Source: a virus
Strand: one strand, 5' to 3'
DNA length: 64,000 bases
Virus record (IMG/VR): IMGVR_UViG_3300042319_002356
Location: 26,768 to 90,767 of that record
Part shown: positions 1 to 64,000 of the stretch, piece by piece
Position numbering within the stretch: the stretch's first letter is position 1
Layout: the number at the start of each line of letters is the position of its first letter
The notes under the pieces: model-generated
What the model was told of the DNA's origin: nothing
Seen by the model: only the letters and a program-made list of their open reading frames with translations
Database searches by the model: none
Program-made: the position numbers and the translations under genes

Positions 1-877
1 AGATGCGATTAACAAACCAGGTGATTTAAGAAAGAAAATGGACGTTGAAAAGGATGAAACAATTCCAGCAAGTGAATTGAAGGCGAAATCTAAAGAATTG
101 AAGAAAAAGGCTGAAGGAGATAAAAAATTATCTAAATCAGATTTAAAAACTTCAAAACAAGTTAATTTGGCACTTAATCTTAAAAAGATGAATGAATCTA
201 AAATTTATTTAAGTGAAGATGAAGTAGTTAACTTAATTGAAAAATTAGTTGCTGAAGAAAGAGTTAAAGGTTTGGACGTAACAAATAAGAATTTAAAAGC
301 GTCTAAGAAAGAAAACGACGATTATTTAAAGAGTGTCACTAAAAAAATGAAAGATTACCTTAAAGACGGTTCAAAAGGAGAGTATGAAGAGAATCCTAAA
401 AACTTCCCAATGGGTAATGGTCAAATAGAAAAAATGAAGAAGAAGGCGTATACTCCAAGTGAAGAGGTTGAAGAGTATATTGAAGACTTTGCATATCCTG
501 GTCAAACTAATTTAGTTTTTGATGAGATTAAACCTGACGATGAAAGAATTGAAAAACATTTGAAGGGTAATAAGACAACAGGAAACGCTGAGGTTGATGA
601 AGAAGGGAAAGCTTATGGTAATGTGGTCCCAAGTAAGACAGGAGATAAGTTTATGAAGAACTATCAGAAAAATGCTTATGGTCAAGAACAAATGAATGCG
701 TCATACAAGAGATATCCCCAAGAAACTATTGAAGTTTCAGGAGAAAATACAAAATCAAAAAGAAAACAAAGTGCATTATCTAAATTAAGTGAATCTGAAA
801 TTGAAACAAATAATTTAATTAAGGAAGAGTTTAACAAAATTCAACATTTAATGGGTTATAATAAAAAAACTCAATAA
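1..877 (+). CDS. Hypothetical K/E-rich phage protein, probably 5'-truncated by the window edge
   Basis: The frame is open upstream of the ATG at 38 to the window start; followed by a terminator. Confidence 0.7.
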   Translation, partial: DAINKPGDLRKKMDVEKDETIPASELKAKSKELKKKAEGDKKLSKSDLKTSKQVNLALNLKKMNESKIYLSEDEVVNLIEKLVAEERVKGLDVTNKNLKASKKENDDYLKSVTKKMKDYLKDGSKGEYEENPKNFPMGNGQIEKMKKKAYTPSEEVEEYIEDFAYPGQTNLVFDEIKPDDERIEKHLKGNKTTGNAEVDEEGKAYGNVVPSKTGDKFMKNYQKNAYGQEQMNASYKRYPQETIEVSGENTKSKRKQSALSKLSESEIETNNLIKEEFNKIQHLMGYNKKTQ

Positions 878-904
878 TATATATTTTTTTAAATTTCAAA
901 TTAT

Positions 905-934
905 AATTCCCTAAGAGATTAGGGAATTTTTTTT
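905..934 (+). terminator. Intrinsic terminator
   Basis: AATTCCCTAA-gaga-TTAGGGAATT followed by a T run. Confidence 0.8.
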
Positions 935-1399
935 ATGGATTTTATAAATTGGATATCAAAACCTGTGGACGACGAAGAACTAAAGATATGGTTCGGAGTT
1001 AATAATATTAATTATGAACGCTCTGAATTATATAAAGATTTTTGTGTATCTCTTGTTACATTAATTGATGAAACGTATTTTGGAGATGTTGAAGAAAAGT
1101 TTGAAAGTAACATCAGTATGACTGACGATGATAATCTAAAACATTTTGATTGGTGTTGGGAAAAAATCATATCTAATTTCAAAAGAGAGAATATTACATT
1201 TTCGCAGGAAGGAAGTCATAAAGTATACTTTAAATCTTTTTTAGGGGACGTTTATTACAATCAAACAAATCAAACTGTGAGAAAGTCAGTTTCTAATTTT
1301 TTGAACGATATATTCTCAAGAAACAATGGTTTTACAAAATCTGATTTGGATTTATTCACTGAGATATATAAGTTATTAGATAGTAATCTTGAAAAGTAA
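935..1399 (+). CDS. Hypothetical protein
   Basis: 154 aa ORF. Confidence 0.7.
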   Translation: MDFINWISKPVDDEELKIWFGVNNINYERSELYKDFCVSLVTLIDETYFGDVEEKFESNISMTDDDNLKHFDWCWEKIISNFKRENITFSQEGSHKVYFKSFLGDVYYNQTNQTVRKSVSNFLNDIFSRNNGFTKSDLDLFTEIYKLLDSNLEK

Positions 1400-1448
1400 C
1401 ATTTACATTGGGTGTTAACTTATTATTTTTATTTAAAATAAATTATAT

Positions 1449-1637
1449 ATGGAACCACAAAGTACAATTGATTTAATCAAAACGTTGACAGAAGAAATGT
1501 CTGTTGAAGTTGCTAAGTTTCACAAGGGCAACAAAAGTGCTGGAACAAGAGCAAGAAAACACGCTCAGGATTTAAAGGCACTACTACAAACTTTAAGAAA
1601 TGAAATTTTAGAAGGTAGAAAAAAAGAAAATGAATAA
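1449..1637 (+). CDS. Small histone H1-like (Hc1-type, Bacteroidota) nucleoid protein
   Basis: KGNKSAGTRARK motif typical of the Bacteroidota Hc1-like family. Confidence 0.75.
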   Translation: MEPQSTIDLIKTLTEEMSVEVAKFHKGNKSAGTRARKHAQDLKALLQTLRNEILEGRKKENE

Positions 1638-1810
1638 TCTGTTCTTTTACTTTTTTATTTTTTCAATCTTAATTAATCTTAGGTATGTGTGGAGATTTAT
1701 TATATCAGTAATCTCCACACCTCCTAAACCATTACAAATTAATGAATTTGATTTTTACAAAATTGTGATTACATTTTCATACATAATAACATATATTTTT
1801 AAACTTTAAA

Positions 1811-2245
1811 ATGTATAAAGAACTATCAGACATATTCCCATATCTAATCTCAATTAGAAAACTTGAGAATTATTTATCATTAGATATTGAGTTTCCATCT
1901 ACTTGGAAATTACCTAAAAAATACGTAAATCCTGAAACTACAGTAGAACAACCAGTAACTAAAAATGATGTCAGATGTTTTTCATTTGCAGTACAGTTTG
2001 ACGAAACTCAAATTGTTCAGATTTTCCAAAATGTGAAAAATATTATTTCTTGGAATAGAGAAAGAGAATTAAAAGATAAACTTTTACAAGATAAAGTTAA
2101 TGAATTGAAGACATTTTTTGAAAAAAATTCATTAGATTCATTACAACATCTACAATTTAACATCCAAAATAATGTTTCAAAATTAGAACTTGAAGATGAA
2201 GGAAAAGATATTGAACTGGTATCAGACGGAGATACAGAAGGATAA
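1811..2245 (+). CDS. Hypothetical protein
   Basis: 144 aa ORF. Confidence 0.65.
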   Translation: MYKELSDIFPYLISIRKLENYLSLDIEFPSTWKLPKKYVNPETTVEQPVTKNDVRCFSFAVQFDETQIVQIFQNVKNIISWNRERELKDKLLQDKVNELKTFFEKNSLDSLQHLQFNIQNNVSKLELEDEGKDIELVSDGDTEG

Positions 2246-2540
2246 CCAAGATTTGAAAAGAGAAAAAGATGAGTTTATCAAAAAAATTAAAAAGATTAAA
2301 AAGGATGAACTCATTAACCAAACACCAAAGAAGTTAACATTATGGGAGAGAATCAAAAAAGTTTTAACCAACACTTAGGAGAATTAGCTGAAGTTGCGGA
2401 CAAAGTACAGAATTTATATAAAGGTAAATCAACGATAGTATTTGAGTTGAGCCCTTTTGAATTTGCGACTTTCAAGGGTTTGTTAGACCCTAATAATCTT
2501 AATAAGGAACAATTTAAAATTGATATTTCAGGAACTGAAT

Positions 2541-3182
2541 TTATTTATCTTTTGGATGAGTCGTTGACCGACGATATAACATCTTAATATCAAAACCTTT
2601 ATTTGTTAAAATACGATATAGTTCTTTTTTATGGGCAATATCTTCAGAATAACTGATTAAATAATCAGTTTTTTTGTTTTCTAAACAATATCTTTGTAGT
2701 TCATTTAAAAACCTCTTACTCTCAAAGTCGGTTTTACATGAGTAAACTTTGATTATTTCATCAGATTGGAATACGACTTTATTATTTATTTTAAAGACAG
2801 ATTTCAAATCTTTATTTTTTGAAAATTCATTAATTACCTCTAAGAAAGTTAGTTTCTTTTTATTTTTAATATCGTAAACTCTTTCTTCATATTTGAAATT
2901 TTGAAGTTTGATTATCATATAGTCAGTACCCTCAACCTTATGGTCAATGTTCCTACCGAACTCATCACGATATATTGTTGACGATAATTTACCACCTAAT
3001 TCTAAAACTGCTATCTCAAATTTACACTCTTTACCATTCTCAAATTCAACAGGAAAATATATGTTTTGATTTGAAATAAAATTGTTGTAGAATTTAAAGC
3101 AGTTGTCTTTACCAATAAATTTCTTTATTATTTTTTGTCTTAATTTATTTTTAAATAAAACTACTAAAAAATTTGTAAGCAT
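2541..3182 (-). CDS. Hypothetical protein
   Basis: 213 aa ORF divergent from dnaJ. Confidence 0.65.
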   Translation of the reverse strand: MLTNFLVVLFKNKLRQKIIKKFIGKDNCFKFYNNFISNQNIYFPVEFENGKECKFEIAVLELGGKLSSTIYRDEFGRNIDHKVEGTDYMIIKLQNFKYEERVYDIKNKKKLTFLEVINEFSKNKDLKSVFKINNKVVFQSDEIIKVYSCKTDFESKRFLNELQRYCLENKKTDYLISYSEDIAHKKELYRILTNKGFDIKMLYRRSTTHPKDK

Positions 3183-4125
3183 GAAAGATTATTATTCAAT
3201 ATTAGGCTTAAATGATAAGGCAACTGAAGAAGAAATAAAGAAAACATATCGTCAGTTGGCGAAAGAATATCATCCAGATAAAAATCCTGACGGTGCTGAA
3301 AGATTTAAAGAAATTTCTGAAGCTTATGAAACTCTTTCAGACCCTCAGAAAAAATCGGATTATGATAACCGTAAGAACAATCCATTTGATAATATGGGGG
3401 GTGGTGGTAATCCATTTGACATATTTAGCCAAATGTTTGGTGGAAGAGGTCAAAAATCTAAAAGACGAGGAACCGATAAGGTAGTTAATATTGCAATCAC
3501 AATTGCTGAGTCATACTTGGCAGTAGAGAAAGTTATTGATTATGTTAGAAACGTTAAATGTGACCCTTGTAATGGGTCTGGTGGGGAGAAACAACAGTGT
3601 AGTAGATGTGGGGGTAGGGGACAAATAATATTCAAAACAGGAACAGGATTTTTTGGTCAAGTTATGGCTCAAACATGTGACCAATGTCAAGGTAGAGGAG
3701 TGGTATTTAAAAATGTGTGTCAAACTTGCAAAGGAGGTGCCGCAGTTCCAAAATCTGAAAAAATACAAATTAATGTCCCACATGGTATTGATAACGGTGA
3801 ATTATTAAGAGTGCAAAATATGGGAGATTTTCAGGATGGAGGATATGGAGATTTGATTGTTAGAGTTTCACTTGCTCAAGGAGAATCAATGTACAAAGAA
3901 GGTGATAACCTATTCTTTGATATAATATTAACATTAGATGAATTAAAGAAAGGTGAGTTTGACGTGGCTCATCCAGAAGGTAAATTAACCATCAAATTGC
4001 CAAATACCCTAACAACCCAAACTCCGTTAAGAGTTAAGGGTAAAGGGTTTAAACGTAATAGTCTTGGAGATTTTTACTTGAATATAGATTTAAGTATTGA
4101 TAGAACTCAATTAAACAATAATTGA
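3181..4125 (+). CDS. dnaJ: DnaJ (Hsp40) co-chaperone
   Basis: Starts MKDYYSILG; J-domain HPD motif, G/F-rich linker, four CxxCxGxG-type repeats. Confidence 0.95.
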   Translation: MKDYYSILGLNDKATEEEIKKTYRQLAKEYHPDKNPDGAERFKEISEAYETLSDPQKKSDYDNRKNNPFDNMGGGGNPFDIFSQMFGGRGQKSKRRGTDKVVNIAITIAESYLAVEKVIDYVRNVKCDPCNGSGGEKQQCSRCGGRGQIIFKTGTGFFGQVMAQTCDQCQGRGVVFKNVCQTCKGGAAVPKSEKIQINVPHGIDNGELLRVQNMGDFQDGGYGDLIVRVSLAQGESMYKEGDNLFFDIILTLDELKKGEFDVAHPEGKLTIKLPNTLTTQTPLRVKGKGFKRNSLGDFYLNIDLSIDRTQLNNN

Positions 4126-4471
4126 ATTAGTTTGATTGTTCCGTAAATACTCGTACCTAAAAAGTAAATTGAAAAAATAATTGGCCAAAACAGACTGTTC
4201 TTTAATTTTTCACAAGCCTTACATTTTTCTTCTTTCAAATTGATTTTGTTTTCCATATTTGAAGTTTATTTATAAATAACCCATTTGTCAATTGATATTT
4301 TCATTATCTTTGTAAAATGGAAAATGAAAAGTTACAATTGAATGTACGGCACGTGGCACAGATTGTTAGACGTAATATGATAACCCGTGTAAAACCATCG
4401 GGTAAAGTGTATAAGCGTAATAAAAAGGTTGATATGATTAACGATTAACCTTATATTTTATAAAAAAAATT

Positions 4472-5311
4472 ATGCTGTCATACATCGGTGGAAAAAGTAA
4501 AATTGGTAAATGGATTGTTCCATTCTACCCAAAAGATATGGAGACATATGTTGAAACATTTGGTGGAATGTTTTGGTGTTTCTATAATATGAATTTAAAA
4601 GATTACCCAAATCTAAAAAGAGTTGTTTATAACGACTTCAATCCATTAAACTACAACTTGTTTATGTGTTTACAAAACCCTAGTGTTTTGTTGTCCGCAA
4701 TCAATTCAATTCCCTGCCAACAGATGGGTGAGGAAGTTACTCCATCAATTTATAAAGAACAATTTCAATCATTCCAGAAGGAGATATTTGGGGAGGGATT
4801 TACAATTAACTATCCTGATTATGATGTTGCTGCAAAATATGCGTATGTCCTAACTCAAGTATTCAGTGGTTCCAAACCTGAGACATCTTCATTTATTGAT
4901 TTAAAAGGGAAGTACAAATCAAAATATCTTACATTCAGAGATAAGTTGTCTAAACCAGAATGGGTTGAACACTTTAATAAGATTAGTCATTTCAGATTGG
5001 GTGACTTTGAAGATGTTATTAAAGAGTTTGATAGTCCAACAACTTATTTTTATGTTGACCCACCCTATTGGAAGACTGAGAATTACTACTCAAATCACGA
5101 CTTTGATAGAGAGGACCATGAAAGATTAGCTAATTGTTTAAAAAATATTCAAGGTAAGTTTTCATTATCATATTACGATTTCGTACTTTTGCACGAATGG
5201 TTTCCCGAAGACCAATATAAGTGGGAGAAGAAACAATTTGCAAAGGCGGCCGCCGCAAAGAAAGGAACTACTCAAAATATGGGGGAAGAACTGTTAATTA
5301 TGAACTATTGA
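4472..5311 (+). CDS. DNA adenine methyltransferase (Dam/D12 class)
   Basis: YIGGKS, ETFGG and DPPY motifs. Confidence 0.9.
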   Translation: MLSYIGGKSKIGKWIVPFYPKDMETYVETFGGMFWCFYNMNLKDYPNLKRVVYNDFNPLNYNLFMCLQNPSVLLSAINSIPCQQMGEEVTPSIYKEQFQSFQKEIFGEGFTINYPDYDVAAKYAYVLTQVFSGSKPETSSFIDLKGKYKSKYLTFRDKLSKPEWVEHFNKISHFRLGDFEDVIKEFDSPTTYFYVDPPYWKTENYYSNHDFDREDHERLANCLKNIQGKFSLSYYDFVLLHEWFPEDQYKWEKKQFAKAAAAKKGTTQNMGEELLIMNY

Positions 5312-5334
5312 TATATTTATATAAAAAAAATAAT

Positions 5335-7179
5335 ATGAAATTACTTGATACTCTCAAAAAAAACATTATTCTAGAAGTTTCTGAAAAAGTTAAGAAACAA
5401 CTTATTGATAGATACAAGAATGTTGAGAATGTAACTGATGATGAAGATACAATCGTGTCATATTTAAATGACTTTGAAAAATATAAAAACGGATTACCAT
5501 CTGATAAAAGAGATTTGACAAGGAGAGATTTCACTTATGCCGAATTAAAATCTTTAATTGATGGTAAGAGACAAACAAAAACGACTGGTGACTTATTTAC
5601 CGACTTTAAAGAGAAGGCGAAAGAAAGAGGAGAGAAAGTAAGTGACTCGGAACTTAGAATGTTGTTGAAGAAATTCAATGAGGTTAAGTCAAAATTACCT
5701 GAGAAGTATCAAAACCCTTTGAAATTCAAATATTTGGATTTAGTAAAGTTGATTGGTGAAACTTATCAAAAATTAATTACACCTATCTTGTTGGAAAAAT
5801 TCAAGAAAGAGAATAGTAATTTGACTGATGACCAAATATTATTTTATATTACCCAATATTTAGAAATTTATCCTGAAATTCCATTTAAAACCAAACCGGC
5901 AAATCAAATGTCATTTACCGAGTTTGAGCATTTGATTGATGGAATTATGGCTAAAAAATCTCCAAAAGAAAGAGAATCTAATTCTGATATTGAAGCTATC
6001 CCAACTGTGTATAAGGATAATAACCTAACGATTTTTGCACCGAAGAAGAAAAACGAATGTATTACACTACAACACGGAAGAAGTTGGTGTACAAGTAGAA
6101 TGGGTGGAGGTAATTTGTATTACAACTATCGTTTAGGTAATGAGAGAACATTGTATTATGTTGTTGATGAAGATTTACCATATGATGATTTGAATTTTGC
6201 GTCAGTAATTCTTGTTGACCCTTATGGTGGTATGGCACTCGCTGATGGCTCAAACTCTGGAAAATATAGTGGACACCAAAATGTTCCGTGGAGTGATATC
6301 ATTTCAAAAATACCTAAGTTAAAAGGATTACAGGATTTGTTAAAACCTGAACCATTAACTGCCGAAGAAAAAGAGTTAATTAGAAAATACCAAAGTGTTA
6401 GAGTTCCTGATGATAGAGAATTAAGTACTCTTGGAGACGACAAAGATATTGAATTGTGGATGGAGGTTAATAGCCCAAGAATTTCAAGTTTTCAATATTC
6501 AAATCTTTCTTCGGAATTACAGAAAAAATATATCGCACTTGGATTTGATTTAAATTCTGAACAAATCCAATCATCAAAACCTGAAGTTTTAAAATACTAC
6601 ATTAGTAAAAAAGTTGAAAGTATTAAAACTAAAGGATTAGGTTCATTAACTGAACAAGATATTGCATTATTGAATACTCCGGTATTAGCAAAATTAAAAG
6701 AGGAATTAAAACCAAAATTGGGTCAATCATTAACTGCTGGTAAAGGTGAATTATTGGAAGTTGAATTCCCAAGAAGTGATAACTCTAAATTTGTTGCACT
6801 ATATGGGTTTAATGAACTATTTGAAATGGCTGACCCAAATGTTGATTCAATCATGATTACTAATAAGAGTGATGTGAAAATGGCATTTGACATTCCACCA
6901 TCAATTGGAAGATTTACAAAGGCTGACTCTATCTTCTTTAGTAATATTATTAAAAGTTTACCTGAAGAAATTGCCCAATGTACACAGTTGAATTTCTTAT
7001 CGTTACCTGATAACAAATCTTTGGAGACGTTACCTTGGAATGCGATTAATTCAATTGAATCATTAGGTTTCTTGAATTTAGATGGTAATTCTAATTTGGA
7101 ACTTCCTGAAGAATTCCATAGAAATTGGAAGAGTGGTGACTTTTCAAACGAAGGATTCTATATTAGAAACGAAGATTAA
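5335..7179 (+). CDS. Large protein with a central WCTS-motif domain and C-terminal leucine-rich repeats
   Basis: LPEEIAQCTQLNFLSLPDNKSLETLP is LRR-like; the central domain resembles ORF 49576. Confidence 0.7.
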   Translation: MKLLDTLKKNIILEVSEKVKKQLIDRYKNVENVTDDEDTIVSYLNDFEKYKNGLPSDKRDLTRRDFTYAELKSLIDGKRQTKTTGDLFTDFKEKAKERGEKVSDSELRMLLKKFNEVKSKLPEKYQNPLKFKYLDLVKLIGETYQKLITPILLEKFKKENSNLTDDQILFYITQYLEIYPEIPFKTKPANQMSFTEFEHLIDGIMAKKSPKERESNSDIEAIPTVYKDNNLTIFAPKKKNECITLQHGRSWCTSRMGGGNLYYNYRLGNERTLYYVVDEDLPYDDLNFASVILVDPYGGMALADGSNSGKYSGHQNVPWSDIISKIPKLKGLQDLLKPEPLTAEEKELIRKYQSVRVPDDRELSTLGDDKDIELWMEVNSPRISSFQYSNLSSELQKKYIALGFDLNSEQIQSSKPEVLKYYISKKVESIKTKGLGSLTEQDIALLNTPVLAKLKEELKPKLGQSLTAGKGELLEVEFPRSDNSKFVALYGFNELFEMADPNVDSIMITNKSDVKMAFDIPPSIGRFTKADSIFFSNIIKSLPEEIAQCTQLNFLSLPDNKSLETLPWNAINSIESLGFLNLDGNSNLELPEEFHRNWKSGDFSNEGFYIRNED

Positions 7180-7224
7180 TAATTATTTGGTTAATTGACT
7201 AAACTTTTTTATTTTTGTAAAAAA

Positions 7225-7512
7225 ATGGCAAGAATGAAAAACATAGATGTTGAAATTTACTTTAGTCAGTTGCATAGTTTCTTTGAAAATAATCCTAACG
7301 ATTTAATATCCCTTATCGGAAAATCCGATAGGGATATTTTTTATGAAAAACTTAAAGACCTTGCATATACCAATTACGAGAATGGTGATGATATTACTTT
7401 AACTAACCAACAGTTAATGGGTGTTGTATTGGAAGTGTTAGATATTAATAGGGAGAAACCTGTTGACAAAACTTTTTTTGAAACAAAATTAGGAAAAGTT
7501 TGTATGAATTGA
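7225..7512 (+). CDS. Hypothetical protein
   Basis: ORF of about 95 aa. Confidence 0.6.
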   Translation: MARMKNIDVEIYFSQLHSFFENNPNDLISLIGKSDRDIFYEKLKDLAYTNYENGDDITLTNQQLMGVVLEVLDINREKPVDKTFFETKLGKVCMN

Positions 7513-7566
7513 TTTTTTGCTTATCTTTGTACTCACAAAACAAGTAAATAATCTAAAATAAACAAT

Positions 7567-8325
7567 ATGAACACACCAATTTCTTTTGACAACTTAAAGA
7601 CAATCTGTCCAGCAGCATTCGCAACAAAACCTTCTGACAAGGTTTCAGACAAGTATTCATTCGTTCCAACAGTTGAAGTAATTGAGAACTTCCAAAAAGA
7701 AGGGTGGAATGTGTTTTCAGCACAACAAAGAGGTAGTGGTTCATATGGAAGACATATGATTCGTCTTCGTAACGGTGACCTCCCACAAGTTGGAGACTCT
7801 TTGATTGAAGCAATCATTACGAACTCACACGACGGAACTGCTAAGTTGAATATTAGTTCAGGTTTGTATCGTTTGGTTTGTTCTAACGGTTTGGTAATCC
7901 CACAAGGTGTATTTGAATCAATTCAAGTTTTACACAAGAACATTGAGTTCCAAGACGTTAAAGAAATCAGTAATCAAATCTCTGAAACTTTACCACTCAT
8001 TCAAGGTTCAATGAAGACAATGCAAGAGCGTATCTTGACTTTTGATGAGAAGCGTGATTTCGCAAAAGAAGCGATTGAGTTACGTTGGGAAAACAACAAG
8101 AATGTTAAAAACATTTCTTTGAACGATATGATTATCCCAAAACGTCAAGATGACATGGGTGATGATATGTGGAGAGTATTTAACGTGGTTCAAGAGAAAT
8201 TGGTTCGTGGAGGTTTGATTTACAAAACCGACTCAGGTAGAAATGTCCGCACTCGTCAGTTGACAGATGTGGTAGGTAACACCAAGTTTAACCGTGAATT
8301 GTGGGAGTTGGCATCATCTTATTGA
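7567..8325 (+). CDS. DUF932/DUF945-family protein
   Basis: TNSHDGT, GLYRLVCSNGL and WRVFNVVQE motifs; TATCTTTG promoter upstream. Confidence 0.85.
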   Translation: MNTPISFDNLKTICPAAFATKPSDKVSDKYSFVPTVEVIENFQKEGWNVFSAQQRGSGSYGRHMIRLRNGDLPQVGDSLIEAIITNSHDGTAKLNISSGLYRLVCSNGLVIPQGVFESIQVLHKNIEFQDVKEISNQISETLPLIQGSMKTMQERILTFDEKRDFAKEAIELRWENNKNVKNISLNDMIIPKRQDDMGDDMWRVFNVVQEKLVRGGLIYKTDSGRNVRTRQLTDVVGNTKFNRELWELASSY

Positions 8326-8354
8326 TGCCACCCCTTCACTAAAAAATTAAAATT

Positions 8355-8594
8355 ATGAAAGCAAAGTTAGAATTTGATTTGGATGATGTTGATGATAGAA
8401 TGGCACACTTACGTTGTGTCAAATCAACAGATATGGCGTTGGTTTTGTGGGAAATGTCATTGAATATGCGTAAAAGAGTTACATCGGGTTATGATGAAAA
8501 GGATGACTTTTACAGAGGTGTGGATGCGGTATTTGAAAGATACAATGAGTTAATGCAAGAACATAATTTAGACCCTGAAGAATTAATAAGATGA
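8355..8594 (+). CDS. Hypothetical protein
   Basis: 79 aa ORF. Confidence 0.6.
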   Translation: MKAKLEFDLDDVDDRMAHLRCVKSTDMALVLWEMSLNMRKRVTSGYDEKDDFYRGVDAVFERYNELMQEHNLDPEELIR

Positions 8595-9199
8595 ACATAA
8601 AATTCAAGGATACTTTTTTTGAAAGTTTCAAAAGAATGATTAATCGGGAAAGATGGTATTGGAAAACTTGGGACTTGTTCAGATATGACATCCCAAGATT
8701 TTTCCGTAACCTGTGGTTATTCCGTAAAAACTTATGGAATCACACCTGGTATAATGGTGACAGTTCGGTTTTGCCTTGGGTTAAAACTGCTGTTGATGAT
8801 ATGGCTTGGAGAATTGAAAAATATGGGCACGAGGTTGATGAAAGTCGTTTGAAGAAAGTTGCGAAGATGAGACGATTATCTTATTTGATTGATGTTTGTG
8901 TCAATGACACTTTCATTGAGGAGGCGGAAAAAGAGTTGGGATTTGAGTATGTTTATTACCCATTTGAGTTTGAAGAAATTTCAGGTAGTGAAGATTTATA
9001 CCAATTAAAACAAAATGAAAACCCAACGGACAAAGAGAATAATTCAAAAATTCTTAAACGGTCTCATCAGATTCAAAAAGAATATTGGGAGGAACTATGT
9101 GCAATTATCAAAGGACCTGACTACGATGAATTAAGAAACTCTGAGGAAGGTTGGGATGAAAAATACGATGGAAGTGACCTAAGAGCTTGGTGGGACTAA
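8591..9199 (+). CDS. Hypothetical phage protein
   Basis: 202 aa ORF ending in WWD. Confidence 0.7.
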   Translation: MNIKFKDTFFESFKRMINRERWYWKTWDLFRYDIPRFFRNLWLFRKNLWNHTWYNGDSSVLPWVKTAVDDMAWRIEKYGHEVDESRLKKVAKMRRLSYLIDVCVNDTFIEEAEKELGFEYVYYPFEFEEISGSEDLYQLKQNENPTDKENNSKILKRSHQIQKEYWEELCAIIKGPDYDELRNSEEGWDEKYDGSDLRAWWD

Positions 9200-9422
9200 T
9201 CAAAACTAAATAATATGAGTGGACACAGTATGAGAATGTTGGAGGATTTTCTTCAACAGAAGAAAAAAACCGCAGAAGGATTAATGAGTAAAACTAGCCA
9301 AAAGGACTATTTTAGAGGTCAAGTTGAAATGATTGATGAAATTTTATCGGATATTAAGAAAAAACCCACACCTTTTAATCCATGGCTGATGCCGTTCTAA
9401 AATTTTGCCTTATCTTTGTGGT

Positions 9423-9905
9423 ATGGATAACGAACTAAAATACATACCAACAAAGGAAGCGATTATTGGATACGGTGATTCATTAATTGCGAAAGGGGAA
9501 AGTAATGATTGTGTTGTTAGAGCTATATCATCAGCATTTCAAATGCATTATGACAGAGCTCACGAATTTGTTAAAGAAAAGTTTGGTCGTGAAAACCGAA
9601 AAGGAACAAGATTCTTTGTTGGTGGGATGCGACGTATGGAAGATGATGGACAGGATATTAATTTAAAGTCATTTGAAAGTATGGGTGACCAACGAGGACA
9701 TATGGGTTATGATGTTATTGTAAAAGGTCAAACCGTTAAACGTAAAATGACAACTGGTACATTCATTAAGAAATATTCTGTTGGGAAGTATCTTGTAGTT
9801 GTTCGTGGTCACGCTTTCTCCATTATTGACGGTAATGTTGTTGGTAACCAAGAGGACGCTAAAATGAAAAAAAGAGTTATTAATCACGCATTTAAGGTAT
9901 TATAA
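9423..9905 (+). CDS. Hypothetical phage protein (NDCVVRA...HAF, possible Cys/His dyad)
   Basis: ORF downstream of a TATCTTTG promoter. Confidence 0.65.
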   Translation: MDNELKYIPTKEAIIGYGDSLIAKGESNDCVVRAISSAFQMHYDRAHEFVKEKFGRENRKGTRFFVGGMRRMEDDGQDINLKSFESMGDQRGHMGYDVIVKGQTVKRKMTTGTFIKKYSVGKYLVVVRGHAFSIIDGNVVGNQEDAKMKKRVINHAFKVL

Positions 9906-9906
9906 T

Positions 9907-10509
9907 ATGATTGACAATTTAGAACAAATAAAACAATTGTTGAATTTTGAAAACGATGGGGACTTTTATATGCTCTATGTCCTCAAAAGGAAGAAAGACC
10001 AACCTGAAGGTGAGAGAGATAATCATCAGTCAGTAAGAACTATCAAAACTTATTGTGTTGATAGTATTGAGTATTTGGAAAAACGATATGATGAGATTAA
10101 ACAACTTTGTGAGATGTTTAAAGCTCGGGCGTATATCCATGTTCAAAAACAAAACCATAAGGATGTTTCATTAGAAATGATGATGTCCTTAGCTGAAAGA
10201 ATTAAAAACGGACAACACATTCAGAAAGGATTGTTTGATTCGGTTGTTGGACAAATTAAGACTCACGAAAAAAGGTGGATTGTTGATATTGATACTAAAG
10301 ACAATAAAGAAATTTTAAATATTAAGTTAAAGATTGATAGTTGCCAACCTTTTGGAAAGGATAAAATAATTTCTGAAATCCCAACCAAAAACGGATATCA
10401 TCTAATTACTGATAGATTTGACATCGTGGAATTTATGAAAGTATTTCCTGATGTTGATGTCCAAAAGAAAAACCCAACTTTGTTATTTTTACCTGAAAGT
10501 TTGAGTTAA
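9907..10509 (+). CDS. Possible AEP/prim-pol-fold protein
   Basis: IVDID and PTKNGYHL resemble AEP motifs I and II. Confidence 0.5.
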   Translation: MIDNLEQIKQLLNFENDGDFYMLYVLKRKKDQPEGERDNHQSVRTIKTYCVDSIEYLEKRYDEIKQLCEMFKARAYIHVQKQNHKDVSLEMMMSLAERIKNGQHIQKGLFDSVVGQIKTHEKRWIVDIDTKDNKEILNIKLKIDSCQPFGKDKIISEIPTKNGYHLITDRFDIVEFMKVFPDVDVQKKNPTLLFLPESLS

Positions 10510-10527
10510 ATTTATTATCTTTGTCAA

Positions 10528-11589
10528 ATGAATGAAGTATTGAACAAATATTTTGAGGAAGGGTTGGTGTATAAACAAATACATCCGACTCTTCCTTTGA
10601 CTATATGGAATTATTCTGAAAAAGTTCAGTATGACGGACTTTTTGATGATGTAACCCTACAAACTCGTGGATTAGTTACTGATGCAAATGGGTCAGTCGT
10701 TGCCCGACCATTTCGTAAGTTCTTCAATATGGAAGAAGGGAAACATACCGCAACTCCTGACTTTGATGTTTATGATAAGATGGATGGGTCTTTGGGTATA
10801 TTATTCAATTACGAAGGTGAATGGATAATGGCGACTCGTGGGTCTTTCACTTCTGACCAAGCGGTTAGGGGATTTGAAATGTTGAAGAACTATGACTACG
10901 AGAAACTTCACAAAGGTTACACTTACTTATTTGAGATAATATATAATGAGAACCGTATAGTGGTAAAATATCCATTTGAAGATTTGGTATTACTTGGAAT
11001 GATAGAGACCAAAACCGGATACGAAGTTGATTTGTATGGTGAAGGAAATGATGTTAGATTGAAGAACTTAATATCTAATCTTGGTTTCAAAGTCGTCAAA
11101 AAATATGATGGAATACTGGATTATACCGAATTGAAAGGTATGATAGGTAATGACGAAGAAGGATTTGTTGTTCGTTTCTCTAATGGAGACAGAATGAAGA
11201 TAAAGGGTGAGGAGTATCTTCGTCTTCATAAGATAATGACCAATGTATCTACCACTGCGATATGGGAAATGTTGAGTGAGGGTAAGGATGTATTGGAATT
11301 ATTGAAAGATGTTCCTGATGAATTTTATCAAAAGATAAAGATGTATGTTTCTGATTTAAGATATAATCACTATCGTTATTGGGACTATGCTGGGAAGATA
11401 CATCAGTATTTCAGATATGGTAAGTATAATGATAGAGACCCTGAGCCAACCAAGAAAGAATTTGCCTTACATTTGCAAGAATGTGGAACTCACCCAAAGA
11501 TAAAAGCATTATGTTTTTTGATGTGGGATGGTAAAAATGTTGATAAAGTAATATGGAATTATTTAAAACCTGAATATAAAAAATTATGA
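10528..11589 (+). CDS. T4 Rnl1-like RNA ligase
   Basis: KMDGSLG (motif I), FEI, EGFVV and MKIK nucleotidyltransferase motifs. Confidence 0.9.
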   Translation: MNEVLNKYFEEGLVYKQIHPTLPLTIWNYSEKVQYDGLFDDVTLQTRGLVTDANGSVVARPFRKFFNMEEGKHTATPDFDVYDKMDGSLGILFNYEGEWIMATRGSFTSDQAVRGFEMLKNYDYEKLHKGYTYLFEIIYNENRIVVKYPFEDLVLLGMIETKTGYEVDLYGEGNDVRLKNLISNLGFKVVKKYDGILDYTELKGMIGNDEEGFVVRFSNGDRMKIKGEEYLRLHKIMTNVSTTAIWEMLSEGKDVLELLKDVPDEFYQKIKMYVSDLRYNHYRYWDYAGKIHQYFRYGKYNDRDPEPTKKEFALHLQECGTHPKIKALCFLMWDGKNVDKVIWNYLKPEYKKL

Positions 11590-11876
11590 AAAAAGATGTG
11601 AATTTTGGAACACCTATAGTTGTGTTTATGTTAATATTGTTTTTGTTTGTTTTTGTCGGTTTATTCTTAAAAGAAAATAGTCGGACAAAGGTAACACACG
11701 TCACCAGGGAAAAACATTTGGTAACAAATGTTAAAAGGCATATTCCTCGTAGTGTTCAGGATGAAATGAATCTGTATTATGATGTAACAATTGACGATAC
11801 CAACACTTTCAAAACATTGCATCACTATCAGGTTGGTGATACAATTTATTTTGAAATTTATAAGATTAATAAGTAA
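11586..11876 (+). CDS. Small membrane-anchored protein
   Basis: N-terminal hydrophobic helix. Confidence 0.6.
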   Translation: MKKDVNFGTPIVVFMLILFLFVFVGLFLKENSRTKVTHVTREKHLVTNVKRHIPRSVQDEMNLYYDVTIDDTNTFKTLHHYQVGDTIYFEIYKINK

Positions 11877-12160
11877 GATATGAAAGTAAGTATGAACGGA
11901 CTGAGAAATCAGTTATTGAGAAATTACAACTCTTTGGTTTATAAGTTAAACAAAAGAATTGATGGTGAGGATATCAATGACTTAGAAGTTTATGACATCC
12001 AACGAGAGTTAGAAGGACTCAGAAGTTGTATTGTTACACTTGCTTTTACATCTATGGAAGGTGATGACGGATGGGATTCTATGGATGAAAATACATATTT
12101 TGAACAATTTAATCCTGAAGAAGATTTGGTTGAAGAATAATTTTGTTGTATCTTTGCACT

Positions 12161-12859
12161 ATGATATTAAAAATTGAAAAAGATAGTAACGGAATATTCC
12201 CAAACATTTGGATATGTTCTGACCCGCATTATAATCACAAGAACATTTGTCGTGGAACTACTAACTGGAGGACACTTGATAACGAGGTTCCTGTTGAACA
12301 AACTCGTGACTTTGATACACTTGAAAGAATGAACCAATCAATCCTTGATGGAATAAATTGGAATGTTGGACAGGATGATGTGTTGATTTGTCTTGGTGAC
12401 TGGTCATTTGGTGGATTTGAGTTTATCAAACAATTCCGTGATAGAATTGTGTGTAAGAATGTTCACTTGGTTTTAGGTAATCACGACCAGCATATTGAGA
12501 GAAACAAGGAGAATAGTCGGTCATTGTTTAGTTCCGTATCTGAGTATCTACGAATTGTTGTGATGGAACCAATCAAAAAAGGTCAAACCAAACGACAAGA
12601 GTTCGTATGTATGCACTACCCAATCCAAAGTTGGGATGGGATGAATAAAGGTATTCCTCACTTACACGGACACGTTCACTTACCAAATGAAAGAAAGTTC
12701 GGTAATGGAAAAAAAATGGATGTTGGTTTTGATGGACATCCTGAATTTCGTCCTTATAATTTGTTGAGGGAAATTGTCCCGTTAATGAAAAATCGTGAGC
12801 AGTTGTCAGATATGCCAAATGACCACCACCTTGAAAGATTGTTAAACTCTGATAAATAA
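12161..12859 (+). CDS. Calcineurin-like metallophosphoesterase
   Basis: SDPH, LGD, GNHD and HGHVH motifs. Confidence 0.9.
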   Translation: MILKIEKDSNGIFPNIWICSDPHYNHKNICRGTTNWRTLDNEVPVEQTRDFDTLERMNQSILDGINWNVGQDDVLICLGDWSFGGFEFIKQFRDRIVCKNVHLVLGNHDQHIERNKENSRSLFSSVSEYLRIVVMEPIKKGQTKRQEFVCMHYPIQSWDGMNKGIPHLHGHVHLPNERKFGNGKKMDVGFDGHPEFRPYNLLREIVPLMKNREQLSDMPNDHHLERLLNSDK

Positions 12860-13151
12860 GTTATGACTGAACAAGAAATGGTAAGTGAAATCATTAGGAT
12901 TGAAACGATATGTACTAGAGCCGTCCTTCAAGGGCATAAAGCATCTAACGATGACGTATATCAACCATTAAGAGAAAAAGCTAAACATTATAGAGAAAAA
13001 TTAGGAATAAAATGAAAATAATACCATTCTTTGAAACAACCTGGGACGAGGACTTTAAACAAGTTGTTCTTATACCAACAATATTCCTAACCAAAAGTTA
13101 CGGAACTAGATATAACATTGGAATTAATTTTTTATGTTTTGACTTTGGACT

Positions 13152-13553
13152 ATGGATACTCATAAGAAAATAAATGAGATTAAGGACTTAAAGGGTAATT
13201 ATGAATATTACCTTACCATTGGTAAACTTAGGAAGTTTTTACAGGAACATCCTGAATTACCCGACGATGCTCTTGTCCTTTCCCAAAGAGTTGAAGATGT
13301 TTATTATGAACAACACGGATGGGGCGTGGTGTTGAAAGAAGGTGACCATTATGATATGGTTAAAACCCACAACATTAGAATGGAAGAGGAAATCCGTAGG
13401 AGAAAGAACGGAGAACACCCAAAGTATGATATGGAAGACCCTTCACAATACATTCAGGAATTGACCGATGATTTAAAAGACCAATACCATCCTGTATTTT
13501 CTTGTACGAAATATAAAGATGATGATAATCTTTATTTGTATTTACACTATTAA
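13152..13553 (+). CDS. Hypothetical protein
   Basis: 133 aa ORF. Confidence 0.65.
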   Translation: MDTHKKINEIKDLKGNYEYYLTIGKLRKFLQEHPELPDDALVLSQRVEDVYYEQHGWGVVLKEGDHYDMVKTHNIRMEEEIRRRKNGEHPKYDMEDPSQYIQELTDDLKDQYHPVFSCTKYKDDDNLYLYLHY

Positions 13554-13569
13554 TTTATATATTTGCAAT

Positions 13570-13956
13570 ATGAAAACACTTTATTTAGTTAGAGGATTAC
13601 CAGGAAGTGGTAAAAGTACATTTGCACAATCATTAGATTGTCCTGTATTTGAAGCGGATATGTTTTTTGTAAACTCACAAGGGGTCTATAACTTTGACTT
13701 CACTAAGATTAAAGATGCTCACGCTTGGTGTCAGGAAATGGTTGAGGACCATATGTTTAACCAACACGAGAAGATTGCGGTATCAAACACTTTCACACAA
13801 GAATGGGAAATGAAAGCGTATTATGATATGGCAAAAACTTATGGTTATACCGTATTTTCAATCATTGTTGAAAACAGACACGGAGGTGAGAATGTTCACG
13901 GAGTTCCTGCAGATAAGTTAGAAGTAATGAAAAACAGATTTGAAGTTCAGTTATAA
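13570..13956 (+). CDS. P-loop polynucleotide-kinase-like protein (AAA_33 type)
   Basis: Walker A GLPGSGKST; VSNTF and HGVP motifs. Confidence 0.85.
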   Translation: MKTLYLVRGLPGSGKSTFAQSLDCPVFEADMFFVNSQGVYNFDFTKIKDAHAWCQEMVEDHMFNQHEKIAVSNTFTQEWEMKAYYDMAKTYGYTVFSIIVENRHGGENVHGVPADKLEVMKNRFEVQL

Positions 13957-14282
13957 TGAAAAAGGAATACATTACCTGTTCTGCGATATGGTATAAAGAT
14001 TTACCAACACAGACATTTCTACCAAAGAATATTGATAAAGGTGTTGTTGTTTGTGGTCATCGTCACGGACATTGTATTGACATAATGAAAACACTTGGAC
14101 AATTACGAAGTGTGGTTAATGGTCCTGATTCGGTTGGTGAATATGAGCAAGGTTTCTTATCAAACCTTAATAAATTCTACGACAGGTTTGAAGCGATGAG
14201 GATTGCAATTGATGCTGGTCAGGTGGAATACGATAAACTATATAACCCATTAATAGGATTATTCTCTGAAGATTTATATTAA
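13956..14282 (+). CDS. Hypothetical phage protein
   Basis: 108 aa; GHRH...QGF...LFSEDLY pattern. Confidence 0.65.
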   Translation: MKKEYITCSAIWYKDLPTQTFLPKNIDKGVVVCGHRHGHCIDIMKTLGQLRSVVNGPDSVGEYEQGFLSNLNKFYDRFEAMRIAIDAGQVEYDKLYNPLIGLFSEDLY

Positions 14283-14285
14283 GTT

Positions 14286-14312
14286 AAACCCCTCACTTTT
14301 GAGGGGTTTTTT
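14286..14312 (+). terminator. Intrinsic terminator
   Basis: AAACCCCTCA-cttt-TGAGGGGTTT followed by T. Confidence 0.85.
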
Positions 14313-14336
14313 GTTTATTTCAAGTATTTATCAAAT

Positions 14337-15434
14337 ATGAAAATAAACACCAAAATCTCTTTACTTTTCAAAACCATATCAAATTTAGTTTTTGGTGAAA
14401 CAAAAAAAGAAATGTCTGAAACTGATAAGTTTATTGACAGAGCGACAATTGTTTCTATGACTGATGAGAAAGGTAGAATTACCTATGTTAATGAAAAGTT
14501 TGAAAAGATATCAGGTTATAAATTAGATGAGGTTAAAGGTAAAGACCACTCAATAGTTAATTCGGGATTACAACCCGATGGGTATTGGAGAAATATGTAT
14601 AAGACGGTATTGAAGGGTGAGATATGGAATGATATTGTTTGTAATAAAGCAAAAGATGGTAGTCATTACTGGGTTGATACATACATTAGAGCTCGTTTTG
14701 ATGAGGACGGGAAGTTAGAAGGGTTCTCATCAATTAGACAAGATGTTACCAAAATTATGGAACAATCTGTTGAACTAGATAGGAAGAACACCTATTTAGA
14801 ACACGCTGCCAAGATATTAAGACACGATATGCACTCTGGTATTAACACTTATATGCCAAGAGGTCTTAGTTCGTTGGAGAGAAGAATAACTAACGAAGAC
14901 ATTACCAATCTTAAAATTGAAGCCCCACTTAAAATGATTAAAGAGGGACTCAAACATTCTCAGAAAGTTTATAGAGGAGTTTATGAGTTTACCAATCTAG
15001 TGAAAAAGGATGTGGTTCTTAATAAAGAACAATGTAACATCAAGGACATTCTCAAGGACTATTTGTCTTCGACGGCCTACGTCAGTCAGGTAATATTAGA
15101 TGATAATTTACCATCTGTGGAAGTAAACGAACCATTATTTTGTACTGCGGTTGATAACCTTATCCGTAATGGATTAAAGTATAATGACTCAGACACCAAG
15201 TTTGTTAAAATATATTCTGATGAAAACTCAATTTACATTCAGGATAATGGTAGAGGTATCACTCAGGAAGATTTTGAACACCTATCTAAACCATATGTAA
15301 GAAAAGAGGGACAGAAAGAAAGTGGAAGTGGATTAGGATTGAACATTTGTGTTGCAATTCTTAAAGAACACGGGTTTGAAATTACCTGTGAGAAAAATGA
15401 AACTGGAACTAAAATGAAAATTAAATACAAATGA
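14337..15434 (+). CDS. PAS-domain sensor histidine kinase
   Basis: PAS/PAC (TDEKGRITYVN...KDGSHYWV), H-box RHDMH, N-box NLIRNGLKY, DNGRG, GSGLGL. Confidence 0.92.
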   Translation: MKINTKISLLFKTISNLVFGETKKEMSETDKFIDRATIVSMTDEKGRITYVNEKFEKISGYKLDEVKGKDHSIVNSGLQPDGYWRNMYKTVLKGEIWNDIVCNKAKDGSHYWVDTYIRARFDEDGKLEGFSSIRQDVTKIMEQSVELDRKNTYLEHAAKILRHDMHSGINTYMPRGLSSLERRITNEDITNLKIEAPLKMIKEGLKHSQKVYRGVYEFTNLVKKDVVLNKEQCNIKDILKDYLSSTAYVSQVILDDNLPSVEVNEPLFCTAVDNLIRNGLKYNDSDTKFVKIYSDENSIYIQDNGRGITQEDFEHLSKPYVRKEGQKESGSGLGLNICVAILKEHGFEITCEKNETGTKMKIKYK

Positions 15435-16042
15435 AAAAGTTATTATTAATCTGTTTTATGTTAATGTCTTTTGTTGGATATACACAATACCCAATAAAGA
15501 CAATCTTTAAGGGTGATTCAGTTATTATCTTAACCATTGAGCAATCTGAAAAGATTAATGAAATGTTAGATAAAACATCAAAATCTATTAAAGATAGCAA
15601 TAAAAAAACTAAAGAATATGAATCGGAAATTCAAAAGTTAAATACCGTATTGAATAACCAAAATGCGTATATTGATAGTTTATCTAATCTTTTATTACAA
15701 AGATGGACTTGTAATGAAGACATTTACGATAGCATATGGACATGGGCTCTAGGACCTTCAATCATCTACACCATGTATCCTGATGATAGTACGGTTTATG
15801 TAATGGACTTATCACATTATTATATGACAACTAATGATTTTGGTATAGTAATGGCAAGAATGACAGACAAAGAATATCTTAAATACAAAGCATTTATTTC
15901 AAAGTATGGACTTAGTGAGGAAGCGTTTTGGAGATTTAGAAATGAGATGAAAGTAAAAAGACTTAATGATGATAAGATGAAAGATAAGAAAGAATGGAAA
16001 AGTAAAATGGTTCTTGAAAAGAAAGAGGAGGAAGAGAAATGA
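15431..16042 (+). CDS. Exported coiled-coil protein in the signalling operon
   Basis: Signal-peptide-like N-terminus; overlaps both neighbouring kinase genes. Confidence 0.7.
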   Translation: MKKLLLICFMLMSFVGYTQYPIKTIFKGDSVIILTIEQSEKINEMLDKTSKSIKDSNKKTKEYESEIQKLNTVLNNQNAYIDSLSNLLLQRWTCNEDIYDSIWTWALGPSIIYTMYPDDSTVYVMDLSHYYMTTNDFGIVMARMTDKEYLKYKAFISKYGLSEEAFWRFRNEMKVKRLNDDKMKDKKEWKSKMVLEKKEEEEK

Positions 16043-17385
16043 GAAATTATTTAATATCTACACTATTTTTAGTTAGTCTTCAATCTTACTCACAAGATAC
16101 CACAGACTTCTCAATTAAACCTAATTGGGTTAGTCCAGAAAAAAATCTAGAAGTAATTCAAAAGGATAGTGTATTAAAATCTAATATCATTACTGATGTG
16201 ATTGATAGAATAATACCTAATTGGGCACCACCCGAAAAAGTATTTGAACAACCAAAAGAAGAACTTTCACCTGAGGATGTGAAACAATTAGAAGAAGACG
16301 TGAAATTCATGTCAGATTTACCACAATCATACAAACAAGTGTCCAAAGAGGATTTAAAAAATGTTTTGGTTTTGATTGATAATAAAATAGTTCAATTAAA
16401 GGCCGAATTGGATGCGTTGTTAAAAGCAAGAAATGCTAACCAGGAAGTTATCAAATCAAAACAAAGTACTTTAACGGTATTAGAAAAAGAAAAGAGTATT
16501 ATCAATTTAACTTTAACTGAAGGTGAATTAAAAGATGAAAACGGAAATTTAATTGGTCAAAACGATGAGTTAAAGATAGAACAAGATAAACTTAAAAAGT
16601 ATCTTTATTTTGCTCTCGGTGGAATCGCCTTACTTGGATTAATTGTTGCGGTAGTATTACAAAGAAAGAAGATACAAGTTCAGGATGTTGAGATTCAAAA
16701 TCAACTTGATGAAATTAATAAGAAGAATAGTTACTTGGAACACGCTGCGAGAATTATCCGACATGATATGCACTCAGGTATTAACACATATATGCCAAGA
16801 GGTATTAGTTCATTAGAGAAAAGATTGACCACTGAGGACATTCAAAAGTTAAAAATTGAAGGAGCTTTGAAGATGGTTAAAGAAGGTCTTAACCACACCC
16901 AACGAGTATATAAAAGTGTATACGAATTTACCAATCTTGTTAAACAAAATGTAGTATTAAATAAAACTATGGTTGATGTTAAGGACTTGGTATGGAAATA
17001 CATTTCACCCAATTCATATAGTTCTCAGGTTGAGATATCTGATTTAGGTCAATTAGAAGTTAATGAGATTTTATTTTGTAATGCGGTTGAGAACTTAATT
17101 AAAAACGGACTAACATATAATGATAGTCAGGATAAGAAAGTTAAAATTTATTTGGACGAGGATTATATAATCGTAGAGGATAATGGTAAAGGTTTTTCTC
17201 AGAAACAATTTGAGAAACATCTTAAAAAATATGCGACAAAGAAAGAGTTTAGTGAAGATGAGAAAGGGTTGGGGTTAAACATTTGTGTTGCAATATTAGA
17301 AGAACATGGTTATAAACTCTCCTGTGAAAAAATTGAGACAGGAACTAAAATGAAAATAAAAATAAAAAAAGAAAAAAATGATTGA
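16039..17385 (+). CDS. Membrane-bound sensor histidine kinase
   Basis: Signal peptide, coiled coil, one TM helix, RHDMHSGINTYMPRG H-box, HATPase boxes. Confidence 0.9.
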   Translation: MRNYLISTLFLVSLQSYSQDTTDFSIKPNWVSPEKNLEVIQKDSVLKSNIITDVIDRIIPNWAPPEKVFEQPKEELSPEDVKQLEEDVKFMSDLPQSYKQVSKEDLKNVLVLIDNKIVQLKAELDALLKARNANQEVIKSKQSTLTVLEKEKSIINLTLTEGELKDENGNLIGQNDELKIEQDKLKKYLYFALGGIALLGLIVAVVLQRKKIQVQDVEIQNQLDEINKKNSYLEHAARIIRHDMHSGINTYMPRGISSLEKRLTTEDIQKLKIEGALKMVKEGLNHTQRVYKSVYEFTNLVKQNVVLNKTMVDVKDLVWKYISPNSYSSQVEISDLGQLEVNEILFCNAVENLIKNGLTYNDSQDKKVKIYLDEDYIIVEDNGKGFSQKQFEKHLKKYATKKEFSEDEKGLGLNICVAILEEHGYKLSCEKIETGTKMKIKIKKEKND

Positions 17386-17809
17386 TTCAATTTTGTTGGT
17401 GGATGATGAAGATTTGTTTCACCTGGTATTTGAAGATAGTTGTTCGTTGTTGGACATCACTCTATCTTTAAAATCACTGAACTCTGCGGATGAGGCAGCT
17501 AAACTATTTGCGGAATGGCAGAAAAATCCAAACGGAAGACCTGAATGTGTGTTTGTGGATTTAAATATCATCGGGTCATCTTTTGATGGTATTGAACTTA
17601 TTAGAAAGATTAACTTTGAGTATGGTAATCACGTTGTTATTGGTATCATATCCTCAAGTAACGAACCTGAAGAACAGGCAAAGGCAGTTCAAGCAGGTGC
17701 TCAATTTTGGATTATTAAGTCAGATGAGATTGAACCAAGATTGGAAGAGTTCAAAAAAGATTATGACGGATTTAAAAACAGAACACAATCGTTTAAAGTA
17801 TATAAGTAA
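17378..17809 (+). CDS. Single-domain response regulator (REC)
   Basis: LLVDD acidic pocket, phosphoacceptor VFVDLN, SSS and conserved K. Confidence 0.9.
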   Translation: MIDSILLVDDEDLFHLVFEDSCSLLDITLSLKSLNSADEAAKLFAEWQKNPNGRPECVFVDLNIIGSSFDGIELIRKINFEYGNHVVIGIISSSNEPEEQAKAVQAGAQFWIIKSDEIEPRLEEFKKDYDGFKNRTQSFKVYK

Positions 17810-18492
17810 TGGTAATTGATAAGAATACAAAGAAAGAATTGATTGAAATCTTCCAAACTAAAAACATTGGTTTGGAAGGTAATATCATTAAGCTCATTGA
17901 CCCTGAAGGTGATGAGGAGTTTTCTGAGTATTTAAAACAATGTGTTGATAAGGACGGAGCAACAAGACGCAAACGACTTGAAATGACTAAGAAAGTCCAA
18001 GTTCAAAATGCTGAACTTACCAAATTGAATGATGAGAATCAAAGAATGATGGAAGAACTTCAAAATACTTTAACAAGTATTGAAGAACAAAAAAGTCAAA
18101 TTGAAGCTCAAAATCATGAGTTAATTGAGTGGAAAAAAGAAAACGAAAAAATAGGCGCCGAACTTGTTGAAGCAATGAAGCAATCGGAACAAGCGAGAGT
18201 TATTGCTGAAAACGCAAAGAACGAAGCCGAGAACAACTTGGATTTAATTCAAAAGAAAACTCAATTTGAGTTGATAAATAATATTGTTAAGGTTGCCTTA
18301 TATGTCATCATTGGTGTTGGAGGGATAACTACTGGAATTTATGTTTATTCTATGTCAATAGGAATGGATACGGACATTATCGGCTCCACTTGGAGTAATA
18401 TGTTTGGTATTCTATTAACAAATAGTTTCAGTATTGTCGGAACAATACTTGGTGTAAAATATGGGACAAGTCCTAACAAAGATGATAAATAA
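17809..18492 (+). CDS. Coiled-coil protein with two C-terminal TM helices
   Basis: Heptad-rich region plus two hydrophobic segments. Confidence 0.7.
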   Translation: MVIDKNTKKELIEIFQTKNIGLEGNIIKLIDPEGDEEFSEYLKQCVDKDGATRRKRLEMTKKVQVQNAELTKLNDENQRMMEELQNTLTSIEEQKSQIEAQNHELIEWKKENEKIGAELVEAMKQSEQARVIAENAKNEAENNLDLIQKKTQFELINNIVKVALYVIIGVGGITTGIYVYSMSIGMDTDIIGSTWSNMFGILLTNSFSIVGTILGVKYGTSPNKDDK

Positions 18493-18510
18493 ACCTAAAA
18501 AATAAAAAAA

Positions 18511-19020
18511 ATGAGTAGATTAAAAAAAATGTTATTTGGAGAAACACCTTATGTGAAGGTGGAAGATAAAAATCGTTTCTATTATATGTTGCAACAAATG
18601 CAAGCTAATAGATGGAAGATTACAGGGATTGTATTGTTCTTGTTCTTCTTCATAATTTTTGGTATCAATATGGCAGTAATGTTCAACATTGAAATTGCTG
18701 AAAACTGGAAGGAGATGTTATTAATCCTTTTGGGTGCTTTTGTTGGTAACCTTAATAAAGTTGTGGATTATTGGTTTAACTCTGAAGATAGAGATAAAAT
18801 GTTAATCCAAAAGGTTGACGAGGAAGACGGAAGTAGTTTATCCAACGTAAGTGAATTCCCAACAGCTCCAAGACCTCCACAAGAACCAATTATTATTGTT
18901 AAAAAAGAAGAAGTTGTTTCTGAACCTGAACCAATGGTTTATGAAGAACCACTTCCATATGAGGAACCTTTGGCCGATGATGGATATGAAACTCCACCTT
19001 CAGATGAAGAAAATATCTAA
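18511..19020 (+). CDS. Two-TM membrane protein with an acidic, Pro-rich tail
   Basis: Two hydrophobic helices; VVDYWFNS. Confidence 0.7.
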   Translation: MSRLKKMLFGETPYVKVEDKNRFYYMLQQMQANRWKITGIVLFLFFFIIFGINMAVMFNIEIAENWKEMLLILLGAFVGNLNKVVDYWFNSEDRDKMLIQKVDEEDGSSLSNVSEFPTAPRPPQEPIIIVKKEEVVSEPEPMVYEEPLPYEEPLADDGYETPPSDEENI

Positions 19021-19027
19021 AAAAAAA

Positions 19028-19057
19028 GAAACCCGGTTTGATAAATCGGGTTTTTTG
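19028..19057 (+). terminator. Intrinsic terminator closing the signalling operon
   Basis: GAAACCCGGTTT-gat-AAATCGGGTTT followed by T. Confidence 0.75.
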
Positions 19058-19072
19058 TTTTACATTTGTGGT

Positions 19073-19462
19073 ATGAAAAACTTTGACCTCAATAAATTTA
19101 TGTTTGGATTCTTTATAACGGCATTAATTGTATTTGGAATCCTTTTAACTTATATCTCCTTTAATCTGTATGAGAGACCAACTCCTCCAAAGAATGAATT
19201 GAAGATTCAAAAGAACGTTGATGAACCAGTTGTTAATGACACAACAATTGTTGAACAAAAAGGGGATAACCTTTGGCCAATTAAAGTTGTGAGTGTTGAA
19301 AAATCGTATGAAAAAGATACTCCTAAATGGCAAGTAGTTACTGAGAATGGTGTGATGTTCTACACCAATAAGAAACCAAAGGTTGGTGATATTGCGTTTT
19401 ACATAAACGATAATGATGATATAACTAATAAGAATGGTAGAGTGGAAATTACAAGACAATGA
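19073..19462 (+). CDS. Membrane-anchored hypothetical protein
   Basis: N-terminal TM helix downstream of a TACATTTG promoter. Confidence 0.6.
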   Translation: MKNFDLNKFMFGFFITALIVFGILLTYISFNLYERPTPPKNELKIQKNVDEPVVNDTTIVEQKGDNLWPIKVVSVEKSYEKDTPKWQVVTENGVMFYTNKKPKVGDIAFYINDNDDITNKNGRVEITRQ

Positions 19463-19696
19463 TAACTACATTGGTCTATACAAGAATTACATTCTTCGTG
19501 TAGAACAGATGGGTCCGCAGAAATGGTGGTGGGCTGTGTATAAGGACAACGAAGATTTATGTTACGATAACCCTTTTACAAGAAACTCTGAATATGGAAA
19601 AAAACTTGCAGAACAATGTGTCAGAGATGACGAAAGTGAAAGTTAGATTCCCAAATGAATCTTTTTTTCAGGAAATACCAATTGATTTAAGTATAT

Positions 19697-21445
19697 TTGT
19701 ACCACATAAAGAATTTGATGATGAAACATTCGGATATTACAAAGGAAACTACATCTCAGTCAGAAAAAACAACGGAAGTTATTTTTAAAGTTGTTTTACC
19801 TCAATACTTTACTCAATTTTTTGATAAAGTTGATGATAAAGATTTACCTGATGAGAATGATATTTTTGGTGCGAAATCATATATGGTTCGTTACGAAAAA
19901 GATGGAGAATATTATACATTAGGTAAATCAGATAGAACCGAAGAAACCCTAATCAAAAACTATGGTAACACTAGTTGTGAAAGTTACATTCGTAGGGTAA
20001 CTATTGTGGTTGAAAAATATGACGATAAGGTATCAATTAAATTATTTGACTTTACTAAACGAAGAGGATTTGGTAAGAAATACTTTAAGAAATCACCTAA
20101 TTGTATTTATCTTACATACAATAAAAAAACAAATGACTTATTCTACGGGACAACTACCAAAGTAAGACACAAAAGGTCGTCAACCATAAAGAGAAACAGG
20201 TTTGAGGCGGCCAAAAGGTTTTACGCTGCATTACACACTACTTGTGAAAATCTTAAAGCTAATTACTATGCCCAAGTTGACCCAATATGTTCTGATGAAA
20301 TAATCGTTAGTGCTATATCGGCAAAAACATTATCGTGGAATAAGTTTATTTCTGAGATTGACCCAGAGTTCTTCAACGAAAATTGTTATTTGGGTGAGGG
20401 GGAGAAGTTTTTCAAATATTATCTAACTAAACGTAATATCAAGTATCCTGATAATTTTGAACATTATATGTCTCTTAACAGAGTTGATTCGCGATTACTT
20501 AAAAAATCAGGTAGAAATCTAGTCGACGGAATTATGTTAAAATATGGTCTAACTGGTAAAAAAATAAAACGTGTATTACATAGTATTGATTCTCAAATAC
20601 ACACCCATGCAATAAAAGCATTTAGTGAAACTTTCGGTGAAGATATTCTTAAAAAAATTACTGATAACCAATTAAAAAAGTTATTAGAAATGTCTTATTA
20701 TGGTCTTACATTAGATTCTTACGGACTTAAATACTTTATAAATAATTGTTCTAAAAAAGAATATAACAATTTTTTTAAAATAGTTTTAATAGAACATATT
20801 GAAAACTCATCTGTTGATATTGCAACTTTGTTAGACCATTTAAGATTTTATAAATTTTTGAAAGAAGAAATGGAAACGGATGTTGAGTGGAAATCATATG
20901 ACCTTAAATCATTCAGAGAAGAACACGTTGACTACTCAACAGAGTACTCCAAGTTGAAAAATGTTCTATCTGTTAACAGGAAATACGGTGAAAAATTCAA
21001 AGAGAGTGTTAATGAGGTTTTTGAATATAACGGACAACAATATTACCCAGTGTTACTTGAAGAAAATAAGGATTACATACTAGAATCAGTTGTTCAATCA
21101 AATTGTGTGAGAACTTATGTTGAAAGTCCAAGTATGATTATTTCATTTAGAATCGGAGAACCTGATTCAGATGATAGAGCTAGTTTGGAATATAAGTTGA
21201 CAAAAAGAAATAATAGATTAAGATTAAATAGAGTTCAGAGTAGAATAAGATTTAACCAATCACTACCTGATGAGTTAGAAAACGTTTGTCAAATGTTTGA
21301 TTCATATTTGAATAGTTTGATGGATGATTTTGAAACTCCAAAATTAATAAAAGAAAGATTTTATGGTAACGAAGAGTTATCATTAGTGGAAGAAAAAGGT
21401 ATTTTTAAATGGAACGACAAGACAACAAACAATTTACTCTTTTAG
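19697..21445 (+). CDS. PcfJ-like domain protein
   Basis: C-terminal ESVVQSNCVRTY motif; start codon uncertain. Confidence 0.65.
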   Translation: MYHIKNLMMKHSDITKETTSQSEKTTEVIFKVVLPQYFTQFFDKVDDKDLPDENDIFGAKSYMVRYEKDGEYYTLGKSDRTEETLIKNYGNTSCESYIRRVTIVVEKYDDKVSIKLFDFTKRRGFGKKYFKKSPNCIYLTYNKKTNDLFYGTTTKVRHKRSSTIKRNRFEAAKRFYAALHTTCENLKANYYAQVDPICSDEIIVSAISAKTLSWNKFISEIDPEFFNENCYLGEGEKFFKYYLTKRNIKYPDNFEHYMSLNRVDSRLLKKSGRNLVDGIMLKYGLTGKKIKRVLHSIDSQIHTHAIKAFSETFGEDILKKITDNQLKKLLEMSYYGLTLDSYGLKYFINNCSKKEYNNFFKIVLIEHIENSSVDIATLLDHLRFYKFLKEEMETDVEWKSYDLKSFREEHVDYSTEYSKLKNVLSVNRKYGEKFKESVNEVFEYNGQQYYPVLLEENKDYILESVVQSNCVRTYVESPSMIISFRIGEPDSDDRASLEYKLTKRNNRLRLNRVQSRIRFNQSLPDELENVCQMFDSYLNSLMDDFETPKLIKERFYGNEELSLVEEKGIFKWNDKTTNNLLF

Positions 21446-21722
21446 ATAAAATAGACACAAGTATTTTATCTGAAATGACTTATGTTGATTTAGTGAGTCC
21501 TGAAATAATCCAAAAATTGAAGGAAAAGTATCCTATTTTTATTGCTAATACAAAATATCAAGATGGTCAAGTTTATTACTATGATATGGTTTTTCAAGTG
21601 AAAACATACTATTTATATTTTACACGAAATGAAAATGAGGTATACTCAAGTCTTAAAATATATTATCCTGAGTCAAAACTTGAAGAGCTCAAGATTTTCA
21701 TAAATTCTATATTTAAACAAAA

Positions 21723-22040
21723 ATGAAAAAAGTAATCAAAGAAGAAGTGGTTAGAAATTTAGAAAGTAATGGAACTTTCGTAGTTAAATTTGAAGCTGAT
21801 TGGTGCGGACCATGTAGAATGTTAACCGAAGTATTCAACGGAGTTGACAAAGAATTAAACGAACAATACCCATCTATTCAGACCTTTAGATTTGACATTG
21901 ATTCTGATGTGGAGTATGCTAAAAGTTTCAATATCAGAGGGGTACCAGTATTAATTGCATTCAAAGAAGGTAAAGAAGTTGGAAGAAAAGTAGGACTTAT
22001 TAGCGATAAACAAATCCTTGATTTTTATTCTACACTATGA
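21723..22040 (+). CDS. trxA: Thioredoxin
   Basis: WCGPC active site, cis-Pro GVP. Confidence 0.92.
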   Translation: MKKVIKEEVVRNLESNGTFVVKFEADWCGPCRMLTEVFNGVDKELNEQYPSIQTFRFDIDSDVEYAKSFNIRGVPVLIAFKEGKEVGRKVGLISDKQILDFYSTL

Positions 22041-22315
22041 AAGAGTTAGTTGTTTTTTCAATGAAGAGTTGTCCATTCTGTCAGATTATGAAGGACAAAT
22101 TAAATGAGGAAAACATTCCTTTCATAAACATGGACATTGAAGAACATGAAGAAGAGTATAAAATGTTTATGGAATTAGTTGAAGGTAATGAATTTGTCCC
22201 GGCATTAATGGTTATTGATGAGGATAATCCCGAACAAAGGATTACACCAATGGCTCCTGATAGGGATTATAAAACAATTGAAGAGGGTATTGAAAAAGTC
22301 AAAAATTTGCTGTAA
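22037..22315 (+). CDS. Glutaredoxin-like protein
   Basis: CPFC and FVP motifs. Confidence 0.85.
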   Translation: MKELVVFSMKSCPFCQIMKDKLNEENIPFINMDIEEHEEEYKMFMELVEGNEFVPALMVIDEDNPEQRITPMAPDRDYKTIEEGIEKVKNLL

Positions 22316-22324
22316 ATTAGCAAA

Positions 22325-22852
22325 ATGAAAGAATTGACATTTAAAAAGAAAGGGGTGGTTTACACCCCTTTGACATACTGGCAAGTTGATAAAAAAAATA
22401 CAATTGCTATCTATCAGGGAGGTAGAGGTGCTCGTCCCGATTTAGATTTTATTGTGAAACATAAGGAAGAAGGTAAACGGTTACGAACTCCGTCACATAC
22501 TCATTGGATTGTTGATTTGATTACCAAAGCTCAATACGATAAAGGTAGAGTAAAATTATATGTTGAAGATATGATTAAACTTTATGATGAATGCGAACCC
22601 TTCAAAACCGAAGAGGAAAGAAACTCATATAAGTTACAGTGTCCCACAAAAATGTGGTTTGACCATATTATGTTAGAGGATAGAGGATATTATCCATTAC
22701 AGGTTTTAACCACATTTATTGAGTTATTCTCCAAATGTGAAAAACAAACACCAGATGCGTTTATGTTCAGAAACCTATTGGTATTGGTTAAAGAATACTG
22801 TGAGGGTAAGAAAGATTTTTACCAAATTGTAGGATATTCTAAAAGGGTATAA
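22325..22852 (+). CDS. Hypothetical protein
   Basis: 175 aa ORF. Confidence 0.65.
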   Translation: MKELTFKKKGVVYTPLTYWQVDKKNTIAIYQGGRGARPDLDFIVKHKEEGKRLRTPSHTHWIVDLITKAQYDKGRVKLYVEDMIKLYDECEPFKTEEERNSYKLQCPTKMWFDHIMLEDRGYYPLQVLTTFIELFSKCEKQTPDAFMFRNLLVLVKEYCEGKKDFYQIVGYSKRV

Positions 22853-22863
22853 TATTTATTTGT

Positions 22864-23439
22864 ATGAAAAGAATTATTTTATCAGAATCTGAAAAACAAA
22901 ACATTTTATCTAATTATAATTTATTAATTGAGGGTATTTCTGAAGACCAGCAATCAATGATGAAATTTAAAAATGATTTTATGTCTAAGAGTTATGGCGA
23001 AATTGCTGATGGTTTAGAAAAAATGAAATCGGCACCTGGATTAACATCTGATGACATTTCACAAATTGACCAAGCGGTTCTTTATTTAAGAAAAAATAAT
23101 GCATTATCTGGAACTGCAAAACAAATGGTTAATAAAAAATTTGATGAATACATAAACGATAGACCTGAGGTTGCTAAGAATATGTTATGTTATTTAATTA
23201 ACAAAAATCCTGAATATTCTAATCCTGAAATGAAATCTTTTTGTGACGGAGGTTCAAAATCTAAAGAGATTACCAAGAATATTGAAGATACTATTAAAAA
23301 ATCTATAGATAATAATAAAATTGAAGAACCAAAAAAAGTAGAGATAAAAAAATCAAATAATTCAGGTTCATTTATGAATCCTTATTCTAGTGGTTCAAAT
23401 ACATCACCTGGCTCGTTTATGAACCCTTACGGAAGTTAA
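22864..23439 (+). CDS. Hypothetical protein with an N-terminal I/L-x-E leader
   Basis: Starts MKRIILSESEK; TATTTAT motif upstream. Confidence 0.65.
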   Translation: MKRIILSESEKQNILSNYNLLIEGISEDQQSMMKFKNDFMSKSYGEIADGLEKMKSAPGLTSDDISQIDQAVLYLRKNNALSGTAKQMVNKKFDEYINDRPEVAKNMLCYLINKNPEYSNPEMKSFCDGGSKSKEITKNIEDTIKKSIDNNKIEEPKKVEIKKSNNSGSFMNPYSSGSNTSPGSFMNPYGS

Positions 23440-24197
23440 AACATTACAATTTCCGATTTTACATCTCTAACCAACCAAGATTTTGGACCCAATGGGTCCA
23501 TTATTTCTTTTATGTAGCTGTTATATTCAAATCTTGAGAAATCAAAATCAAAGTAATCCTTAATCATTGATTTGAATATTTCGGATTTAACGTAACTATT
23601 CCCTGAAAATATGAAGTCAATTTCAAGACCTGTTAAATCATACTCAATACCAACCACATCTAAGTTTTTAATCCCACCAATGTTATACATAATGTACTCA
23701 CTATAACATAGTAAATTTCTACCCATAGAATAAGAATATCCGTATGGGAATGAAGAACTGATTGATAAAGTATTATCTATTGAATCTTTCTTTGATACAT
23801 ATAAATCAAAGTTTTGTTCACAGTATAAGAAGTCAGTATTGTTCCTGTAGTGGTTAATTTGTTCTTGTGAATATGAAGGTCTTTCAGAATAATATAACTT
23901 ATCAATATACAGATGGGACGGTTTATTTAATTCAACATCGTATTCAATTAGGTCAATGAAATTAATGTTTTTTGACCAATCTGATATATCCTTAAAGTTA
24001 TTAATTAGTGTTTGTCTAATTACATCTAAATCAAGAATATCTTTTGATTCAGTTTTACCATTGATAACATAAAAATTACCACAGTCAGTTACTTGAACTA
24101 CTGTATTATAATTTTTTGTTTTATTAAGTTCTGTGAGTATTAAATCGGAAATCAGATTAACGATACCGTATCTTGAATTCAAGTGGAATAATTTCAT
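23436..24197 (-). CDS. Hypothetical protein (weak resemblance to the MetK N-terminus)
   Basis: 253 aa ORF; MetK catalytic motifs absent. Confidence 0.6.
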   Translation of the reverse strand: MKLFHLNSRYGIVNLISDLILTELNKTKNYNTVVQVTDCGNFYVINGKTESKDILDLDVIRQTLINNFKDISDWSKNINFIDLIEYDVELNKPSHLYIDKLYYSERPSYSQEQINHYRNNTDFLYCEQNFDLYVSKKDSIDNTLSISSSFPYGYSYSMGRNLLCYSEYIMYNIGGIKNLDVVGIEYDLTGLEIDFIFSGNSYVKSEIFKSMIKDYFDFDFSRFEYNSYIKEIMDPLGPKSWLVRDVKSEIVMF

Positions 24198-24238
24198 ATT
24201 AAAAAATATGAAATATAAAATTATGGTTAAATAGTTAA

Positions 24239-25561
24239 TTAGAAATAGTCACCAATATTTTCATTAACACACTTTGACACTTTGCTAGAATCGGGCCAGT
24301 CATCCAAACGAGGAGTACTTACATGACTTCTATCACCATCATTAATCAATGCTTTAAGAATACCCATATAATTTCCCCACCAAGTAAATGTATTGTCGGA
24401 GTATGTTTTTTCTTTATTTACGGTTAAAAACTCAACAGCTACGTCACGAAGACAATTAGTAACTTTATATTTACGAACATCATAGGTTTTTGTAACCCTT
24501 TTACCTTCCTTATCCCAAGTTTCTCTTTGATAAGTTCCCCAAGTTGGAGTTTTATCGTCAATTGCATACCCAACAAGTTCATTCCATAAATCATTATACC
24601 ATTCATCAACTAAAGTATCCCTATAACAACCTTCGTAAATCATATACAAATCACTTTTAATATCGTCTACTTTGTTACTTATTATATACTCAATACTTTC
24701 TTCATCTTCTAATAAATCAGTTATTACTTCATCCGTTATTATTATCTCACTTTCAGTTCCTTGTTTTTCAGCAATTTCATCAAATAATGATGGAGTATGG
24801 TGAGTAACCTCAAATGTTTCATCTTTTATTTCTTCACGAATTCTATTATTTACTAATTCTTTTTTTTCAGGTGTTAATTCCTGATAGACATCCCTAAATT
24901 CATCATCGGTCACATTGCTCCAGTAGTTCATTTCATATTCTCCTGACAAAATTTCGGCAATTGCTCCCTGACTAATTTCTCCCCTATGGTAGTTAAATAA
25001 CTCTGATAAATCCTCAAAATCTGTAACATCTAAATAATAATCATTATCTATTTTTGTTACATCAGATAAGTAGTTATCAATAATTTTCCATATAAATGAA
25101 TTATCTTGTTCATAAAATGCGTAAAAAATTTCATTTTGATATTCATCAAGATTATTTGAAAATGGGTCAAAGTATTCTAATAAACCCATTTTAGACATTG
25201 TAGATATGAAGTTACCTAAATTTTTGAAGTGGAGTATAATTTTTGAAATTATTTTTTCATCACCATCATTAATACTCTCAATAGTTGAAATCCATTTTTC
25301 TTTTACTGTCATACTACTGTCTGACTCATTAATTTTTTTGACGGATTTGGGTATAGTTTTGTATTTGACACATGATTCATATAAAGGAACCAAATCTAAT
25401 TTTGGGTGGGAAATATAAAAGTCACCATCAGATTCCATTACTACTTTTGATTTAGTATTTAAAATATCTTTATACCAAGTGTTACACCAAAAATTATTAG
25501 ATTGTTCTCTTTGGTTTGTAATCTCATTAATAATAATATTATTTCCTACTTTATGTTTCAT
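24239..25561 (-). CDS. Acidic hypothetical protein
   Basis: 440 aa ORF; TATTTAT motif upstream on the minus strand. Confidence 0.75.
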   Translation of the reverse strand: MKHKVGNNIIINEITNQREQSNNFWCNTWYKDILNTKSKVVMESDGDFYISHPKLDLVPLYESCVKYKTIPKSVKKINESDSSMTVKEKWISTIESINDGDEKIISKIILHFKNLGNFISTMSKMGLLEYFDPFSNNLDEYQNEIFYAFYEQDNSFIWKIIDNYLSDVTKIDNDYYLDVTDFEDLSELFNYHRGEISQGAIAEILSGEYEMNYWSNVTDDEFRDVYQELTPEKKELVNNRIREEIKDETFEVTHHTPSLFDEIAEKQGTESEIIITDEVITDLLEDEESIEYIISNKVDDIKSDLYMIYEGCYRDTLVDEWYNDLWNELVGYAIDDKTPTWGTYQRETWDKEGKRVTKTYDVRKYKVTNCLRDVAVEFLTVNKEKTYSDNTFTWWGNYMGILKALINDGDRSHVSTPRLDDWPDSSKVSKCVNENIGDYF

Positions 25562-25623
25562 AAATATAAATACTAAAAAAGGGGAAAAACTCCCCCTTTA
25601 AAAAATCCTTACCCCAACTAAGA

Positions 25624-25776
25624 TTATTTTTTTGAAACAGTGTAATACTTGTTCAAAGTGCTTTTAATAGCTTCTTGAACTGCATTTGCAGAATTAGGGT
25701 TATTTTTTTCTTGAACAGGTGCCGCTTGTGGTGCTTCCGCCTGTGGTACTTGTTTGTTTTTGCAACCGCATCCCAT
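25624..25776 (-). CDS. Small MGCGCK-type protein
   Basis: 50-codon ORF read manually (MGCGCKNKQ...); TATTTAT motif upstream. Confidence 0.55.
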   Translation of the reverse strand: MGCGCKNKQVPQAEAPQAAPVQEKNNPNSANAVQEAIKSTLNKYYTVSKK

Positions 25777-25873
25777 AATAGTAATTTTTTTTAAGTTTAT
25801 ACGTATAAATATCTAAATTTTTTTCTTTTTTGTAAATAAATAATATCTTTGTTCTTTGAAGTATTTATTAAAT

Positions 25874-27169
25874 ATGAACAAGACAATTATCATAACAGAA
25901 CACCAAAGTCTGAGTTTAATTAACGAAGAAGACAATGTTGAATATATTGAATTGACTCCTGATGAGTATAAAAGATACTTAAAGATGGTATCTTACGATG
26001 GTAGATTATTGTATAACATACCTAAATTTAGAGGAAAAAAAATAATTATTAATAAACAATTAGATTTATCAGGACTACCTGTGAAAGATTTGGGTCCGAT
26101 TGTTATTAATGGAGGGTTAGATATATCAAGAACCAAAATTTCTTCCTTAGATAATGTTGATATTAGAAGTCGTGGGTGGATTGCAGATTGGGACACTCCA
26201 ATGAGAAAGATGAGAGAAAGACGAGAATTTTTGGCAAAAGTTGCTGAACAACAATCAAAGAGAGAAGATGGTGAATGGGATGAAAATTCTGAATTGGATA
26301 TGGTTGGGTTATGTGCAAATGCTTTATTTAAGTATTTGGTGCGGTATGAACAATTTGAACCTAAAGAACCTGGTGATGATGAAAAATTAGAACAATATAG
26401 AAATAGAATTGAGGAGATTGAAAGTATTGAGGGATATGATGAAAATGATGAATTGGTTTCTGAAGTTGAAACTTTAACGGAAGAAATTGAAGAGATTGAA
26501 AAAAGAATTGATGTTTATAATCTAAATTATATTGGTAAACATTATAAATTATTAGAATTTTCTGTATTACACCAAGATAATGAGAGTCATGAGAGATATG
26601 CGGTTGGAGATTATGATGACACTAATGCGACCGCATTATCCAGAGCTGAAGATTACATTGATGAGGTTGGAATTGAGAATATGGACAAAAATTTTGTCGG
26701 TGATTATATTGATGAGGAAGAGTTTAGAGATTACTTCAGAGAGGGTGAAGAGGAGTATGTTAGAGACAATATAGAATATATTTTTGATGAAGATGATTTT
26801 GAATATAGTGAAGAAGTGCAAGAGAGAATAGATGTAATTGAAGCGAGATTAGAAGATTCTGAAATAGATTCAGATGAAGAAGATGAATTAAGAGAAGAAC
26901 TTGATGAATTAAAAGATAGTGAAAAGACAGTTTCTGAAGATTTAATTGAAAGTAAAGTTGAAGAAATGTTAAATGATAAGGCTGATGATATGATGGCGAC
27001 ATTGATAGATTACGGGATTGAATTTGACCAATTTGTGAATAAAGCTGATTTGGCACAAGGTATGGTTGATGCTGACGGATTCGGTCATACAATATCATCT
27101 TACGATGGAAATGAACATGAGGTTGAATTCCAAGGAGAAACTTACTATATTTTCCAAACAGAAGGATAA
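25874..27169 (+). CDS. Highly acidic hypothetical protein with a short LRR-like segment
   Basis: Starts MNKTIIITE; LDLSGLPVKDL and LDISRTKISSL. Confidence 0.7.
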   Translation: MNKTIIITEHQSLSLINEEDNVEYIELTPDEYKRYLKMVSYDGRLLYNIPKFRGKKIIINKQLDLSGLPVKDLGPIVINGGLDISRTKISSLDNVDIRSRGWIADWDTPMRKMRERREFLAKVAEQQSKREDGEWDENSELDMVGLCANALFKYLVRYEQFEPKEPGDDEKLEQYRNRIEEIESIEGYDENDELVSEVETLTEEIEEIEKRIDVYNLNYIGKHYKLLEFSVLHQDNESHERYAVGDYDDTNATALSRAEDYIDEVGIENMDKNFVGDYIDEEEFRDYFREGEEEYVRDNIEYIFDEDDFEYSEEVQERIDVIEARLEDSEIDSDEEDELREELDELKDSEKTVSEDLIESKVEEMLNDKADDMMATLIDYGIEFDQFVNKADLAQGMVDADGFGHTISSYDGNEHEVEFQGETYYIFQTEG

Positions 27170-27170
27170 T

Positions 27171-27920
27171 ATGGAGAATATAAATTTTATACTACCGACA
27201 GATTGGATGTTTAACCAACCGATAGATGCTGAACACAAAAAGTATCTATTGATGTCGTATTTTCAAAAAATTGACGATTTAATTATTGAAAACAAACTAT
27301 ATCCTCATTTTATTGAGTTGTCATTACACATGGCGAATCTTCATACCTTAATCAAAGAGAGTACCATATTATATACAAACAAGATATTTAAATGTCCTGA
27401 TGATGAATTATTGTTAAAAGAGTTAATGGCGAAACCAGTGCCAAGTCTAACTGATGAAGAAACTGAAGAGATGAAAGAAATTTTGAAATTCTCATCTGTT
27501 AAATTTTTTGAGTATTTTCAAATTGTTAAATCATACTGGTCAATGTTTTATGAAACAATATCAATATCAATCAAAAAGAATAAAAACAATTCAAACAGTA
27601 CCAACGGGTATTTTTATTTTCTTAATAAGAATAACCAAATATATGTTTGGGAATATGAAATTGATACAACAAACCCTGAACATATTACCAATACTAAATT
27701 AATATATGAGGGTAAGAAGGGTGACCTAACTTTACCTAAAGTAGTTGAAAATTTTTCAGGTAGAAAATTTAGTGAGGCGAAAAAATTACCTGTATTTGAA
27801 ATGTCCTGTGGAGAAGATTATCCGGTTGAGGAAACATTACTTCCATTGTTTAAAAGAAAACTTCTTTCATATATTTTCCAAAAATATTCTATAGATAACT
27901 TGAAAAAAATTGAGATTTAA
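27171..27920 (+). CDS. Hypothetical protein
   Basis: ORF of about 249 aa from MENINF. Confidence 0.7.
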   Translation: MENINFILPTDWMFNQPIDAEHKKYLLMSYFQKIDDLIIENKLYPHFIELSLHMANLHTLIKESTILYTNKIFKCPDDELLLKELMAKPVPSLTDEETEEMKEILKFSSVKFFEYFQIVKSYWSMFYETISISIKKNKNNSNSTNGYFYFLNKNNQIYVWEYEIDTTNPEHITNTKLIYEGKKGDLTLPKVVENFSGRKFSEAKKLPVFEMSCGEDYPVEETLLPLFKRKLLSYIFQKYSIDNLKKIEI

Positions 27921-28140
27921 TTTTTTTCATATTATATTTGTGTATGGGATTTAACAAACGATTTCTTTCTGAACAAAAAATTAAAGATTTTGCGAAAACA
28001 CATAATTTCACTGAGTTTGAAAAGATGATGTCCAATTCTGATTTTTATACGTATTTAGATGATTATTCCGCTCAGGTTGGGACGGAATTTTTTATTTCAG
28101 ACAAAGAAACAAGAACTAACATATATAACAACTTATTAGT

Positions 28141-29346
28141 ATGATTTTTAAATTAGAGTATGTTTGGTTAGATGGGTACACACCGGAACCAAATCTTAGA
28201 AGTAAAGTTAAAGTAGTTAACCTTGACGAAGGTGAAAACTATAATTTCCCAATGTGGGGGTTTGACGGAAGTTCAACAAAACAGGCGGAAGGTTATCTAT
28301 CCGATTGTTTTTTAAGACCTGTTAGATATTACCAACACTCAATTATTAAGGAGACTATCCCAACAATTTATGTATTTTGTGATGTCTTAGATAAAGATGG
28401 TAATCCGCACCCATCAAACGACAGAGATAAGTTACAGAATACTGGTACTGATTTATGGGTAGGGTTTGAACAAGAATATTTTATTCGTTCAAAACACAAA
28501 GGGTCAATCATTGGAATGGAAAGAGGTGAAATTGAAGTCCAAGGTAGATATTATTGTGGCGTTGGAGGACAAATTCACGGAAGAGATATATCTGAGAAAC
28601 ATTTAGAATATTGTTTATCATTGGGAATCAATGTTGAGGGTACCAATGCGGAAGTTGCAATTGGACAATGGGAATATCAAATCTTTGCGAAAAATACCCT
28701 ACAAGCTTCTGATGACTTATGGATTAGTAGATATATTCTTCATAAAATTGCTGAAAAAGAAGGAATGTCAATTGAGTTACACCCAAAACCATTAATATTC
28801 GGTGAGTGGAACGGTTCAGGATTACATACTAACTTTTCAAACAAAAGAATGAGAGAGATTGGAGGGGAACAATACTTTAACTGTATTTTCAACTCATTTG
28901 AATCATCAACTAAGAAACACATTGAAAATTATGGCTCAGATAATCATTTAAGATTAACTGGTAAATACGAGACTCAAAGTATTGATAAGTTTAGTTGGGG
29001 TATAAGTGATAGAGGAGCGTCAATAAGAATTCCAAAATCAACCGCAGAAGAATGGAAAGGATATTTGGAGGATAGAAGGCCATCATCAAATGCGAATCCA
29101 TATAAAGTATTACAAGTTATTATGGAAAGTTTGAAGGCTGCGGAAGCTATTGATAAAATAAAAACAAAAATGTCAATTAATGTTGATGTTTATGCAACGG
29201 CTGAAAAGTTTAAAATGTTGACACCTGACGAATTATTAAATGAATATAAATCTGAAGAAGATGGTTATGATAAAATGAAGTGGACGAAAGGTGATGGGAA
29301 TAATATGGAAACTGAAGAAATTAAATTTGATATAAATTCAAAATGA
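28141..29346 (+). CDS. glnII: Glutamine synthetase type II
   Basis: EYVWLDG, FDGSST, GQWEYQ, WNGSGLHTNFS, RLTGKYET and EDRRPSSN motifs. Confidence 0.93.
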   Translation: MIFKLEYVWLDGYTPEPNLRSKVKVVNLDEGENYNFPMWGFDGSSTKQAEGYLSDCFLRPVRYYQHSIIKETIPTIYVFCDVLDKDGNPHPSNDRDKLQNTGTDLWVGFEQEYFIRSKHKGSIIGMERGEIEVQGRYYCGVGGQIHGRDISEKHLEYCLSLGINVEGTNAEVAIGQWEYQIFAKNTLQASDDLWISRYILHKIAEKEGMSIELHPKPLIFGEWNGSGLHTNFSNKRMREIGGEQYFNCIFNSFESSTKKHIENYGSDNHLRLTGKYETQSIDKFSWGISDRGASIRIPKSTAEEWKGYLEDRRPSSNANPYKVLQVIMESLKAAEAIDKIKTKMSINVDVYATAEKFKMLTPDELLNEYKSEEDGYDKMKWTKGDGNNMETEEIKFDINSK

Positions 29347-29600
29347 TGGAAAAAGAATTATTAGAACATTTGCGAAATAAAATAGAAATGGTTAATCACC
29401 CATCTCACTATGGTGGGGAGGACAATCTTTATGAAGCAATTAAAGTAATTGACGCTTGGGACTTAGGGTTTTGTTTGGGTAATACTGTAAAGTATATCTC
29501 AAGGGCTGGTAAGAAAGATAAAGAAAAAGAATTGGAAGATTTAAAGAAAGCTCTTTGGTATCTACAACATCACATAGAAACTTTAGAAAAAAATACATAA
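29343..29600 (+). CDS. DUF3310-family protein
   Basis: VNHPSHY, GNTVKYISRAGKK and EDLKKALWY motifs. Confidence 0.85.
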   Translation: MMEKELLEHLRNKIEMVNHPSHYGGEDNLYEAIKVIDAWDLGFCLGNTVKYISRAGKKDKEKELEDLKKALWYLQHHIETLEKNT

Positions 29601-29938
29601 TCGCATTTTACAAAACCAAACATTTTTATTATTTTTTAAATTATGAAAATGTTTGGATTCAATTTGGGTAAAAAAATCAAGATTTCTTTTAATTTTGAGT
29701 GGGTTTGGGATACCGAAATCTCTAATTACGGTGATAGATACTTAGGTCTATTTACGTCAAGAACAATAATCCATAATTGGGTAACTAAAAAAGACGCTTC
29801 AAAATTTTATGAGGTTCTTTATCGGTTTGGAATCAATTTAGTTTGGTTCAAATTATGGTTATCCATATCAAATTCAAAAGAATATCAGTATTCAATCAAA
29901 ACAAAAAAAACGAAAACAGAAATTTATTGGGATATATA

Positions 29939-30403
29939 ATGGAATTAATAACAACATACATTTGTAAAAAAGGAGATATCGGAATCCATGATAATATGTT
30001 TGGAGGTACAATATTGGGGTTAATTGACGACGCGGCTGCTTCATACGTCTCTCAAATTTGTGATACCCAAAGAGTTGTAACATTAAAAATTGATGAGTTA
30101 GTATTCAAGAAACCGGTAAAGGTTGGTAGTATCCTGAAAATTTATGGAGGGGTTGTTGAATTTGGTAATACATCAGTAACAATTTCAATTGATGTTAGAA
30201 AACACAACGTATATACAGGTTCTCAGGAAACTGTGACTCACACTAAAATGGTATTCGTCAGAATTGATGACGATGGGAAACCTAGACCATTCCATTCTCA
30301 TATTAAAACAAGATATTGGGACAGATTTGCCAAATTTGGCAAAGGTCTTTTAGACCAAAAAGAAAGAATGTCAGAAGAAACTGACAAAATGTCAGACAAT
30401 TAA
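29939..30403 (+). CDS. Hotdog-fold acyl-CoA thioesterase (YciA-like)
   Basis: NMFGG...IDDAA, FKKPVKVG, GNTSV and FVRIDDDGKP motifs. Confidence 0.85.
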   Translation: MELITTYICKKGDIGIHDNMFGGTILGLIDDAAASYVSQICDTQRVVTLKIDELVFKKPVKVGSILKIYGGVVEFGNTSVTISIDVRKHNVYTGSQETVTHTKMVFVRIDDDGKPRPFHSHIKTRYWDRFAKFGKGLLDQKERMSEETDKMSDN

Positions 30404-30458
30404 TTTTGGCATATTTTTGGCATTATCATCTGAAAATAAACTTAAAAAATATATTATT

Positions 30459-30848
30459 ATGCCTAATTCATTTAGACGAATTGATGAGATTTTAAGAAGG
30501 ATGTTTGAAAATCCTGATAATTTTGATTTTGAACAATTAGAAAAAATGTTCACAAAAAGAATGTTGAGTAAACCATATGGTGATAACATTAAATTAAATT
30601 TTGTTTATGTTAGTGATAGTACATTGGATGATGTAACAGAAAATGACTTGGAACAAGAACTAAAACAAGCTGTTGAATCTGAAAATTTTGAAAGAGCAAT
30701 TGAAATTAGAGACGAACTAAAAAAATTGGAATTGAATAAAGAGAAAATTCAGAATCTTGAAATTGAACTAAAAGAAGCAATTCAAAAACAAGATTTTGAA
30801 AAATGTATTATTATTCGTGACGAATTAAATAAATTAAAAACAAAATAA
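30459..30848 (+). CDS. Double UVR (UvrB/UvrC) motif protein, possible Clp adaptor
   Basis: Two copies of LKxAxxxExFExAxxIRD; directly upstream of dnaK. Confidence 0.8.
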
Positions 30849-30855
30849 AAAATAT

Positions 30856-32724
30856 ATGGGAAAAATAATTGGTATTGATTTGGGAACAACGAATTCGTGT
30901 GTTGCCGTAATGGAAGGTTCAGAACCTGTCGTAATTACAAACAGTGAAGGTAAAAGAACGACTCCTTCAATCATTGGATTTGCCAGTGATGGTGATAGAA
31001 AGATTGGTGACCCTGCAAAACGTCAGGCGGTTACTAATCCTGAAAAAACAATTCACTCAATTAAAAGATTTATGGGAACTAGTTACACTGAAAGTAAAGG
31101 TGAAGTAAAACGTGTTCCTTATAAAGTTGTTAAGGGTACTGGTGATACTCCTCGTGTTCAGATTGATGACCGTAAGTTTTCACCACAAGAAATTTCAGCA
31201 ATGGTTCTTCAGAAGATGAAACAAACTGCTGAGGATTATTTGGGTACTGAAGTTACTGAAGCGGTCATCACAGTACCAGCATACTTCAACGACGCTCAAC
31301 GTCAGGCTACAAAAGAAGCTGGTGAGATTGCAGGTCTTACAGTTAAACGTATTATTAACGAACCAACTGCGGCCGCATTAGCTTACGGACTTGATAAGAA
31401 AGGTTCGGATATGAAAGTTGTTGTATTTGACTGTGGTGGTGGAACTCACGACGTATCAATCTTGGAACTTGGAGATGGTGTGTTTGAAGTATTAGCGACT
31501 GATGGTGACACACATTTGGGTGGTGATGACTTTGATAATGCAATCATTGACTGGTTGGTTAAAGAATTCCAAGATGAGAATGGATTGGATTTGTCAAAAG
31601 ACCCAATGGCGTTACAACGTCTTCGTGAAGGGGCTGAAAAGGCTAAGATTGAATTGTCCTCAACTTCTTCAACTGAAATCAACCTACCATACATTATGCC
31701 GGTTGATGGTGTTCCAAAACACTTGGTGAGAACTTTATCTAAAGCAAAATTTGAACAACTTGTTGATAAATTGGTCCAAAGAACAATTGAACCATGTAAG
31801 AAGGCTATGGAGAACGCAAACCTTACAGTTGGTGAAATTGATGAAATTATTTTGGTTGGAGGTTCAACTCGTATTCCGGCAATCCAAGAAGCGGTTAAGA
31901 AATTCTTTGGTAAGGAACCATCAAAGGGTGTTAATCCTGATGAAGTAGTTGCTCTTGGTGCGGCAATTCAAGGTGGAGTATTGGCCGGTGATGTGAAAGA
32001 TGTATTGTTGTTGGACGTAACTCCACTTTCATTAGGTATTGAAACAATGGGAGGAGTATTTACAAAGTTGATTGAAGCTAACACGACAATCCCAACCAAG
32101 AAATCACAGATATTCTCAACCGCAGTTGATAACCAACCATCAGTTGAAATCCACGTATTACAAGGTGAAAGAGCGATGGCTAAAGATAACAGAACCATTG
32201 GACGTTTCCACTTGGATGGATTACCACCGGCAATGAGAGGAGTTCCACAAATTGAAGTTGTTTTTGACATTGATGCTAACGGTATTATTAATGTGTCAGC
32301 AATTGACAAAGGAACTGACAAACAACAAAATATTCGTATTGAAGCGTCATCAGGACTTTCAAAAGAAGAAATTGAAAGAATGAAACAAGAAGCTGAAATG
32401 AATGCTGAGGCGGACAAGAAAGTTAAAGAAGATGCTGAAACAATTAATCAAGCTGACTCAATGATTTTCCAAATTGAAAAATCTTTGAAGGATATTGAAG
32501 ATAAATTGACGGACGAACAAAAATCAGAAATTAATTCTTCATTACAAGAGTTGAAAGATGCTCATTCTACAAAGGATGTTGATAAGATTAAAACCTCAAT
32601 GGATAAAGTTAACACAACGTTCCAAAGTATCTCCTCTGACCTATACTCCCAAGGTTCAGGAGAAACAAATGAACAAACAGACCGAGAGGTTAATGATGTT
32701 GACTTTGAAGAAGTTAAAGGTTAA
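30856..32724 (+). CDS. dnaK: DnaK (Hsp70)
   Basis: [26 protein letters not shown] and NPDEVVA motifs. Confidence 0.98.
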
Positions 32725-32728
32725 AAAA

Positions 32729-32759
32729 GAAACCCCTCCAAGTGAGGGGTTTCTTTTTT
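32729..32759 (+). terminator. Intrinsic terminator (core identical to the one at 49528)
   Basis: AAACCCCTC-caagt-GAGGGGTTT followed by T. Confidence 0.85.
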
Positions 32760-32776
32760 AATTAATATTTATTGGT

Positions 32777-33157
32777 ATGGAAAAAAAAATAAAAAAAATT
32801 AATGAAATTTTTAAAAATAAAACTCTTACAATTAAAAATACCGGGGTATCAATATTTGAAGATGCTAAATTTAAGTTTAGAGTGACTAAAATATCCCAAT
32901 TAATAAGTATGGGTGAATGGAAAGATTATATATTTGTTGATGTAGTAATTACTTCTCTTGATAGTAAAGAAAAAAATAAATCATTTGGTTCAATATTAAA
33001 TGGAGTTAGTTTCGTTGATAGAACTACTGTATATAATCATGCATATACAACTGCAAACGCTGCTGCTAACGCTATCCAAGTTTATTTAAAACATTTTAAT
33101 ATTGATAATGAGGTTGTGGTTGAAAAAATTAAATATAATTTTGAAGATGACGAATAA
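32777..33157 (+). CDS. Hypothetical protein
   Basis: 126 aa; TATTTAT motif upstream. Confidence 0.6.
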   Translation: MEKKIKKINEIFKNKTLTIKNTGVSIFEDAKFKFRVTKISQLISMGEWKDYIFVDVVITSLDSKEKNKSFGSILNGVSFVDRTTVYNHAYTTANAAANAIQVYLKHFNIDNEVVVEKIKYNFEDDE

Positions 33158-33386
33158 TTTCGTATCTTTGTTCCCGTTATGAGTAAAAAGGAACAATACC
33201 AACAAGTTTATGAAAACGATGAAGCGGTTACAATCTGGACTTATGATTTAACCAAATTCAAAAACGGGCCAATCTCAGTTGAGATTAAATACAAACACCC
33301 ACCCGAAAAGAAGCAAACAAACCGAGAGAAATTCTCAAAAAAGAAGTAAAAGTAATTTTTTTTGACCTACACATATATTTATATAT

Positions 33387-34130
33387 ATGGAGACAAAAAT
33401 ATGTAAAACTAAACGAGTCAATTTTACAGCGTGTGGAATTGAAAAAACGGTTAATGAATTTTATAAGGGTAGTTCATTATGTAAGACGTGTTCAAAAAAA
33501 CTTAATGATTTAAGAGGTAAAGATTACTTCAGGAAAAAATCAAAAGAAAATTGGGAAAAGAATAAAGAATATTACCGACAAAAATCAAAAGAGTATAGGG
33601 AAAAAAATAAAGAGTATTTTCAAAAATATAGAGATGATAATAAAGAATACATTAGGGATAGATATAAAGAATATTACTCTGAAAATAATGAAAAAGTTGG
33701 TGAAAAAAATAAAAAATGGAGGGAAGAAAATATTGAAAAACACAAAGAATATAATAGAAAATCTGCTCAGAAAAGTAGAAAGGAAAATCCTGAAAAACAC
33801 CGATGGAGATATCTATTAAAGGAAACTTTGAAAAAAATAAAAAAAGATAAAGATGATAAAACAATAGTTTTATTAGGATATTCCCCCGAAGAACTTAAAA
33901 AATACTTAGAAACTTTATCTTCGGATTGGGTTAAGTATGAAATTGACCATAAAATACCAATAACGTGGTTTAAAGAAGATACACCAGCATCTGTGGTTAA
34001 TGATTTTAGAAATTTACAGTTATTAACTAAAAGTGAAAATAATAAAAAAAGAAATTTTTGGATGAGTGATGTTGATGATGTATATTTGAATGAAATTAAA
34101 AACTATATTAAAGAAAAACATATAATATAA
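33387..34130 (+). CDS. HNH-type (homing) endonuclease
   Basis: N-terminal Cys cluster, charged helical repeats, EIDHKIP...NLQLLTKSENNKK. Confidence 0.8.
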   Translation: METKICKTKRVNFTACGIEKTVNEFYKGSSLCKTCSKKLNDLRGKDYFRKKSKENWEKNKEYYRQKSKEYREKNKEYFQKYRDDNKEYIRDRYKEYYSENNEKVGEKNKKWREENIEKHKEYNRKSAQKSRKENPEKHRWRYLLKETLKKIKKDKDDKTIVLLGYSPEELKKYLETLSSDWVKYEIDHKIPITWFKEDTPASVVNDFRNLQLLTKSENNKKRNFWMSDVDDVYLNEIKNYIKEKHII

Positions 34131-34702
34131 TGCGCATTATACTACTTGACCACGATGGAGTTATCTGTTTATCAGGTAATTGGGGGTCACGATTTAAGAA
34201 ACAACAAAAGGAGAGAAAGAAGTTGAGTCAGGACGTTATGTCAATGCCAGTTGATGCTCGTTTTGATAACTTTGACAAGAAGGCAATCAAGGTACTGAAC
34301 AAAATCTTGGAACAGACCGGAGCTGAAATTGTTGTTTCATCTGATTGGAAAAATTGGTGTACAGTTGAAGAAATGGGTGATTACTACGAAAGACAGGGTA
34401 TCATCAAACGACCAATTGATTTCACAGGAAACAACATTGATGGTGAGAAAGTTACCTGGCACCGAAATTGGGATTTGGAAGGAACAAGAAGTATTCAGAT
34501 TCAAGATTGGTTAAAGGAACATCCTGAAGTTACACATTGGGTTGCTATTGATGACTTGAATATGGCAAAGACTGGACTTCACTACTCAATGGAATTTGAA
34601 CACGAATGGGCGTTAGATAACTTTGTACATACGCCAATGAATAATGAGGGTATCAAGCAAGTTGGAGTTAAAGAAAAAGTGTTAAAATTTTTGGTAGGTT
34701 AA
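34130..34702 (+). CDS. HAD-superfamily protein (HAD_SAK_2, RNA-repair-associated type)
   Basis: LDHDGV, IVVSSDW and VAIDD motifs. Confidence 0.8.
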   Translation: MRIILLDHDGVICLSGNWGSRFKKQQKERKKLSQDVMSMPVDARFDNFDKKAIKVLNKILEQTGAEIVVSSDWKNWCTVEEMGDYYERQGIIKRPIDFTGNNIDGEKVTWHRNWDLEGTRSIQIQDWLKEHPEVTHWVAIDDLNMAKTGLHYSMEFEHEWALDNFVHTPMNNEGIKQVGVKEKVLKFLVG

Positions 34703-34961
34703 AAAAAAGTATTACATTTGTAAAAAAATAAACGATATGATACCAGTTATTGAAAAAGGAATTATTTCTGAACCTGAATTGATGGATTTCATTATGGGAT
34801 ATAAGAAATTAGTTAAAGCTAACATTATGAGTGAAACAAATTTCCAAATTGTTATGGAAGGTTTGGGTATTCAGATTGGATATAAAGGTGAAATTATTTT
34901 GGATGAAAATAATGTCTACATATTGTCGGAATAAAAAATTCGTTGTATATTTGTAAAAGAA

Positions 34962-35357
34962 ATGAAAACACAAAAAATGAGTATTATGAGTAAAAAAGGT
35001 AAAAACAAAAATCAAAACGCTGAGTTGATTGAGCGTCTTAATGAAATCCAATCACAATTGAATGAAGTAAAAGTTGACGCAGGAGTTGAAGAAACTGAAT
35101 TCACATTCACAAAAGAACAACTTGAAAACTTCTTAGTTGAGTACACAAACAAAATTAATGATTATATCTTTGATGAAATGTTTCGGTCACTTGATTCTGA
35201 TGAAATTGTGTCTATTGATGTTGATGGTCGTGAGATTAACACTTACGTTGATGAAGACAAATTGAGAGATGCGTTTGTCACGGCAACTGAATCTGTTGAA
35301 ACTGATACTATAATGGAATATGCTGACGAAGCAATGTCCGAAGTCGGAGTAGACTAA
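34962..35357 (+). CDS. Acidic hypothetical protein
   Basis: 131 aa ORF. Confidence 0.65.
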   Translation: MKTQKMSIMSKKGKNKNQNAELIERLNEIQSQLNEVKVDAGVEETEFTFTKEQLENFLVEYTNKINDYIFDEMFRSLDSDEIVSIDVDGREINTYVDEDKLRDAFVTATESVETDTIMEYADEAMSEVGVD

Positions 35358-35368
35358 TTTGTAAAGAA

Positions 35369-35900
35369 GACCCCACAATACCGTTTATCTGCGGTTGGAC
35401 AGTGTGAACCTGGCTTGAAGGCTCCAAGGCTATGGGGGAGGCTACACAGAACGTGAAATACATATAGCACTACTTAATCGGTGTTAATTGGTTTGGGGAA
35501 GTTCAACCAAGTATGATAGGGAACAATGAATTAGATACCCTCGTTATGGATTAAAAGGGTTAGGGGCTTTAAGTAGTCGTGTCGTAATCCACAAGTCGTA
35601 AGAACACTAGACAATCTTACGATATACACTCTTCTTCCGAGTGAGGTTAACCAAGTAACTATGGTGACAGGGCGAAGATGTCTTGAGGGTAACACTGAGC
35701 GCCTTGACCGAGAAGCTTATGACTAATTTGATTAAGTGAGTAGGGACAGGACGGAGTGTGAGAGTATAGGTCCTCGGTGGACGGTTACTATGGTCCCACT
35801 CTCTTGGGGCATATCCGAGGAAATACTACTGATGGTAAAATACTACTAACCAAAGGTCGTCTCGTGAATTACCCACGGACAGGGAAGACGACCTTTAACT
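35369..35900 (+). ncRNA. Large GC-enriched structured non-coding region of unknown class
   Basis: No ORF of 60 aa or more; helices ACTACTTAA/TTAAGTAGT, TATAC(A)CTCT/AGAGTATA, CCTCGG/CCGAGG and AAAGGTCGTCT/AGACGACCTTT. Confidence 0.6.
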
Positions 35901-36140
35901 TTTTAAAAAGAATAAAACAATGGCGGCAAAATCAAAACATTATTTGGACGTATTGAGTTGGGTTAAATCGGTTATCAAATCAATTGACCATCCGTTACAA
36001 GACGCAACTGCAAAAAGACTCATCGGAAATTATTTTGAAATGTATGGAGATAAGTTTACACTCAAGGAGAAAATTCAGATTGGGATGGATTTGAGGATGG
36101 AACTTGACGCTGTGGTATATAAAAAAACAAAACAATCAAT

Positions 36141-36863
36141 ATGAATTACGGAAAAGAATTTAGAAAATTCGCAATGAGTGAGGGAATTTCCTCATTAAGT
36201 CTTGACAGCTTTGAAAACTCCTTAACACCTTATGTGTTGGAAGAAAGGGAGATGAGAGCAACACAGATTGACATCTTCTCAAGATTAATGAGAGAAAGAA
36301 TTTTATGGGTATCAGGACCCGTTAACCAAAGAATGTCAGACATTGTCCAAGCACAATTGTTATTCTTGGATTCAGTGGAGAAACGAGACATTACATTATA
36401 TATTAACTCACCTGGTGGTTCAGTTCTATGTGGACTCGGAATCGTGGATTTGATGAATTACATTAAGTCAGATGTTGCAACAACCAATATTGGAATGTGT
36501 GCATCAATGGGTTCAGTATTATTGTCATCAGGAACAAAAGGAAAGCGTTCATCCCTTGTTTATTCAAAGGTGATGACCCACCAGGTGAGTCATGGAACAC
36601 ATGGAAATGTTCAAGACACACGTATTAACCAATTGGAAGCTGAAAAATACAATTACATTTTGTTTAAGATGTTGGCTGAAAATTGTGGAAAGTCATTTGA
36701 TGAAGTATTAGAATTCTCAAGACGAGACAGATGGTATACATCAGATGAAGCAAAAGAATTTGGATTGATTGATGAAGTAATCAAAACTGAAGGAACCAAA
36801 TCAATCACGGAAATGTTGGAAGGGTTTGACGACTACTACAACAAGGAAGTGATGTCTAAATAA
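36141..36863 (+). CDS. clpP: ATP-dependent Clp protease proteolytic subunit
   Basis: DIFSRL, YINSPGGS, CASMG (catalytic Ser), MTHQ and RDRW motifs. Confidence 0.95.
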   Translation: MNYGKEFRKFAMSEGISSLSLDSFENSLTPYVLEEREMRATQIDIFSRLMRERILWVSGPVNQRMSDIVQAQLLFLDSVEKRDITLYINSPGGSVLCGLGIVDLMNYIKSDVATTNIGMCASMGSVLLSSGTKGKRSSLVYSKVMTHQVSHGTHGNVQDTRINQLEAEKYNYILFKMLAENCGKSFDEVLEFSRRDRWYTSDEAKEFGLIDEVIKTEGTKSITEMLEGFDDYYNKEVMSK

Positions 36864-36941
36864 AAAAGAGGGTGGAAACACCCTTTTTTTATTTTATAGT
36901 GTAACTTTTTGATATTTATGTAGTACACTGATGAACCTCAC

Positions 36942-37415
36942 ATGGAAAAGACTTTACTCTCATACGAAGGAAATATTACAACTGAATATATTGACAGTGT
37001 GGTTGAGTATGTTAATACATTGGATGAAAAACCGGCATTAATTAGAAAGATTTGTTTTTTAATTGTTGAAGTTTTACAAAATGTATTCCACCATTCAGAT
37101 AAGAATGAACATGGAAATACTTTCGCATATTTCCAATTAATTAAGGATGATACTTATATAATAAAAACCGGAAATTTAATCTCAAAAGAAAAAACCGAAG
37201 GGTTAGAAAAAAGATTAGAATGTGTCGTGAGTTCAACTGAGGATGAAATTAAAGAAAAAATATTCAATAATTTAAATAAGGAAGGATTTAGTGAAAAGGG
37301 TGGTGCTGGAATTGGACTTCTTTCAATCAGGAAGAAAGTGAATGATGGAATGACATATGATATTGAGATTTTTAAAGGTGATTATAATATGATTCATTTT
37401 GAAATTAGAATATGA
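36942..37415 (+). CDS. SiaB-family (GHKL-type) protein kinase
   Basis: VEVLQNVFHH, TGNLI and GGAGIGL motifs. Confidence 0.75.
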   Translation: MEKTLLSYEGNITTEYIDSVVEYVNTLDEKPALIRKICFLIVEVLQNVFHHSDKNEHGNTFAYFQLIKDDTYIIKTGNLISKEKTEGLEKRLECVVSSTEDEIKEKIFNNLNKEGFSEKGGAGIGLLSIRKKVNDGMTYDIEIFKGDYNMIHFEIRI

Positions 37416-37948
37416 AAAAAGATACTGGAAATATTAGAGATATAATGAAGTTTTTCATTGCTCATCAGATAAAGAAAGGAGAAATACCCAAATTAACACC
37501 TGTCATTTATCACAACATAGGGGTTAGTAAAAATTCATTAAACGATATCACAAAGGTTCTACCGGTGTTTAGAGAAATTTTGGGTGATGATTATATACAA
37601 AAATTCATATCAAAATTTGAAAACAAACCAATTAATGTTAATGATTATGATGATAACATAGGTGTTGGAGGTTATGATTTCATATTTAAATTTGATATTT
37701 ATAAAATGTATAATTATAATGATTTCTATCTTGTAGAACTCAATATTAATATTGAGCCAGGTGGTGAGGTTACACTTATGACTGACGGTGAAACATATAC
37801 ATTTGAAGAAATGGATAGGACAAACCACGAGGCATGGCAAGAAGTACAACAAGAAATAATTGAATTAATATTTGACATACTTCGTTACAAACTCACAGAT
37901 TACACCGGACTCCAAGACTTTTCAATAGAAAAGTTGAAGTATTTTTAA
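37412..37948 (+). CDS. Hypothetical protein
   Basis: 178 aa ORF. Confidence 0.65.
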   Translation: MKKDTGNIRDIMKFFIAHQIKKGEIPKLTPVIYHNIGVSKNSLNDITKVLPVFREILGDDYIQKFISKFENKPINVNDYDDNIGVGGYDFIFKFDIYKMYNYNDFYLVELNINIEPGGEVTLMTDGETYTFEEMDRTNHEAWQEVQQEIIELIFDILRYKLTDYTGLQDFSIEKLKYF

Positions 37949-37955
37949 AAAAAAC

Positions 37956-37986
37956 TTGACATAACTGAAAAATAGCAGTACTTTTG
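37956..37986 (+). promoter_or_regulatory. Bacteroidota-type promoter of the leader/tRNA operon
   Basis: TTGACA-17 nt-TACTTTTG, the same spacing as at 46739, 63319, 63421 and 63530. Confidence 0.8.
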
Positions 37987-38015
37987 TAAAACAATTGATA
38001 TTTAATAAGAAAACA

Positions 38016-38129
38016 ATGAAACAGAACTCAACACATAACGTAAGTAATCTCCCGATGAACGTGGGCCAAGCGTGGTTTACGATTAAGGGGCAGGATTGCC
38101 GTAAGTTCAGGGTTCTTAATAAGATGTAA
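38016..38129 (+). CDS. Putative attenuator leader peptide (37 aa, MKQNSTHNVSNLPMNVGQAWFTIKGQDCRKFRVLNKM)
   Basis: Translated manually; A-rich start context; 29 different codons; overlaps the antiterminator arm. Confidence 0.8.
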   Translation: MKQNSTHNVSNLPMNVGQAWFTIKGQDCRKFRVLNKM

Positions 38130-38187
38130 TCGTATCATCAAATATATAAAGAAGGACCCTGAACTATAAAGTTCGGGGTTTTTTTTT
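38104..38187 (+). promoter_or_regulatory. Mutually exclusive antiterminator/terminator (attenuator)
   Basis: 38104-38117 AGTTCAGGGTTCTT pairs over 14 bp with 38152-38165; alternatively 38156-38165 pairs with 38170-38179 in a 10 bp hairpin followed by a U tract. Confidence 0.85.
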
Positions 38188-38201
38188 GGTGTTACAAAAA
38201 G

Positions 38202-38212
38202 GTTCTTTGACA
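38202..38212 (+). promoter_or_regulatory. rrn boxA-like element
   Basis: GTTCTTTGACA just before the first tRNA; similar elements at 63587 and 55534. Confidence 0.55.
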
Positions 38213-38229
38213 TATTGGGAAAAATAAAT

Positions 38230-38308
38230 GACCTCATAGCTCAGTTGGTTTTTAGAGCGCCATACTTTTATAATATGGGAGTCCCGAGTTCAAATCTCGG
38301 TGGGGTCA
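38230..38308 (+). tRNA. tRNA, probably Lys(TTT)-derived, with a 9-nt anticodon loop
   Basis: Full cloverleaf; CCATA-CTTTTATAA-TATGG anticodon arm. Confidence 0.7.
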
Positions 38309-38309
38309 C

Positions 38310-38451
38310 AATTGGTAGTAAAAATGCGTAGGATGGAAGACGTGGAGAGACGAGTCGCAAGGGTACACACTTAGAACTGCTCTATTATGGTGTGTGAAGC
38401 GTCGTAGTGATACGAATCCCAGATTCCTGATAAATCCATCCACTACCAATT
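38310..38451 (+). ncRNA. Unknown structured RNA between tRNAs
   Basis: Closing helices AATTGGTAGT/ACTACCAATT and GGATGGA/TCCATCC, plus internal stems. Confidence 0.6.
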
Positions 38452-38458
38452 TTTATAT

Positions 38459-38531
38459 GCGTCTGTAGCTCAATTGGTAGAGTACTGGTCTCCAAAACCA
38501 GGTGTTAGAGGTTCGAGTCCTCTCAGGCGTG
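38459..38531 (+). tRNA. tRNA-Trp(CCA)
   Basis: Cloverleaf; CT-CCA-AA loop. Confidence 0.93.
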
Positions 38532-38537
38532 CAACAA

Positions 38538-38610
38538 GCCTCCTTAGCTCAGTTGGTAGAGCACTTGTTTTGTAAACAAGATGTCGTTGGTTCGAATCCG
38601 ACAGGAGGCT
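38538..38610 (+). tRNA. tRNA-Thr(TGT)
   Basis: Cloverleaf; TT-TGT-AA loop. Confidence 0.93.
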
Positions 38611-38617
38611 CAAACAT

Positions 38618-38692
38618 TCTCACGTAGCTCAGGTGGTTTAGAGCATTTGACTGATATTCAAAAGGTCGTTGGTTCGAGTCCAACCGTGAGAA
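38618..38692 (+). tRNA. tRNA-Ile(GAT)
   Basis: Cloverleaf; CT-GAT-AT loop. Confidence 0.9.
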
Positions 38693-38700
38693 CTTAATTT

Positions 38701-38775
38701 CTAGGTGTCGGGCAGATGGTTATACCCGCATGGTTTGGGACCATGATATCGTAGGTTCGAATCCTACCACTTAGA
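38701..38775 (+). tRNA. tRNA-Pro(TGG)
   Basis: Cloverleaf; C1-G72; TT-TGG-GA loop. Confidence 0.9.
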
Positions 38776-38782
38776 CAACAAT

Positions 38783-38855
38783 GGGCTGTTGGTATAGACG
38801 GTTAACACACTTGCTTTGCACGCATGAGTCCCCGGTTCGAGTCCGGGATGGTCCA
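38783..38855 (+). tRNA. tRNA-Ala(TGC)
   Basis: G3:U70 pair; TT-TGC-AC loop. Confidence 0.9.
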
Positions 38856-38867
38856 CTAATCGGAAGT

Positions 38868-38935
38868 ACGTAAAAAATGGGTGGAACTTGTGAAAAATGA
38901 GAGTAAAACCACTCTTAACGTAAAAAATGGGTGGA
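38868..38935 (+). repeat. 18-nt direct repeat with a 50-nt period
   Basis: ACGTAAAAAATGGGTGGA at 38868 and 38918. Confidence 0.8.
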
Positions 38936-38954
38936 GAATATTTGAAAGAAATAT

Positions 38955-39030
38955 GGGGTGATAGCACAGGTGGTCAGTTCGCGTCGGTCTGAAAAACCGA
39001 AGATGTGTGGTTCAACTCCCACTCACCCCA
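38955..39030 (+). tRNA. tRNA-Phe(GAA)
   Basis: CT-GAA-AA loop; bulged D and T stems. Confidence 0.8.
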
Positions 39031-39110
39031 CGAGGTCCTGAATTAACAGGACAACCCCACCTCCGATATGGCAGTCAGTCCGTTAATCTGACGAAGTGGG
39101 TTTTTTATAA

Positions 39111-39186
39111 GCGGGTGTTGCATAGTGGCCGATTGCGTCTGCCTTCCAAGCAGAAATCACCGTGGGTTCGAATCCCACTACCCGCT
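39111..39186 (+). tRNA. tRNA-Gly(TCC)
   Basis: GCGGGTG acceptor, CT-TCC-AA loop, U73. Confidence 0.92.
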
Positions 39187-39266
39187 CCTAGTGTCTCGGT
39201 AAGCTCTGACGAAAGTCAACTACGAGGTCTCGGTGGACAGAAGGCCTCTGATTCCACCCACTTTTT

Positions 39267-39339
39267 GGCTCCATGGTTGAATGGCAACAATGCCGGCTTG
39301 TCACGCCGTGTGGTACGGGTTCGAATCCCGTTGGAGCCG
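39267..39339 (+). tRNA. tRNA-Asp(GTC)
   Basis: TT-GTC-AC loop, G73. Confidence 0.9.
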
Positions 39340-39400
39340 CAAAAAGAGGAATAACTTGTGTAGGTGCCTCAGGGGACTGCAGCCCCACTACACTCCATTT

Positions 39401-39471
39401 TGTCCCTTCATCTAATGGCAGGATATCAGATTTTGATTCTGAGTATGTTGGTTCGAATCCAGCAGGGACAA
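39401..39471 (+). tRNA. tRNA-Gln(TTG)
   Basis: U1-A72; TT-TTG-AT loop. Confidence 0.88.
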
Positions 39472-39507
39472 CTTTTTTAATTCAAATTTTTTTATTATAT
39501 TTGCTCT

Positions 39508-40119
39508 ATGAACTCAACTAATTTAAAATTAAAATACTCAATTGGGAAAATTGATGAAATTAAAAATCTTGATGGTGACACTAAAGAAAGGTTGTTACTT
39601 GAGTTATTGGGTGAGATGTCTAAAGATAAGAACTCTTCTACATTTAGAGAGGGTGTTACTCTTGGGGTATTAGGTAAAAACCAAAGTGTTACTAAATTGG
39701 GTTATGATTCTGATGATGAACCAATTGAGGTTAAACCTAAGAATATTTCATCAGACTCTAATAAAAAATTTGATGGGTCTGGTAATTTTAGTGATTTTAC
39801 TTGGGCGAGACATAAAAAATATAAGAATGACAACGTCAAAATGATGGTGTCAGGATTTTTAGACGGTAAAGTTTTATTTGTTATTAGTTTTGATTACAAT
39901 TCAAATGATTTTGTAACTGAGATTGAAAGACAATTAACTAAACATTTACCTGATGGTGATGTTAGCAGTAGATATGTTAGAAGTGTTAAATTTAGTTATA
40001 AGCATTTTAACACTTCTGATAGTTTAAAAATTGAATATTTGTCTCCTGAGTTTAAAACATTTGAGAACAAATTCACTAAACCTTTTTATTCCTTTATACT
40101 TAAATATGAATCTAATTAA
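39508..40119 (+). CDS. Putative PD-(D/E)xK restriction endonuclease
   Basis: GYD...IEVK motif; overlaps the downstream MTase gene. Confidence 0.55.
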   Translation: MNSTNLKLKYSIGKIDEIKNLDGDTKERLLLELLGEMSKDKNSSTFREGVTLGVLGKNQSVTKLGYDSDDEPIEVKPKNISSDSNKKFDGSGNFSDFTWARHKKYKNDNVKMMVSGFLDGKVLFVISFDYNSNDFVTEIERQLTKHLPDGDVSSRYVRSVKFSYKHFNTSDSLKIEYLSPEFKTFENKFTKPFYSFILKYESN

Positions 40120-40924
40120 TGAAATAGTTTTAGGGGATGTTCTTGAAACTTTAAAACAAATACCTGATAATAGTTTTGACTTAGGTGTTACTTCACCACC
40201 ATACAATAAACAAAAGAATAGGAAAGGGGTGTTGGTAAAGGATATTAAGTATTCGGATATTACTGATAATTCTGATGAATCTGATTACCAAGTTGAACAA
40301 ATTGAAATACTAAATGAACTATATAGAACTATAAAACCTGGTGGTTCATTTTTCTATAATCATAAAATTAGATGGGATAAAGGTGAAATGTTCCATCCGA
40401 TTGATTGGTTGAAAAAAACTGATTGGGTGGTAAAACAAGAGATTGTTTGGGACCGTAATATTGCTGCTAACATTAGAGGATGGAGATTTTGGCAAGTTGA
40501 GGAAAGAATATATTGGCTATATAAACCAAAAAACAAAGGTGATAATGGAGCTGAGCTAATGTCAAAACACGCTTTGATGACATCAGTTTGGAGACTTAGA
40601 CCTGAGATGGATAAGACGGTAGTATTCAATCACCCGGCACCATTCCCAATTGAGATACCGACAAGGTGCATCTATTCAATTTTGGATGATTTGAAAAATT
40701 GTTTGGTGATTGACCCTTATATGGGGAGCGGAACAAGTGCGGTTGCAACTAGACTACTCGGACACAATTATTTTGGTATTGATATTTCCGAGGAGTATAT
40801 TGGTAATGCTAATTTTAGATTGAACAATATTACTGAAAAAGAGATTGAAAGATTCAACAATGAATTGTCGTTACATAAAGTGAATAAAACGTATAAACAA
40901 AGGAAAGAGGAAAAACTTAAATAA
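40106..40924 (+). CDS. N4-C/N6-A DNA methyltransferase (beta class)
   Basis: TSPPY, HPAPFP and DPYMGSGT motifs. Confidence 0.92.
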   Translation: MNLINEIVLGDVLETLKQIPDNSFDLGVTSPPYNKQKNRKGVLVKDIKYSDITDNSDESDYQVEQIEILNELYRTIKPGGSFFYNHKIRWDKGEMFHPIDWLKKTDWVVKQEIVWDRNIAANIRGWRFWQVEERIYWLYKPKNKGDNGAELMSKHALMTSVWRLRPEMDKTVVFNHPAPFPIEIPTRCIYSILDDLKNCLVIDPYMGSGTSAVATRLLGHNYFGIDISEEYIGNANFRLNNITEKEIERFNNELSLHKVNKTYKQRKEEKLK

Positions 40925-41143
40925 TATGAAAACACTTTGGAAAACATTAATCTATCCATTTCAGATGATATGGGATAGTATCTTTGATAACGACGCACAT
41001 AAGATTGTATCAAAACAAGGACAGAAGGAACTATTGATACGGATAATGAAACACGACGAGGAAGCTGGGATGTATGATGTGGATTTCAGTGAAAAGTCAA
41101 AAGAAAATTTGGATTAACAAGAACATCACAGTATATTTGTCAA

Positions 41144-41509
41144 ATGGAAAAGGAATTTGTACCCTACGAGTTGGCGGTTAAACTCAAAGCACTTGGATTT
41201 GATGAAGAATGTTTGAGTTATTATTTTAATAAACAACTATCATTTGGTTCTAAAACTTCTTATGGTGAAGTAGTAGAAGCACCACTCTTCCAACAAGCAT
41301 TCCGTTGGTTTAGAGAGAAGTACGAGTTATTTCATTCAACTAACTACCAAGATGATAATTCTGGTTCAGGTAGTTTTGATTACGAGATTCTTGATAAAAG
41401 AGGGAAACATCAACAAGATGATGACTCTCCTGAATTTGATACCTATGAAGAAGCAGAACTTGCTTGTCTTACCAAGTTAATTGAAATTGTTGAACAAACT
41501 AAAAGATAA
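41144..41509 (+). CDS. Hypothetical phage protein
   Basis: APLFQQAFRWFREK...TYEEAE pattern. Confidence 0.7.
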   Translation: MEKEFVPYELAVKLKALGFDEECLSYYFNKQLSFGSKTSYGEVVEAPLFQQAFRWFREKYELFHSTNYQDDNSGSGSFDYEILDKRGKHQQDDDSPEFDTYEEAELACLTKLIEIVEQTKR

Positions 41510-41573
41510 TTAAAATAAAATTTGGACTGACAGGAACTTTGATATATATTTGTAATCACAAACCGATAAGAAT

Positions 41574-41870
41574 ATGACACAGAAACAACAAGATGCTCTT
41601 GACAACATAATGGATAACTTTGACTTTGACCAAGTTCATAAGGTAATGGTATTCCTTAATTGGAAATGGGCGAATAGTAATGGTGGCCTTGAGGTACCTG
41701 AAAAATATGAATTAAGAAGTGAAGCAAGACGACTTTTGAAAATGGCGATTGAGGAAAAGACGACTGTATCAACTGGCGGATTCTTAGCTGAATACATTGA
41801 TGAAGATGGTGGATGGATGGATTTGAAGTTTGTTGTATCAGATTGGGATGAAGAGGTAAAAAATGGGTAA
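41574..41870 (+). CDS. Hypothetical protein
   Basis: 98 aa ORF. Confidence 0.65.
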   Translation: MTQKQQDALDNIMDNFDFDQVHKVMVFLNWKWANSNGGLEVPEKYELRSEARRLLKMAIEEKTTVSTGGFLAEYIDEDGGWMDLKFVVSDWDEEVKNG

Positions 41871-42057
41871 GGTATGACAAATAAAGAAAAAATTGTAACC
41901 TTTAGTTGTAGTAAATCTGTTCATATATACGGACCAAAAAGTGGATTACTACCAAGGTCTCCGTATAGAACTCACCCAACCATTGATGAAGCGAAAAAGT
42001 TTTTAACTGAAAGGGAAGGGGATTATGAAATAAAATTAGTATATTTGTAAAATAATT

Positions 42058-42177
42058 AGTCAGGTAATGCGTAATGTGGAAACGGCATCACATCCTGAAA
42101 ACACCACGGTCCATAACCATTTGGACGCGAGAAGTATAAAGGTTGCATTGTTGGGGGTTCGAATCCTCTCCTGACTA
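42058..42177 (+). ncRNA. tRNA-like RNA A (acceptor stem and T arm, no canonical anticodon arm)
   Basis: AGTCAGG/CCTGACT-A; GGGGG-TTCGAAT-CCTCT. Confidence 0.75.
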
Positions 42178-42334
42178 CACGGTCTGGCTCATCACCAGAT
42201 AGTATGTCCAATACGATGAGAAATGGTATGATAACCATAGGGAACTTCTGATAGGGAAACGCTCTATCCGGTCTAACTAGCCGCGGGAAATATCAAAGAG
42301 GATGCAAAGAACAACGTGCTCTCGTAGTTAACAT

Positions 42335-42443
42335 AGTCAGGTGGCGGAATTGGTTTGCCTTAGCAGTAGCAGACACTACACAAAAATTGGCCGAATGTCA
42401 ACGATACCAAAAGCTAATACAGGTTCGAATCCTGTCCTGACTA
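42335..42443 (+). ncRNA. tRNA-like RNA B
   Basis: AGTCAGG-TGGCGGAATTGGT...ACAGG-TTCGAAT-CCTGT-CCTGACT-A. Confidence 0.75.
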
Positions 42444-42506
42444 CTAACGGGAAACGCTCACTAACCCTTATAATAGTGTGATGACAGCTCGGAAAGACGG
42501 CAAAAT

Positions 42507-42594
42507 AGTCAGGTGGTGGAATTGGTTGCCATACAAACTTGGAGGGTTACTTACTTTAAGTCCCTGAATACAGGTTCGAATCCTGTCCTGACTA
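42507..42594 (+). ncRNA. tRNA-like RNA C
   Basis: Same acceptor stem and T arm as B, different interior. Confidence 0.75.
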
Positions 42595-42957
42595 CAAAAA
42601 TTAAAATTAAAAAACAAAAAGTATGATTGGGATTCTATTGTTTATATTATTGGGTACGTGGGTGATAATAACGGAAGGAAACATTTTTTTAAGAAAAAAA
42701 GATGATGATGGTGACCACTATCACCAATCAATGGATTGATAAAGGTAATGAGTAAGAGATACTCAACGGTCTTCGAATCAAGACCTAAAGAATGATTCCG
42801 CAGAATGTCTACGGCGCGAGTGGGACATCGTGGGATAAAGGGACTGACACAATCCCTCCCAGTAGTGTTGGATGTTTTTAACGGGTAAGACCAGCAGGTT
42901 TTTAAGAAATAGAAAACCGATATATCTACTCACCTATAATCTCAGGGTGGGGAACTT

Positions 42958-43033
42958 GCCCCCTTGGCGGAATAGGCAGACGCACATCGCTTAGAACGAT
43001 GTTTTAGTGAGAGTTCGAGTCTCTCAGGGGGTA
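42958..43033 (+). tRNA. tRNA-Leu(TAG) with a short variable region
   Basis: CT-TAG-AA loop; only 7 nt between the anticodon and T stems. Confidence 0.85.
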
Positions 43034-43061
43034 CAAATCCCATAATAGTATATTTATGATT

Positions 43062-43685
43062 ATGAAAAATATATTATTAGTTCTTTTAACATTTTGGGTA
43101 TCCATTTCTTTTTCCCAATCTTATGATGTGGTTATTAAAAAACAAAACTACACTTCTTACTTTGAATATGATTATGTAAATCCTACGGTTGTGACTTATA
43201 AGTTATATCACGGAGGTGGTGATTGTAAGAGAGACAAGTTCTATTTTAAAAACGACGAGTCATTTAAGACTGCGACAGACCAAGATTATTCTAAATCAGG
43301 TTATGACAAGGGACATATGGCAAATGCTGAAGACTTTGCTTATGATTGTACTTTGGATGAATTAACATTCAGATATTATAATTGTGTTCCACAACACCCA
43401 AGAATGAATAGAGGTCCTTGGAAGAAAGTTGAAACTGAAATTAGAAAGTGGAGTCAGGATAAAGAGTTGTTAGTTATATGTATTAATGTATTTGGTGATA
43501 AGGACTTACCTAATACAAATGTTGCCATCCCAACGGAGTGTATTAAACTTGTTTATGACTATAAAACAAAGAAGCCAATTGCGGGTTATGTCTTCACAAA
43601 CACGGCAAATCCTGTAATGACTCAGATGACACCTGACGAAATTGTTAAAAAGTATTCTATTACAATTAAGACCTTCTTAAATTAA
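43062..43685 (+). CDS. Exported DNA/RNA non-specific endonuclease (NucA/Serratia-type)
   Basis: Signal peptide; SGYDKGHM and NCVPQ...NRGPW motifs. Confidence 0.88.
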   Translation: MKNILLVLLTFWVSISFSQSYDVVIKKQNYTSYFEYDYVNPTVVTYKLYHGGGDCKRDKFYFKNDESFKTATDQDYSKSGYDKGHMANAEDFAYDCTLDELTFRYYNCVPQHPRMNRGPWKKVETEIRKWSQDKELLVICINVFGDKDLPNTNVAIPTECIKLVYDYKTKKPIAGYVFTNTANPVMTQMTPDEIVKKYSITIKTFLN

Positions 43686-43730
43686 ACAACTATTAATTAT
43701 TGGTTTATGTCTTAGTTGATATTTATCAGC

Positions 43731-45308
43731 ATGAGACACCTATTCTTCCTCCTATTATTAATCCCCAATCTTATACTTGCACAATGTGCTGGGATACCGT
43801 CATTCACATTAAATCCCGCTCCTGTTAATGGTAATTACGAACCAGGGACTGTTGTAACTATGTGTTACACTTTAAATGGTTGGGATACTTCATTTGGTTC
43901 AAATTGGTTGGAGGGGTTTAGTATTAACTTAGGGCCTGGTTGGGTATCTTATACACCTATATCAGCACCTGATGATTGTGGAGGAGCAACACCACCACAA
44001 GGATGGTTATGGTTGGAAAGTGTTACCAATAATGCGGGGACATTAACTGTTGGACCGGGTTACTTTTACGAGGGACCACAAGGACCTACTGATGGAAATC
44101 CGGGAAATGATTGGGGTGACTTTGGAACAAATTGTTTATGGACTTTTTGTGTCCAATTACAAGTATCCGACCAATGTGACCCACTTTCTTTATTGATTGA
44201 AGTTACACCTTATGCTGACGGAACGATGGGAAGTTGGGGAAATGAATCTTGTTTTGATGGACCATTTCAGGTATTCAATGGGGCAATCGCAGGAGGAGAT
44301 GTTGATACGTCACCAATAACTTATGTGACGGATTCAGTTTGTGTTGGACTTATGCAACAATATTCAGTCGTTAATACACCTGGGTCAACATATGAATGGA
44401 GTGCTAATGGTGGATATTTTGGTATTGACCAAAATGGTTCAAATGTTGCGGATGTATATTGGGGAGCTTGGCCTGGAACTTATACATTATATGTTCAGGA
44501 AACAACTGCTGAAGGATGTGTTGGGGATGAAATAACTTTGGATATTACGGTTGTTGATACCTTGATTACATTTGGACAACCAAGAACAGGTCTTTGTTTG
44601 GGAGATTCAACAAAACTATTTGCGTCACCATCAGGGGGATTTTGGGCCGGTGAGAATTTGGTTGGTAATACATTCACAGGTTATAATTCAGGAACCTATC
44701 ACCCAACTTATTTTGTCAACATACACGGATGTCCTGTTGCAGATTCTGTTGAAGTGTTTGTTAGAGAACCATTTACATCACCAATAATTTATACGACATT
44801 ACTAGATATTGATTTATGTCAAAATTCACCTGAACAATTTTATTATGTAAATGAAGAAGTTGGTGTTGAATATACTTGGCATGTTGATGGTATCTTACAA
44901 GAAGATACTGATTTTGAATTATATCAGAATTGGTATGATACAACAATGTTACATACAATAACAGTTTATGGGACGGACACCATTGGATGTGAAAGTGAAC
45001 TCGGTTATATATTAATTGATGTTGAAGCATGTCACAGATTATTTGTTCCAATATCATTCACACCAAATGGTGATGGGTACAATGATGCATTTAAAATTGT
45101 TGGTGAATCAATATATGAACCACATATGAAAATATTCAATAAAGATGGTATGGTTGTGTATGAAATCAAATCAATAACTCAAACTTGGAATGGAAATGAT
45201 GGAACAGGATATTTTTGTCCGAATGGAGTTTATAACTGGGTTATGACTTATAGGGACGATAGAGGGATTGGTCACACACAAAAAGGTCATATTGTTTTGA
45301 TTCGTTAA
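43731..45308 (+). CDS. Secreted beta-rich protein with a T9SS type-B (gliding-motility-associated/CHU_C) CTD
   Basis: Signal peptide; C-terminal FVPISFTPNGDGYNDAF...WNG...GVY.W...GHIVLIR. Confidence 0.88.
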   Translation: MRHLFFLLLLIPNLILAQCAGIPSFTLNPAPVNGNYEPGTVVTMCYTLNGWDTSFGSNWLEGFSINLGPGWVSYTPISAPDDCGGATPPQGWLWLESVTNNAGTLTVGPGYFYEGPQGPTDGNPGNDWGDFGTNCLWTFCVQLQVSDQCDPLSLLIEVTPYADGTMGSWGNESCFDGPFQVFNGAIAGGDVDTSPITYVTDSVCVGLMQQYSVVNTPGSTYEWSANGGYFGIDQNGSNVADVYWGAWPGTYTLYVQETTAEGCVGDEITLDITVVDTLITFGQPRTGLCLGDSTKLFASPSGGFWAGENLVGNTFTGYNSGTYHPTYFVNIHGCPVADSVEVFVREPFTSPIIYTTLLDIDLCQNSPEQFYYVNEEVGVEYTWHVDGILQEDTDFELYQNWYDTTMLHTITVYGTDTIGCESELGYILIDVEACHRLFVPISFTPNGDGYNDAFKIVGESIYEPHMKIFNKDGMVVYEIKSITQTWNGNDGTGYFCPNGVYNWVMTYRDDRGIGHTQKGHIVLIR

Positions 45309-45340
45309 GATTTTTGCTTTATCTTTGTATTCACAAACAA

Positions 45341-45425
45341 GGTCGGGTGCTTGAGTGGTTGAAAAGAGCGGTCTGCAAAACCGTTTGACGAAAGTCACAC
45401 GTCAGTTCGAATCTGACCCCGACCT
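45341..45425 (+). tRNA. tRNA-Cys(GCA) with a long variable arm
   Basis: CT-GCA-AA loop, U73, TGAC-GAAA-GTCA variable arm. Confidence 0.85.
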
Positions 45426-46366
45426 CAAAATTTTTCCCATTATGTCTTGTTGTAAAGAATGTCCGTATAAGGTTGATAACAACCACAATAGAAAGTTAAG
45501 AGAATTTACTGAAAGGACTGGTAGAAAACACACTTGTCATATGGTGAATCCAAAACTATGGGACACAAGTAATGAAAAAGAAATTTGTAAAAATTTTGTG
45601 TAACTGAAAACTTTATATTATCTTTGTCCTATGAAAGTAAAATCAGAATTTGACCAGTTGATTGACAAGAAAAATGATGTTAGAGACCAATTCATTCTTG
45701 TTGATAAAATCCTTAAAGAAACACGTCAGTTACAAGATAAGTCTCGTGGAAAAGGAATCTTTTGGAGAGACCTTGACACATATTATGGTTGTGAAAAGAG
45801 AATTGAGCAACTAAATGGACTTAGAGATTCTCTTTCAGAGTATTATGAATACATTAGTGACCGAATTGAAGAAATAGAAACCAATAAATAAAAAAATATA
45901 TGAATAACTTTTTAGGTGGCGGGTTAGGTTTTTTCTTACAAACAGCAATGGACGAGATGTTCATTTATGAGAACAATCGTGAACAATGGAAAGAATCTAT
46001 CAAACGAAAGTTCCGTGAATCCCGTAATCTTCCACGAAAGAAGAAAAAACAAGTTAGAAAAGAACTTCAACTTGATTGGAGAATTGCAAATTGGGACCCT
46101 TTTAAATTTTGATAATTGAAAATTTCAATTTATATTTGTAGAAATAATTAAACGATATGAAAAACAAAGTTTGGCACAAAGTGGAGATTAGTACTGAAGA
46201 ACAAAAAGTTGAAGTTTACCCAACAGAAACATTCGACGGGATTATTGTTGAAACTAAGGAGTGGGATGGTAGTAGTAGTCCTCGTTTGTATCTTAACAAA
46301 GATGAAATGGAGTTTTTGATTACCAAGATGCAAGAGATGATGAAATACGTGAAGGAATAAAAGAAT

Positions 46367-46470
46367 ACTCAGGTGGCGGAAGCGAGACGAATGCATTAGT
46401 CCGATAGACAGACGCTAGGGTAACTATCCGAGTCAGAAATGACATGAAGGTGCAAGTCCTTCTCTGAGTA
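46367..46470 (+). ncRNA. tRNA-like RNA D
   Basis: ACTCAGG/TCTGAGT-A (compensatory 2:71 change); GAAGG-TGCAAGT-CCTTC. Confidence 0.65.
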
Positions 46471-46540
46471 CAAACCAACCAAGGGCAATACGGGTTCATA
46501 CCTGTGGAGCAAGGAGACGGCCAGGAAAGACTGGCAACAT

Positions 46541-46607
46541 AGTCAGGTAACTTAATTGGCAAAGCTCCTAACAAGGAAGATTGCAGGTTCAAATCCTGTC
46601 CTGACTA
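46541..46607 (+). ncRNA. tRNA-like RNA E (67 nt, truncated anticodon arm)
   Basis: AGTCAGG...TCCT-AACA-AGGA...GCAGG-TTCAAAT-CCTGT-CCTGACT-A. Confidence 0.75.
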
Positions 46608-46814
46608 CAAACTATTAGTAAACTTTAGTACCCGTACAGGTCACGTAGGGTTAAATTAGATACAATTTCGTGCCACATTTGTGGGAACTGGAAGTAGAAT
46701 GCTAAAGAACTAATGGTTAAAAATAAATAAGATTTTTCTTGACACGGGAGTATTTATATCTTACCTTTGTCAAACAATTCGGAAACGACTGAATTGAAAA
46801 ACAAAATATTATAA

Positions 46815-46892
46815 AGCAGGATGGAGAAGATGGTCTATCTCGTGACTCTCATAAGGTCAAGGTCGCAAGTTCGAATCTTGCTCCTGCTTCCA
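46815..46892 (+). tRNA. tRNA-Met(CAT)
   Basis: Cloverleaf with encoded CCA; own promoter at 46739-46769; lacks the three initiator G-C anticodon-stem pairs. Confidence 0.85.
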
Positions 46893-47008
46893 AAAGATAG
46901 AAGTAAGTTTCACCTGTTGCAGGCAACATAAAGTAAGATTCACAACTTGACTGGTCGTTACTTCTTATAGTGAGAAATGTGGACACTATAGGCTATCTTT
47001 TTTTATTT

Positions 47009-47080
47009 GGCCCGTTCGTATAGAAGTAAGTACACTGCCCTTTCACGGCAGAGACGGCGGAGCGTTACCGCCACGGGCTA
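47009..47080 (+). tRNA. tRNA-Glu(TTC) with an atypical T loop
   Basis: CT-TTC-AC loop; T loop reads AGCGTTA. Confidence 0.8.
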
Positions 47081-47977
47081 CAAATCCTTCTCATAAGATT
47101 TAATCCACTTTCGGATTGAGTTGTCAGAAACTCCAAACATTCTTCCTGTTTTACTATATCCATTCGTTTTAACTAAATCAATCAACTCTTGATAAGGAGG
47201 ACGAGTAACTCTTCTCTGTTTAATTGACCTCTCAATTTCACCTTTTGTTAAACCACAAGATTCTCTTTCTTTTTTCTGTCTTTTCTTTGGGAACTTTACT
47301 ACCCCAAGTTTCATAGATTGTATTTTTGGTCTATCATTAATTATTGAGATTATTGTGTTGAATACTGATTTGATATTTGTTTTAACTTCGTTTTCACTAA
47401 CACGTAAGATAAACCAACCATCTTCCTTTAATAACTCATCTTTTTTATCATCCCTTTCTTTTCTTTCAGGTAATAAATGTTGAGACCCATCAATCTCAAC
47501 CGCAACCTTTTCATTAACAAACGCGAAATCTATAAAGTAGGGGAATACAGAATATTCTCTAACTATTGAATATTTTTTATCTAAACACAATTCATATACC
47601 TTTTCCAAAAATAGTTTTTCAGGGTAGGATAAATTCTTAGTCCTCCAAGCAGTTTGTTCGGGGTTTTCTTTCATAAACTTAATCCTGATTTCTCTAATTT
47701 TTTGTTTTGTCTCATCAGAATGTTTGAATGATTCTGGAAATAATTTACGTGCAATTTTATTTGATTCACTTGATGTCCTTAAACTATTCCCTAATAAATC
47801 CACAATTGTTTGTGAACCTAAATTATACTTGTCTTTTATCCTTTTTATTGACCATAATTCATCAATATATAATTTCTTAATCTCTTCTTTTACATTATAA
47901 ACATACTCACAAGTGGTTTGATGAACCATTAGTGCCCCATTATTTTTAATTTCTTTACCACAAATGTTACATTCCAT
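47078..47977 (-). CDS. DUF559/Vsr-like endonuclease with a NUMOD3-like motif and HTH (probable homing endonuclease)
   Basis: KHSDETKQKI, YFIDFA, VAVEIDGSQH, RDDKKD and GWFILR motifs; antisense within the tRNA cluster. Confidence 0.85.
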   Translation of the reverse strand: MECNICGKEIKNNGALMVHQTTCEYVYNVKEEIKKLYIDELWSIKRIKDKYNLGSQTIVDLLGNSLRTSSESNKIARKLFPESFKHSDETKQKIREIRIKFMKENPEQTAWRTKNLSYPEKLFLEKVYELCLDKKYSIVREYSVFPYFIDFAFVNEKVAVEIDGSQHLLPERKERDDKKDELLKEDGWFILRVSENEVKTNIKSVFNTIISIINDRPKIQSMKLGVVKFPKKRQKKERESCGLTKGEIERSIKQRRVTRPPYQELIDLVKTNGYSKTGRMFGVSDNSIRKWIKSYEKDL

Positions 47978-48083
47978 AATACCCTTTTATTATAAATATC
48001 TGAACTCTTATCAAAAGTCAGTTGTCCTAACTATTTTTTTCTTGTTTTTTGAAATATTTATTGTATCTTTGTAAAAGAAATAA

Positions 48084-48165
48084 GGGAGTATCGCATAGCG
48101 GCAATTGCAAGACACTGTAAATGTCTCACCGATAGGTTTCGGAGGTTCGAGTCCTTCTACTCCCA
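48084..48165 (+). tRNA. tRNA-Tyr(GTA)
   Basis: CT-GTA-AA loop, long variable arm; TATCTTTG promoter at 48064. Confidence 0.92.
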
Positions 48166-48168
48166 CAA

Positions 48169-48358
48169 AACAAATCATACAGAAGATGAGGTTAGCACTC
48201 ATTGAAAGGAACTTTGGCTTATGGGAGTAATTACCCAATAAGTTGTAAATGACCCAAAGTACTCTGTGATGGACCCTGCTCTGTGTGGCCACGCAACAGG
48301 TGAGGAGTAAATTATCCTCTGTCAAATCCACAACTACGGAGAGCGTAGATGGTTTGTT
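48169..48358 (+). ncRNA. Unknown multibranched RNA
   Basis: Closing helix AACAAATCAT/ATGGTTTGTT with at least six internal stems. Confidence 0.6.
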
Positions 48359-48427
48359 AAAACTAAAAATGAACTTTAAAAAGGGCGCTTCCTGAAAGAT
48401 TGGCTCGCTGGGCCCGAGTTCATTTTA

Positions 48428-48455
48428 ACCCTTCTCCAAAAGAGAGGGGTTTTTT
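48428..48455 (+). terminator. Intrinsic terminator
   Basis: CCCTTCTC-caaaa-GAGAGGGG followed by T7. Confidence 0.8.
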
Positions 48456-48510
48456 ATTTTACTATTAACTTAATTTGCCTTATCTTTGTCTAAATTAAAA
48501 AAAAATAATT

Positions 48511-49521
48511 ATGAAATTAAAAACTATTCTTTTCGCTCTTATGGGCATTCTGACACTTAACGTGTTTTCTCAATTCCCAATCAACTTGACCGTTATTGGT
48601 GATGTAAATTGTCCATATACCGTTACAGGTATGTACATTGATTCTTTGAACCAAACAACTGGTGAATTGGTTTTGACTTCCGACCCATCAGGTGTTTACA
48701 CAACATCGGTTCCTATGGTTGGTAGTGACATTTATGTTTATCTATGTGCAACCAATTGTATGGGTATGACTCAGTGTACTGGTGGTATTGTTATCTTTGG
48801 AGCAATTAACACATATACAATTGATTTGACTTCAGTTATTGATAGTGACGGTGATGGTTGGGGTGATGATGTTGATTGTGGTCCTTTTGACCCATATACA
48901 CATCCTCAGGCTATGGAAATGTGTGATGGAATTGACAATAACTGTGACGGACAACTTGAAATGACTCCATCACTTAATATGTATTTTGTTTCTGATTCAG
49001 TTGTTACAGAAGATAATACAATCTTTTTGATTAACCAATCTTCAAATTGTATTGGATATTCTTGGACTTTTGGTAATGGTGACTCAGCAAATGTTGCATA
49101 CCCAACAACAACTTATGGAGGTGTTGGAACATATCAAATATGTGTTGGAGGATATTCTATTGACGGATGTGTTGCTGACACTTGTTTAACATTTACAATT
49201 GATTCTATGGGATGGTATCCTGGTGGTATAATGACCGAGTGGGTGTTGAATGTTGTTGATAGTTACACTGTTGGTGTTGAAGAAACAATGACCAACAATG
49301 TTAAGGTATGGCCAAATCCTGTATCAGGTATGATTAACGTATCAACACCATCTAATAACGGAAACATTAAGATTATGTCAGTTGACGGAAGATGTGTTTA
49401 TCAAAACAAATACATAGCAAATATGATGGAAATTGATTCTGAAAATCTAAGTCAGGGGACCTATGTGATTATGATTAATGATGACTCAGGTAAGCTCTAC
49501 ACCACGAAGATTGTAAAGTAA
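48511..49521 (+). CDS. Secreted protein with a Cys/Asp metal-binding repeat, a PKD domain and a T9SS type-A CTD
   Basis: Signal peptide; EMCDGIDNNCDG; WTFGNG; VKVWPNP...GTYVI...KIVK. Confidence 0.88.
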   Translation: MKLKTILFALMGILTLNVFSQFPINLTVIGDVNCPYTVTGMYIDSLNQTTGELVLTSDPSGVYTTSVPMVGSDIYVYLCATNCMGMTQCTGGIVIFGAINTYTIDLTSVIDSDGDGWGDDVDCGPFDPYTHPQAMEMCDGIDNNCDGQLEMTPSLNMYFVSDSVVTEDNTIFLINQSSNCIGYSWTFGNGDSANVAYPTTTYGGVGTYQICVGGYSIDGCVADTCLTFTIDSMGWYPGGIMTEWVLNVVDSYTVGVEETMTNNVKVWPNPVSGMINVSTPSNNGNIKIMSVDGRCVYQNKYIANMMEIDSENLSQGTYVIMINDDSGKLYTTKIVK

Positions 49522-49575
49522 TAATATAAACCCCTCCAAGTGAGGGGTTTTGTTTTTGTAATATATTTATTACAT

Positions 49576-50682
49576 ATGAAGAAGATAGTTAAATTAACTG
49601 AATCAGATTTGGTTAAGATTGTTAAAAGAGTTATAAACGAACAATCAGAACAATCAAAAAAATTATATACATCTTGGGCTAATAAAAAAAGTGGAAATCC
49701 TGAAATGGCAATGTCCATTATGGATGACGTGTTAAAATTCCAAAGGTCATTACCTATGAGGGATTTTGCAAAATATTCTTCATATGAACAGTTAAAGAAA
49801 GATTTGGATAAGGTTATTGGTGACAGGAAAGAAAAAGATGCTACAAAGGTATATGAGGATAAGGACTTGTTAATTATTCAGGCCAATACTTGGGAGGCAA
49901 GTTGTAAGTATGGTGCGGGGACCAAGTGGTGCACTGCCGGTAGAGACACACCTGTGAATTGGGAAAGATATAATAGAACAGGAACTGAGTTCATTTGGAT
50001 TTTTAAGAATAAACCAAATACTGACCCAGGTTATAAGTATTCACATCATATTAAACCCGATGATGGACAAGATTGGTGTGACGCATTAAACAACTGTAGG
50101 GTTGAATTAAGCGATAAATCATACCCAAAGCAACACCCAAAGTATGACGAGATTATTGAAAAGTTAAAATCAATCCATAATGAAAGAAATATTGTGGACC
50201 CAGATAGAGAAAGGAAACTCATTGATAAATTAATTTATACTTGGATTGATAACCATCAGGATGAACTTGAGGCAATGTATTTAAAAGATTTTAATCCTAA
50301 TAAACTTTGGAAGAGTATTTGGAGTGAAACTTTAATGGATGGTGGATGGGAGTATGATTATGAAGATGTTGACCCTGATGAACTTGATAATATCCTTGGT
50401 GACCTTTCCAGAAATATCCCACCGTATTATGGTAATGGTGATATTGAAGTAAGTAATGTTGATTTCTTCTATGATGTTAAATCAGGTATCGGCAGTTATA
50501 TGCATAAGAAACAGATGGCGTTTACTTCTGAGAATTTGGAACGAATTATTAATACTATAGATGTAGATATGATAGCTACAAATAATTTTTTTGATAGTGT
50601 GGATGAAGAAATTGCAGAACGGATGAAAGAAACGGCTTACGAAATGATAAATGATGAACTCAGAGATAGATTGGGTATTTAA
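49576..50682 (+). CDS. Hypothetical protein (WCTA domain) with an LTESDL leader
   Basis: Starts MKKIVKLTESDLVKIVKRVINEQ; ASCKYGAGTKWCTA. Confidence 0.75.
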   Translation: MKKIVKLTESDLVKIVKRVINEQSEQSKKLYTSWANKKSGNPEMAMSIMDDVLKFQRSLPMRDFAKYSSYEQLKKDLDKVIGDRKEKDATKVYEDKDLLIIQANTWEASCKYGAGTKWCTAGRDTPVNWERYNRTGTEFIWIFKNKPNTDPGYKYSHHIKPDDGQDWCDALNNCRVELSDKSYPKQHPKYDEIIEKLKSIHNERNIVDPDRERKLIDKLIYTWIDNHQDELEAMYLKDFNPNKLWKSIWSETLMDGGWEYDYEDVDPDELDNILGDLSRNIPPYYGNGDIEVSNVDFFYDVKSGIGSYMHKKQMAFTSENLERIINTIDVDMIATNNFFDSVDEEIAERMKETAYEMINDELRDRLGI

Positions 50683-50703
50683 TTTATTTAAGATTATAAC
50701 AAT

Positions 50704-51012
50704 ATGAAATACCTAATCACCGAATCACAAATTGATAAAGTAATTTTTAAGTATCTTAATCATCAGGACTTCATTCAGATTGATAAAGGTGACAAAATAT
50801 ATTTTGTTAATTCAGATGACGATGAATACGCTCAGATTAGATATGATGAAGATGATGGTGAATGTTTTATTTATATTGGTTTGATTGAAGAAATTTCGTC
50901 TTTCTTTTCTTTACAAAGCTCTGATTCTAAGGAAGTTATTGGTAGATGGGTTGAGAATACCCTACAAATAATGGTTGAATACACCACTCCATCTACAGAA
51001 ATTTGGATGTAA
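50704..51012 (+). CDS. MKYLITESQ-family small protein, copy 1
   Basis: Paralogous to 54223 and 54573. Confidence 0.8.
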   Translation: MKYLITESQIDKVIFKYLNHQDFIQIDKGDKIYFVNSDDDEYAQIRYDEDDGECFIYIGLIEEISSFFSLQSSDSKEVIGRWVENTLQIMVEYTTPSTEIWM

Positions 51013-51036
51013 GTGGGTTGAGAATACCCTACAATT
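50950..51036. CRISPR. CRISPR-like repeat-spacer-partial repeat unit 1
   Basis: GTTGAGAATACCCTACAA at 50950 and 51017 (period 67). Confidence 0.5.
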
Positions 51037-51178
51037 AATCTTTACACAAAAACAAATTACCTTATAATTATTAATGAAACCTTGTTGCTGAGGTCCACCT
51101 GTCCTTTGAGACAGTTGAGTTGGAGAAATACCAACAAAGTGGGGTTCAATAAACATAAACAATAAAATAAGGTAAAAA

Positions 51179-51988
51179 ATGTATTACAAATCATTTAAAA
51201 AGAACCCTGCTGCGTTCATTACGGTAGGGAAACAACGACTAAAACAAAATGGAAGTGTCGTTTATCTAAAAGACGGGGATGAATTTGAAGTTGAAATCTT
51301 CAACCCTCAACAAAATTCAGTTTTAGCAAAACTTAAAATTAACGGAAACTACATCGGTGGTGGTGGAGTTGTATTAAAACCAGGTCAAAGGGTTTTCCTT
51401 GAAAGGTATTTGGATGAGGCGAGAAAGTTCAAGTTTGAAACCTATGAGGTTAATGCCAAATCCAAAGAGGTGCAGGAAGCAATCAAAAACAACGGAGTTG
51501 TTGAGGTTGAGTTCTATGAGGAGAATCGTTACGGTGGAAGTATAACTTTCACAAATGAACATGGTGATTATGGATATTATGGTATTCGTAACTATGGTAA
51601 TAGTAGGGACATTACCACAGATTTCAAATTATATAATTATAACACCACCACAAGTTCAGGTAATAATCTTTATACCACAAACGCATCTTATAACTTAAAT
51701 AATAATGTTGATTATAATACTTCTCAAAATTTAGGGAAGTCATTATTAACTAACAGGTTTAAAGAAACAGGTCGTGTTGAAAAAGGTGGAAGTTCAAATC
51801 AGGAATTTACATCAGTGAATATGGATTTTAATTCTTACCCATCATCATACTCAACTTGGAGATTAATGCCAATGTCAGAAAAACCAGTTGATGCAAGTGA
51901 GGTGAATGTTCTTTACTGCACCAATTGTGGAAGTAAGAGGAAGAAAGATAACCATAAATTCTGTCCACACTGCGGAACAAAGTTCTAA
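51179..51988 (+). CDS. Hypothetical protein with a C-terminal zinc ribbon
   Basis: CTNC...CPHC. Confidence 0.75.
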   Translation: MYYKSFKKNPAAFITVGKQRLKQNGSVVYLKDGDEFEVEIFNPQQNSVLAKLKINGNYIGGGGVVLKPGQRVFLERYLDEARKFKFETYEVNAKSKEVQEAIKNNGVVEVEFYEENRYGGSITFTNEHGDYGYYGIRNYGNSRDITTDFKLYNYNTTTSSGNNLYTTNASYNLNNNVDYNTSQNLGKSLLTNRFKETGRVEKGGSSNQEFTSVNMDFNSYPSSYSTWRLMPMSEKPVDASEVNVLYCTNCGSKRKKDNHKFCPHCGTKF

Positions 51989-52045
51989 AAATAAATAACA
52001 AGGTTTCACTTAAAGCCCCACCCATAAGGATGGGGTTTTTTATTA

Positions 52046-52786
52046 CTATTGAGTTGATAATAGGTGTAGATGGTTAAAGGCGTCAATGAGCTCGTCACTT
52101 AAATTTGAGTAATCAATATCAAATGTCTTTGGCATCTTTGTGTAAACTGACTCAATATTGTATGGTTCAAAACCAATCTTATACCAACTTCTTTTTTGTC
52201 TCATCCATAGATAGAACAATGCGTAAGCGTTTGACTTTTGGGTGTATTCATCAACACTTACAACAAAGTCCAAACCATATTTTTTAATCTTCGCAACGGT
52301 TCGTTTTTCACAATCCACCTCAACTGCAATGCTTTGTTTGATTTCTTCATCAACGAGATTAAAATCAACATCATCTGAACCTTCAATCCATTTGAAAGTT
52401 TCCTCCAAACCTAATGATTCATTAAATAATGGGTCCCCTTCAAGAAATTGGTCCATATGGGACGCTTCGTGTAATAAGATGAGTAACCATTTATTTAGTT
52501 CTTTCCCTGTTGCACAAGCAAGAACTCGGTTACCTGAATCAAAATACCCATTTGTTTGAGTATCCATACCTGGATATTGAACACCAGGGGTATTAGGAAG
52601 GAACAATTCAATATTATTCTCGGCACATTCCTTCTCCAATTCAGTTATGAAGAAATCAATCTTTGATTTTTGTTCATCAGTTAAATTGGGTTCGTTTATC
52701 TCAATTGATTCACTAATCATTTTTTTAATATTAACTCCCATAATCTCTTGGATTCTACGAGTTTCAGTGATAATTTCTTTTTTCAT
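52046..52786 (-). CDS. Putative zincin metallopeptidase
   Basis: LLHEASH motif with a downstream E; MKKEIITE leader. Confidence 0.65.
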   Translation of the reverse strand: MKKEIITETRRIQEIMGVNIKKMISESIEINEPNLTDEQKSKIDFFITELEKECAENNIELFLPNTPGVQYPGMDTQTNGYFDSGNRVLACATGKELNKWLLILLHEASHMDQFLEGDPLFNESLGLEETFKWIEGSDDVDFNLVDEEIKQSIAVEVDCEKRTVAKIKKYGLDFVVSVDEYTQKSNAYALFYLWMRQKRSWYKIGFEPYNIESVYTKMPKTFDIDYSNLSDELIDAFNHLHLLSTQ

Positions 52787-52883
52787 CTTATCAATAAATA
52801 TTTTATTTAAACGAATATACATCAAATACCTGAAACCACAAAATCAAATTGAAAAAAGACAAAAACTGAAATATTTATTCAGT

Positions 52884-53843
52884 ATGAGAGGTTTAATCCA
52901 ACAAATTTTAAGAGAGGAAGCTGAGGTTAAAGAGATGGGTATTGACATTGGGAAGATAAAAGCATCCCAACCAAAGAACTATCTTGTTAAATCTTTAAAG
53001 AAAAAAGAGAAAGCTTCAAAACTTAAAGAAGAGTCCAAAAAGGATGTTCAGAAGATTAACAAGTTATATGCTCAAATTGTTGATGGATTAACAAATCTTA
53101 AATGGGAGGATATTGAGTTACAAGAATGGCAAAATTTCTTTTATGTGGTATTTCCAAAGAAACTTGAGAAAAAAATGGAAGAATTGAGGAATTTGTATGG
53201 TAACTTATTGGAGTCCCAATATTTCGTTGGATTAAAAGAGGAGACAAAGGTTGCTCAACTTTATGAAGATTTCACAAAATTTGTTGAACCAATTTATATC
53301 TACCTATACCTTGATTATCCAAGAAATAGAACTCACTTCCCAAAAGGATTACCAAAGTCATTCTTGGGATATAATATAGGAGTTAAGATTTATAGAAAAC
53401 TTTTGAATACGGTTAAGTTTATTCAGTCAGAAGAAAATGCTACCAGCGATGTTCAAGAGGTATATAGAAAGTTAATGAAGATGCCCGATGTTAATACCAT
53501 TGTTTATAAAGACCAAACGGTATTGATTGAGGACGGAATACCAAAGAATCAGGTTATTGAAATTGTATCTGATAGCATTTATGAAAGATACTTAAATAAA
53601 CCAAGTATGAAAAAGTTGGTATTAAATAGAAGTATCATTGTCAATACAAAATTATTAAGAATTGTTGGCGAAACCAGATTACTTAATATGATGTATGAAT
53701 ATTATTATTCGGCAAAAGAAGGGAAAAAAGTCCCATTTGAAACATTGGGATATGAAAATGCAATTAGACCCAAAAAAGAAGAGCCTGAAAATGATGATGA
53801 CGATGATTACGAAAGTGAACTTTTTAATAAACGATTTGGATAA
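52884..53843 (+). CDS. Hypothetical protein
   Basis: Starts MRGLIQQILREE after a TATTTAT motif. Confidence 0.7.
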   Translation: MRGLIQQILREEAEVKEMGIDIGKIKASQPKNYLVKSLKKKEKASKLKEESKKDVQKINKLYAQIVDGLTNLKWEDIELQEWQNFFYVVFPKKLEKKMEELRNLYGNLLESQYFVGLKEETKVAQLYEDFTKFVEPIYIYLYLDYPRNRTHFPKGLPKSFLGYNIGVKIYRKLLNTVKFIQSEENATSDVQEVYRKLMKMPDVNTIVYKDQTVLIEDGIPKNQVIEIVSDSIYERYLNKPSMKKLVLNRSIIVNTKLLRIVGETRLLNMMYEYYYSAKEGKKVPFETLGYENAIRPKKEEPENDDDDDYESELFNKRFG

Positions 53844-53849
53844 TAGAAT

Positions 53850-54221
53850 ATGTCAAAAATAATTAAATTAACAGAATCAGACTTGGTTAAGATTGTTAAA
53901 CGAGTTATTGAGGAACAAACAGATAGAGGACCTGTAATTCCAAAAAACTCCATATTGAAAGTTGATGAAGATGTTATTAATCACTTTAGAAAATTCAAAG
54001 TTGATTTTAAAAAAGAAGAAACTCCTGAAGATTTCTTGGGAAAGTTAAACAAAAGTAATGTTGGAATTAATGCATTTCATATAAGCGCAGAAGGATGGAA
54101 ATTCCCAATTCAACCTGTGTTTGTTAATATCCCACTTGAAAATAGTAATGTTAGGTTGAGTTTTGAACCGTTCAATAAAGAACGAGGGATTTATATGTTC
54201 AGGGTTACCAAGTCTTTTTAA
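53850..54221 (+). CDS. Hypothetical protein with an LTESDL leader
   Basis: Starts MSKIIKLTESDLVKIVKRVIEEQ. Confidence 0.7.
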   Translation: MSKIIKLTESDLVKIVKRVIEEQTDRGPVIPKNSILKVDEDVINHFRKFKVDFKKEETPEDFLGKLNKSNVGINAFHISAEGWKFPIQPVFVNIPLENSNVRLSFEPFNKERGIYMFRVTKSF

Positions 54222-54222
54222 T

Positions 54223-54558
54223 ATGAAATATCTAATCACAGAATCTCAAGCGAAAATGGCAGCAACATTTCGCAAACTTGACATGAAGAAATTCATTCAG
54301 ATTGAAAGGGATAACAAAATTTATTTTGTCAAATCAGAGAATGATAAGTATGCTCAAATTAGATATAACAAAGATGATGGATGGTGTCTTATTAATTTTA
54401 ATTTAATTAACGAAATTTCTTCTTGGTTTTCTTTAGAAGAATCTGATTCTAAAGAATTTATCGGAAGGTGGGTTGAGTATACCCTCCAAACGAAGGTCAC
54501 AACCACCGCAAAGTTCGCAAAGATGTGGATGGCATCTGTTGAGAGTCCCTTCAAATAA
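54223..54558 (+). CDS. MKYLITESQ-family small protein, copy 2
   Basis: Paralogous to 50704 and 54573. Confidence 0.8.
   Translation: MKYLITESQAKMAATFRKLDMKKFIQIERDNKIYFVKSENDKYAQIRYNKDDGWCLINFNLINEISSWFSLEESDSKEFIGRWVEYTLQTKVTTTAKFAKMWMASVESPFK
54472..54558. CRISPR. CRISPR-like repeat-spacer-partial repeat unit 2
   Basis: 36-nt GTTGAGTATACCCTCCAAACGAAGGTCACAACCACC, 30-nt spacer, then GTTGAGAGTCCCTTCAAAT at 54538 (period 66). Confidence 0.5.
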
Positions 54559-54572
54559 CATATTTATATTAT

Positions 54573-54950
54573 ATGAAATATCTAATCACAGAATCTCAAG
54601 CGAAAATGGTGGCAACATTTCGCAAACTTGACATGAAGAAATTCATTCAGATTGATAAAGGTGACAAAATATATTTTGTTAAGTCAGAAGATGATGAATA
54701 TGCTAAAATAAGATATGATAAATCAGATGGTCGGTGTTATATTAATTATGGTTTGATTAAAGAAATTTCTTTATTCTTTTCTTTACAAGAGTCTGATTCT
54801 AAAGAAGTTATTGGTGAGTGGGTTGAGAATGGCATCAACGATAGAAACCGACGGACCAATGGAGTTGAGAATACCCTCCAAATGAGGGTCACAAAGACCG
54901 AGAAAATTCCACTTTCATTGAAAGTTGTGTTGAGAATACCCTTCAATTAA
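54573..54950 (+). CDS. MKYLITESQ-family small protein, copy 3
   Basis: Paralog with a 14-codon insertion. Confidence 0.8.
   Translation: MKYLITESQAKMVATFRKLDMKKFIQIDKGDKIYFVKSEDDEYAKIRYDKSDGRCYINYGLIKEISLFFSLQESDSKEVIGEWVENGINDRNRRTNGVENTLQMRVTKTEKIPLSLKVVLRIPFN
54822..54950. CRISPR. CRISPR-like unit 3 (partial repeat, repeat, partial repeat)
   Basis: GTTGAGAAT at 54822; GTTGAGAATACCCTCCAAATGAGGGTCACAAAGACC at 54864; GTTGAGAATACCCTTCAA at 54929. Confidence 0.5.
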
Positions 54951-54992
54951 AAATCAATTGACATTATAGAGTTAATAACCTATACTTGTCAT

Positions 54993-55346
54993 ATGAAAAA
55001 TTATTTAACACTTAAAAATTTAGGTTGGTTACTTACAGTAATTGTAACCTTTATGCTCGGAATTGGCGGATTGTCAAAGATTATGGGAAGTGAGGCCATG
55101 ACCACTAACTTTACTGCAATGAACATGTTACCTTACATGGCTCTTGTTGGAGTAATGGAAGTCGCCGGTGTAATCGCACTTTGTATTCCAAGAACATCTG
55201 TTTATGGGGCATTGGTCCTTTCATCAGTTATGTCAGGAGCAGTTGCGGTTCATATCGCAATGTTTGGCGGAGCGGGTATCTTAGTACCAATCTTCCTTGG
55301 AGCAGCTGCTTGGACAGCACACTGTTTGAGAACTTATTCTAAATAA
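54993..55346 (+). CDS. DoxX-family membrane protein
   Basis: Four TM helices; GLSK, VGVMEVAG and GAVAVH motifs. Confidence 0.8.
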   Translation: MKNYLTLKNLGWLLTVIVTFMLGIGGLSKIMGSEAMTTNFTAMNMLPYMALVGVMEVAGVIALCIPRTSVYGALVLSSVMSGAVAVHIAMFGGAGILVPIFLGAAAWTAHCLRTYSK

Positions 55347-55452
55347 GGGATTACCTTAAAATCCCTTCAAGACGAAGGGATTTTTTATTTTAACAAAGAA
55401 AAATTTGATTTACAAAAATATATGTTATATATTTGTAAAGGATTTGAGGGAA

Positions 55453-55527
55453 GCGCCTGTAGCTCAGCTGGTTAGTAGCAACTGACTCATAATCAGTAGG
55501 TCCTTGGTTCGAACCCAAGCAGGCGCA
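55453..55527 (+). tRNA. tRNA with CAT anticodon, probably Ile2 (lysidine type)
   Basis: CT-CAT-AA loop; C4:G69 and C5:G68 pairs consistent with TilS substrates. Confidence 0.8.
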
Positions 55528-55547
55528 CAAAACGTTCTTTATTTAAT

Positions 55548-55833
55548 GGTCGGATGATGAAATAGGTAGACATGCAAGACTTTAACTATTTGAGTGCTAG
55601 AGGGGAAACTCTCTAAGTAGAACTCCGTAAATTCGGTGAACCCTTTAATCTGGGAACCCCGAGCCAAGCCCGAAAGGGAAGGTGTAGAGACTAGACACGG
55701 AGAACCTAAATCAGAAATGATATGGTTAAGGTATAGTCCAGACTACAAACCGAAAGGGTAGCGAAAGCTATAGTAGTAAGAAAATCTTGTGGACATTGTG
55801 TCCGTGCGGGTTCGATTCCCGCTCCGACTACCA
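55548..55833 (+). tRNA. tRNA-Leu(TAA) interrupted by a group I intron
   Basis: Exons 55548-55582 and 55781-55833 reconstitute CAAGA-CTTAAAA-TCTTG, a long variable arm and CCA. Confidence 0.9.
55583..55780 (+). ncRNA. Group I self-splicing intron (IC3-like, 198 nt)
   Basis: P AAATTCGGTGAA, Q CCCGAGCCAA, R GTAGAGACTAGA, S AAGGTATAGTCC; U.G pair at the 5' splice site; terminal G. Confidence 0.92.
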
Positions 55834-55837
55834 ATCT

Positions 55838-55911
55838 GCCCTCGTAGCTCAGTTGAATAGAGCACAAAACTTCTAATTTTGGGGTCACAGGTTTGAATCC
55901 TGTCGGGGGTA
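55838..55911 (+). tRNA. tRNA-Arg(TCT)
   Basis: CT-TCT-AA loop. Confidence 0.9.
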
Positions 55912-55916
55912 CTAAC

Positions 55917-55943
55917 AAAAGGTGGAAGTTTTCCACCTTTTTT
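55917..55943 (+). terminator. Intrinsic terminator
   Basis: AAAAGGTGGAA-gtt-TTCCACCTTTT. Confidence 0.85.
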
Positions 55944-56422
55944 GTTTTATTGAAATTTTTGATTATCTTTGTCCCATGCTAACATATCTACATTATTGTT
56001 TAATCGTTACCTGTTTATCAAGGTTTAACGAAGGAAGAAAGGGGAAGGGTGCTAAAACTATTGGTGAAGAAATTGAGGAACTACTCAACACTTTTATAGG
56101 TGCAGCGTTTGTTCTGGGGATTGTGTTTATAATCTTTTTCATACTCAAAACGATTTTATTTGGTTTTTAGTGTGATTTGAATTATCTTTGTAAAAAATAT
56201 AACCTATGAAAAAATTTATTAGTTGGGTTTGGTTGGTGGCCTACATTTTATTACCAATCTATTTCATCATAACATTACTTGTATCTTTGTTTACAGGACA
56301 CAAGATGAGTGAGATTATCAGTTATGAGTGGTGGACGTTTTTTTTCTTATTTGAAATTTGGACACACACCATTGTTAGAGAAAGATTGAATGATGCATAT
56401 AACGGAATAAAAGGAGAATAAT

Positions 56423-56872
56423 ATGAAAATATATTTAGATGATGTGAGAACACCAAGAGACAAAGATTGGATGGTTGTCAGAAACTATGGGGAGTTTGTT
56501 GATTTGGTTCAGAAAGTTGGTATTAAGAACATTGGGACCATATCTTTGGACCACGACTTGGGTGATAGTGCAATGAATGAGTATCACACCAACGTATCAC
56601 CTAACTTCAAATTGGATTATAACAACATTAATGAGAAGACTGGATATGATGCGGCTAAGTTCTTGGTTGATGAGTTCTATTCTCAATATCCTGAAAGGTT
56701 GGAGATGAATTACTTTGACAAGAAGAAAGAACCAATCATGTTCCCAATCGTTTTGACTCATTCTGCTAATCCAATTGGTTCTGCAAACATTATGGGTTAT
56801 ATCAATAACTTCTTGATGAACGAAGCTAAACCACAAACTTGTGTAAGAACTCAAATACCTCACACAGTATGA
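56423..56872 (+). CDS. Cyclic-phosphate-processing receiver-like (cREC) domain protein
   Basis: IYLDDVR, ISLDHDLG, TGYD and HSANPIG motifs. Confidence 0.75.
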   Translation: MKIYLDDVRTPRDKDWMVVRNYGEFVDLVQKVGIKNIGTISLDHDLGDSAMNEYHTNVSPNFKLDYNNINEKTGYDAAKFLVDEFYSQYPERLEMNYFDKKKEPIMFPIVLTHSANPIGSANIMGYINNFLMNEAKPQTCVRTQIPHTV

Positions 56873-57527
56873 TTAGTAGAATATCAATTGATGTTGAATT
56901 AACAATTGACCAACGTATTGAGATTATTGAAAAGGTTGACCAACATTTTGATATTCTTGATTTTGGAATCAACAGTAATTTTAATAGAGACACACAGGAT
57001 GAAGAGTTACATAAACAAATTGACTTGATGTATCCTGGTGTCCCAAGAAAAGTAACAGCGTATTATACAATAAATAATTAAAACTATGCCAAATTTCACA
57101 GCTTACAATGTTGATGTTGATTTAGATATTGATGTTGACGATTTTTTATCAGAATGTTCAAATAGAGAAATCAAAGAAATAATTAATGCTTTGATTGAAG
57201 ATGGACATTTAGCCAAACACCCACTCCTTCCTGGTTATGATGATAAGATAGGTAAAATGGAGGAGGAATTTGTTGGTAAACTGTATACCATATCTTCAAA
57301 GTATTATTCAATGACCGAAGAGGAACTTGAGATGATTGATAAACTTTATAACAAATACCGATAAGATATGTTCTTCTTCATTAAAGTATTTTTCTTCATT
57401 TGTTTTGTGATTGTTTTTTTCTCAATTATTTTATTAATTATCGGAGAATATTTGGCAGGTAAGTTTAAAAGTAGTAAATTTGCTAAATGGTGGAACGACA
57501 ATGTTATCACCGAAATGCCGGACGATT

Positions 57528-58211
57528 ATGAAGATTAATGTAACATTATTATCAGATACCCACACCAAACATATGAATGTTATGGTGAATGGAGGTGACT
57601 TGATTTTACATAGTGGTGACATTATGAATTCAGGTTATGACCCTGAAGATTTATACGAGTTTTTACAATGGTTCAGTGAATTACCATATAAGATGAAGGT
57701 GTTTATCCCTGGAAACCATGACCGATTGATTGAGAATAAACCTTGGGACGCTTGGAAGATGATTAACCAGTTCCACGATAAAGGTGTTCGTTGTTTGATT
57801 GATGACTTTGTTGAGTTTGAAGGATTGAAGATTTATGGTAGTCCTTGGCAACCTGAGTTCTACGATTGGGCTTTCAACCTACCACGAAACGGAAAGGAAC
57901 TTGAAGAGAAGTGGAACGCAATTCCTGATGATACTGATATCTTGTTAACTCACGGACCGGCTTGGGGCATTTTGGATACTGTTGTTAATCGTCGTGATGT
58001 GAATCTTGGATGTGAATTGTTAGCAAAAAGATTTGAAACTTTGAATCCTTTGCTTCATCTTTGTGGTCACATTCATACAGGATATGGGTATGTTGAGAAG
58101 AACGGAACACATTTCTTCAACGCATCGGTGTTGGATGAAAGATATCGTTACACTCAAAAACCTTTTGAGATAACAATAGATTTGGAAACTAAACAATTAG
58201 ATATACTATGA
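57528..58211 (+). CDS. Metallophosphoesterase
   Basis: SDTH, HSGD, GNHD, THGP and GHIH motifs. Confidence 0.9.
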   Translation: MKINVTLLSDTHTKHMNVMVNGGDLILHSGDIMNSGYDPEDLYEFLQWFSELPYKMKVFIPGNHDRLIENKPWDAWKMINQFHDKGVRCLIDDFVEFEGLKIYGSPWQPEFYDWAFNLPRNGKELEEKWNAIPDDTDILLTHGPAWGILDTVVNRRDVNLGCELLAKRFETLNPLLHLCGHIHTGYGYVEKNGTHFFNASVLDERYRYTQKPFEITIDLETKQLDIL

Positions 58212-58349
58212 ACGGATTAACTAACAGACAATTTGCTTTAATGATGGCAATTGAAGCCCGAAAGATTAAATTTCAGGGTGGGATTTATGACAACGCAGAA
58301 GATTTTTATAATTGGTTGGAACAAGAAAATAAAGAAAAAGAAAAATAAT

Positions 58350-58619
58350 ATGAGAAAATCAAATTTTTATGTGGTGATGTTATTCACATTACTAACAATT
58401 ATGGCAACAATGGTGTCTTGTACAGACGCGACAATGAGTAAGATGGGTGGATATGGTGATACCTTTACCGTTAAGGTATTGGGACCTGACACTGTAATCA
58501 CTTACCACTCAACAGGTAAAGTTATCAGTGAGGAACATAGTGATGGTTATTACTTCACAAACCGTGAGACTGGTAAGTTGGTTGAGGTGAGTGGTAACAT
58601 TATTATTGAACAAGAATAA
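58350..58619 (+). CDS. Putative lipoprotein
   Basis: Hydrophobic leader ending in MVS-C. Confidence 0.65.
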   Translation: MRKSNFYVVMLFTLLTIMATMVSCTDATMSKMGGYGDTFTVKVLGPDTVITYHSTGKVISEEHSDGYYFTNRETGKLVEVSGNIIIEQE

Positions 58620-58710
58620 TGTTGGCTCTTGGATGTACCCTATGCGGGATATGGGTGGGAATGTTTATTTCCTTTCTCGCAACTAAACATATGTTTGAAA
58701 AAAGAAAATA

Positions 58711-59571
58711 ATGGAATTTGAAAAAGTAATTAATACCGTAATCAACGGAGACTGTATTGAAGTAATGAAGGAAATGCCGGAGGGGGTGGTGGATTTGATT
58801 GTAACATCACCCCCTTATGGAGTAAACATCGCTTATGATGTCCATGATGATGATATGGAGATAAATGAGTATTTGGAGTTTACTCGTAAATGGATGACTG
58901 AGGCCTATAAAGTTCTAAAAGATGATGGAAGAATTGCTTTGAACATTCCATATGAGATTAACCGACAAGCTAAAGGTGGAAGGATTTTCTTTGTATCCGA
59001 AGTTTATCAGGTTATGAAGGAGATTGGGTTTAAGTTCTTTGGTATCGTTGACTTGGAAGAAGATAGTCCCCATAGAAGTAAGACAACCGCTTGGGGTAGT
59101 TGGATGAGTCCATCAAGTCCGTATATCTATAACCCAAAGGAATGTATGGTTCTTGCTTATAAGAAACACCACATCAAGAAAGTTAAGGGTGAACCACAAT
59201 GGAAAGGTGAACCAACCGTGACTGAAGAGGGTAAAACCAAGATTGTTTATCAGGAACAAGATAAGAAAGATTTTATGGAATTGGTATTTGGGCAATGGAA
59301 GTATTTGAATGACTCAAGACCAATGACCAAGGCAACTTTCAGTATGGATATTCCAACCAAAGCAATTAAGATATTGTCATATAAGAATGATGTTGTGTTG
59401 GACCCATTTAATGGTAGTGGAACAAGTTGTGTGGCGGCAGAAATTTTGGATAGAAGATGGATTGGTATTGAACTTTCTGAAAATTATGCTAATATCGCTA
59501 AAGAACGAATACAAGGTTTTGTTGACCAAAAAAAACAACAGAAATTACAATTTGAAAACGGGGGTCAATAA
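58711..59571 (+). CDS. N4-C/N6-A DNA methyltransferase (beta class)
   Basis: TSPPY and DPFNGSGT motifs. Confidence 0.92.
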   Translation: MEFEKVINTVINGDCIEVMKEMPEGVVDLIVTSPPYGVNIAYDVHDDDMEINEYLEFTRKWMTEAYKVLKDDGRIALNIPYEINRQAKGGRIFFVSEVYQVMKEIGFKFFGIVDLEEDSPHRSKTTAWGSWMSPSSPYIYNPKECMVLAYKKHHIKKVKGEPQWKGEPTVTEEGKTKIVYQEQDKKDFMELVFGQWKYLNDSRPMTKATFSMDIPTKAIKILSYKNDVVLDPFNGSGTSCVAAEILDRRWIGIELSENYANIAKERIQGFVDQKKQQKLQFENGGQ

Positions 59572-59605
59572 CCTCCGTTTTTCATTTTACCATATATTTA
59601 TTGTT

Positions 59606-59977
59606 ATGGAAAATTCAGAAATAGTTATATTATTAGTTCAAATACAAACCCAATTTAAAATGTTACATTGGCAAACTGACTCACTTTCAGGTCATAAAGC
59701 TTTTGGTAAGGTATATGATAGTTTGGGGGAACTTATTGATGAGTTCGTTGAGGTTTGTATGGGAAAACACGGAAGACCATCTTTTTCAGGTGGGTATCAA
59801 ATTACAGGTGAAGACATATCAGAAATGGAATTAGATACATTTATTTCACAAACTTGTGAATTTTTAGTTTCCCTGACAGAAGTTTATAATCCTAAAGAGG
59901 ATTCTGATTTATTAAATTTAAGAGATGAAATGTTGTCACAGATTAATAAGTTAAAATACTTACTGACACTTAAATAA
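59606..59977 (+). CDS. Ferritin/Dps-like protein (DUF5856 type)
   Basis: HWQT...HKAF...YD...IDEFVE...KYLLTL. Confidence 0.8.
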   Translation: MENSEIVILLVQIQTQFKMLHWQTDSLSGHKAFGKVYDSLGELIDEFVEVCMGKHGRPSFSGGYQITGEDISEMELDTFISQTCEFLVSLTEVYNPKEDSDLLNLRDEMLSQINKLKYLLTLK

Positions 59978-60016
59978 TATTATTTGATATTTTAATTTGA
60001 AAGGTTTATCATTTAC

Positions 60017-60361
60017 ATGATGAACCTTTTTTTTGGTATAATATTGGTGATTATTGGTCAGTTCTTAGCATTTATTCAAATGCAAGGACACTATAAGTTC
60101 CCTTGGCTTAAAAGTAATTTATGGTTTGGAGTATTGTTGGGTATTCCTATATCTGCAATCTTTATGCTTGGTATACATTTATTAATAAAGTATTATGATA
60201 ATACTATGTGGCCAAGTAGGATTATAGGATTTTCAATTGGAACCACAGTGTATGCGATTATGGCGTATACTTGGTTTAACGAACAAATAACCACAAAAAC
60301 ATCAATTTGTTTATTCTTGTCACTACTTATCATCTTGGTTCAGGTTTTCTGGAAAGAATGA
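60017..60361 (+). CDS. Four-TM membrane protein (SMR/DMT-like size)
   Basis: Hydrophobicity pattern. Confidence 0.65.
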   Translation: MMNLFFGIILVIIGQFLAFIQMQGHYKFPWLKSNLWFGVLLGIPISAIFMLGIHLLIKYYDNTMWPSRIIGFSIGTTVYAIMAYTWFNEQITTKTSICLFLSLLIILVQVFWKE

Positions 60362-60373
60362 TATTTATAATAT

Positions 60374-62539
60374 ATGAAAGAAATATTGTCTGAGGGTGGT
60401 ATTAGGAATATCAACCAATTAAAGAAAGATTTTAAAAACGCAAAAATATTTTACCATATAGATTTAGATGGTGTTACTTCAGCTTTGGCTATGAAAAAAT
60501 ACCTTGAAGATAAGGGATTTAAAGTCATCGGATGTGAAGGAATACAATATGGTGATAAAGAATATTCGGTTGAAAAGTCGGACCCGGCAATCAATCTAAT
60601 GAATGTATTGGTGGATTTTGCTCACGGAAAACCAATGTTTCACATTATGACTGACCACCACGACAGACAAGCTGGTGTTGAGAAAGATACCTCAACATCA
60701 TTCAGACATGCAAGGTCAAACGTTGAAACTCTTTCCCAAATTATCCCAACTGCTGAAATATTCCCACCAGAAGACGTTAAGATTATCTCAATGGTGGATA
60801 GTGCCGATTATGCTAGAAATGAAGTAACACCTGAAATGGTTATGAACTATATCTTTGACTTTGATAAGGATAAAGGATTGGCGAATAACAAATTAGTTTT
60901 AGGATTGGTTACAAATAAAATGTTATTGGCGTTTAAGAACAAACCACAATTCTTGGACACACTTGTGATGGAATGTAAACCATCACTTATGTCAATATAT
61001 CAAAAGATTAGTCAGGTAGTTAAAGAAAGGGGATTTCCTGGTAGAGAAACTCTTGAAAAGAATAAGGAGATGTATGTTACGTCTATGAAGAATTCTCCTA
61101 ACGTTCAGGTGGATGGACCAATATTAGTTCAGTATGGTGGTGGTAATATGATGAAACCAGGTTCATACGATAGATATACTCCATTCAGAAATAATCCTGA
61201 AGCTGATTTCTTGGTAATCGCTTGGCCATTAGGTTTATTACAAGCATCTTGTAATCCTTTCAAGAAAGAAAGAGAACTTAAAGGTGTTAATCTTGGTGAG
61301 ATTGCTCAAGAAGTATTAAGTAAATGGGAAGGACAGTTGAAGGAAAGAGATGTTAAGTTATCAACTATTAAATGGATTTCAGAATCTTCAAAAGATTTTG
61401 GAGACCAATCTGTAGGATTTACATATAAAGATTTCTTGGCGTTATACAGTGAGAAGTACAGTGTAATGGAAAATGGTGAAAAGTTCTTGGATATCATTTT
61501 TGATTTAATGGAGAAACCATTCTCAAAGTTATCTGAAAAAGAATTAGAGGTATTAGATAGGATTACAGTACCGGCTTGGGATTTAATACAAGCAAACTCT
61601 GGTGGACACAAATGTATTACGAATATATCAGGTCTTAATTTCTTAGGTAGAAGTAATAGACCACCATCAGGAGGTTATAGATATAATTCTGAAAGTGAAG
61701 ATTCACCTTACATTAAGTTCTTAAAAATGTTACAAAAAGAATTTGTTAAGGTTCTTAAAAATAAAATTGATGAATCAAAAGCAGGTAAAAATTTAGAAGA
61801 GAGTATCATTGATAGAGTTAAAAAAAAAATATTAAAAGAACAAACTACTATTCCTGACATTACCTCAGGAGATACCCAAGATACAAAAAAAGAACCTGAT
61901 TTTGAAGATGTTGATTTAGATAAGCTTGATAAACAAAAACTACAAGGTGAAAATCTATTTAAGTTATTATTGATTATTTTCGGGATTGGAAAACTAGCAT
62001 CCCCAAAGGGTAGAGAGTTCCTTAAAAAAATAAAATCAAAATTAATGGGAGTTTCTGATGAAGAAATCTCAGGTGAATCAAATGTTTTAGGATTTCCTTT
62101 GAGTGAATATAAGGATAGATTATGTAATGGTTGCACGTATGGAAAACCAAGAGATGGTGGAAAGAGAAGTCATGCGGGAATTGATTTGGCTGCAAGTTCT
62201 GGAACTGAAGTACTGGCTCCTTTAGATGGGACAGTAACTGATTCTGAAATTAGAGACAATGCTTGTGGTGGAACAATTGCCATTGAACATGGTGAGATAG
62301 ATGGACATGAAACTAAAACTAGATATTGTCATATTAAAGAACTTAAAGTTAAGAAGGGAGATAAGGTTAAGAAAGGTGATGTGATAGGTATTAGTGGCGG
62401 AGATAGTGATGACGTTGGAAGAGGTTCAAGTAGTGGTGCTCACCTACACTTTGAACTTTATAAAGACGGAAACCATTTGGACCCTAAAGAATATGTGTTA
62501 GCACCAAACGAAGAAGGTAGAAAGAAACTATGGACTTAA
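60374..62539 (+). CDS. DHH-like phosphoesterase fused to an M23 peptidase
   Basis: HIDLDG, VDF, DHH and GGH; C-terminal HAGID and HLHFE. Confidence 0.8.
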   Translation: MKEILSEGGIRNINQLKKDFKNAKIFYHIDLDGVTSALAMKKYLEDKGFKVIGCEGIQYGDKEYSVEKSDPAINLMNVLVDFAHGKPMFHIMTDHHDRQAGVEKDTSTSFRHARSNVETLSQIIPTAEIFPPEDVKIISMVDSADYARNEVTPEMVMNYIFDFDKDKGLANNKLVLGLVTNKMLLAFKNKPQFLDTLVMECKPSLMSIYQKISQVVKERGFPGRETLEKNKEMYVTSMKNSPNVQVDGPILVQYGGGNMMKPGSYDRYTPFRNNPEADFLVIAWPLGLLQASCNPFKKERELKGVNLGEIAQEVLSKWEGQLKERDVKLSTIKWISESSKDFGDQSVGFTYKDFLALYSEKYSVMENGEKFLDIIFDLMEKPFSKLSEKELEVLDRITVPAWDLIQANSGGHKCITNISGLNFLGRSNRPPSGGYRYNSESEDSPYIKFLKMLQKEFVKVLKNKIDESKAGKNLEESIIDRVKKKILKEQTTIPDITSGDTQDTKKEPDFEDVDLDKLDKQKLQGENLFKLLLIIFGIGKLASPKGREFLKKIKSKLMGVSDEEISGESNVLGFPLSEYKDRLCNGCTYGKPRDGGKRSHAGIDLAASSGTEVLAPLDGTVTDSEIRDNACGGTIAIEHGEIDGHETKTRYCHIKELKVKKGDKVKKGDVIGISGGDSDDVGRGSSSGAHLHFELYKDGNHLDPKEYVLAPNEEGRKKLWT

Positions 62540-62874
62540 TCTATTTTGATTGAGTCACCTTCTGTAATACCCCAAGTATCACATAACCCACCAGGAACTT
62601 CTAAAACCATATCGGCGTTATCACATTGAAAATGTTTACATTCTTCAGTATAACAAGGTTGACAATCCCGAGCAATTTCCGTAATTTTATTATCTGAAAT
62701 AAAGATAATATCTAAAGGTATGATACATCCCTTCATCCAAAATGATTGAGGACCTGGGTTTAGATAAAACAACATTCCAAGATAATTGGAGTCAAATTTC
62801 TTACCCATCATACCTTCTGAATTATTCTCAGATGGAATTGCTTTAATTTTGTAATCTTTAATTTTAATAACCAT
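62536..62874 (-). CDS. DUF192-family protein
   Basis: GMLF, FWMK, PLDIIFI and VLEVPGG motifs. Confidence 0.85.
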   Translation of the reverse strand: MVIKIKDYKIKAIPSENNSEGMMGKKFDSNYLGMLFYLNPGPQSFWMKGCIIPLDIIFISDNKITEIARDCQPCYTEECKHFQCDNADMVLEVPGGLCDTWGITEGDSIKID

Positions 62875-62895
62875 ATTTAATAATAAATATCAAGT

Positions 62896-63303
62896 ATGAA
62901 ACAATCGTCAGGAATTATTGTAAAATGTAATAACAGAATCCTTGTATGCCAGAGGTCCACTGAAAATTCTGAAGGCGGAAAATGGGCAATACCTATGGGT
63001 GGAATTGAAGAAGGGGAGAGACCTGAAGATGCTGCTTACAGAGAATTCCATGAGGAGATGGGGGTAGAAATTGAAGGAGGGTTGCAATCTTTGGGGTATA
63101 TTAATCGGTATAATAAACAAGGAGGATTAAAAAGTATTCTTTATTTGTTTATGTATGAAACAAATGATGAGTTAATTCCAAACCTTGAGTTGGCAATGGA
63201 TGGACACGAGCATACTGAATGTGGGTATATGACTAAGGAACAAATTGAGGGATTATACATGTCAGATTCAATAAAAGAAGCAATTTTAAAGAAACTTCAA
63301 TAA
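62896..63303 (+). CDS. Nudix hydrolase
   Basis: Nudix box GGIEEGERPEDAAYREFHEEMG. Confidence 0.9.
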   Translation: MKQSSGIIVKCNNRILVCQRSTENSEGGKWAIPMGGIEEGERPEDAAYREFHEEMGVEIEGGLQSLGYINRYNKQGGLKSILYLFMYETNDELIPNLELAMDGHEHTECGYMTKEQIEGLYMSDSIKEAILKKLQ

Positions 63304-63318
63304 TTTTCAGATATTTAT

Positions 63319-63560
63319 TTGACACTACCAAATATTTGCCGTAAGTTTGTAAAAGATTTGACACTCATAGGGAATGAAAGATACTCGGTAGTCAAAAAGA
63401 AAAAAAACTTTACAAAAAGTTTGACAAATTGAAAAAGATGTTGTAAGTTTGTAAAGAATTTGAGATTAAGGTTCACAAAGTGGTAAAACGATGAAAGTTT
63501 CCAAATCTCAAAAAAAGTTAACAAATAACTTGACAAATAGAAATAAATGTCGTAAATTTG
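63319..63560 (+). promoter_or_regulatory. Three tandem host-type promoters
   Basis: TTGACA-17 nt-TAA(G/A)TTTG at 63319, 63421 and 63530. Confidence 0.8.
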
Positions 63561-63599
63561 TAAAACAATTCGGAAATGTCCGATTCGTTCTTTGAAAAA

Positions 63600-64000
63600 A
63601 TAGATTATCCATTCAGTGAAAGTAATCCTTCGGGATGATGATAACTGATAAACGATAATGGGCCGTGTATGGTCCTTAAATAAACTACGAAAGTAGGATA
63701 AAGTGGTCTCCCCCGTGTTGAGGAGATTGCGGTTTGAAACACCGAAAGGTGAATTGAACTCAAGTACACAAGTGGGATATCACAACACCGTAAGTACCGA
63801 GGATAACTTCGTAGGGAAAATGGTGGGGTGACCTGGCAAAGTAGATTGTCAGGTTGAACTCGGAAGAGTAATAAGAATAACCCATAGGAACTCTGTAAGA
63901 AATGTGACCATCCAGTTACACTATTGCGGGTCCCAATATGATAGAGGACTTAAAACCGAAAGGTAAGATAGAGAACGAGTGGTGTCGCTACTATCCCTAA
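63600..64000 (+). ncRNA. Large structured RNA continuing beyond the window
   Basis: No ORF; many GNRA/UUCG hairpins (ATCC-TTCG-GGAT, CTAC-GAAA-GTAG, CACC-GAAA-GGTG). Confidence 0.65.

Follow-up and report, generated by a model that had tools for sequence, protein, structure and literature searches.

Three small genes of the MKYLITESQ family, found in an uncultured giant lake phage, each close in a 36-nt repeat, followed by a unique segment of 29–31 nt and a truncated copy of the repeat. In our reading, to which we give a probability of roughly 60%, these are genuine CRISPR-type units resembling those of type VI-B, which lie within the coding 3' ends of a phage gene family, and host Cas1-Cas2 is their likeliest writer. 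The usual view of a CRISPR array is that of a non-coding memory bank; in these genes, the same repeat-spacer machinery seems to write into viral protein-coding sequence, and the inserted DNA stays readable. If the integrase is that of the host, then the phage would expose its own genes to host spacer acquisition, and phage genomes would keep a record of the hosts infected, which would help host assignment for uncultured jumbo phages.

Architecture of the units and their variation among relatives

The window is the whole stretch of DNA analysed, 64,000 nt in length. A first-pass annotation, made from the sequence alone, described a repeat, a spacer and a partial repeat in all three paralogs. 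The same layout was found again here, with start-to-start periods of 67, 66 and 65, and the unique segments do form the C-termini of ORFs 50704-51012, 54223-54558 and 54573-54950. The paralogy of the three ORFs is also borne out, with a DNA identity of 63–82% across 275 nt. The features are as follows.

50704..51012, + strand: paralog 1, MKYLITESQ family, 102 aa (from the ORF list and paralogy); its stop codon lies within its own spacer
50950..50985, + strand: repeat of paralog 1, degenerate, with 7 mismatches to the phage consensus and the internal hairpin lost
50986..51016, + strand: spacer of paralog 1, 31 nt, with an in-frame TAA as spacer codon 9
51017..51038, + strand: truncated terminal repeat of paralog 1, the first ~22 nt of the repeat, 3' of the stop codon
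54223..54558, + strand: paralog 2, 111 aa (from the ORF list, with an AlphaFold model)
54472..54507, + strand: repeat of paralog 2, 3 mismatches to the consensus
54508..54537, + strand: spacer of paralog 2, 30 nt, stop-free and in frame
54538..54557, + strand: truncated terminal repeat of paralog 2, degenerate, read in frame as SVESPFK and then the stop codon (family D6)
54573..54950, + strand: paralog 3, 125 aa (from the ORF list and paralogy)
54822..54863, + strand: 9-nt repeat remnant (GTTGAGAAT) and 33-nt unique insert of paralog 3, stop-free and in frame
54864..54899, + strand: repeat of paralog 3, the best kept, with 2 mismatches to the consensus and a perfect 6-bp hairpin
54900..54928, + strand: spacer of paralog 3, 29 nt, stop-free; the frame shifts afterwards to give LRIPFN and a stop
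54929..54948, + strand: truncated terminal repeat of paralog 3, a partial copy of the repeat

The sequence GTTGAGAATACCCTNCAA occurs on the + strand without mismatches at 50950, 51017, 54864 and 54929, and with one mismatch at 54472, making five copies here. The whole window contains six matches, counting a weak one with 3 mismatches at 22827, where 0.29 are expected, and none of 100 shuffles reaches six. The additional element of paralog 3 (54822-54863) is most simply a first repeat-spacer unit, the repeat of which has been shortened by an in-frame loss of 27 nt. Its 33-nt insert recurs in a separate protein cluster, P0037, and spacers of 32–33 nt are known from other arrays of the family. 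In paralog 1, the duplicated stretch extends 8 nt upstream of the repeat (family D2).

The family has at least 500 homologs, all of them unnamed. The protein has no match in INPHARED, no Pfam family and no fold match in the PDB, and its matches in the ESM Atlas are to unnamed viral clusters only. There are 3–9 family genes per genome, with 1–4 repeats in each, and hypervariable tails are seen across 120 homologs. Among the relatives, 96 distinct arrays were identified, and all but two of these (94/96) start directly 3' of the Trp codon (TGG) of the gene. One spacer is present in 60 arrays, two in 17, three in 4 and four in 2.

Spacer length is nearly constant across the paralogs collected. The repeats are 36 nt long, and 101 of 110 unrelated spacers are 29–31 nt (29 nt, 56; 30 nt, 30; 31 nt, 15), the mode thus being 29 and not 30. 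Spacer GC is 42%, compared to about 32% in the phage. The inter-repeat segments are genuine CRISPR-type spacers rather than diverged coding sequence, being mutually unrelated, and identical genes carry differing spacers.

One pair of contigs (L140 and L159) is identical over 250 upstream bases but has only the distal spacer in common, the gene-proximal spacers being different (1 vs 2). In G001, a complete relative, degeneration is greater in the distal repeats. From such alignments, the gain of units appears to be one-ended, on the GTTGAG side (base 1) that adjoins the gene. In a second pair of contigs (L128 and L142), recombination is indicated instead. Contigs from public sequencing runs either end at repeats or carry additional units with other spacers.

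Resemblance to type VI-B repeats, and the coding strand

A likeness to type VI-B repeats had been proposed, and it holds against real arrays that adjoin cas13b: 26–29 of 36 positions are identical, with the matching strand opposite to the crRNA. The phage repeat (+ strand) scores 13–16 against the array repeats of Bergeyella, Riemerella, Brumimicrobium, Chryseobacterium and Chitinophagaceae. Shuffled repeats give best-of-12 scores of -4.1 ± 3.1 with a maximum of 7, placing the phage repeat ~6 sd higher. The Bergeyella reference array adjoins a 1224-aa Cas13b (839 bits on NF038190). The likeness is specific to orientation, the minus strand being the crRNA-like one, and the sense RNA is 72–80% complementary to VI-B crRNA repeats.

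The hairpin of the consensus repeat has a predicted energy of -6.9 kcal/mol on the minus strand, compared to -2.5 on the sense strand, and the minus strand is the more stable in 58 of 83 repeats. The minus-strand hairpin contains G.U pairs, the sense-strand counterparts of which are C.A mismatches; real VI-B repeats show the same. In crRNA orientation the 5' end of the repeat is GGUG, and only three of the four positions of the GUUG/CAAC closing stem are paired. Covariation was looked for within the hairpin, and the pair counts are consistent with independent variation. The relative G001 contains a second family of arrays with a very different repeat (47% identical), which produces the same peptide pattern from a different DNA repeat, with in-frame periods of 66, 63 and 66. 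The specificity of one integrase does not easily account for two such unlike repeats in G001.

The locus is demonstrably coding, as seen from an AlphaFold model and from the distribution of stop codons. The first repeat provides the last 12 conserved codons (VENTLQMKVTNT). In the model of paralog 2 (pLDDT 84), the repeat-encoded residues 84–95 form the end of a helix (73–88) and most of a β-strand (94–98), and on this prediction the first repeat contributes to the structure of the protein itself. The spacers are stop-free in the frame of the repeat in 86% of cases, compared to 0.57 ± 0.05 in shuffles and 0.59–0.74 in the other five frames. In-frame stops are absent from spacer codons 1–4, and there are five in codons 5–8 and eleven in codons 9–10. 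By this count, early in-frame stops in the spacers appear to be strongly selected against, which implies translation of the sense strand. The residues encoded by the spacers are themselves random-like in amino-acid composition, with no codon-position signal, and the property patterns of the tails are the same as those in other frames. The requirement for a tail may reflect only the completion of a β-strand, in which case its diversity is perhaps tolerated rather than used.

Source of the spacers and possible functions

The apparent lack of cas genes in the window extends to the entire 90.8-kb contig, in which neither Cas13b nor Cas1 was found. Searches with Cas13b (protein and NF038190) and Cas1 (PF01867) were also negative in four related records, including the complete 294-kb G001. 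As these phages have no Cas1, the most likely agent is the Cas1-Cas2 of the host, which would act in trans and write captured DNA into the phage gene tails by CRISPR-type integration. A tracrRNA-like anti-repeat at G000:25835-25852, in the same contig, lies within a 373-aa ORF and is probably due to chance.

Near matches to bacterial genes were found for 2 of 31 spacers tested (p about 0.01 against background hits), both from relatives rather than from this window, and both inexact. One is to aspS at 27/29; the other is to ftsA in two genomes, at 27/29 and 27/30. All are confined exactly to the spacer. Such spacer-precise matches make up 3 of 13 short hits, compared to about 0.16 expected. On these alignments, the spacers would be, at least partly, captured foreign DNA, some of it from bacterial (probably host) chromosomes; for most spacers a host origin is presumed. 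Other searches gave no source. The spacer of paralog 1 matches nothing elsewhere in the phage or its relatives. Exact 22-mers of three spacers, those of paralogs 2 and 3 included, gave only self matches in IMG/VR, and these two spacers have no match in 401 Bacteroidia genomes. The first 30 spacers gave only self matches and noise against our contig and the family loci including the complete G001, as did all 110 against 1.24 Mb of family loci. The G001 array has no match in four related phage records or in INPHARED, and the relatives of one of the genomes with an ftsA match provide no better match to that spacer. A 21-nt match in G008 is borderline and falls within the truncated repeat.

Three functions had been suggested for the units: mini-arrays that borrow host Cas13b, RNA anti-CRISPRs, or sites at which an integrase diversifies a protein tail. 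The last of these fits best. The growth polarity of the arrays is opposite to that of bacterial VI-B arrays. We envisage the units as sitting at the 3' end of the coding sequence in a gene family that freshwater jumbo phages carry in several copies, where the first repeat would double as conserved codons for a helix end and a β-strand. The spacer that follows would form the C-terminal ~10 residues of the protein, and a repeat truncated to 12–22 nt would close the unit. Each capture would duplicate the phage-type repeat in the manner of a CRISPR integrase, the agent presumably being a host type II-C module; in Flavobacterium, this module supplies spacers in trans to VI-B arrays that lack cas1. 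Insertions with an early stop in the spacer would be purged, so that the visible outcome would be a protein family with hypervariable tails, three of which are in the window. In bacteria, VI-B and II-C arrays gain units at the base-36 (leader) end of the repeat (PMC8092290). Growth on the GTTGAG side is at the opposite end, and the reaction is therefore not simply the normal one of the host.

A more far-reaching version, which we put forward tentatively and would rate below an even chance, is a natural system of protein diversification driven by CRISPR adaptation: the 3' end of a multicopy gene in jumbo phages would pose as a CRISPR repeat in order to have random ~30-bp pieces of cellular DNA written into it in frame, with hypervariable C-terminal peptides as the selected product. 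The integrase would be that of the host or another, and the set of tails in each phage would keep changing, serving for example to escape from, or to probe, host recognition. The same units might double as RNA guides.

It is unlikely, in our view, that the arrays are primarily guide-RNA genes, transcribed antisense so that a spacer with a full 3' repeat loads host Cas13b against host or rival transcripts, translation being a side constraint. The VI-B likeness depends on orientation, with the minus strand as crRNA, and on this strand the hairpin is also the more stable and has VI-B-like G.U pairs. In this orientation each spacer precedes a full repeat, the truncated copy retaining only the 3' end of the repeat, and cas-less arrays with host-like repeats are known from huge phages (PMC7162821). 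Against this, the closing stem is imperfect, the hairpin shows no covariation beyond independence, and the strong depletion of stops points to translation of the sense strand. The phages searched gave no protospacer, and for both bacterial near matches a crRNA from the minus strand would have the same sense as the mRNA, so that no pairing is possible. One sigma-70-like site (54992-54963), with agreement at 11 of 12 positions, is directed into the array of paralog 3, but no array-specific antisense promoter was found, promoter-like sites being no commoner than in shuffles, and no Bacteroidota-type TAnnTTTG site faces the arrays. The conserved AT-rich motif 3' of the arrays (ATATTTATA) was considered as an antisense promoter and rejected: it also precedes unrelated genes, and thus belongs to the start of the next gene. 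Eight public runs contain parts of the stretch, as contigs that carry neither strand nor transcript ends; one of the eight is a true metatranscriptome, in which the arrays are little covered.

More doubtful still is a role as RNA anti-CRISPR, in which the units would be Racr-like decoys for Cas13b, or sense anti-repeats that pair with host VI-B pre-crRNA, the spacers being neutral by-products of an integrase. The number of repeat copies per genome, the complementarity of the sense RNA to VI-B crRNA repeats and the failure of the searches to find spacer targets are all in line with this, and repeat mimicry is an established viral strategy (PMC10651486). However, a Racr is a small RNA expressed from its own promoter between genes, and the phage repeats lie within ORFs. 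A layout of repeat, spacer and truncated repeat, not a solitary repeat, is kept across diverged paralogs, and is retained even in paralog 1, where the hairpin is lost. Selection on the reading frame is also left unexplained.

Finally, the explanation that this is ordinary coding sequence, a C-terminal peptide repeat formed by tandem duplication and divergence with a chance likeness to CRISPR, is largely refuted and very improbable: the repeat does encode a conserved peptide, the second family of G001 repeats the pattern in frame from other DNA, and the duplication in paralog 1 includes 8 nt upstream of the repeat, but periods of 65 and 67 occur as often as 66 and put the later repeat copies out of frame, the truncated copies keep their DNA sequence even where they lie in another frame or past the stop codon, and this explanation does not fit the unrelated, GC-richer and random-like spacers, the different spacers on identical genes, the two spacers that nearly match bacterial genes or a VI-B likeness so far beyond shuffles.

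Comparison with known systems

Type VI-B (Cas13b) arrays of Bacteroidota were reportedly described by Smargon and colleagues in 2017. The phage units resemble them in the 36-nt repeat, the ~30-nt spacers, the pattern GTTG.GA.TACCCT.CAAA and the internal pyrimidine/purine hairpin, and also in a locus that lacks an adaptation gene and in the host chromosome as a possible source of spacers. VI-B arrays without cas1/cas2 are supplied in trans by a type II-C adaptation module (Hoikkala et al. 2021, PMC8092290). Unlike VI-B loci, the phage has no cas13b, its array lies within a protein gene on the strand opposite to the crRNA, and its first repeat forms part of the coding sequence. Spacers are most often 29 nt long, the terminal repeat is cut to about 12–22 nt, and growth is at the GTTG end rather than the leader end. 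With CRISPR arrays in general, the units share the regularity of repeats and spacers and the one-ended gain, but not the linked cas genes.

Viral mini-arrays are said to have been described by Medvedeva and colleagues in 2019. Huge phages carry compact CRISPR arrays without cas genes (Al-Shayeb et al. 2020, PMC7162821). These systems resemble ours in the large phage genome, the short arrays, the absence of Cas1/Cas2 or an effector, repeats that resemble those found in the phylum of the presumed host, and spacers some of which are directed against genes of the host. The arrays of huge phages are intergenic and presumed to act as RNA, whereas those of the MKYLITESQ genes are fused in frame, selected as ORFs and present in many paralogs per genome. 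No mention of a type VI-like viral array was found in the text of PMC7162821. In a large survey of viral repeat units, every CRISPR type is represented except type VI (Camara-Wilpert et al. 2023, PMC10651486), and viral repeat mimicry would now reach this type also. Racrs and solitary repeat units are likewise virus-borne mimics of host repeats without cas genes, the mimicry here being at the level of the phylum. Racrs are non-coding, usually solitary and intergenic, whereas the MKYLITESQ units, as judged from their sequences, bear spacers and are coding.

Diversity-generating retroelements use a reverse transcriptase and a pair of template and variable repeats to make adenine-directed point changes. 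They too are phage-borne, with variation limited to the C-terminal end of a protein. The MKYLITESQ genes differ in having no template repeat, and no reverse transcriptase (PF00078) was found in our contig or the complete relative G001; their tails are wholesale swaps for unrelated DNA of ~30 nt. If the tail diversity is functional, these genes would add a second natural means of targeted hypervariation in proteins.

No published description of CRISPR units that end protein genes was found in the literature searched. As outlined by Amlinger et al. 2017 (PMC5583386), an engineered in-frame reporter couples spacer integration to expression of a reporter protein; the reporter, as described there, is a laboratory read-out of spacer acquisition, whereas the MKYLITESQ tails are natural. 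The junction of gene and repeat is a compact substrate on which integration can be tested. The VIPR guide arrays (bioRxiv 10.64898/2026.10.15.759431) were also compared; they are built of GGYNN units and are unrelated.

Repeat-spacer units in the MKYLITESQ genes and their relatives

The 18-nt core GTTGAGAATACCCTNCAA occurs five times on the + strand between 50950 and 54946, against 0.29 matches expected. The first-pass annotation had described three MKYLITESQ paralogs ending in a 36-nt element, a unique segment and a partial copy of the element; this was accurate, and copies and coordinates were found again as follows.

50704-51012, 54223-54558 and 54573-54950, + strand: paralogous MKYLITESQ ORFs 1, 2 and 3, with the units at their ends
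50950, 54472 and 54864, + strand: full 36-nt repeats, one per paralog
After the full repeats, + strand: spacers of 31, 30 and 29 bases (paralogs 1, 2 and 3), mutually unrelated in sequence
After the spacers, + strand: partial repeats, the first 18-22 nt of the 36-nt element, in all three units
54822-54863, + strand: 9 nt copied from the start of the repeat, followed by 33 unique bases, in frame in paralog 3

A TAA stands at codon 9 of the paralog 1 spacer; in-frame stops are absent from the spacers of paralogs 2 and 3. Contigs from public runs either break at the repeats of the window and run on into other spacers, or have an added 26-29-nt unit between two repeat copies. Cas13b (by protein and HMM) and Cas1 were not found in five records, the window's own contig and four relatives of which one is 100% complete; for these two genes this agrees with the earlier statement that the window has no cas gene. 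No reverse transcriptase was found in the own contig or in the complete 294-kb relative G001.

Scanning IMG/VR and JGI metagenomes with the phage repeat gave 96 distinct arrays, 94 of which start immediately 3' of a TGG codon of a family gene. They hold one spacer (60 arrays), two (17), three (4), four (2) or no complete spacer (13), and in 76 of the 96 the terminal repeat stops after about 12 nt. Across the arrays there are 110 unique spacers, with 42% GC and mutually unrelated; 101 of them are 29 nt (56), 30 nt (30) or 31 nt (15) long, and the other nine 28, 32 or 33 nt. The real arrays in relatives and their unrelated spacers uphold the view of the units as CRISPR repeat-spacer units and not diverged coding sequence. 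At least 500 proteins belong to the family, none of them named, and their tails are hypervariable past WVENTLQM(K/R)VT(N/D)T; after a 29-, 30- or 31-nt spacer the tail continues as LRIPSK, as VENT or with a stop, respectively.

Two related loci, L140 and L159, share 250 identical upstream bases, the distal spacer and all repeats, but differ in their gene-proximal spacers, one against two, which is a textbook sign of one-ended spacer gain. Within G001 the most degenerate repeats are the distal ones. Loci L128 and L142 have the proximal unit in common and differ in a distal unit, which is of another repeat subtype, and this points to recombination between paralogs.

G001 has a second array family (L070:8346-8640), located in the terminal part of ORF 8046-8696, which encodes a distant member of the family. 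Its four 36-nt repeats, with periods of 66, 63 and 66 and the entire array in frame, are only 47% identical to the main repeat; they encode VEEILNCKVETT-like peptides, the same peptide pattern as the main repeat. An exact-pattern search found this array nowhere else in IMG/VR.

Likeness to type VI-B repeats

A scan for the core, with either T or A accepted at two positions, covered a single genome for each prokaryote species and recovered true arrays with a 66-nt period in Bergeyella zoohelcum, Capnocytophaga, Riemerella, Chryseobacterium, Brumimicrobium and others. The B. zoohelcum array lies 58 nt from a 1224-aa ORF scoring 839 bits on the NCBIfam Cas13b model. In global alignment the phage repeat scores 13-16 against six bacterial repeats (26-29 of 36 identical) and 3-8 in the other orientation, while the best scores of shuffled repeats were -4.1 +/- 3.1 (maximum 7). 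The resemblance proposed in the first-pass annotation is therefore real, and the phage + strand corresponds to the reverse complement of the VI-B crRNA. All bacterial arrays found have GTTGTGA, and the phage GTTGAGA is in none of them.

In a Brumimicrobium MAG (L013:2021-5452) a 1142-aa ORF adjoins a 23-repeat VI-B-type array; it has no match to the NCBIfam Cas13b model or to Pfam, and is possibly a divergent Cas13b. The VI-B arrays of Bergeyella (L027) and Capnocytophaga (L059) also contain longer variants of the repeat, spaced at about 118-236 nt and sharing its first 19 nt; these are the known long direct repeats of VI-B loci.

Translation, origin and possible function of the spacers

Paralog 2 was modelled with AlphaFold from 67 homologs (pLDDT 84, pTM 0.76). 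In the model, residues 84-95, which the repeat encodes, make up the last part of helix 73-88 and most of strand 94-98; the strand continues into the spacer for three residues. Read in frame with the repeat before them, 86% of spacers are stop-free, against 57 +/- 5% in composition shuffles (maximum 71% in 2000) and 59-74% in the other five frames. The 16 in-frame stops all fall at codons 5-10, with none at codons 1-4, whereas the other two sense frames have 38 and 58 stops, evenly spread. The spacers show neither a codon-position signal in composition nor a pattern in amino-acid properties. Selection therefore disfavours nonsense codons and does not favour any one peptide. Of the later spacers, 27 of 29 are stop-free although most are now out of the gene's frame, which fits their having once been gene-proximal. 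The units are thus real CRISPR-type arrays, related to VI-B repeats, lying within coding sequence and, on this sequence and model evidence, read as protein.

No spacer matched a phage: the first 30 were compared with the own contig and loci including G001, all 110 with 1.24 Mb of loci, the G001 array with four related phage records and INPHARED, and exact 22-mers of three spacers with IMG/VR, where only self-matches were found. For bacterial sources, five stretches with 31 spacers were searched against samples of 351-401 Bacteroidia genomes; the window's own spacers had no match in 401 of these genomes. Of 68 weak matches, three are confined to a spacer: an L128 spacer to aspS (27/29), and a spacer of another related locus, L126, to ftsA in two genomes (27/29 and 27/30). 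For the 13 matches of up to 31 nt, about 0.16 would be expected within a spacer by chance (p about 0.01). Only spacers from highly conserved genes are detectable in so sparse a genome sample, and "essential genes" as the spacer source is therefore an ascertainment effect.

The first-pass annotation offered three functions: guide arrays borrowing host Cas13b, decoy or antisense RNAs, and rewriting of a protein tail. Tail rewriting is the best supported of these, judging from the stop pattern and the model; guide or decoy roles may exist beside it. The minus strand may act as a crRNA-like RNA: its consensus hairpin is the more stable (-6.9 vs -2.5 kcal/mol), and read in this direction a full repeat follows every spacer, as Cas13b crRNA requires. 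However, the hairpin lacks covariation, the closing stem of the repeat is imperfect, and no array-specific promoter was found. In both the aspS and ftsA matches (n = 2, not significant) the bacterial mRNA is complementary to the phage + strand, an orientation that leaves a minus-strand crRNA unable to pair with that mRNA.

For tail rewriting, a CRISPR-type integrase would insert prespacers of ~30 bp at the gene-proximal repeat, duplicating that repeat; insertions truncating the protein ahead of its last strand would be removed by selection, and inter-repeat recombination would keep the arrays short. Host type II-C Cas1-Cas2 is the obvious candidate, because in Flavobacterium columnare this module, which takes up host DNA too, supplies the spacers of a VI-B array that has a 36-bp repeat and no cas1 (PMC8092290). 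A simple host reaction fits poorly with growth at the GTTG end, as against base 36 in bacterial arrays, with the modal spacer of 29 nt, as against 30 in the bacterial arrays fetched, or with the second, 47% identical G001 family and its in-frame periods.

Huge phages carry compact Cas-less arrays with host-like repeats, some targeting host genes (PMC7162821), and viral solitary repeats serve as RNA anti-CRISPRs, found in a survey for all types but type VI (PMC10651486). Full-text literature searches turned up neither an array joined in frame to a gene nor translation of spacers; the closest item was a reporter engineered for adaptation (PMC5583386). The chance that the system is a distinct way of diversifying proteins is substantial.

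The phage and the surroundings of the arrays

The window covers bases 26768-90767 of an IMG/VR contig that is 90.8 kb long and has a CheckV completeness of 31%. With about 32% GC, 17 tRNA genes and nearly all genes on the + strand, it must be part of a jumbo phage genome; its relatives are up to 294 kb long.

The third array is immediately followed by a DoxX-family membrane protein gene (54993-55346, Pfam E = 3e-9), with a strong terminator-like hairpin behind it (55358-55384). Between array and gene, at 54958-54992, are overlapping divergent sigma-70-like sites, TTGACA-17-TATACT (+) and ATGACA-18-TATAAT (-), each matching at 11 of 12 positions.

The intergenic stretch 51035-51178, behind the paralog 1 array, is conserved almost base for base in four phage contigs (L075, L092, L097 and L103). 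It can form nested hairpins (CCTTGTTG...CAACAAAG, CTGTC...GACAG), has no Rfam match, and may encode a small structured RNA or serve gene 51179 as its leader.

Neighbouring ORFs (49573-49640, 53850-53910, 52049-52825 on the minus strand, and 52884) share a helix-like N-terminal motif, (K/I)LTESDLVKIVKRVI(E/N)EQ or a relative. MKYLITESQ seems to be related to this motif, and thus several unrelated small phage proteins seem to have an N-terminal module in common. Finally, ATATTTATA, whose reverse complement contains TATAAATA, lies 2-13 nt upstream of the ATG in at least five genes (5314, 33376, 37696, 54561 and 60362) and is a candidate phage promoter or translation-start signal.
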